32,000 nt of DNA from Candidatus Heimdallarchaeota archaeon (lineage in GTDB: Archaea > Asgardarchaeota > Heimdallarchaeia > Heimdallarchaeales > Heimdallarchaeaceae). The number at the start of each line of letters is the position of its first letter. Within the stretch, counting starts at the first letter, position 1. The position numbers and the translations under genes are program-made. Below the pieces are notes generated by a model. That model had not been told where the DNA came from, did not search any database, and worked only from the letters and a program-made list of their open reading frames with translations. Location: NCBI GenBank assembly GCA_030668875.1, contig DAOVER010000016.1:30001-62000 (forward strand), in the 5' to 3' direction. Positions 1-32,000 of this stretch are shown piece after piece.

Positions 1-232
1 CGATAATTTTTGCATCTGGAAATTTCTCCAAAATAACTTTCGTTGCTTGAATACCATCCTTTTCTGGCATAACAATATCCATTATCACTAGATTTGGAAG
101 TTCTTTAATGAACACCTTGATTGCTTCACAACCATTACCTGCTTCACATAATTCCAAATCCATTTGTTCCCTAAGCATTAATCCTAGAACCAATCTTATA
201 TCTTCATTATCATCAACAATCAAAATCTTCAT
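1..232 (-). CDS. Stand-alone CheY-like response regulator receiver (3' end beyond window; absent from ORF track)
   Basis: Manual translation from ATG at 232: MKILIVDDNEDIRLVLGLMLREQMDLELCEAGNGCEAIKVFIKELPNLVIMDIVMPEKDGIQATKVILEKFPDAKII. Contains the acidic pocket DD, NG, and the phospho-acceptor D-I-V-M-P..DG motif. Confidence 0.93.
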   Translation of the reverse strand, partial: MKILIVDDNEDIRLVLGLMLREQMDLELCEAGNGCEAIKVFIKELPNLVIMDIVMPEKDGIQATKVILEKFPDAKII

Positions 233-328
233 TTACATCACTATAAAGCTAGATAAATAATCCACTTCATTATTAAAATACTTTTTGTAGAAATTTAAGT
301 AAAGATATTCAATCGAATAATCCAATAA

Positions 329-1285
329 CTAGTATTTTCTAAGAAATTCTTTTATTGTTTCAGAGACTATCCATTCATGATCGATTTGCTTGAGAATCTT
401 TTCAACTTCTTCTAGCTGTTTAATTATGGGTTCAGTACTTTCGAGGGTATCTAGTTCTAAATAGGCCAGAATAACTGCTATAGGATTGCGTATAGAATCT
501 ATCAAGAATCCATACTGCTCAATATTTTTTTGTATTTGTTCAAGAGATTGCTTGATTTTCATCTGACTCATTTGAAGTTCTTCTGTCATTGAATTAACAC
601 CCTTCTGTAGAACACCTATCTCATCTTCTGAAATTGGTTCATCCACTCTAGCTCTCAAATTTCCATCTTGAACATCTTTTAATACACCAAGTAAATTCTT
701 CATTCTTTTTAGCGCTATAAGTCTAAATGAAAGAAGAAGAATAATGAAAGTAAGAACTAAGGCTATTACAGAGCCTATAATAAAAAGTATCGAAATGTTT
801 CTTTTCTCTATTACACTTTCCTGAGTTTCAATTTCCATGTAAACAAACCATTGAGGTGTATAACCATCAGGAAAATATATTCTTGAGACACTGATCAAAT
901 GCCCACTTCCTTTAATAATTAGATCATCAGAATTATTAACATTGAACCAATTTAGATCTATAAAGTCTATATCAGATATACTTTCACCTAGAAGACTGGA
1001 GTTCAATGAATAATAGATAATATGATTTATACCAACAACCATTCCATTAACAAGATTTTCCCCAACAAGTTCCCTCATCATTTGTTCATCACCTATAGCA
1101 TCATAATCTAATAGTCCTGCTCTCATCAGTTTTCCAGGTAATTGAAGTCGTTCTATACTTCTTCTATCTACTTCAGTAGAAAATTGATTAATATAAAATA
1201 CCCCCACAACTCCCAAAACAATGATTTCAGCGATGATTATAAGTATACCAATTTTAAATGTCAAACTCTTAAAGAATAGTTTCAT
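329..1285 (-). CDS. Membrane sensor: TM - extracellular domain - TM - HAMP - degenerate HisKA-like tail, no HATPase
   Basis: Two hydrophobic helices; HAMP signature (DGNLRARVDEPISEDEIGVLQKGVNSMTEEL); C-tail IDSIRNPIAVI...EWIVSETIKEFLRKY resembles His-less archaeal dimerisation tails. Confidence 0.8.
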   Translation of the reverse strand: MKLFFKSLTFKIGILIIIAEIIVLGVVGVFYINQFSTEVDRRSIERLQLPGKLMRAGLLDYDAIGDEQMMRELVGENLVNGMVVGINHIIYYSLNSSLLGESISDIDFIDLNWFNVNNSDDLIIKGSGHLISVSRIYFPDGYTPQWFVYMEIETQESVIEKRNISILFIIGSVIALVLTFIILLLSFRLIALKRMKNLLGVLKDVQDGNLRARVDEPISEDEIGVLQKGVNSMTEELQMSQMKIKQSLEQIQKNIEQYGFLIDSIRNPIAVILAYLELDTLESTEPIIKQLEEVEKILKQIDHEWIVSETIKEFLRKY

Positions 1286-1374
1286 TTGAATCGTCTCTTT
1301 ATAATTTTAGACAAACTAGATAAAAAGTGATTCCCTCTTTCATGATTCAGAAAGAGTAATTCTTTGAATTTAGT

Positions 1375-3471
1375 TTATCTAAATCTTCTAACTACATAGC
1401 ATATTAAGCTATCTTGAGGATTTTTTGAATTTTGGTTCACAACACCATTTGGTTGTTTATTGTTTCCATTCACTTTCGATATCTCTTGTGATTCATTCTG
1501 TTGTTCTATATAGTACTGACAAGGATTAGTAGGTCCTGGTGTGGCATAGGACCAAGATCTTGGCATTACTAGTGGGACGTTGTGGAAGTTTGTTTTTTTT
1601 ATGAAATATTCATCTGGGGGAGAACAGATGCCCATCGCATAGAACTCCTCCTCTGCGATTATAAGTATTTTATTCATTAGATATGCTATTTCTTCAGCAT
1701 TATTGCTAGCTACAATTTGGTTGTAGATCAGCATTTGTTCTTTTGCTGCTGAGGATGGTTCTTCTGCTCTAGTGTCACTGATATTCTTATACCAATAAGC
1801 CCACGGTATAGCAAAGTATGAATTGTATTTGTCAAATGGTATAAATGTACCTGCTTCCATTAATACATAATATCCTCCCTTAGAACCACATACAGTCGCA
1901 TCATGTTGGTTCAAAGAAGTGATTTTTTTATCTCTTTCACTGCGACTCAAATCCTCTACATTTACTATGATGTCCAGCTCATCCCAATATTCTAATAACA
2001 TTAGAGACCCGTTCAATGGATCGTAATCCCAGTGGGAGGTAACAGTTATTGTGAAATTGATACGATGTCCCTCAGGGGTGAGACGATATCCCTCCGTATC
2101 TCTCTCGTTATATCCTGCTGTATCCAATAGCTCATTTGCGTATGTGAGATTGAACTCTGTGTATTGAGTAGCCAAAAGATCCCTATAATATGGTGATTCT
2201 CTTCGTGGAGCTGGTTGCATAGGTTCTAGATTTAAGCCATAAACTTGCTCAATAATTTCTGTTCGATTAATTGCGTGGGATAGAGCTATACGGAATGTTT
2301 TGTTCGAGAAAACAGCTCTCAAAATTGGGTCTTTGTGTACAATATTAAGATAAATAGCTAAATCATTGGAATTTGTGTTAATCAATGTGTGAAGATTGTA
2401 CTCTCCATCTTCCATGTTTGCTACGTAATCATCATAATAAGGAAGAATCGAAAGTTCGTGTTGCATGTCGATTTGACCAGCAATTGCAGCAATTCTTAAT
2501 TCCTCTCTTGTTGAGTATATCGTAAAATTAACTCTATCAATATATGGTAGTTGATTATATTCTGTATCTATCTTCCAATAATATGGATTTCTTTCCAATA
2601 AAACATAAGATGAGTTCGTGTTGTAGTGATTAGTTAAGATCCAAGGATTCACAGTTGGCATGTCAGGATTATTCCATTCAGAATACTTCATTTTCCACAA
2701 TTTAACCCAGTCCTCAACACCAGCTTCTTCAATCAACTCATCAATTTCTGGATTGTAATCAGGATGAAACTGCTTCATATAATGCATCGGTCTGTTTGTA
2801 ATCCAATCTCCTACCATTTCCGCAAGACGGAGTGGAAATAGACCATATGGTTCAGAGAATCTGAAAATTACAGTGGAATTATCGACTTTTTCAACAATAA
2901 CCGGAATGCCATTTTGAGTATACTTAGAACTATAGGAAGAATGCAGTTCTGTATTTAGAAAATCTGCTTCATACCAGAAGATAATATCATTTGAAGTGAA
3001 AGGAACACCATCTGACCATCTTAACCCCTTACGTAAATGAAAAGTAAATTCGCGTGAATCTTCACTAACATCATAAGACTGAGCTAAATTCGGGAGAATT
3101 CGGGACCATTCAGGATTCCATCGCAATAGGTTTTCATATTGTGTTGTGGTTCGTAAGAGTCCAGATCCAACCCCAACCACCCCCATATGCCATGTTCCAC
3201 CATAGATTCCTACTTTATCGTGCGGCTGAACAACCATTGGATTAACTGGAAGTCTTTCTTCAACAGGTGGAAGTAATCCTGCATCTACAAGTTCCTCAAG
3301 CATCGGTGCTTCTTGGTAAACGTCCTCGACAGGTCCTGGTGGAGTACCGGGACCACCAGCGATATAATACCAGATGAGAAAACCCGAAAGACTTCCTCCA
3401 ATAATAACTATTCCTCCAATAACTGCCCAAATTTTTGTATTCCTAGATGAAAATATCAAAATTTTCATCAC
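1375..3471 (-). CDS. ABC-type solute-binding protein, family 5 (peptide/oligosaccharide), N-terminal membrane anchor
   Basis: EAPML..LV..G.LPPVEERLP..P, GIYGGTW, LAQSYDVSEDSREFTFHLRKGLRWSDGVPFTSNDI, RNPYYWKID..NQLPYID, FRIALSHAINR. Start could be GTG 3471 or ATG 3468. Confidence 0.9.
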   Translation of the reverse strand: MMKILIFSSRNTKIWAVIGGIVIIGGSLSGFLIWYYIAGGPGTPPGPVEDVYQEAPMLEELVDAGLLPPVEERLPVNPMVVQPHDKVGIYGGTWHMGVVGVGSGLLRTTTQYENLLRWNPEWSRILPNLAQSYDVSEDSREFTFHLRKGLRWSDGVPFTSNDIIFWYEADFLNTELHSSYSSKYTQNGIPVIVEKVDNSTVIFRFSEPYGLFPLRLAEMVGDWITNRPMHYMKQFHPDYNPEIDELIEEAGVEDWVKLWKMKYSEWNNPDMPTVNPWILTNHYNTNSSYVLLERNPYYWKIDTEYNQLPYIDRVNFTIYSTREELRIAAIAGQIDMQHELSILPYYDDYVANMEDGEYNLHTLINTNSNDLAIYLNIVHKDPILRAVFSNKTFRIALSHAINRTEIIEQVYGLNLEPMQPAPRRESPYYRDLLATQYTEFNLTYANELLDTAGYNERDTEGYRLTPEGHRINFTITVTSHWDYDPLNGSLMLLEYWDELDIIVNVEDLSRSERDKKITSLNQHDATVCGSKGGYYVLMEAGTFIPFDKYNSYFAIPWAYWYKNISDTRAEEPSSAAKEQMLIYNQIVASNNAEEIAYLMNKILIIAEEEFYAMGICSPPDEYFIKKTNFHNVPLVMPRSWSYATPGPTNPCQYYIEQQNESQEISKVNGNNKQPNGVVNQNSKNPQDSLICYVVRRFR

Positions 3472-3603
3472 CTCTTAATTCTGATTTGAACCCAAATTGA
3501 ACTAAATCGTCCAAAATTTAATTTATGAAACTTCAGCACTGACTAATTTAATCCAGTTTGAAATAATATAATATCTTACACTAAGTGATTATATCTTTTA
3601 AAA

Positions 3604-3948
3604 TTATCGCAATTCTTGTACAATTATTTCAATTAATTCCTTTTTTCTGAAGGGTTTTATAATAACTTGTTTTGCTCCAACTTGTAAAATATCATTTGCT
3701 TTTAAAGAATATGCTGTAATCGCTATTATTGTAGCTTTAGGTTCAAATTCGATGATTTCTTTTGTAGCTTCTATCCCATCTTTTATTGGCATTAAAATAT
3801 CCATCAGAACTAAATCAGGTTTGTGTTTCTTATAGAAAGTTACTGCTTCTTGTCCATTTTCTGCTTGTATTACTGTAAATTCTGATAACATGATACTATA
3901 TAGCAATCTTAATTCATCATTATCATCGACTAATAGTATTATTGCCAT
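3604..3948 (-). CDS. Stand-alone CheY-like response regulator receiver
   Basis: ILLVDDN, AENGQEA, PDLVLMDILMPIKDG, IIAITAY, IIKPF motifs. Confidence 0.93.
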   Translation of the reverse strand: MAIILLVDDNDELRLLYSIMLSEFTVIQAENGQEAVTFYKKHKPDLVLMDILMPIKDGIEATKEIIEFEPKATIIAITAYSLKANDILQVGAKQVIIKPFRKKELIEIIVQELR

Positions 3949-4182
3949 TTGAACCAGTAAAACCCCTATAATGTGACAATATACTATCCATCAATATATG
4001 TGTTTTGTTTACTTAATGGCCTTTCTGATAGGTTGTGAATGATTTCCATTTTTATCCATTTTCTTTTCATTCTTATAAAACTGAAAATGATATAGTAAAT
4101 TAAGATAAAATATTTTATTGATAGATCATGATGTGCCCCTGGCACTTCTAAAGAATTTGTACAGAATTCATATCATGGAGAT

Positions 4183-5688
4183 TTAATCATTAACTGGAAT
4201 AGTCCCTTTTGGGTCATTGTCTTTTATAGTTACTTCTCCACTATACCTTTCCAAAGTTTTTTTTACTATATAGAGTCCTAGGCCTGAACCAGCAGTTTTT
4301 CCGTATTTGAATCCTTGTCGAAATAACTTCTTTTTGTATTTTTCAGGGATACCTTTTCCATTGTCGGCTACTTCAATCATGCAATAATTATCACAAGGAT
4401 CGATAGAAACTATAATTTCATCTGCTTTTCCATGTTTAATTGCATTTCCGATTAAATTATCCATAACAGAGAATATAGCATTATTTGCAATAATTATTCC
4501 ATTGCCTTCAATTTTAAATGAAACTGAAGCAGTTGGGTAACCTATAATAACTTTTTCAACTATTTTCCTAACATCAATTTCTTCTAATTCCTTTTCTTCA
4601 ACAAGTAATCCTTCAAGGTCTTGCATTTTCTGAATAAGGTCAAAACTTTTGTCAACAGCATATTTAGTCATTTCGAGAAATGCATCATCTCTAATATCAA
4701 GGAATGCACCAAGAGAACCCTCGATTATAGAAATATTATTACCTAAATCATGACGAAGAATATCGTTAATTATCTTAAGAGATTCATTAAGTTCTTCAAT
4801 ACGTTTTCTAGCTTGTAGTTGTTCAGTGACATCCTCAATTGTTCCAATAAAATAACGAGGTTTACCTTCAACATCGAAAACTTCCCAAACAGTTAAATGA
4901 ACAGGAATAAATGATCCATCCTGTTTAATATATCTTTTTTCAACTACAGCTACAGGAAGTTCTTTGTTAATCACTTTTTGGACAGTTTCATTATTTATTT
5001 CTTTATCATCTGGATGAGTAAGGTTTCTTAACTTTCTCTCTTTTAATTCATCATAAGAATAGCCTAACATTTGAATAAGCGCTGGATTACACCTCAATAG
5101 ATTTCCTTCCGTATCTTCAAGGGCAACACCAATAGGAGAATTATCAATAATAGAACTTAGTAGTTCTTCATTTTGCTGAAGAGCTGCTTCTGCTTCTTTT
5201 CTTTTAGTAATGTCTGAAATAATTAGTAGTAAAAGATTATCATTCCTAGAAATAAAAGGAACTATGTAGTAATCTAACCAAGCTTGCTTGCCAAAAGATG
5301 TTAAAAACACAGTGTCCAATTTTCTGATCTCATTAGAAGATAATGCTTCTTCAGCAGCTTGAAGAAGACCATGTTTTTTCCAAGACCCAATTTTTCTGAA
5401 ATTCTGTTCTAAGAGTTCATCAACACTAGCACCAACTATATCTGCATGAGCTTCATTTGTAGAAACGCATTTACCTGAAGAATCATAGGTTGCGATTCCA
5501 ATAGGTAAATTTTTGATAATTGAACTTAAGAATGCCTCATTTTGTTGAAGTTCGCTTTCTACTTTCTTCTGTTCTATAGCCAAAGCGTAAACAACTGCAA
5601 ATTTTTCTATTATCTGAATATCCCTATCAGTGTAGTTGCGATCGGAATTAACTAATGTAATCTGACCAATAAGTTTGTTACTTATCAA
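4183..5688 (-). CDS. (GAF)-PAS-PAS sensor histidine kinase; appears 5'-truncated and 3'-frameshifted
   Basis: H-box DILRHDLGN, N-box NLIGNAIKHG, G boxes ADNGKGI and GSGLGLYIV; two PAS repeats. GAF-like sequence continues in frame upstream to about 5840 without a start codon. Confidence 0.85.
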   Translation of the reverse strand: MISNKLIGQITLVNSDRNYTDRDIQIIEKFAVVYALAIEQKKVESELQQNEAFLSSIIKNLPIGIATYDSSGKCVSTNEAHADIVGASVDELLEQNFRKIGSWKKHGLLQAAEEALSSNEIRKLDTVFLTSFGKQAWLDYYIVPFISRNDNLLLLIISDITKRKEAEAALQQNEELLSSIIDNSPIGVALEDTEGNLLRCNPALIQMLGYSYDELKERKLRNLTHPDDKEINNETVQKVINKELPVAVVEKRYIKQDGSFIPVHLTVWEVFDVEGKPRYFIGTIEDVTEQLQARKRIEELNESLKIINDILRHDLGNNISIIEGSLGAFLDIRDDAFLEMTKYAVDKSFDLIQKMQDLEGLLVEEKELEEIDVRKIVEKVIIGYPTASVSFKIEGNGIIIANNAIFSVMDNLIGNAIKHGKADEIIVSIDPCDNYCMIEVADNGKGIPEKYKKKLFRQGFKYGKTAGSGLGLYIVKKTLERYSGEVTIKDNDPKGTIPVND

Positions 5689-6013
5689 GGCAGGTACAGA
5701 TAGAAAACGTTTGATTTGAATGTGACCTTTTAGAGTACTAACAGATGCTTGATGTTCTGTAGGCTCATTAGTTACTAATGATTTTTTATTCTTTAGAACC
5801 CAGCCCCATAGACCACCAAATTTCTCATAGACTATTGCTTTAATAAAAAAATATGAACATGATAGATAAGGGTTATGAATTCCTCTACTAATTCGTGATT
5901 AGAACTCCCTAACCACACAAATTATCAGGTAATGGTGCAATTTGTTCTTCTGATTCAGTTCTTTGTTTGAACTCCGGAATAAATTCTTTTAACTAAAGTA
6001 TATAGGAATTTAC

Positions 6014-7435
6014 TCACATAATTTTTTGAGATTTTTCTCCCCAATTAACCAATCTTCTTTCCCCTTCTAGTTTACGTATAGAGGTAACATCTTGCATGAC
6101 TTCTAATGTTCCTCTGTAAGTACCAGAACTATCTCTAATCGCAAAGTAGCGTATGTGTACAAATTTTTCTCCCATATTTATCCAGAACCCTGCAACATCT
6201 TTTTGATCAGTTTTGAAAGCTTCAATAATTTCCATAACTTTGTCAAGACTTTTTGGTGGGTGGCATCTTTGGACTTTTCTACCAATAACACCTGGACTGC
6301 GGGGAAATATTCGTTCTTTAGTATCTGAGTAGTATATTACTTCCTCATTCTCATTAATGAAAGATACTTCAACTGGAAGATTAGTCATAATCAAATTGAT
6401 TTGCTCTAGAGTAAGTTTACCAGTTTGTACATCCAAGATATCTTCAAGCTGAGGTTTTTCTTCTACTTGATGAATTACTTCTGGAGTGACAGGTTTCCAT
6501 TCGTCTCCTGGGGTGACCCACGCAAAGCCTATCTCTTCCTCACCTTTTTTCACCCTTTGCCAATCTTGACTGGTCAACAGTTCTAAACTTGTTGGGAAGA
6601 GTATTGTTTCTTCTTTAAATATCATATCTTCTACTTGTTTAGTAAATTCTTCAACATCAATTTCGCTTCCTTGACGAATCAATTCTCGAACTTCATCATG
6701 TTTTGCCCACATTACTTGAGTTGGTCCTTCGAATTCCTTTTTCTCCAACATGGGAAACAGCTGATTTTCCAGTCTAGTATAGTGAAGCTCAATATCGGCT
6801 AGTTTTTGAACTAATTCTGGAGTTGGATTTTCTCTAATGCTTTTAATTAACTCTTCAGCAGCACGATTTTCTTCCATATAGGTATGTATTGGGTGACCTG
6901 GAGTTTCTTGAGGTGTCTGTTTTTTTTCCAATGTATCTTCAAAGATTCCTACATGTAAATCGCATAACAATGTGATTTGTTCAACAGTTAGCTCTCCAGA
7001 ATTGATCAATTCTTGTTCCATTGAAGCTATGTCTGTAGCTTCTACATCCCCTAGTATTTCTTTGAACCGAACTTTCAATGCAGATTTTTCCCCTCCTGCA
7101 TGAAGCTCTAGCACAAGAGCTTTAAGCATTTCACGCTTTCTTACTTGTTCATCTTCAAAACCACTTATACCTGTTGAACCAATTTGTATGTCCACTTTGG
7201 TTTCTGTTTGTTGTTCAATTTTGATTGAGAAAAAATCTACTATAGATTTAAGATCTTGATGAATGAGGTTTGCAACATCAGTCATTGTAGCTTTTCTACC
7301 CACAGTTTTACGAAGGATAGGGTTTTGAAAGCGTTTTAGAGTAGGATCTAATTCCGCTAATAGTTCCTCTAGAAAGGGAAATTTATCAATTAGATCTATA
7401 ATTTTTGTTGCTTCAGATATAATATAGTTTGACAC
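6014..7435 (-). CDS. DUF438-type protein (DUF1858 - DUF438 - hemerythrin-like - PAS_10)
   Basis: LCDLHV..F, TPGHPIHTYMEEN, HY.R.ENQLFP.LE, VMWAKHDE.R, MIFKEE.ILFP, RSPGVIGRKVQRCHPPKS, Y.GTLEV.QD. Confidence 0.88.
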   Translation of the reverse strand: MSNYIISEATKIIDLIDKFPFLEELLAELDPTLKRFQNPILRKTVGRKATMTDVANLIHQDLKSIVDFFSIKIEQQTETKVDIQIGSTGISGFEDEQVRKREMLKALVLELHAGGEKSALKVRFKEILGDVEATDIASMEQELINSGELTVEQITLLCDLHVGIFEDTLEKKQTPQETPGHPIHTYMEENRAAEELIKSIRENPTPELVQKLADIELHYTRLENQLFPMLEKKEFEGPTQVMWAKHDEVRELIRQGSEIDVEEFTKQVEDMIFKEETILFPTSLELLTSQDWQRVKKGEEEIGFAWVTPGDEWKPVTPEVIHQVEEKPQLEDILDVQTGKLTLEQINLIMTNLPVEVSFINENEEVIYYSDTKERIFPRSPGVIGRKVQRCHPPKSLDKVMEIIEAFKTDQKDVAGFWINMGEKFVHIRYFAIRDSSGTYRGTLEVMQDVTSIRKLEGERRLVNWGEKSQKIM

Positions 7436-7646
7436 AGTAAATCACTCTTGACATTTTGCGAACCATCAAATAAAAAACATATGGTTTGGTCAAAAATTTT
7501 CTGCAACTTATTAATTTCTTAGAAATACCATGATACTGATGACAAAGTAGTATGTCTGATAGAAACTGACTATGTAGCTTTCTACCAAATAATTATTCTT
7601 AAGTAAATAACACAAATTAATATACGACTTATTTTTTCTATTTTTA

Positions 7647-8501
7647 ATGAATAATAAAAATGTCATTGTTACTGGAGCTAATGCAGGAATTGGGAAAGAA
7701 ACTGCCTTTAGGTTAGCTGAAATGGGAGCTCATGTTATACTAGTCTGTAGAAACGAGAGAAAGGGTATCAAAGTTCTGGAAGAGATAAAAGAGAAAACAA
7801 GTAATGAAAATCTAGATTTGATGATCTGCGATTTTGCTTCTTTGAAGTCAATTAATGATTTTGTGAAGAGTTTTAAGAAGAAATACAAGCAGCTTGATGT
7901 TCTAATCAATAACCATGGAGCTTTCTCAATAAGAAAGGCATTAACAGAAGATGGTGTTGAAACAACTTTTGCTGTTAATCATATTGGATATTTCAGCTTA
8001 ACTTTACAACTACTAGATTTACTCAAAGCAAGTTCATACTCCAGAATAGTTAATGTGGCTTCAAGCTCAAATTATAGTGTGAAATCATTAAACATTAATG
8101 ATTATAATTGGGAGAAAAGAAGATATAAGATGATGGATGCTTATGCAGAATCAAAGATATAAAACATTATGTTCACTTTTCTGTTATCTGAAAAATTGAA
8201 GGGAACGAGAGTAACTGCAAACTGTCTTCATCCAGGTTATGTAAAAACTAATGTTGGACTGAACCATTTTCTGCTTAGGTTAATTGCACCATTAGTTAAA
8301 GTGGGAGCTATATCTACTGAAGAAGGAGCTAAAACTTCGTTATACTTGGCAACATCAGAAGAGGTTGAAGGAGTAACAGGAGTATATTATCACAGAATGA
8401 AACTAAGAGAACCAAATATACTAGCACTAGATAAGAAAGCTCAACAAGAGTTATGGGACATGAGTTTGAAACTTACGGAACTTTCCTCAAATTTAATTTG
8501 A
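7647..8501 (+). pseudogene. Short-chain dehydrogenase/reductase (RDH-like) copy 1, split by in-frame TAA at 8160-8162
   Basis: ORFs 7647-8162 and 8169-8501 are in one frame (tca aag ata TAA aac att atg) and align end to end with the intact paralog at 11352-12206, which has tac (Tyr) at the stop position. Confidence 0.85.
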
Positions 8502-8637
8502 TATTTTATCATTTTGATCTGAAACACGCTTCAATTAACATTTGTTAAGATAATATTTTACTATTTTAGGTGGATTTTGATTCCATAGTTATTTATAACC
8601 ATACGATAAAATAATCTTTGATGCAAAGGGTGTTTAG

Positions 8638-9900
8638 ATGAAAATAAACAAAAAAAGTTTATTCACGATAGGAATACTGGTTTTCTTTAGTTTTTCAATT
8701 ATCTCACCAGTATTTTGTAAAGCTACAGCAGCTCATGATGTGATATGGGATTTAGAGCAGGATAATTATCTTCTAAAAAACTTCTATGTTGATGAAGATG
8801 ATAATTTCTATTTCTCTTACAAAAATACAGATGAAAATCAGTTCTATTTTACTAAAATTTCAGATGAAGGAGTAAATTATTATACAAAAAATCTTGATTC
8901 AGAACCTTCTTTCTATAGCTATTTTGTCGATGATTCAATTAGTTACTTTTTTGTTTCTATCGATAAACAAATATTTCCTGGAGATAATGTATTAGGAAGA
9001 GAATTTACAATTGTCAAATATACAAATGAGTTGATTTTAGATTCCATATTTCACATAAATCTCTCAAGTTATTTCGAAGGTAATTTGGTAGGAAATCTTC
9101 GATATGTAGATAGTGATTGCGTTTATATCGATATAAGGGAGTATCAAACAGAGCTTACTGATTTAGATAGTCTTCAATTAGCCAAATTCAATACTCAAGG
9201 TGAGCGGTTATGGAATAGAACGATTGCACTTAATCCCGATAGAAAATTCTTTAGCTTTTGCAAAAACAATCTAGAAAATGTTTATGTAGAGCATGAAGGA
9301 GTTCTCTATTACTTCAATGGTGAAGATGGATCGGAACTTTGGAAGAAAGAAATCATATTAGATGATCCTGGTTTAATTGCGTTTGAAGAAAATGTTCTGA
9401 TGGTAAAGTATACACAAGATGGAAATTTAGCTCTATATCTTGTCAATGTTAATCAAAATATTGAATGGGAGTATATTATTCAAAAAACCATGACAGATAG
9501 CTATTTTGAAATTCAAAATGTTTACATAAAAGACTTATCTATCGGTGTTTCACTTAAAGAATTAAAATTTGATAGTGCAAAAGAAACAATGACAAATATA
9601 TTTCATTTAAAGATTCTAAATGCAACAAAAGATGTTCTTTATGAAGAAAAAATTGAGAGAATGGATAACGTTGAGACTCATGCTGATATATTTAGGAATA
9701 TCAAAATATATCCTACATCGGATGGAAATTTTTATCTTTACGAATTAATGAAAGATAGAGTTAATGATTTCGCAAAAAATACTATTCAGTACTGTATACC
9801 AAGAGCTAATTTTAGTTCAGGGTTCACGATATTTGCTTCGCTCACAAGTGTCAGTATTCTAGTTCTATTGGTTATCTACAGACGAAGAACATCAAAGTAA
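8638..9900 (+). CDS. Secreted, C-terminally anchored surface protein, probable beta-propeller-like fold (paralog of 12306-13607)
   Basis: Signal peptide, beta-rich body with LWNRTI/ELWKKE repeats, C-terminal SGFT-hydrophobic helix-RRRTSK tail. Confidence 0.7.
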   Translation: MKINKKSLFTIGILVFFSFSIISPVFCKATAAHDVIWDLEQDNYLLKNFYVDEDDNFYFSYKNTDENQFYFTKISDEGVNYYTKNLDSEPSFYSYFVDDSISYFFVSIDKQIFPGDNVLGREFTIVKYTNELILDSIFHINLSSYFEGNLVGNLRYVDSDCVYIDIREYQTELTDLDSLQLAKFNTQGERLWNRTIALNPDRKFFSFCKNNLENVYVEHEGVLYYFNGEDGSELWKKEIILDDPGLIAFEENVLMVKYTQDGNLALYLVNVNQNIEWEYIIQKTMTDSYFEIQNVYIKDLSIGVSLKELKFDSAKETMTNIFHLKILNATKDVLYEEKIERMDNVETHADIFRNIKIYPTSDGNFYLYELMKDRVNDFAKNTIQYCIPRANFSSGFTIFASLTSVSILVLLVIYRRRTSK

Positions 9901-10103
9901 CTCCTCTTCCTTCTTTGCTTTTATTTTATTATTTCTATAGCTAATCCAGTGAATTTCGTCCCCTAGTAAATCTGATATGATTTTTGAGGATTTGACTCCT
10001 TTGGAGAGATTCTGCATTTTAACTAGAACCCATTCGAATGAGTCTTTCATCTTGATTTGTATAAATAATCTCACCGCTAACTCATAGAATAGTAATATGT
10101 AAG
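9892..10103 (-). pseudogene. 3' remnant of the membrane acyltransferase-like gene intact at 13600-15018
   Basis: YILLFYELAVRLFIQIKMKDSFEWVLVK...SDLLGDEIHWISY matches the C-terminus of 13600-15018; no 5' part present; small indel near the stop. Confidence 0.88.
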
Positions 10104-10166
10104 TTCGAAGAAAATAAGTTTGTTAAATCTGTTGGAAATATATTTATTCTCTCTATTATATATTCA

Positions 10167-11273
10167 ATGGAGATGAAAATAAGTGAGCAAGAATCTCTGA
10201 TAAATCACACTCACTATAACAATACAGATTCCTTTGAGGAGAAAAAAGAAGAATCACTAACAGAGATAGATAAGAAAAAGAAGCGTTATTTGAGTATAGA
10301 TCTTTTTAGAGGACTAGCAATAGTAGGAATGGTTTTCGTAAATATCCTAGCTGAATTTGATAATACTCCTGATTGGTCTAAACACACAGTAGATTATGGA
10401 TTAACATATGTAGATTTAGTCGCTCCCTTCTTCATTTTCGCTATAGCTTTAACGTACAAGATGTCTTTTGATAGATATCTAAAAAGAGAAGGATACGTGA
10501 AAACTTATACGAAATTTGTTGTTCGTTATGGTGCATTAGTAGGTTTTGGATTTATGGGAAGCATAGGAACATTTGCTACTGATGGAACAAAATTTTCTTG
10601 GGGTGTTTTACAAGCTATAGGCTATGCAGGTATTTTTACTCTATTCTTCATTATTCTACCAAGAATTGTTAGATTTGTAATTGGTATAGGTACATTAGTA
10701 GCTTACCAATTCATTCTTATGATTACTGTTGAAGTTGAAGGTGTTTTTATCTCCTTAGCAGACTTGAATCTTCTAGACAGTCATGGAGGGGTCATAGGTG
10801 GGATTGGTTATGCAGCTCTGATGCTAATTGGCACTGCTATTATAGATGTTTTTAGTGAAAAAAGAAAGTTACCTATTCTCGTTAGTGGGATTGTCTTTTC
10901 GATAGTCGGAACAGCAGTTCATTTTATTTGGAAGTTCTGTGAAATTCCACTATATGGCGGAATATCTAAAGAGAGAATGACTCCTTCATATGTGTCTGTG
11001 GCAATGGGTTTAGGAGCAATATTGTTCTGGTTAATCTGGTATCTTTTCGACAAAAAAGAAATAACTAAAGACAAAAGTTACTTCCTTCAACCATTTGGAA
11101 GAAATGCATTTTTCTTGTACATTTGTCATCCGCTCTTAATTCTGTTAGCAACTCTTTACCTCCCTCAGAACAGTCATGTAGCTCTGGTGACATTTGTAGT
11201 TGTAATGAATGTAGGTATTATTTGGTTAATAGCTTTTATGATGGATAGAAATAAAATATACATAGTTCTCTAA
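10167..11273 (+). CDS. Heparan-alpha-glucosaminide N-acetyltransferase-like (DUF5009/DUF1624) membrane protein
   Basis: RYLSIDLFRGLAI..M.FVN, HT..YGLTYVDLVAPFFIF, WGVLQAIG, ISKERMTPSY, FGRNAFFLY; multiple TM helices. Confidence 0.85.
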   Translation: MEMKISEQESLINHTHYNNTDSFEEKKEESLTEIDKKKKRYLSIDLFRGLAIVGMVFVNILAEFDNTPDWSKHTVDYGLTYVDLVAPFFIFAIALTYKMSFDRYLKREGYVKTYTKFVVRYGALVGFGFMGSIGTFATDGTKFSWGVLQAIGYAGIFTLFFIILPRIVRFVIGIGTLVAYQFILMITVEVEGVFISLADLNLLDSHGGVIGGIGYAALMLIGTAIIDVFSEKRKLPILVSGIVFSIVGTAVHFIWKFCEIPLYGGISKERMTPSYVSVAMGLGAILFWLIWYLFDKKEITKDKSYFLQPFGRNAFFLYICHPLLILLATLYLPQNSHVALVTFVVVMNVGIIWLIAFMMDRNKIYIVL

Positions 11274-11351
11274 TCTTCATTTGATTATGTAGCTTAAAAA
11301 GAATAAGAAGTAATTCCAAGTATTAATATACTCATCAAAATTTGTCCTTTT

Positions 11352-12206
11352 ATGAAAGACAAAATTATCCTCGTTACTGGAGCAAATGCAGGAATAGGGA
11401 AAGAAACTGCTCTCAAGTTAGCTGAAATGGGAACTCAAGTTATATTAGTCTGCAGAAATGAGAAAAAGGGGATCAGTGCTCTTGAGGAGATAAGAGAGAA
11501 AACCAGTAATGATAATCTTGATTTAATGATTTGTGATTTTGCTTCTTTGAATTCAATTAATGATTTTGTGAAAAGTTTTAAGAAGAAATACAAACAACTT
11601 GATGTTTTAATTAATAACCATGGAGCTGTCTCAATAAGAAAGGCATTAACTGAAGATGGAGTTGAAACAACTTTTGCTGTTAATCATCTTGGTTATTTCA
11701 GTTTGACTTTACAACTTCTGGATTTATTGAAAACTAGCTCATATTCCAGAATTGTTAATGTAGCTTCAAGCTCAAATTACAGAGTTAAGGAATTGAACAT
11801 CACTGATTATAATTGGGATAAGAGAAAATACAAAATGATGGATGCTTATGGTGAATCAAAACTATACAATATTATGTTTACCTTTTTACTTTCTGAAAAA
11901 CTGAAAGATACAAACGTTACAGCTAATTGCCTCCATCCCGGTTATGTTAAAACTAATATTGGTTTGAATCACTTCTTGTTAAGAATGCTTCGCCCACTTG
12001 TAAAGGTGGGAGCAGTTTCCCTAGAAGAAGGTGCACAAACAACCTTACATTTAGCTACATCATCAGAGATGGAAGGAGTTACTGGAGTATATTATCACAG
12101 AATGAAACTAAGAGAACCAAATAAATTAGCTTTAGATCAGAAAGCTCAGCAAAAATTGTGGGATTTAAGTTTAGAATTAACTGGTTTAACTAAAGATTTA
12201 GTGTGA
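11352..12206 (+). CDS. Short-chain dehydrogenase/reductase (retinol dehydrogenase-like), intact copy
   Basis: TGANAGIG, LDVLINNHG (NNAG variant), RIVNVAS, catalytic Y-G-E-S-K, LHPGYVKT. Confidence 0.93.
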   Translation: MKDKIILVTGANAGIGKETALKLAEMGTQVILVCRNEKKGISALEEIREKTSNDNLDLMICDFASLNSINDFVKSFKKKYKQLDVLINNHGAVSIRKALTEDGVETTFAVNHLGYFSLTLQLLDLLKTSSYSRIVNVASSSNYRVKELNITDYNWDKRKYKMMDAYGESKLYNIMFTFLLSEKLKDTNVTANCLHPGYVKTNIGLNHFLLRMLRPLVKVGAVSLEEGAQTTLHLATSSEMEGVTGVYYHRMKLREPNKLALDQKAQQKLWDLSLELTGLTKDLV

Positions 12207-12305
12207 ATTATCTTGAATTGTTTAGAAATCTTTAAACCTAATAAATAATTCAATTAACATTAAATAATTCCATGTACAAATCTATCTTGACAAATCGGTG
12301 TTTAT

Positions 12306-13607
12306 ATGAGAATACATAAAAAAAATCTTTTTGCTTCTGGAGTATTGGTTTTTCTTTTTCTTTTAGTTATCTCACCAATGTTCTGTACAGCAGAAGCTTA
12401 CAGTGTTCGATGGGAAATAGAACTGGAGACAAATTCACCCCGTGGCTTCTCCGTTGATATTGATGATAATCTTCATTTCTCTTATTGGAATTCTGACATA
12501 AGTAACAACTACTTCTCTAAAATTTCAAAGGAAGGATTAGAACTTTTTGATAAAGCTCTTAATCCACAACCTAGCTTCAACACATATCTAATTGATGATT
12601 TTGGTAAATACTTTTTTGTATCTATCGAAGAAATGATAAATACTTGGAGTGGATATTTGGGTAAGGAATTTACAATAGCACAATATTCTGATGAACTCAT
12701 CTATATTTCGACATTTAATATAAATCTTTCAAGCTACTTTGAAGGGGAATTTCTTGGAAATCTTAAATATGTTGATAGTGATTGTATCTATTTTGCTATA
12801 TTGGAATATCAAGGAGAATACGATGAATTGAACACTGAATTAGATTGCATTCAGTTAGCTAAATTTAGTACTACAGGAGAGAAACTTTGGAATAGAACAA
12901 TAGCCCTTAATCCAGATAGCACTATTTTTGGTTTTTGTAAAAACAGTTATGGAAATGTCTATGTTGAGAATGAAGGAGTTCTGTATTACCTTGATGATGA
13001 AAATGGAATGGATATTTGGCAAAATACTATTTTAATAGATGATCCAACCATCTCACTAAACTCTGTTGAGAGTAAATATTTGATGGCGTTTGAAGAAAAT
13101 ACTTTGCTGGTAGTTATTACTCTTGGTTTAAGACTATTTACGAAATTTTGTAAAGTAGATGGGACTTTTGATTGGGAGATGAAACTTGAAACAGAGAATA
13201 CTAATCGTGTTTTTACCAGCAAAAGTATTGCTGTTGAAGATGATTTTTTGGGTATCACTACTCTTGAAGAAGACTTTGTTTATGATGAAAGAGAGAAAAC
13301 AAATATATTCCATTTACATCTATTAAACTCTGCAAAAGAAGTTCTTTATGAAGAAAGAATAGAGATAATAGATGAAGTTGATGCAAGTTCAGATATATTC
13401 AGACTCATTAGAATTCTCCCTACTTCAGAAGGACATTTTTACCGTTACGATTTAACGAGAGACTTTGTGAATGATATAGTTGAAAGCACAATCAAGTATT
13501 GTATACCAAAAACTAATTTTATCACAGGTTATACATTAATAATCTCCATTTCAAGTATTAGTATACTCGTTTTATTAGTTGTTTATAGGCGGAAAACATC
13601 TAAATAA
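12306..13607 (+). CDS. Secreted, C-terminally anchored surface protein (paralog of 8638-9900)
   Basis: Signal peptide; shared blocks INLSSYFEG, YVDSDC, QLAKF.T.GE.LWNRTIALNPD, YCIP; C-terminal TM plus RRKTSK. Confidence 0.7.
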   Translation: MRIHKKNLFASGVLVFLFLLVISPMFCTAEAYSVRWEIELETNSPRGFSVDIDDNLHFSYWNSDISNNYFSKISKEGLELFDKALNPQPSFNTYLIDDFGKYFFVSIEEMINTWSGYLGKEFTIAQYSDELIYISTFNINLSSYFEGEFLGNLKYVDSDCIYFAILEYQGEYDELNTELDCIQLAKFSTTGEKLWNRTIALNPDSTIFGFCKNSYGNVYVENEGVLYYLDDENGMDIWQNTILIDDPTISLNSVESKYLMAFEENTLLVVITLGLRLFTKFCKVDGTFDWEMKLETENTNRVFTSKSIAVEDDFLGITTLEEDFVYDEREKTNIFHLHLLNSAKEVLYEERIEIIDEVDASSDIFRLIRILPTSEGHFYRYDLTRDFVNDIVESTIKYCIPKTNFITGYTLIISISSISILVLLVVYRRKTSK

Positions 13608-15018
13608 CTCCTCTTCTCTTCTTTTCTTTTACTTTATTATTCATATAACTAATCCACTGAATTTCATCCCCCAGTAAATCAGAGATAATTTTTGAAGATT
13701 TGACTCCTTTAAAGAGAGCTTGTACTTTAACTAGCAACCATTCAAAGGATCCTTTCATCTTAAATTGTATAAACAGTCTTATCGCTAACTCATAGAACAA
13801 TAATATGTAAGCTATTGCTAGAAACATCCACAACTCTTGCCCTCTACCTATTATTCCTTCTTCCATGAAATTATACCCTGGTAGTTTCTGTAAAATGAGC
13901 GACAGAATCCATCGAGGAAGTAGCTCTAATATATGCAAAGAATAGATAGTCAAAGAAAGAATTGACCATCTTCTAAAGAATTTAACGATTCTTCTATTTG
14001 CAAATGTTTTACCTTTCCCTCTGTATTCTATTAAAGCTAGAAGAGTCATAAGTAAGCAAACCTGCCCTCCTAATCTAAGTAGGTAAGTGGTTATTGCAGG
14101 AGGTTGTTCAAGAAAAGTGAAAGGCAATCCTAAAACAATTAGGATTAAACCTGCAATGATCATTAAAACACCTACAAGACTTAGCCACAACAGTATTTTT
14201 TTCGGAGGTATTGGATCTGCAAGAAGCATACCGATAAGCGCTCCAATGAATGAAGAAGCTAGATAGGGGAAGAGAGGTTGTTTGGGACCATTAACTATTG
14301 TTAAGAACCAAGTTCTAGCAGATCTATTGTGATAAACGAATTCTATGTCAGGCCAACCAAATTCTCCTGAAGGATATAACCAAGTAGAGTTTGAAATCCA
14401 GTTGGAAATAAATGGAGTAAGAACTATAACAAATAGAATGAGACAAGCAAAAATAGCAATGTTTCTTATAACCTTCTCATAGCCTTTATTACGCATCAAA
14501 ATATACATGAGTAATCCATTAATTACTAAACAAATACCTATTATCTGCAAGGTTTGGAACCAAAGAACTTCAACTTTGAAGTAAGCGAAATTAGTCCATT
14601 CTAATGTTCTTATTGAATATCCAATATCGCCATAGTATCCCAAGATTCCCTCTATGAAGTAAGCTAATATTATAAGAACTACTCCTGTTGTAATTTGCTT
14701 TAGAAGTGATTTTAAAGGACTAATGTCAGCTTTTGTTTTTCTTATAAAAGTGTAAGAATTCACCACTGAAGAGATAAACAAGAAGAACCCATACCAAGAT
14801 CCGAGGTAAGCAAATAATCCCATGATAATCAACAAAATTATAGGAAATTTTAGTATCTCTTCTTGGTTTGCCATAAATCCTTCAACATCGTACATCTTGA
14901 AGAGAATATGAAAAAGAGTCATCCCGAAGATTGCTACTCCTCTAAGAAAATCTAGAGTAACTAATCTTTTAGGTATTTTTGGTAATTCTTCTGATGAAGA
15001 AGGGGATTGAAGGTCCAA
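13600..15018 (-). CDS. Multi-pass membrane protein, HGSNAT/DUF1624/acyltransferase-3-like
   Basis: RLVTLDFLRGVAIFGM N-terminal motif, LQIIG, PLFPYL, SLTIYSLH, GSFEWLL; about 10 TM helices. Confidence 0.72.
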   Translation of the reverse strand: MDLQSPSSSEELPKIPKRLVTLDFLRGVAIFGMTLFHILFKMYDVEGFMANQEEILKFPIILLIIMGLFAYLGSWYGFFLFISSVVNSYTFIRKTKADISPLKSLLKQITTGVVLIILAYFIEGILGYYGDIGYSIRTLEWTNFAYFKVEVLWFQTLQIIGICLVINGLLMYILMRNKGYEKVIRNIAIFACLILFVIVLTPFISNWISNSTWLYPSGEFGWPDIEFVYHNRSARTWFLTIVNGPKQPLFPYLASSFIGALIGMLLADPIPPKKILLWLSLVGVLMIIAGLILIVLGLPFTFLEQPPAITTYLLRLGGQVCLLMTLLALIEYRGKGKTFANRRIVKFFRRWSILSLTIYSLHILELLPRWILSLILQKLPGYNFMEEGIIGRGQELWMFLAIAYILLFYELAIRLFIQFKMKGSFEWLLVKVQALFKGVKSSKIISDLLGDEIQWISYMNNKVKEKKRRGVI

Positions 15019-15447
15019 GTCTATCTCTCGAAATCTTAAATATTAATGATTCTTGTTCTCCTAAACCATATTAAAGTTTTTCAAAAAACTCAATTGAATA
15101 GAATCATAAACAGTCTGTTAAATTCTCTATCATATACTTTCATGCAAAAAACTACTGAAATAATTATTTTTGTAGCTGTAACAGCTTATGTGACAAATAT
15201 CTGTCTTCAGAAAAGATAAATTACAAGTTGAAAAGAAGACAATTTATCCTTCTTTCTTTCCACAAATGTTCGTTTAAATGATTCTATAAACGGGTATATC
15301 TTTTAAGTTAATGATTATGTGAACAAAGAATAACATGAGTTTTAAATACTAGCTAATACATATTACTTCGGCAAATTGTGGACGTGGAGAAGTAACAAAG
15401 AAAGTATATACATTTGATTACAATTTTGCTAAATATGAGGTATAAAA

Positions 15448-16548
15448 ATGCAAATTAGAAATAAATATAGAATTTCTCTGCTCATTGTTCTTATACTGAG
15501 TATGAGTGTGATAACAGCGATAACATCGCCTGTTATGGGAGTTACCATCGTGAAGATGGGAGATAATAATGCTATTGATAAAAGCATATTAGTAATTAGA
15601 GAAGATGTGCCAAATCCTTCAATCATGGAATATAATTCATTGGAATTTTCCTTGAGAATTAGCCATTGTTTTGGTCCTGTAATATGGATAGGGCATGGGA
15701 ATGATCAGGGAATTACAACAGAAAATACCCAGATGTCTTGGGTTGAATTCGCTTCAAACATTGAAAAAACTCCTGCTAAAGATATAGTACTGTCTTGTGA
15801 TTCTAAGAATCTAGTAAAACAAACAGATTTAGAAGAAATAGATGTGTTTACATTTGAAGGATCAATTGATGCAGTAATTGGAGGATTGTTTACATCATAT
15901 ATAATAACTAGATCTCAAACTATTATCGACAAACTGCTTGTAAGAGCAATTGATATTGTATCAGGAATAGCTCAAAAAGAAGAGCTCGCAGTGGTAATTG
16001 GTGATGGAGGTGGAGGAGGAACTACAACATCTACAGTTAATTACATTGTACGTAATCCTTTCGGTCCAGAAGGCGGATGGGGAATAGTAGAAACTATATG
16101 GAACTGCGGTAATCTGGCAATGGTTTTAATAGGCGCTTTACTTACCTTTTCATCATGCTGGATTGTGGTAAAAGTGAAATCAGTAATCAGCGCGGCAAGT
16201 GTAAATTTCTTTACTGCTGCGGCTAACTTCTTTGCTGTGCTATTTAATCATATGAGTAATGTTGCAATGATAGGTGGTGCGTTACTTGCCTTTTTACCTG
16301 AAATAGTTATTTTTATCTGTACTAAACTGATCCCTGCAATAGCTTGGTTTCTTCAAGCTGCAGCAATTGCAGATGTGACTGCTCAAGCTGGGGTAATAGC
16401 AACAACAGCTGGAACTGCTACTGCCCTTAAAGTATTGCAAATTATTTCAATAATTGCAACAGTTGTATGGTGGATAATAGGATCTATTTCGGATCTTACT
16501 GATAAAGATGATATCTGCAATATGCCAGCTTGGATGTTTGGTGGATGA
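15448..16548 (+). CDS. Secreted protein: putative clan-CD (caspase/gingipain/CHAT-like) protease domain + Gly linker + hydrophobic multi-helix C-terminal domain (candidate autoprocessing toxin)
   Basis: SD gaggt upstream; signal peptide; VIWIG-H83-G and DIVLS-C117-DS; GDGGGGGTTTST linker from residue 185; Ala/Ile-rich hydrophobic tail with 4 Cys. The CDS is secure; the function is inference. Confidence 0.6.
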   Translation: MQIRNKYRISLLIVLILSMSVITAITSPVMGVTIVKMGDNNAIDKSILVIREDVPNPSIMEYNSLEFSLRISHCFGPVIWIGHGNDQGITTENTQMSWVEFASNIEKTPAKDIVLSCDSKNLVKQTDLEEIDVFTFEGSIDAVIGGLFTSYIITRSQTIIDKLLVRAIDIVSGIAQKEELAVVIGDGGGGGTTTSTVNYIVRNPFGPEGGWGIVETIWNCGNLAMVLIGALLTFSSCWIVVKVKSVISAASVNFFTAAANFFAVLFNHMSNVAMIGGALLAFLPEIVIFICTKLIPAIAWFLQAAAIADVTAQAGVIATTAGTATALKVLQIISIIATVVWWIIGSISDLTDKDDICNMPAWMFGG

Positions 16549-16600
16549 AATTAAACAATTCAAAAACATTAAAAGAATTGAATATGGAGATGGATTTGAA

Positions 16601-17446
16601 ATGAAAAGATCTAATTCATCTTCAAAGTTTTTTTCTCAAGATAAAGAAGATCTACAAATTTGGGGTTTCTCACGAAAAAAATCAATAAAAATATTAATGC
16701 TGATAACACTCTTTCTGTTCATCTTAGTAACTCTTTTCCTATTATGGGGATTAGCAATTACTTCGAGGTATAGGGTATATTGGTATGATATTTTTAATCT
16801 TAAAAGCTTCTTAATGGTTATTATTGCAGGGGGATGGATGAGTTTCGCTCCAAGTGCTATAGCGTTTTTATTGAAACCAAAGAAACGAGAAAGACGTTTT
16901 CTTTTAGGTATGAATTGGCTCTTAGCTATTATTGGAACAATTATTACAACAATAGCCTATGTTTTATTAATCATTTTTGTTTGGATTCCTTCCTTATCCG
17001 TTTCTGATCAATTGATACCATCCTTAAAATATGGTGTACCAATTATCTTACCAGTAATAGTATGGCCTTCTGTTTTTATCCTTTGGTTCTCCTATATTCT
17101 CTTAACGACATACACTAATATAGTAATTAATCAGAATATAAAGGAAATATTAGTTTACGGGCGCACAGCAAAAGGAGATAGATTCAGTTATACCTTTCCT
17201 CTTTCACCGGAATATCAGTTAGCAATTATGAAATATGATTTAAAAAACTCCCCTGAAAAATTCCAACGGTGGGGAATATTTTTAGAAACTGAAACGCAGT
17301 TAGTAAGACTCTACTCAGGATACGAAAAAGGAGTTAAACAATTTCTTGAAGAACTAGTAGCAATAACAAATTGGATAACAGTTACAAAGACAGATGAAGA
17401 ACCACCAAATATATTAGAAATTTGTACTCCTAAAGGTTCCGTATAG
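16601..17446 (+). CDS. Membrane protein (about 4 TM) with soluble beta-rich C-terminal domain; candidate immunity protein
   Basis: ATG 16601 preferred over 16508 (avoids overlap, ggag upstream); hydrophobic helices then a PH-like strand pattern ending in a helix (GVKQFLEELVAIT). Confidence 0.6.
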   Translation: MKRSNSSSKFFSQDKEDLQIWGFSRKKSIKILMLITLFLFILVTLFLLWGLAITSRYRVYWYDIFNLKSFLMVIIAGGWMSFAPSAIAFLLKPKKRERRFLLGMNWLLAIIGTIITTIAYVLLIIFVWIPSLSVSDQLIPSLKYGVPIILPVIVWPSVFILWFSYILLTTYTNIVINQNIKEILVYGRTAKGDRFSYTFPLSPEYQLAIMKYDLKNSPEKFQRWGIFLETETQLVRLYSGYEKGVKQFLEELVAITNWITVTKTDEEPPNILEICTPKGSV

Positions 17447-17559
17447 AACACCAAAATCAGTTTGTATTATGATTAGTTTCTATTATTGTTTATCGTTTAA
17501 TTTTGTAAGATTAATATACTTCCATGTGAATATATATCCAATAAAGTAATGGTGGTTTT

Positions 17560-18051
17560 ATGACACAGAAAAGAAATAGCAATTTCTTACAATCAAGTGG
17601 TATTTGGGAAGGTGTTTTTGCCAATTATGTGAACAGAGATGGTGGCATTGAACAAGAAGGCAAAATAATAGTTAAAGTAGAAGTCGATACTAATGGAGTT
17701 ATCACTCATGAGAATTCCTTTTTTAGGCTTGATGGAACACAGAGTGATTATGTGGGTTCATTAAACGTTAGAGTAGAAGGAAATAATCTCATCAACTTGT
17801 TGGAAATTGATGAAGATCCAAATACAAAGAACAAAATAAAAAATCACAGATTTGAAGGTTATATTGTGAAGAATCACATTTTTATTTATGAAACATATGA
17901 AGAGATTTTTCCTAATGGAAAAAAAGATTTTCGTCGAAACTCTGTTCATTATTTCTTCATTAAGGAAAATGAATTAATCATGCTAGCTGATGTATATTTA
18001 AATGACAAATTGCTTGTTTTCGCAAACACAAAATTAGAAAAAAAGGACTAG
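17560..18051 (+). CDS. Hypothetical beta-barrel protein (lipocalin/nitrobindin-like)
   Basis: N-terminal SGIWEG (G-x-W) motif followed by alternating beta-strands; SD ggtgg upstream. Confidence 0.55.
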   Translation: MTQKRNSNFLQSSGIWEGVFANYVNRDGGIEQEGKIIVKVEVDTNGVITHENSFFRLDGTQSDYVGSLNVRVEGNNLINLLEIDEDPNTKNKIKNHRFEGYIVKNHIFIYETYEEIFPNGKKDFRRNSVHYFFIKENELIMLADVYLNDKLLVFANTKLEKKD

Positions 18052-18156
18052 AATTTACTATGTGGAGAAGTTACTCCAGAAATAAACTAGAAGTGATTTT
18101 CTCATCAGTTGCATTTTTTGCAATAATAATTTTTTTGCAAGAAACTAACTAATTTA

Positions 18157-19629
18157 CTAGAAACCTAAAGCTATAAGACCGATTGAATAGAGTACACCCA
18201 ACACTCCACAAGCTAATGTTAAAGGTAGCATCTTTTGTACGTATTTGAGAAAAGATATAGGAAAATCTTCCCTTCGAAGTATCTCTAGTGACATTAGAAT
18301 AGTAATTGATCCAAGAGGTGTCAATGCACCACCAATATTCCCAGAAAGAACAAAACCAATCCACAAACCTACTCCTGTTGCCACACCTAATCCTAAAGCT
18401 TGGTAGATATAAGAGAAAATAAGTGCTGCTGAAAAACTATTCATAAATCCTGCTATTAATAATCCTACGGCACCAATTATTATTGCTACCAAAATTAACC
18501 CTCCTATTGTTGGTTCCCCACTCCTTAAGTAAACATCTGCAATGGAAGATGGAAGGACGAGAATTGGATTTTTCTCTAAAATCCCTCCTAAGATGGTGTT
18601 CAGCGGAACTAGGGCACCTGCAGCTGTTAATAAACCCATAAGAATAAAAAGAGCGATAGCGAAAATAATCATCTCCCATTCGACACCTTCTCGAAGATAA
18701 CGTTTCAAATCTGTCTTGAAAAGAAAAAGACCGAAAAATACAGCAATTAGAGCTGTAATAGCTACATCTAGAGGATTACCTGGAATGCTTGTAAGTATAA
18801 ATCCTATAAAAAGAAATCCAAGAAGAATTAATGATTTCCAAATGTTTTTTCTATCAGTAATCCCTGACCAAGGATTAATTCTTCCAATCTGCTCTCCTTT
18901 CTCATCTGTGACTTTAATTTGTAGTTGCTTCTTATAAATAAGGAAGAAAAATGCTGTAGCAAGAGCAAAGAAAAGAATTGCAATAGGGAGCATATATGCT
19001 GTAAATGTGATGAAGTTAATATTTGCTTCTGGATACAAGTTGAAGAAAATGATATTAGGTATCGAAGAAACAGGAGTGGGTAAACCTCCAATTATGGTGT
19101 TGATTCCAACGAATAGCACGTAAGGTTCTGGGTTAATTTCGAGCTGTTTACATGTAACAACTGTTAAAGACCCTAGAAGAATAATAGCACTTAAATTATC
19201 AAAAAACATTGAAACAAAAAATGTTAGTCCACCTAAAGCTATTAGTAGTTTTTTTGGATCACCTTTAGTCAATTTAACAATGTATAGCGATACAAAGTCA
19301 AAGAAACCTGCACCTTTGGTAATAGCAACTATTATACCTATAGAAAAGATGATTAGTATAGCTTCTATATTCACTGTTTTTGCTAAGGCTTCTAGATAAT
19401 GGACATTCTCAGATATTTCTTCATATCCTAAGTTTTTTTCAAAACCTTCCTTCCAGTTCATAAGTACTAGATACAATGTTGAAACTGCTAATGCACCAGC
19501 AGCGGTGACTTTTGTAGAATCAATTCCCTCTTTTGTTAGTAAAATAATTGTAATTAGAACGATGATTACAATAAGTATTGTTCCAATCCACTGGTAATTT
19601 TCTCCTAACAGATTTATGGGGTTTGACAA
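18157..19629 (-). CDS. Ion-transporter superfamily permease (ArsB/NhaD/SLC13-CitMHS type)
   Basis: SMFFDNLSAIIL, NTIIGGLPTPVSSIPNI, VEWEMIIFAIALFILMG, GNIGGALTPLGS; TTG start preceded by aggtga. Confidence 0.88.
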   Translation of the reverse strand: MSNPINLLGENYQWIGTILIVIIVLITIILLTKEGIDSTKVTAAGALAVSTLYLVLMNWKEGFEKNLGYEEISENVHYLEALAKTVNIEAILIIFSIGIIVAITKGAGFFDFVSLYIVKLTKGDPKKLLIALGGLTFFVSMFFDNLSAIILLGSLTVVTCKQLEINPEPYVLFVGINTIIGGLPTPVSSIPNIIFFNLYPEANINFITFTAYMLPIAILFFALATAFFFLIYKKQLQIKVTDEKGEQIGRINPWSGITDRKNIWKSLILLGFLFIGFILTSIPGNPLDVAITALIAVFFGLFLFKTDLKRYLREGVEWEMIIFAIALFILMGLLTAAGALVPLNTILGGILEKNPILVLPSSIADVYLRSGEPTIGGLILVAIIIGAVGLLIAGFMNSFSAALIFSYIYQALGLGVATGVGLWIGFVLSGNIGGALTPLGSITILMSLEILRREDFPISFLKYVQKMLPLTLACGVLGVLYSIGLIALGF

Positions 19630-20077
19630 TTGTTCACCTTTGTAAATTCATCTTTTTCAGAGTAGGGTTCAATCTTATAATTGTTTGTTGAATTATAGTA
19701 TCGAACCGTTTGTTCAACTCTTCTGCTGATAATACTGCGTTTCTAGATTTTGCTGTACCATCAATAATAAGCAAACCTTTCCAGTATCGATGATCTAACA
19801 GAAGGTAATGTTCAGAAATTTATTAAGAGTGATTTTTAAAATGACCTTCTGTTTATTAGGATCCATATGCTTATCATGCTTCACTTAAAGCTTAACCTAA
19901 AAAGGCTTTAGATATGAATGACAAAATCTTCTTCTTATAACTTCCAAACTATGTGAAAGTGATGAAAAAACATTTTCTTCAATCTATTTTTTTCCTTGAA
20001 TTTCCACAACAAAAATTTAAGGTTGTGAATTTCATTAACAAAATTAAAGAAAAATAGAAAAATGTATTAGAAGCAAG

Positions 20078-20890
20078 TTAATTCCTAACATGCTTTCTAA
20101 TGAGTAAAACAGAAGGTACAACGAGTATCATTAATAAAAAGAACATTGAGAATTGGTTTATATTTAATTCTGATATTATGGGTACGGGGGATTCTGCTAA
20201 AGGATAGGGATCAGCAAACTTTCCACCATCAATGGAGTAATTCCCAGTTCCAGAATAATCATTCCAAAAATTACCTTCATTTGTATTGACATCATACCAA
20301 ACAGAATAATTTCCGGCGTCATAAGCCTGAGGTATACCTAGTCCTAGAGCATTCGAAATGAAAGAATTGTGGTGAAATATATTATATTCGTTTACTAGAG
20401 GATAAAGATAGACTCCCCATTCAACATTCTCTTGTATGAGATTATAAGTAAAATTACAATGATTGGTATACGTTAGAACTATACCCATTACACTACCCAT
20501 GAGAGTATTATTAGAAATAGTGTTGTTAAAGCAATATTGTATATACAAGGCATAATTTTCATTATCGTAACATTTATTGAGAGAAATATTCGAGTTACTA
20601 ACAGCCATTAAGTTTATGTCTTTATTGGTTTGATTGTAACAAACATTTCCTTTGATCTCTACTCCACCAGAATTTATTACCCTTATTCCTATTTCTTGGT
20701 TATAACAGGTATTATCTTCAACTATTGCTCCATCTATCTCTTCTAGATGCATTCCAACTGCGTTTTCAGAGCAAGTATTTTCTAGTAACAAACAATCATA
20801 CGTATCAAATAGTTCTATATCATTGTTGTTCCATTTATAAGTATTGTTAGAAAATGTACTATAATCAACATGAAGTTTAATCCTAATGCT
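20078..20890 (-). pseudogene. 5'-truncated NosD/CASH parallel beta-helix surface protein
   Basis: Beta-helix repeats (N.C..N..GI), HHNSF..N, QAYD.G..N.WYD....EGNFW.DY, C-terminal TM. The frame stays open upstream of the TTG at 20791 to a TAA at 20891-20893; no signal peptide or intact start. Confidence 0.72.
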
Positions 20891-21540
20891 TTATACTAAT
20901 CTAGATTTGAATTGGGGGAATAGACATTAGAAATGACTGGAATTGTTAAAATCAAGAGAACTTCGTTTAGACAATATTACTAGCATCAAACATTTATCAC
21001 TTTGAGGAATCACTCCATTTATATCTAGATTGTTCTAGAGTTCATGTAAATTTAATTAATTTTGAAGTTTCCTTAGTCAACTGCCTAGCAGTAAATTTCT
21101 TTGATCTTACTTAATCTCTAACTATTTCTTTTCTTCTCTGCCTAAATCGTTTATTATATAGTTTAAAGGAAGAGTTCAATATTCTTATATCTGATATTTT
21201 GAAAAAAATATCTTAATTTCATTAACTGAATGTGGTGTTCAAGTTAAACGTTGTGTAAAGGTGACCTACTTATTACTTCCAAACTATATTAAAGAGCCTT
21301 CTTAATCTAATGATAGAATCTAATAACAATGTAGAAGATATGAAAAGATACCATTTTGAATGCGAGATGATTTTTCTTTGCTCTATTTTGAAAAACAAGA
21401 ATTCTAACAAGTCTTGCATATTTATTAGAATTGCTTCCTTCACAATAAATTTTCCAAGATGATTATCTTCGCTAGCAGAAAAGATGCTAAACGAAAATCA
21501 TTAATAAGTAGCAATGAAATAATAATGCAGGTGAAATTCA

Positions 21541-21765
21541 TTGTTAATAAAATTTGAGATATATAAAGATGAAGACTTCTGGTGTGCAAGAGGTATTGGA
21601 ATAGATATTTTTACTCAAGGTAATACAATGGATAATCTGATGGATAACATTAAGGAAGCAGTAGAAGTCCATTTTGAAGATATTTTAAACAAAGGAGAAG
21701 AGATAAGAATCCTTTCAATTTCAGAAATTGAGGTAGGTTCAGTTGCCAAAATTGCCAGTAATTAG
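21541..21765 (+). CDS. hicB: HicB-family antitoxin (short, no DNA-binding domain)
   Basis: DEDFWCARG..IDIFTQG.T.D....NIKEAVEVHFE; SD caggtga upstream. Confidence 0.85.
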   Translation: MLIKFEIYKDEDFWCARGIGIDIFTQGNTMDNLMDNIKEAVEVHFEDILNKGEEIRILSISEIEVGSVAKIASN

Positions 21766-21991
21766 TGGTAATCACTTAATCAAGATGTTATCAAAATTAG
21801 GTTACAAGATAATCAGGCAAAGGGGGAGTCACGTAAGTCTAAGAAAAACAACTGAAGCTGGAGAACATAATATTACAGTCCCCTTACACTCTGAAATTGC
21901 AAAAGGAACATTGAGTGATATATTATCAAAAATATCAATTTGGAATAATATTCCAAAGGATAAACTAATTGAAATAATAAGGAAAATCTAA
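21743..21991 (+). CDS. hicA: HicA-family mRNA interferase toxin
   Basis: PKLPVISG..LIK.L.KLGY...RQRGSHV.L, ITVPLH.EI.KGTL..IL; overlaps hicB. Confidence 0.9.
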   Translation: MPKLPVISGNHLIKMLSKLGYKIIRQRGSHVSLRKTTEAGEHNITVPLHSEIAKGTLSDILSKISIWNNIPKDKLIEIIRKI

Positions 21992-22219
21992 ATAAAAAAT
22001 AAGTTACTAGGAGTTCGAGTTGAAATTTTAATCTTCAAGAAAGAAAAGTCAAATGGAATAATATTTAAAAGGTTTATCTCTTTTCATTTTAATGCATAGA
22101 CTATATTCTTCTAATATAGAGGATTATTCAAGAGAATTAATATCTGTTGATCATGTGGAAAATAATTAGAGATTGAATCTTTTAATAAGTAATTGCACTT
22201 CACTTATTTGGAGATAAAA

Positions 22220-22459
22220 ATGGCAGATGTTTGGATGGAGAATATAGCATCAAAAATAGACATATGTCATGGAAAAGTATGCATTAAGGGTACAAGAGTA
22301 ATGCCTTCCGTGATTCTTGACAACTTAGCTGAAGGGTTATCTGAAGAGGAAATTCTTTCTGAATATCCTTCCTTAAAGAAAGGAGATGTTAATATTGCTA
22401 TTCTCTACGCTGCTTCCTTAGCTAGAGGGGATATAATACCATTAAAGGCAGAAAGCTGA
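22220..22459 (+). CDS. DUF433 family protein (putative antitoxin)
   Basis: ICHGKVCIKGTRV....ILDNLAEGLS.EEIL.EYPSL...DV..AI.YA; ATG 22220 with ggag upstream preferred over 22193. Confidence 0.9.
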   Translation: MADVWMENIASKIDICHGKVCIKGTRVMPSVILDNLAEGLSEEEILSEYPSLKKGDVNIAILYAASLARGDIIPLKAES

Positions 22460-22566
22460 GGGAATGTAAATGCAATTCAAATTTTTTTGATTACTTCTCT
22501 TTAATTTAACATTGTGGCAGGATATAGAAAATCTATTTAATATATTTCGAGATTTAAATTGAAGAT

Positions 22567-23163
22567 TTATTGTTTTTCAGAATCATTTTCTTCTCTGATA
22601 AATTCTTTCGCTTCTTCAATGAATTTATCAATTAAATTTTCTACTCCAATGCTCTTTGCTCTTAATTGTAGATCTTGGTCTGTAAAATTATCTTCATTAT
22701 GAGCATAAACAGCTAAAGCATCTTCGTAATCTTGTTCTGAACCAAATTTCAGTTTGTAAGGTATCATATTTATTGGGTTATCAATTTTTACTTCAACTTC
22801 ATCAAATTTGAAATCTATCGCCATTTCTATACTTTCATTTTCTAATCTTGAATAATTACCCTTCAGTTCAATTCTAAATGAACTATTTTTTGGATAAAAC
22901 GTGCAATGAGATTGTTCATCTAACCCATCTAAATCTGACAAAGTGATATCAAAACCACGATTTGACATTGAATTCACAAAATCTTGTTTTTTTAGTTTGG
23001 AATGGTTTATAATAAGATCTAAATCCATTGTCATTCTTGCTCTACCAATTGCATTAACTGCTAAACCACCAACAATGACATAAGGCACACTATTCTCCTT
23101 AAAATATGTAACCAAGGATTCGATGTAATCTGAAATATTTTCTGTCACTTTAATCTTCCTCAT
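22567..23163 (-). CDS. Nucleotidyltransferase-fold protein (Pol-beta superfamily, DUF6036-like)
   Basis: YVIVGGLAV..IG.AR.T.DLDL motif; K...G..QDYED C-terminal motif. Confidence 0.82.
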   Translation of the reverse strand: MRKIKVTENISDYIESLVTYFKENSVPYVIVGGLAVNAIGRARMTMDLDLIINHSKLKKQDFVNSMSNRGFDITLSDLDGLDEQSHCTFYPKNSSFRIELKGNYSRLENESIEMAIDFKFDEVEVKIDNPINMIPYKLKFGSEQDYEDALAVYAHNEDNFTDQDLQLRAKSIGVENLIDKFIEEAKEFIREENDSEKQ

Positions 23164-23333
23164 TTCTTCTTGCTTTTCTTCCGTTGTCGATTTCTTAATC
23201 CAAAATTGATGAAATCAGCTGCTTCACTTGTATATCTTTCAGTAGGAATCATTTTTGCTTTTAAAGCATCTTTTACAGCGTCTTTTTTCCTTTGTTCAAT
23301 CCTTTTTTTCTTCCTATCGATATTAATGCTCAT
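23160..23333 (-). CDS. Small basic helical protein (57 aa) coupled to the nucleotidyltransferase; absent from ORF track
   Basis: MSINIDRKKKRIEQRKKDAVKDALKAKMIPTERYTSEAADFINFGLRNRQRKKSKKK; its TGA overlaps the downstream ATG (ATGA); AT-rich TATA-like sequence just upstream. Confidence 0.7.
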   Translation of the reverse strand: MSINIDRKKKRIEQRKKDAVKDALKAKMIPTERYTSEAADFINFGLRNRQRKKSKKK

Positions 23334-23443
23334 TAATTATACTTTTTGATTTAAATATAAAAATTCTCGTCTGTTATCTCCTGGTAACCATTGGAATGTG
23401 ACCCATAATGCAATCAGTATAACAAGCCAAACACAAACAACAG

Positions 23444-24316
23444 TTAACTCATTTTGAATATAGATAACTCAATTGAAATCAATATGCATGCGATAATGAA
23501 AGAACTAATCACGGCTGACCACTTGTGTTCCTTAAGTTTCGTATGTGAAATTCTATCCAGAAATGTAAGCACCTTGTTATAAGTAAGTATTCGAACGATC
23601 AAGAACAATAGTTGAAATACAGTCCCAATTGAAACAATAATCACATATTCAGGTATCGTACTTATGTAGAAAGATGATGAAACGATTAGAATTAGCAGAG
23701 TATATACAATATAAGTGAGATGAATTAACATAACTCTCCAAAAAGAATCTTTGGGAGATATATTTAGTAAAGGCCATACTAACCAGTTAAGTACAAAACT
23801 AATTAAAATCAGTAGTGTAAAAATAACTCCTAGAATTACAGGATGTACACCCTTTTCCAAAAGACTTCCCCAATCATTAGGATTATCAAAAAAAGGTTTG
23901 AGGAATACACTGTAACCATTTAATCCTTCCATTAAATACGCAAAACTTGAGGTTAGTAAAAATGGGAGAAGATATTGATTTCTGAAAAACACAGAATTAA
24001 AGTCATAATTGTCGTGGTAGCTATGCTGAAAATTGGTCCTGCTAAGGACACAAATACTTCATCTTGAGCTAGTAAAGGTGTTCCAGTATATGTCACCATA
24101 AAAAGGGTTAACTTCAATCCTAACATCAGGATAACCCTTGACTATGAGCGCAAGAGCATGACCAGCTTCATGTAAGAGAATATAAAGGCTAATAGAGAAA
24201 AAAACGAACCAAAAAACAACAAGCTACTCTTCAAAGTATCTTTTTTTTGTGGCAAAATGATTCTTTAGAAAAATTTCTGTATTTGTCTCTGTTTCACCTT
24301 TTTCTGTGTCATTCAT
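23444..24316 (-). pseudogene. M50-family (site-2-protease-like) membrane metallopeptidase, degraded
   Basis: ATG 24316; in-frame TAG at 24224-24226; ILLHEAGHALA (HExxH at 24158-24172); frameshift near 24095; EVFVSLAGP (VSLAGP at 24034-24051); second frameshift near 23993 into the 182-aa track ORF. Confidence 0.8.
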
Positions 24317-24366
24317 ATAGATGCTTAAGTTAAAGCACTTATAAGATCTCTATTTTATAAACCAAA

Positions 24367-24424
24367 CCTTGCATTCAGTTCTCCTTCTTCGAGTTTCCTG
24401 ACTATGTGAAAGGATTAGTGCAAT
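24367..24424 (+). repeat. 58-bp direct repeat, copy 1
   Basis: ccttgcattcagttctccttcttcgagtttcctgactatgtgaaaggattagtgcaat; 56/58 identical to 26449-26506. Confidence 0.95.
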
Positions 24425-24634
24425 ATGTCATTAGCAACAACATATAGGTGCTTGCAAAAAGTGTCAGAAATAAAATTGATAACCGCACATTACTTAACAG
24501 AGAAACCAGGGCAAGTATTATAACGAATAGCAAAAGAGGGGAGTTCAATAATCATTAAATTGTATGAACTACTAGGAGGAAGCATGTTACCCCCATATGT
24601 AGAAAGCAAACCTGTAGTTGAAACAGAGATCTAA
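24425..24634 (+). pseudogene. Possible winged-helix DNA-binding protein remnant
   Basis: MSLATTYRCLQKVSEIKLITAHYLTEKPGQVL*RIAKEGSSIIIKLYELLGG...; resembles a wHTH recognition helix and wing; internal TAA at 24521-24523. Confidence 0.35.
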
Positions 24635-24687
24635 TGTTAAACATTGTTAGACAAAGTATATTAGGTCTTAAGATAAAATTATAGCTA

Positions 24688-26436
24688 ATGTTCTTCAGTA
24701 GCAAAATGAAGATTGGTTTAAAATCTATAATGTTCATAATATTTATTATTTCAATTCTATTTTCTTCTATAGTTTACTCGTCATTATATTCTGTGGAACA
24801 TAAACATGATAGTATACTAGCTCAAGTGTCATTAAAAGATTCCTTGATACTTGAAAATCATGATCCAATTATCATTAATAGTGATTCAAATTTAGATGCT
24901 TCAGGATTTCCTGGGAATGGAAATTATGCTGATCCTTACATTATAGAAAATTTTCACATAGTTACAGATGATTATTATTCCATCTCAATTTCAAGCACAT
25001 CAAAATATATTACTATTAGAAGCTGTTATACTGAATCAAAAAATTCAGGAATAAAAATTGATGATACAGTGAGTTTAAACACAGTATTGATTGAAAATAA
25101 TGAATGTAGAAATAGTGTCTATGGAATTAAGATTCGATCTTCCTCTTCAATTATTCAAAATACATGTATTAATAATACCTATGGTATTTCAATTAAAACT
25201 TCACCTAATTCAAAGGTTCATAATAATGAATGTTTAGAGAATAAAGTAATGGGAATAACAATTTCAGGTTCAACAAATTCTGAAGTAAAGAGCAATATTT
25301 GTTCAAATAATAAAAGAGAAGATGGAATTCATATTGACGATTCTCCTAATACAAGAATAGAAGACAATATTTGTGAGAATAATGGCTATAATGGGATTTG
25401 GCTTCGATTTTCTCACTCATCGATTATTTCCTACAATGAATTAACAAATAACGGGTTAACAATCTACGAAGATAATGTGGAGGATTATTTGTCTCACACC
25501 TTTGAAGGCAATAGCGTTAACAATAAAACTCTAGGATTTTTTGAATCCCAAAAGGATATCATACTAGATGAACCAATATATGGCCAAATATTCTTAATAG
25601 ATTGTGAAAATGTCATCGTGGAAAATCAAGAGATTTATGATGCTAGTATAGGAATTAAGGTTCTATATTCCAAGTTTGTAACGATTCGAAATAATATCTG
25701 CAATAAAAATTCTTGGTATGCAGGAATATATATTGATCTCTCTATCGGGTGCAAAGTCATTGATAATGAGTGTTTGTACAATGAAATGACCGGCATACGA
25801 ATCGCATCTTCATTAGATACAACAATAGAAAATAATCTTGTTGTCTATAATAGGATTGGAATTTCTATTGCTTATTCCTTTTTTGCAACAATTATAGATA
25901 ATCAAATACTAAATAATTCTTTTTCGGGATTAAGCGCATATGAAATTAATTCTTCTTATATTTGGAATAATACCTGTTTCAGGAATGACGCAGGAATAGC
26001 TATAGCTGCAACTTCAGATTGTGAAATTGTAGAGAATTTATTCTTAAACAACACATTACATGGTCTAAACTTAAGATACGAGACTTATAACAATACAGTA
26101 CATCACAATGCGTTTGTTGATAACAATATCAATGAATATTCTCAAGCTAAAGATGACGGTGAAGGTAACTTATGGTATGAAGTGAGTTCTGAGGAAGGAA
26201 ATTACTGGTCAAATATTGGACAAAATTATACTTATATGATAGCTGGGAAAGCAAATTCCACAGATCCTTATCCATTATATGAATCACCAATATCAATTGA
26301 ACTTCCAATACTACCTATTCCCCCAGTTATAGATACTGAAGAGGTAATTTTTCAATTCTATCCTATTTACGTAATAGGCTTATTGTTTGTGATCTATATA
26401 TTCAGGAAAAGAAGAAAAAAATGCTGCATTGACTGA
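24688..26436 (+). CDS. NosD/CASH parallel beta-helix surface protein with C-terminal anchor
   Basis: Signal/TM, HDPIII.SD....GFPGNG...DPYIIEN, many N.C..N..GI repeats, HHNAFVDN, QAKDDG..NLWY....EGNYWS, TM+RKRRKK tail. Confidence 0.88.
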   Translation: MFFSSKMKIGLKSIMFIIFIISILFSSIVYSSLYSVEHKHDSILAQVSLKDSLILENHDPIIINSDSNLDASGFPGNGNYADPYIIENFHIVTDDYYSISISSTSKYITIRSCYTESKNSGIKIDDTVSLNTVLIENNECRNSVYGIKIRSSSSIIQNTCINNTYGISIKTSPNSKVHNNECLENKVMGITISGSTNSEVKSNICSNNKREDGIHIDDSPNTRIEDNICENNGYNGIWLRFSHSSIISYNELTNNGLTIYEDNVEDYLSHTFEGNSVNNKTLGFFESQKDIILDEPIYGQIFLIDCENVIVENQEIYDASIGIKVLYSKFVTIRNNICNKNSWYAGIYIDLSIGCKVIDNECLYNEMTGIRIASSLDTTIENNLVVYNRIGISIAYSFFATIIDNQILNNSFSGLSAYEINSSYIWNNTCFRNDAGIAIAATSDCEIVENLFLNNTLHGLNLRYETYNNTVHHNAFVDNNINEYSQAKDDGEGNLWYEVSSEEGNYWSNIGQNYTYMIAGKANSTDPYPLYESPISIELPILPIPPVIDTEEVIFQFYPIYVIGLLFVIYIFRKRRKKCCID

Positions 26437-26448
26437 CATTGACTCTAT

Positions 26449-26506
26449 CCTTGCATTCAGGTCTCCTTCTTCGAGTTTCCTGACTAAGTGAAAGGATTAG
26501 TGCAAT
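26449..26506 (+). repeat. 58-bp direct repeat, copy 2
   Basis: ccttgcattcaggtctccttcttcgagtttcctgactaagtgaaaggattagtgcaat; starts 13 bp after the NosD-like stop codon. Confidence 0.95.
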
Positions 26507-26638
26507 CTATTCTTTTTACACTTTGCATACTTAATAACATTAAATCTCAAAAAATAACTCCTTAGGTAAACTAAAAGACATACTTTCATATACTCAAATA
26601 AAATATTCATTTTTAATAAATATCTCAGAGGTTTAATC

Positions 26639-27595
26639 TTGTTAAAAGCAGAAAATGTGTCTAAGACCTATCCTATGAATGGTGTAAGAGCTTTAGACAG
26701 TTTTTCTATCGATATTAAACCTGGAGAGATTATGGGGCTATTAGGGCCTAATGGTGCAGGTAAATCAACTTTTGTAAGAATTGCTGTTGGAGTTCTTGAT
26801 AGAGATTCTGGTTCATTGTCAGTTTGCGGATGGGATTCTGATTCAGAGAGAAAGAAGATATCAAATTTAGTTTCATGGATTCCTCAAGAGGGAACTTCTA
26901 AGATGATTCTAAATAGAACTGGTCGAGAGAATATAATCTATTATTCTTGGATAAGAGGTATATCTAGAAAAGAAACAGAAAGAAGAATTGATGAGATTCT
27001 TGAAAAATTAAACATTGAAAAAAAGATATTAAACAAAACCTACCGAATCATGAGTGGAGGACAAAAACAAATAACAAATATTATCAATGGTTTGATAATG
27101 AATGCAAAATTATTATTTTGTGATGAGATATCAGTAAGTATTGATCCGATTATTACTAAGTCAATTTATGATTATCTCAAAGAATACACTTCTAATGGTC
27201 GTTCTGTTCTTCTTACATCACAAAATATATCAGAAGTGGAAAATCTTTCAGATAGAATAGCAATAATACAAACTGGAAAATTAGTGGCACTTGATAAACC
27301 ACGAGAAATTTCTAAAAAAATACTTAAATATGAAATCATCGACTTAAGTTTTGAAAATAGCGTTATAAAAGGTAAGGATTTTTCTAGTTTCAATTTAGAA
27401 TTAGAACAACAAGACTATTTTCGATCAAAAGAGCTAAGTAATAATATTCTTCATATTAGATCCGATAACGCTAATAAATTGCTCAATTCTATCCTTGTTT
27501 TGCTAGAAAAATATTCCCTAAATCCTTCAATAGAATCTGGTAAAGCGAATCTTAGTGTAGCTCTTCAAATGCTGAAAAAGGAGGAGAAAAATTGA
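26639..27595 (+). CDS. ABC exporter ATP-binding subunit (DrrA/CcmA-like)
   Basis: Walker A GPNGAGKS, signature MSGGQ, Walker B LLFCDE; the H-loop position reads LLTSQN. Confidence 0.92.
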   Translation: MLKAENVSKTYPMNGVRALDSFSIDIKPGEIMGLLGPNGAGKSTFVRIAVGVLDRDSGSLSVCGWDSDSERKKISNLVSWIPQEGTSKMILNRTGRENIIYYSWIRGISRKETERRIDEILEKLNIEKKILNKTYRIMSGGQKQITNIINGLIMNAKLLFCDEISVSIDPIITKSIYDYLKEYTSNGRSVLLTSQNISEVENLSDRIAIIQTGKLVALDKPREISKKILKYEIIDLSFENSVIKGKDFSSFNLELEQQDYFRSKELSNNILHIRSDNANKLLNSILVLLEKYSLNPSIESGKANLSVALQMLKKEEKN

Positions 27596-28434
27596 GGACT
27601 TTCTATGCGAATTTCTGGAGAGAAATGAAATACAACCTTGGTCGAAGAGGTGTATGGATGGGAAGACTAGTAAATGTTACTGTCTCCATAATTACAGCAT
27701 TCGCAATGGGGATTATTTATTCTTTTAGTGCTGAAGCTCAAACAACTGTAGGAATAGCAAATGTTGGCTTGTTTCTCTTAACTGGTTTTTTCTTACAGTA
27801 TTTAGTTCTTTCAAGTGTTACAATAGCTCCTAATACTTTTTGGGGTGATATAAGAAGTGGATCTTTCGAATTCATCTTTCACTATGAATTTAGTATCTCT
27901 GAATATATTTTTGGAATTTACTTTGCTCAGTTTATTATAGACTTCGTTATTTCTTTGCCTTTTCTTATTGCAATTATTATCGTAGCAGCAGGACAATCAA
28001 CTCCAGCCATTCTCATCATCTCGTTTATTGGGTTCCTTATTTTTTCGTTCCTGTGTTTATTTTCTATTACAATGTTATACTCTTCTCTTTATGTTCTAAG
28101 TAAACAATTTATGGGTTATCATGGAGCTGTTACTTATATCGCTTATTTCATCTGTGGTGTCTATTTCCCTATTTTAGGATATCTTTCTCTCTTTGGAACA
28201 AAAGCAGGATGGGCGATAATTGGTGTAATTTCTATTCTCCCATATACGCAAGTATTTGACATCGCTAGATACATTATTTTCGGTCAAAATTATGTTCTTG
28301 CTTATCCTACTCTATGGCTAGCTTTTCTAATCATGATTTCTACCTCAGTTATTTTCTATGTCTTATCACTAATCATATTCAGGAAAGGTTTCAAAAATCT
28401 GAGAAAGGAAGGTTTCGCAGCTTACCGTTACTAA
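27592..28434 (+). CDS. ABC-2 type exporter permease
   Basis: About 6 TM helices; DIRSGSFE, FICGVYFP, ILPYT...DIARY; 4-nt overlap with the ATPase. Confidence 0.88.
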   Translation: MRTFYANFWREMKYNLGRRGVWMGRLVNVTVSIITAFAMGIIYSFSAEAQTTVGIANVGLFLLTGFFLQYLVLSSVTIAPNTFWGDIRSGSFEFIFHYEFSISEYIFGIYFAQFIIDFVISLPFLIAIIIVAAGQSTPAILIISFIGFLIFSFLCLFSITMLYSSLYVLSKQFMGYHGAVTYIAYFICGVYFPILGYLSLFGTKAGWAIIGVISILPYTQVFDIARYIIFGQNYVLAYPTLWLAFLIMISTSVIFYVLSLIIFRKGFKNLRKEGFAAYRY

Positions 28435-28505
28435 TTTTCTTACACAGAAAATTTAATATCAAGTTATACTACTTTCTAGAAAGAGTTGAATATCGAGGGA
28501 ATAAA

Positions 28506-29606
28506 ATGAATAAGGAAGAACAACCAATAACTCCTACATTACCTTACGTTTTTCAAACCAAAGTTACTCAACAAGGCATTATAACAATCCCCTACACTTT
28601 AAAATTAGATTTAGATAAGCATTATTTGTTCAATTTCCAACCTCTAAAAAGTGAAATCATATATTCCCAGGTTAAACAGATAAAACATTCAGGACAAAGA
28701 CAATATGTTTCTTGTCGAATTAAATCTCCTTTCTTGCAAAAGGGAGATGAAGTAAAGATTACCATAATCAAGGAATTTAAAGCTTCATCAGAGCTTACAT
28801 TTGATGATGATGAAGAGTATTCTCTCTTGTTTAACCAATCTGTTCGATGTTTATTTCTGTACTCTTTTCAAGAGAAAGATGAAATCTTGACTGCAGAGGA
28901 AAGCAAAGACTTTCTATGTGAGTATCCAAATTTCACTCAACAGGAGTTTATCAAAAACTCCCTTGATTTGCTTAGCAAGAAAAACATTTTATTTGAAAAA
29001 GAAGAAGGAGAATTCTTTGATATATTACGTTTTCAAAATTATGCTGTAATTAGGTTTGTTGGAACGAAAAGATTATTGAGTTTTGATATCCTTCAGCAAA
29101 AACCCTCAGAAGAGGCAAAAATTGCCTATGAAACACATATTCCATTTGTCTTCCTTGTTCTAACAAAGATTGATTACCTTCAATTTTTACTCTCTCAACA
29201 TATTAGAACTAGATTCAAACTCTTTCTAGATAAATTTCAAAGTGTATCATCATATCTACCTTATGTGATTAAGGAGTTTTCTTCACTTCTACAGAGTGAA
29301 ATATTTGAGATAATGACCAAGGCTGATGATAGTATAAGAAAATTTAACAGTCTTGATGATGTGAGATTCTGGTTCTTTATACCTGCTGAATATCATGATC
29401 TAATCAAAAAAATCCAGATGGATTTTTACTCAGGAAAGAAATTTGTAATAATAAACGAATTGATAGAATCAATTAAAACTAAAGATGGAAATCTTGAAGC
29501 AAAGCAACTCGTAGTTAATGCAATAGAATGGTTGTATAGGCACCAAGTGATAAATGTAAGAGAGATGGATGGAGAGAAAATAGTGGAGATGTATAAGATT
29601 GAATAA
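28506..29606 (+). CDS. Hypothetical protein with N-terminal AbrB/MazE-like swapped-hairpin domain
   Basis: ATG 28506 with gaggga upstream (track start 28314 overlaps the permease); TKVTQQGIITIP...L and LQKGDEVKITII match AbrB-type patterns; helical C-terminal region of unknown family. Confidence 0.6.
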   Translation: MNKEEQPITPTLPYVFQTKVTQQGIITIPYTLKLDLDKHYLFNFQPLKSEIIYSQVKQIKHSGQRQYVSCRIKSPFLQKGDEVKITIIKEFKASSELTFDDDEEYSLLFNQSVRCLFLYSFQEKDEILTAEESKDFLCEYPNFTQQEFIKNSLDLLSKKNILFEKEEGEFFDILRFQNYAVIRFVGTKRLLSFDILQQKPSEEAKIAYETHIPFVFLVLTKIDYLQFLLSQHIRTRFKLFLDKFQSVSSYLPYVIKEFSSLLQSEIFEIMTKADDSIRKFNSLDDVRFWFFIPAEYHDLIKKIQMDFYSGKKFVIINELIESIKTKDGNLEAKQLVVNAIEWLYRHQVINVREMDGEKIVEMYKIE

Positions 29607-30405
29607 ACAATATAAAAAATTAAATTCTCATGTTATTAGCTTCTATTCATATAGAGGTGGAACAGGAAAATCAACCGTCGCGTCGAACCTTGCTACAGTC
29701 TCTGCAAAAAAACACAAAACAATTCTCGTAGATTTAGATCTCTATTCTCCTCAACTAACATACATCTTTGAGAAAACAAGCAAGAATTACATCAATGATT
29801 ATCTGCACTCCTCGCTCTTCACATCTAAACATGCTAGAAATAGAATTGAAAGCTTAGATGAGGTGATTTGTGAAAGCTCGTTTGAAAACCTTGATCTTAT
29901 ATTAGCAAACCCTAAGATGTCTCTCACTGATAACACAATTTTGCATGATGAAGTAATTACAAAAAAAGTTTTTCCTTGCTTCCAACATATGATAGAATTA
30001 CTCAAAACCCAATATGAAGTAATAATCCTAGATTGCCCTGGAGAATTGAATTACTATACACTTAATGGAATAGCTGTAGCAGATAGAGCGGTAGCAGTAA
30101 GTATACCCACCATAGCTAATGTAAAGGGAATGATAGAATTATTGAAAATTTTTAGTTCTGCACTTCAAGGTAAAAAAACTGATATCATTCTGATGATGAT
30201 AACTCCAAGACCTTCAAAAAAGAAAATAGAGAAATTAGTAGAATGGAAACAAGAACTCGAAAAATTTGAAGTGGAAAATTATCTTTGTTTTGATTATTCA
30301 GAAAACATTGCTTATAGACATCAATTTGAAGATGACTTCTTTTATCTCCCAGAAGAGGAGGAGTATCAGAAATTGGAAGAATACCTGACTGCAATTCTGA
30401 AGTGA
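29599..30405 (+). CDS. ParA/MinD-family ATPase
   Basis: Deviant Walker A SYRGGTGKST, ILVDLDLYSPQL, Walker B IILDCPG; 8-nt overlap with the upstream gene. Confidence 0.9.
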   Translation: MNKQYKKLNSHVISFYSYRGGTGKSTVASNLATVSAKKHKTILVDLDLYSPQLTYIFEKTSKNYINDYLHSSLFTSKHARNRIESLDEVICESSFENLDLILANPKMSLTDNTILHDEVITKKVFPCFQHMIELLKTQYEVIILDCPGELNYYTLNGIAVADRAVAVSIPTIANVKGMIELLKIFSSALQGKKTDIILMMITPRPSKKKIEKLVEWKQELEKFEVENYLCFDYSENIAYRHQFEDDFFYLPEEEEYQKLEEYLTAILK

Positions 30406-31724
30406 CTAACATGGAACTCAAAACTCTGCTTTCGGTAAAGAAAAAGGATAAATGGATACATTATAATCTGATAAACCAAACAATGGTAAAAACTTCTCTT
30501 TCTCCAACAGAGTTAGATAGATCTCCTTCAGATATCAAAGAAGAGCTGTTGTATGGTACAGATAAAGAAATGCTAATAGAATCTCACAAGCTATATTATC
30601 AAAAAATAAAGAAGGAAATGATGAAGAAAAGAGAGTTGAATTCTCCTTTTCTATCAAGAAGTGAAGTTAATCTAACTCTATGGTATGATTGTAACTTTGA
30701 TTGTCCATATTGTTACCAACAAGAAGAATATTATGCTGGAGCAAAAGAAAGCGATAAAATCAATATAGAGAAGACCTTAGAATTCTTTAGAAATAAATCA
30801 AAAAATGATGAATTTCCTCCAAAAACTGTTGTTTTCATAGGAGGTGAACCTTTACTAAAAGGTAAGAGAAATAGAGATACTATAATAACACTAATGGGAT
30901 ATCTCAATGAACACTTTCCTGGAATTGAAATACACGTCATCTCAAATGGTTATCTTTTAGGTGAGTATGCTGAAACCCTTTCTAAATTCAAGGATTTGAA
31001 TTTCGTATTGACAATTACTCTGGGTTCTACAAGAAAAAACCACAAGTATGAAAGAATTCTCAAAACCAATAATTCAGTAGATACTTTTGAGCAAATCTTC
31101 GTAGGTATGAAGGAATTCAGAAAAAAAATTCCTAAGGGTTGGATTAATATTAGAATGAATTTTGCAAAGGATTACAGAGAAGTAGATGATACAAAGGAAT
31201 TGATGTATCTGATTAAAAAAGAAATACCAGATGTAAGATTTGAACTCTCTCCAGTAGTTTCATTTTCGAATCATCAAGAAATTGGCTTAGGGTTTTTCAA
31301 ATTGCTTAAGGATTTAATGTCAAATGAGGTTTTTTCTAAGTCCTTCGTAATGAAACTAAATGACAATCTATACTTCTTACTACGCAATTCAATTCCACAA
31401 CTAGAAAATAAGGAAATTTCATCAAAACCAAAAATATGCAATGCAGTTTCTTTTACAACAAACTATGATTTGTTCTCAGACTTCCAAATTCAACCTTGTG
31501 AGGATTTTAGATATTATAAGAGAATAGATGTGGATGATTTGAAAATATCAGATCTCTTCTTAGAATCTCTTGATAAGAGAGTAGAGCAATGTATAGATTG
31601 CCCTTTTTTTGTAGGTTGTATTTCAAATCCATGTAAAATAATAAAAAGAAAAACTATAGCGAAAAAAGTATGCTATGAAAAAGAATTATTACCACTCTTT
31701 CAAATAATTGAAGAATTTTATTGA
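30402..31724 (+). CDS. Radical SAM/SPASM-domain enzyme with probable N-terminal RRE (candidate peptide maturase)
   Basis: CNFDCPYC (CX3CX2C), GGEPLL, SNG; C-terminal 7 Cys: KIC, QPC, then CX2CX5CX4CX12C; N-terminal about 70 aa with WIHYNL..QT; GTG overlaps the ParA stop. Confidence 0.9.
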   Translation: MTNMELKTLLSVKKKDKWIHYNLINQTMVKTSLSPTELDRSPSDIKEELLYGTDKEMLIESHKLYYQKIKKEMMKKRELNSPFLSRSEVNLTLWYDCNFDCPYCYQQEEYYAGAKESDKINIEKTLEFFRNKSKNDEFPPKTVVFIGGEPLLKGKRNRDTIITLMGYLNEHFPGIEIHVISNGYLLGEYAETLSKFKDLNFVLTITLGSTRKNHKYERILKTNNSVDTFEQIFVGMKEFRKKIPKGWINIRMNFAKDYREVDDTKELMYLIKKEIPDVRFELSPVVSFSNHQEIGLGFFKLLKDLMSNEVFSKSFVMKLNDNLYFLLRNSIPQLENKEISSKPKICNAVSFTTNYDLFSDFQIQPCEDFRYYKRIDVDDLKISDLFLESLDKRVEQCIDCPFFVGCISNPCKIIKRKTIAKKVCYEKELLPLFQIIEEFY

Positions 31725-31730
31725 ACTATA

Positions 31731-31750
31731 AAAGGGAATATATTTAAAAG
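31731..31750 (+). promoter_or_regulatory. Putative archaeal BRE-TATA upstream of the small peptide gene
   Basis: Purine run aaaggga followed by atatatttaaaa, about 30-40 nt before ATG 31780; SD aaggtg at 31771-31776. Confidence 0.4.
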
Positions 31751-31779
31751 AGCGAGTGTCATTAATGTAACAAGGTGCT

Positions 31780-31968
31780 ATGATGGGAAGAAAAGATAAG
31801 AAAACAGAAGAAAACACAGCATTTGAAGTGCTTTTACGAAATACCAGTGGTGTAAACCCTGGTATTGAAACAGTTTATGATCCTCCAGGTGATCTGCCAG
31901 GAAATTGTAACCAATCTACAGCAAATCTTTCTGTTCGATCCTCAGTCTGTGATATTTTACTGATGTAA
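31780..31968 (+). CDS. 62-aa peptide, candidate RiPP precursor
   Basis: Good SD; charged leader (RKDKKTEENTAFEVLL) then a Gly/Pro/Asn/Ser-rich region with Cys43 and Cys57; immediately downstream of the rSAM/SPASM gene. Confidence 0.7.
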   Translation: MMGRKDKKTEENTAFEVLLRNTSGVNPGIETVYDPPGDLPGNCNQSTANLSVRSSVCDILLM

Positions 31969-31980
31969 TAAGGTGGTACT

Positions 31981-32000
31981 ATGAGGAGAATTGGTGTTTA
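31981..32000 (+). CDS. Start of a further co-oriented gene (MRRIGV...), truncated by window edge
   Basis: aaggtgg SD at 31969-31975 then ATG 31981, 12 nt after the peptide stop. Confidence 0.55.

Follow-up and report, generated by a model that had tools for sequence, protein, structure and literature searches.

The stretch of DNA analysed here (the window, 32,000 nucleotides) comes from a marine-sediment Heimdall-group archaeon whose genome includes a conserved and very rare gene cassette. All cassette genes within the window lie on the + strand:

26639..27595, + strand: ATP-binding subunit of an ABC transporter, DrrA-like, 318 aa (Pfam ABC_tran, E 1.5e-24)
27592..28434, + strand: ABC-2-type permease, 280 aa, with ~6 hydrophobic stretches; overlaps the ATPase gene by 4 nt
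28506..29606, + strand: 366-aa three-domain protein; 71-nt gap after the permease gene
29599..30405, + strand: ParA/MinD-like P-loop ATPase, 268 aa (Pfam AAA_31, E 1.8e-21; CbiA; ParA)
30402..31724, + strand: radical-SAM enzyme, 440 aa (Pfam Radical_SAM, E 7.8e-14); 4-nt overlap with the ParA-like gene
31783..31968, + strand: candidate precursor peptide; 61 aa when started at the second ATG (62 aa from the first, at 31780); 55-nt gap after the enzyme gene
31991..32000, + strand: first 10 nt of the gene for a ~563-aa all-helical, possibly TPR-like protein, which runs to C3:63683 (L003 5992-7683)

The six complete, co-oriented genes, with their overlaps of 4, 8 and 4 nt and gaps of 71 and 55 nt, are as given in a preliminary description of the locus. 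The next gene, however, does not begin 12 nt after the peptide as proposed there: the ATG at 31981 opens an ORF of only six codons ending in TAA, while the long ORF beyond it begins with the TTG at 31991, leaving a gap of 22 nt, and a relative has an ATG at the homologous position. The suggestion that the cluster runs past the end of the window was correct, as genes for the helical protein and a secreted Ig-domain protein follow, making the cluster larger than had been described.

A neighbourhood comparison, proposed as a check, showed that homologous clusters keep the same gene order in four other assemblies (L005, L006, L019 and L016): the ABC ATPase gene comes first in each, followed, wherever the assemblies reach, by the genes for the ABC-2 permease, the 366-aa protein, the ParA-like ATPase, the radical-SAM/SPASM enzyme and the small peptide(s). 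Because this order recurs, the arrangement is not due to chance. Identity of the radical-SAM enzyme to the window copy is 85% in L006, 81% in L019, 47% in L016 and 39% in L005. The cassette then extends into the gene for the helical protein (~550 aa), which follows in L005, L006 and L019 and whose start is visible in L016, and after it, in L005 and L006, into that for the secreted Ig-domain protein. A protease gene was not found in the cassette, and a described pathway with this gene set was not found in the literature, in agreement with the earlier remark that no characterised radical-SAM RiPP pathway is known to possess it.

As judged by sequence searches, the 366-aa, ParA-like and 550-aa proteins are tiny families, present almost only in the cassette: the first has six representatives among 1.84 billion proteins, the second only nine members at E<=1e-8 in 5.8 billion, and the third only two further proteins in 5.8 billion. 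Three of the genus's 24 genomes (G000, G022 and G039) have a strong match to the 366-aa protein; elsewhere among the phylum's 399 genomes no match was credible.

The best NCBIfam match of the ABC ATPase is the drrA subfamily (E 1.1e-51, under its cut-off). The window's permease gave no match in a Pfam search; its hydropathy predicts about six transmembrane segments, and a weak, precomputed match to ABC2_membrane is recorded for its orthologue in L005. This DrrA-type ABC-2 transporter is a conserved part of the cassette and may export the product or protect the producer.

The radical-SAM enzyme consists of an N-terminal domain of ~85 aa, a core with the motif CX3CX2C (C97, C101 and C104) and a seven-Cys SPASM-like C-terminus (Cys 346, 366, 397, 400, 406, 411 and 424), the last five spaced CX2CX5CX4CX12C; the motif and the variant tail had both been recognised previously. 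By sequence the enzyme is highly divergent. The family models, whose cut-offs are 340-600 bits, give it about 40-55, such that none of the curated RiPP-maturase models of NCBIfam was reached; the best scores are those of CefB (54.6 bits), Clo7bot (54.3) and PapB (52.6), with only 41 bits on TIGR04463 and 39.4 on the anaerobic sulfatase maturase. The C-terminal 116 residues alone had no Pfam or NCBIfam match, and the SPASM region of the structural model has a pLDDT <50.

Clustering with sulfatase maturases or cofactor enzymes had been named as grounds for rejecting a RiPP role; the comparisons instead support radical-SAM/SPASM RiPP maturases as the nearest recognisable relatives. Besides the NCBIfam scores, a sequence search of the PDB puts CteB first (5wgg, E 0.0022), as does Foldseek, which ranks the anaerobic sulfatase-maturating enzyme (anSME) and SuiB next. 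Furthermore, the nearest relatives outside the family match Clo7bot, TIGR04463 and CefB over their full length, scoring best on TIGR04463 or Clo7bot, and hhalign aligns the enzyme with these relatives over residues 85-425 (prob 99.8%, E 4.4e-28), all seven Cys included. The best VIA-align matches are ChlB (9gm3; Z 15.8, rmsd 4.3, 284 aligned) and anSME (Z 15.2, rmsd 4.3, 279 aligned). Like CteB (the SCIFF maturase, 5wgg/5why), PapB, Clo7bot and CefB, the enzyme is ~440 aa long, has an extra N-terminal domain before CX3CX2C, carries seven C-terminal Cys that align with SPASM ligands, and is encoded beside a small Cys-containing peptide. Unlike CteB-type maturases, its first SPASM segment reads CX19C and lacks the G-x4-C usual there, its last motif is CX2CX5CX4C and not CX3C, its N-terminal domain has no detectable similarity to theirs, and the peptide has one or two Cys and not a Cys-rich core.

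The N-terminal extension had been likened to an RRE. The extension itself exists, but the likeness was not detected by sequence or profile: the N-terminal 90 residues alone gave no Pfam or NCBIfam match. Since the N-terminal domains of the enzyme family and of its nearest relatives have no profile similarity (prob 1.5%), and since structural alignments begin at residues ~59-86, an RRE is unproven; only the predicted order beta-beta-beta-alpha-alpha-alpha, at pLDDT 70-83 in a medium-confidence model, suggests one.

The small ORF after the enzyme gene, described earlier as a 62-aa leader/core-like peptide, is indeed present, with a length of 61 aa from the second ATG, which is favoured by the MGRKD start of its relatives and by the spacing of a GGTG Shine-Dalgarno sequence. 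The peptide has a charged, leader-like N-terminus, a Pro/Gly/Asp hinge, and Cys42 and Cys56 in its C-terminal third. Homologues lacking an adjacent peptide had been anticipated as counter-evidence, but the five loci with sequence downstream all carry a homologous small ORF, leader-like at its N-terminus and containing an invariant Cys; L005 has two tandem copies of it, relocated behind the helical-protein gene and still within the cassette. None of the five loci interrupts the ORF, even where identity falls to 25-30%; G23, I28, D37, C42 and S50 are invariant, and the second Cys is missing in L016. The dN/dS ratio is 0.19-0.47, and dN is 4-5 times that of neighbouring genes and fastest in the C-terminal third; RiPP cores likewise evolve fast. 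Differences are spread nearly evenly over the codon positions (22/18/25), a weak coding signature. Complex prediction gave enzyme and peptide a score of 0.59 (best control 0.00), with at least 27% of contacts agreeing between runs and a partner pLDDT of at least 38; 58 of 80 solved complexes passed the mark applied, as did 2 of 110 mismatched pairs; of these, only 7 solved complexes, together with both mismatches, did so at <=0.60. The predicted complex thus lends weak support to the pairing of enzyme and peptide.

The best-supported reading, to which we assign a probability of roughly 0.6, is that the cassette directs biosynthesis of a ribosomally made, radical-SAM-modified, exported peptide (RiPP). 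The kinship with maturases, the conserved small ORF and the conserved ABC-2 transporter all favour the exported modified peptide of the preliminary description; its export, the chemistry of its modification, the removal of its leader and the part played by the 366-aa/ParA pair are what we infer.

Searches of Pfam, NCBIfam and PADLOC returned no match for the 366-aa protein. Its AF2 model (pLDDT 72.5) comprises an AbrB/RIFT-type barrel (~11-95), a longin/roadblock-like domain (~108-272) and a winged helix (~280-366), so the earlier label "AbrB-like" applies to the first of these only. VIA-align matched the barrel to PhS018 (2glw; Z 10.1, rmsd 2.4, 82 of 92 residues aligned), the middle domain to a Lokiarchaeal Roadblock-Longin protein (8yqg; Z 9.9, rmsd 3.1, 132 aligned) and the third domain to winged helices (Z ~9), while AFDB matches comprise a SpoVT/AbrB-family regulator and FLCN/SMCR8 longin domains. 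The structural likeness to SpoVT-AbrB-type cradle-loop barrels and Asgard Roadblock-Longin proteins is thus by domain, with no sequence-level match to any family, and the three-domain combination was not found in named proteins in the searches made.

The ParA-like gene overlaps the 366-aa gene by 8 nt and the radical-SAM gene by 4 nt. Its product resembles deviant-Walker-A ATPases of the ParA/MinD type in its P-loop fold, in its matches to AAA_31, CbiA, ParA and MipZ, and in its translational coupling to a partner with putative DNA-binding domains. It differs in that Arg replaces the signature Lys (SYRGGTGKST) in all cassette-family members, invariantly in the eight compared, in that the barrel/longin/winged-helix partner is unrelated to ParB or MinE, and in being embedded in a peptide-maturase operon. 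Together, the two proteins could act as a switch driven by ATP, regulating the pathway or serving as its scaffold.

The helical protein, for which a Pfam search found no match, has ESM-Atlas features resembling TPR proteins (a weak lead). L006, L019 and L005 encode orthologues, the one in L005 being 35% identical over 536 aa. The helical protein may bind or process the peptide.

It is conceivable, if unlikely, that the 366-aa/ParA-like/radical-SAM core is instead a regulatory, segregation-like or conflict/defence module, in which the first two would constitute an NTPase switch acting on DNA or membrane and the enzyme would make a small molecule or nucleotide. Indeed, a partial paralogous module on another contig (C20) and the locus L018 both hold this triple without upstream ABC genes and with a divergent tandem winged-helix regulator, and the patchy distribution of the 366-aa protein is typical of accessory or conflict genes. 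Moreover, one 366-aa/ParA pair has no radical-SAM gene beside it, a convergent gene taking its place, and the tie of the pair to peptide maturation is therefore not certain. The enzyme's weak, generic matches to prokaryotic viperin models are, however, limited to the shared radical-SAM core and are weaker than or equal to its likeness to RiPP maturases; viperins lack the seven-Cys SPASM tail that aligns here, no PADLOC system was matched, and peptide and exporter are conserved in full cassettes.

Less likely again is that the enzyme modifies a protein, either the secreted Ig-domain protein or another cassette product, the small ORF being regulatory or incidental. Behind the helical-protein gene lies that of the Big_7 Ig-domain protein (L003 7932-10073), which has a Gly/Ala-rich hydrophobic hairpin and shows 84% identity in L006 and 36% over 665 columns in the distant L005. 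Being as syntenic as the peptide on the window's contig, in L006 and in L005, it could be the true client, particularly as the related archaeal enzyme CrpC (TIGR04463) acts on a large protein (PMC13692751) and the peptide's codon signature is weak. Nevertheless, this protein is not Cys-rich, and its signal peptide would take it out of the cytoplasm, where the enzyme works; the peptide ORF remains open at low identity with invariant residues and is duplicated in L005, and the complex test weakly favours it (0.59 vs 0.00).

That the enzyme is an anSME oxidising a sulfatase Cys or Ser to formylglycine is very improbable: against its Foldseek rank and VIA-align score, the radical-SAM barrel with SPASM or twitch region shared with anSME (4k36-4k39) and ChlB, and the automatic JGI name "AslB" on two homologues stand a TIGR03942 score far below its cut-off of 349 and below those of several RiPP maturases, alignments with anSME and ChlB limited to residues ~78-440 with low C-terminal model confidence, the lack of the ~85-aa N-terminal domain in anSME, the absence of a sulfatase gene from all five cassettes and, on inspection of the alignment, of the motif (C/S)-x-(P/A)-x-R from the peptides.

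In the RiPP pathway, a leader of ~40 residues would dock on the enzyme's N-terminal domain, and the SAM cluster would yield a 5'-deoxyadenosyl radical for hydrogen abstraction within a core of ~20 residues. An auxiliary cluster would hold Cys42, which might then form a thioether of the sactionine or ranthionine type to a nearby residue, the regions of the invariant Asp37 and Ser50 being candidate acceptors.

We found no report of the cassette's accessory proteins in any characterised pathway of such kind. The Crp cluster of Methanococcus voltae is described with three genes, and its description includes neither ABC proteins nor a ParA-like, longin-domain or helical one; its substrate CrpA is a large repeat protein, whereas the cassette's would be a peptide of ~61 aa with one or two Cys. 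Like the cassette enzyme, CrpC is archaeal and of the radical-SAM/SPASM type; it has a predicted RRE and installs ranthionine crosslinks on the product of a neighbouring gene, providing a characterised precedent for archaeal SPASM radical-SAM thioether chemistry (PMC13692751).

The preliminary description of this DNA, made from the sequence alone, had placed six complete, co-oriented genes at the end of the window and had read them as a cluster for a ribosomally made, radical-SAM-modified and exported peptide (RiPP). The ORF list contains all six at the coordinates claimed:

26639-27595, + strand, ABC ATPase, complete ORF
27592-28434, + strand, permease, complete ORF
28506-29606, + strand, 366-aa protein, complete ORF
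29599-30405, + strand, ParA-like ATPase, complete ORF
30402-31724, + strand, radical-SAM enzyme, complete ORF
31780-31968 (second ATG at 31783), + strand, peptide (62-aa ORF), complete ORF

The spacing was likewise borne out (4-, 8- and 4-nt overlaps, 71- and 55-nt gaps), and the observation is confirmed, with small corrections. A further gene had been said to start 12 nt past the peptide stop; the ATG at this position (31981) opens a six-codon ORF ending in TAA, and the long frame further on begins at TTG 31991, exactly the aligned position at which a relative carries an ATG. Since the relatives of the peptide begin with MGRKD, and since the upstream GGTG is better spaced for the second ATG, the peptide is probably 61 aa long. 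A scan for bacterial promoters and terminators, which is not suited to archaea, yielded chance-level results.

Upstream of these genes, two copies of a 58-nt direct repeat (window 24367-24424 and 26449-26506; 56 of 58 positions identical, 2082 nt apart) flank a gene for a NosD/beta-helix surface protein (24688-26436). The second copy stops ~130 nt 5' of the ABC ATPase gene, the interval between the two encodes no recombinase, and the minus strand of 23444-24600 holds short ORFs only, according to the ORF list.

The cluster was also thought to run beyond the window, as it indeed does: the contig (C3, of which the window covers 30001-62000) extends 4 kb further, with genes for a 563-aa and a 713-aa protein after the peptide, and ends 24 nt past the latter. 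This order is repeated in four other assemblies. Two cassettes from JGI metagenomes, L006 and L019, whose enzymes are 85% and 81% identical to that of the window, respectively, comprise an ABC ATPase, a permease, a ~366-aa protein, a ParA-like ATPase, a radical-SAM enzyme, a small ORF and a ~550-aa protein. A third cassette, L016 (enzyme 47% identical), matches this series up to the ~550-aa protein, of which the start is present. Of the full cassettes the most distant, L005 (39%), also has these genes, but its two small ORFs, tandem peptide genes of 67/69 and 65 aa (L005 11200-11714), are located 3' of the 541-aa gene and not 5' of it. The genes 5' of the ABC ATPase vary between loci, and the cassette therefore begins at the ABC ATPase. 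GC content stays at ~31% along the sequence and shows no break in composition where the cassette lies.

The source assembly (G000; 3.2 Mb, 99 contigs, completeness 92%) is one of few to carry such genes. A profile of the 366-aa protein found six representatives among 1.84 billion cluster representatives, and the genome search returned strong matches in three of the 24 genomes of the genus (G000, G022 and G039) and no credible match in the remaining genomes of the 399 searched in the phylum. Among 5.8 billion proteins, nine are related to the ParA-like protein at E<=1e-8 and two to the 563-aa protein. The radical-SAM enzyme has five close relatives, after which E-values drop to 1e-13 and worse. 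Two related loci occur among named genome records ("Candidatus Heimdallarchaeota archaeon isolate YT1_002" and "uncultured archaeon"), and the sequencing runs with matching DNA, none of them listed as RNA, are metagenomes from marine sediment and could themselves be where this sequence came from. The tiny family sizes and the patchy genome matches therefore make the cassette an accessory trait, shared by a small number of related archaea from sediment.

The radical-SAM enzyme carries the CX3CX2C motif that had been described (C97-x3-C101-x2-C104), together with seven cysteines near the C-terminus, of which the last five follow the pattern CX2CX5CX4CX12C. Its membership of the superfamily is clear from PF04055 (Radical_SAM; 52.6 bits against a cut-off of 29.5) and from a barrel that resembles many radical-SAM structures (Z 11-16 in structural alignment); Radical_SAM and Fer4_12 are the only Pfam matches. 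The top NCBIfam ranks are RiPP maturases, each far below its curated cut-off: CefB (54.6 bits vs 600), Clo7bot (54.3 vs 600) and PapB (NF047865; 52.6 vs 340). TIGR03974 (CteB/ScfB) scores 39.6 bits against a cut-off of 425. A reading as an anaerobic sulfatase maturase fares poorly, with 39.4 bits against a cut-off of 349.45 for TIGR03942, no sulfatase gene in the five cassettes and no (C/S)xPxR motif in the peptides. PADLOC, run on all cassette proteins, reported no system and only generic ABC, P-loop and viperin-core likeness.

Outside the family of the enzyme, the weak matches are full-length Clo7bot/TIGR04463/CefB-like proteins. Profile-profile alignment (hhalign) of the family with Clo7bot/TIGR04463-like relatives gave a probability of 99.8% (E 4.4e-28) over residues 85-425, and aligned C346, C366, C397, C400, C406, C411 and C424, all invariant within the family, one-to-one with the seven SPASM cysteines of these relatives. 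The SPASM region is defined by seven cysteines, two auxiliary 4Fe-4S clusters and the spacing CX9-15GX4C ... CX2CX5CX3C ... C; that of the enzyme is a variant, in which the first pair, CX19C, lacks the usual Gly-x4-Cys and the last motif, CX2CX5CX4C, has one inserted residue. The SPASM models PF13186 and TIGR04085 matched neither the enzyme nor its C-terminus alone, and residues 325-440 alone gave no meaningful match in Pfam and NCBIfam. CteB is the sole PDB sequence match (E 0.0022), and a Foldseek search with the AF2 model, whose pLDDT is 62.6 overall and below 50 for the SPASM region (residues 355-432), ranked CteB, anSME and SuiB at the top. VIA-align was led by ChlB (Z 15.8, rmsd 4.3, 284 residues aligned) and anSME (Z 15.2, rmsd 4.3, 279 aligned). 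Taken together, the hhalign result, the PDB sequence match, Foldseek and VIA-align would place the enzyme among the SPASM/twitch peptide-modifying enzymes, in no curated family.

The N-terminus of the enzyme had been likened to an RRE, the PqqD-like leader-binding element of three strands followed by three helices. A domain of ~85 residues is indeed present and conserved in the family, and its modelled order is that of an RRE, with strands at 9-14, 17-22 and 28-31 followed by helices at 35-40, 43-49 and 55-80 (pLDDT 70-83); sequence and profile searches, however, did not support the likeness. Residues 1-90 alone had no meaningful match in Pfam and NCBIfam, an hhalign comparison between the family's first 86 residues and the N-termini of the Clo7bot-like relatives gave a probability of 1.5% (local) and 0.3% (global), and the structural alignments start at residues 59-86, leaving this domain out. 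Only the modelled order of strands and helices suggests that the domain may be an RRE. In L019, the enzyme orthologue (P0003; 6205-7542) has five residues duplicated in tandem (YNLIN YNLIN) at the position of the domain's second predicted strand.

A small peptide ORF is a consistent feature of the cassettes with downstream sequence, as the preliminary description would lead one to expect: homologous small ORFs are present, and six peptides from five loci align. G23, I28, D37, C42 and S50 are invariant in the six, which share a charged N-terminal segment containing a hydrophobic x-[VI]-[LI] motif and, ahead of Cys42, a stretch rich in Pro, Gly and Asp; the L016 peptide lacks the second cysteine. 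Sactipeptides and ranthipeptides are defined by a Cys sulfur bonded to the alpha, beta or gamma carbon of a second core residue, a bond for which the invariant Cys42 would be the candidate. No Pfam match was obtained for the peptide, and tblastn of the cassette proteins against the whole assembly found no second copy of it. Its dN/dS is 0.33-0.47 between the window and near relatives and 0.19 between L006 and L019, its dN is four to five times that of the flanking genes, and its nucleotide differences are spread almost evenly over codon positions. A dN/dS below 1 combined with a high dN indicates an ORF that is constrained yet fast-evolving. This evolution fits a precursor with a variable core and is not strong proof of coding. 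The predicted complex of enzyme and peptide scored 0.59, against 0.00 for the best control, and was graded as weak support: the mark used is reached by 58 of 80 solved complexes and two of 110 mismatched pairs, and scores of 0.60 or lower include only seven of the 80 solved complexes and both of the passing mismatches. Contact agreement in these runs was at least 27%, and partner pLDDT at least 38.

The 366-aa protein, which has no family match in Pfam, NCBIfam or PADLOC, is modelled as three domains (pLDDT 72.5). Residues 11-95 resemble PhS018, a barrel of the RIFT/cradle-loop kind (Z 10.1, rmsd 2.4, 82 aligned), and match a SpoVT/AbrB-family regulator in AFDB, a family marked by a swapped-hairpin or RIFT barrel of duplicated beta-alpha-beta elements and by the Pfam MazE_antitoxin/AbrB model. 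Residues ~108-272 resemble longin/roadblock domains, with a Lokiarchaeal Roadblock-Longin protein (Z 9.9, rmsd 3.1, 132 aligned), Lst4 and FLCN among the matches and FLCN/SMCR8 and NPRL2 entries in AFDB, and residues ~280-366 are predicted to form a winged helix (Z ~9). The label "AbrB-like" would hence hold for about a quarter of the protein (residues ~11-95 of 366), but not for the longin/roadblock-like and winged-helix remainder.

Its partner is a P-loop protein of the ParA/MinD type (AAA_31, 77 bits vs a cut-off of 27). Where ParA/MinD proteins have a deviant Walker A, KGGxGK[ST], with an N-terminal signature lysine, arginine is found instead in all eight family members (8/8), the motif reading RGGTGKST, or RGGTTKST in L018, a metagenomic copy of a paralogous module. 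An Fe-S cluster carrier of the Mrp/NBP35 type was rejected because the sequence has no CXXC motif. The 366-aa and ParA-like genes are adjacent and overlapping in every case, and the ParA-like gene in turn runs into the radical-SAM gene in the window, in the paralogous module on another contig of the assembly (C20) and in L018. A single short contig has a convergent gene after the pair in place of a radical-SAM gene. The two proteins could form an ATP-driven switch, with transcription regulation, a maturation scaffold or something unrelated as candidate roles.

The C20 module (stretch L004, 1-3505, minus strand) encodes a 371-aa protein, a ParA-like ATPase and a radical-SAM enzyme with 32%, 43% and 33% identity to their cassette counterparts. 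ABC genes are absent; instead, a divergent gene for a 169-aa tandem winged-helix protein lies 5', and a homologue of this protein also flanks L018. The C20 enzyme gene is cut by the contig end, and tblastn against the whole assembly did not find its C-terminal half. Four other assemblies of the paralogue locus (L022-L025) all break inside the radical-SAM gene, so that five assemblies in total are without the downstream part.

At the start of the cassette, the gene pair was compared with the ABC-2/DrrAB arrangement of a DrrA-like ATPase followed by a six-helix permease. The ATPase matches ABC_tran (E 1.5e-24) and reaches 175.9 bits for the drrA subfamily, whose cut-off is 312. The permease has about six hydrophobic segments by hydropathy; a weak ABC2_membrane match was obtained in the L005 orthologue only, with none in Pfam for the window copy. 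The transporter fits an exporter or a self-protection pump, of putative direction and cargo. At the other end, the 563-aa helical protein has no Pfam match and no second copy in the whole assembly by tblastn, and ESM Atlas pointed to TPR-like features at a recognition value below the reliable range, which is a lead only. The 713-aa protein (7932-10073 of L003, a stretch reaching past the window end; C3:63931-66072) combines a signal peptide and a Pro-rich stalk with a Big_7 Ig domain and an internal hydrophobic hairpin rich in Gly and Ala. This secreted protein also follows the cassette in L006, at 84% identity, and in L005, at 36%; the window's contig, L006 and L005 all end in or just past its gene.

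Radical-SAM RiPP clusters, without characterised products, have been surveyed across archaea including Asgard lineages, and lanthipeptides were the only isolated products (PMC12144867). CrpC of Methanococcus voltae (TIGR04463) installs ranthionine crosslinks on a neighbouring Cys-rich protein (PMC13692751), and no other characterised archaeal SPASM thioether enzyme was found in the literature; the window's enzyme is a distant cousin of the TIGR04463 group. The literature likewise yielded no characterised RiPP from Asgard archaea. The earlier remark that no known pathway has this gene set held up, as searches combining SPASM with ParA-like, Heimdallarchaeia with RiPP, and Asgard with radical SAM and RiPP returned nothing specific.

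The RiPP interpretation is the best-supported reading, with a probability of roughly 0.6, because of the conserved synteny, the conserved and once-duplicated peptide ORF, and the affinity of the enzyme to SPASM RiPP maturases; the RRE, the chemistry of the peptide modification, the export and the roles of the accessory proteins are what we infer. A bolder proposal, which we regard as improbable, is that the cassette represents an archaeal RiPP pathway of a new class: the divergent SPASM enzyme would mature the peptide only with a dedicated NTPase switch (the Arg-variant ParA-like ATPase and its longin-domain/winged-helix/AbrB-barrel partner) and the large helical protein, giving a product with a crosslink not yet described. 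The pairing would then resemble eukaryotic longin-regulated GTPase modules, in an Asgard lineage.

Few archaeal RiPPs have been characterised so far, and the Asgard archaea are the lineage closest to eukaryotes. On the RiPP interpretation, the locus would be a radical-SAM/SPASM peptide cassette that is very divergent and includes three accessory proteins restricted to the lineage, and it offers a small, testable system of Asgard source: a 61-aa peptide and a 440-aa enzyme that is far from every curated family. Each of these accessory proteins comes from a tiny family, for which billions of sequences contain between a handful and about ten members, and in one of the three a longin/roadblock-like domain is paired with a SIMIBI-class ATPase. 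Should the accessory proteins act in maturation, they would extend the known range of RiPP machinery; otherwise, they would represent a new ATPase-plus-partner module in its own right.
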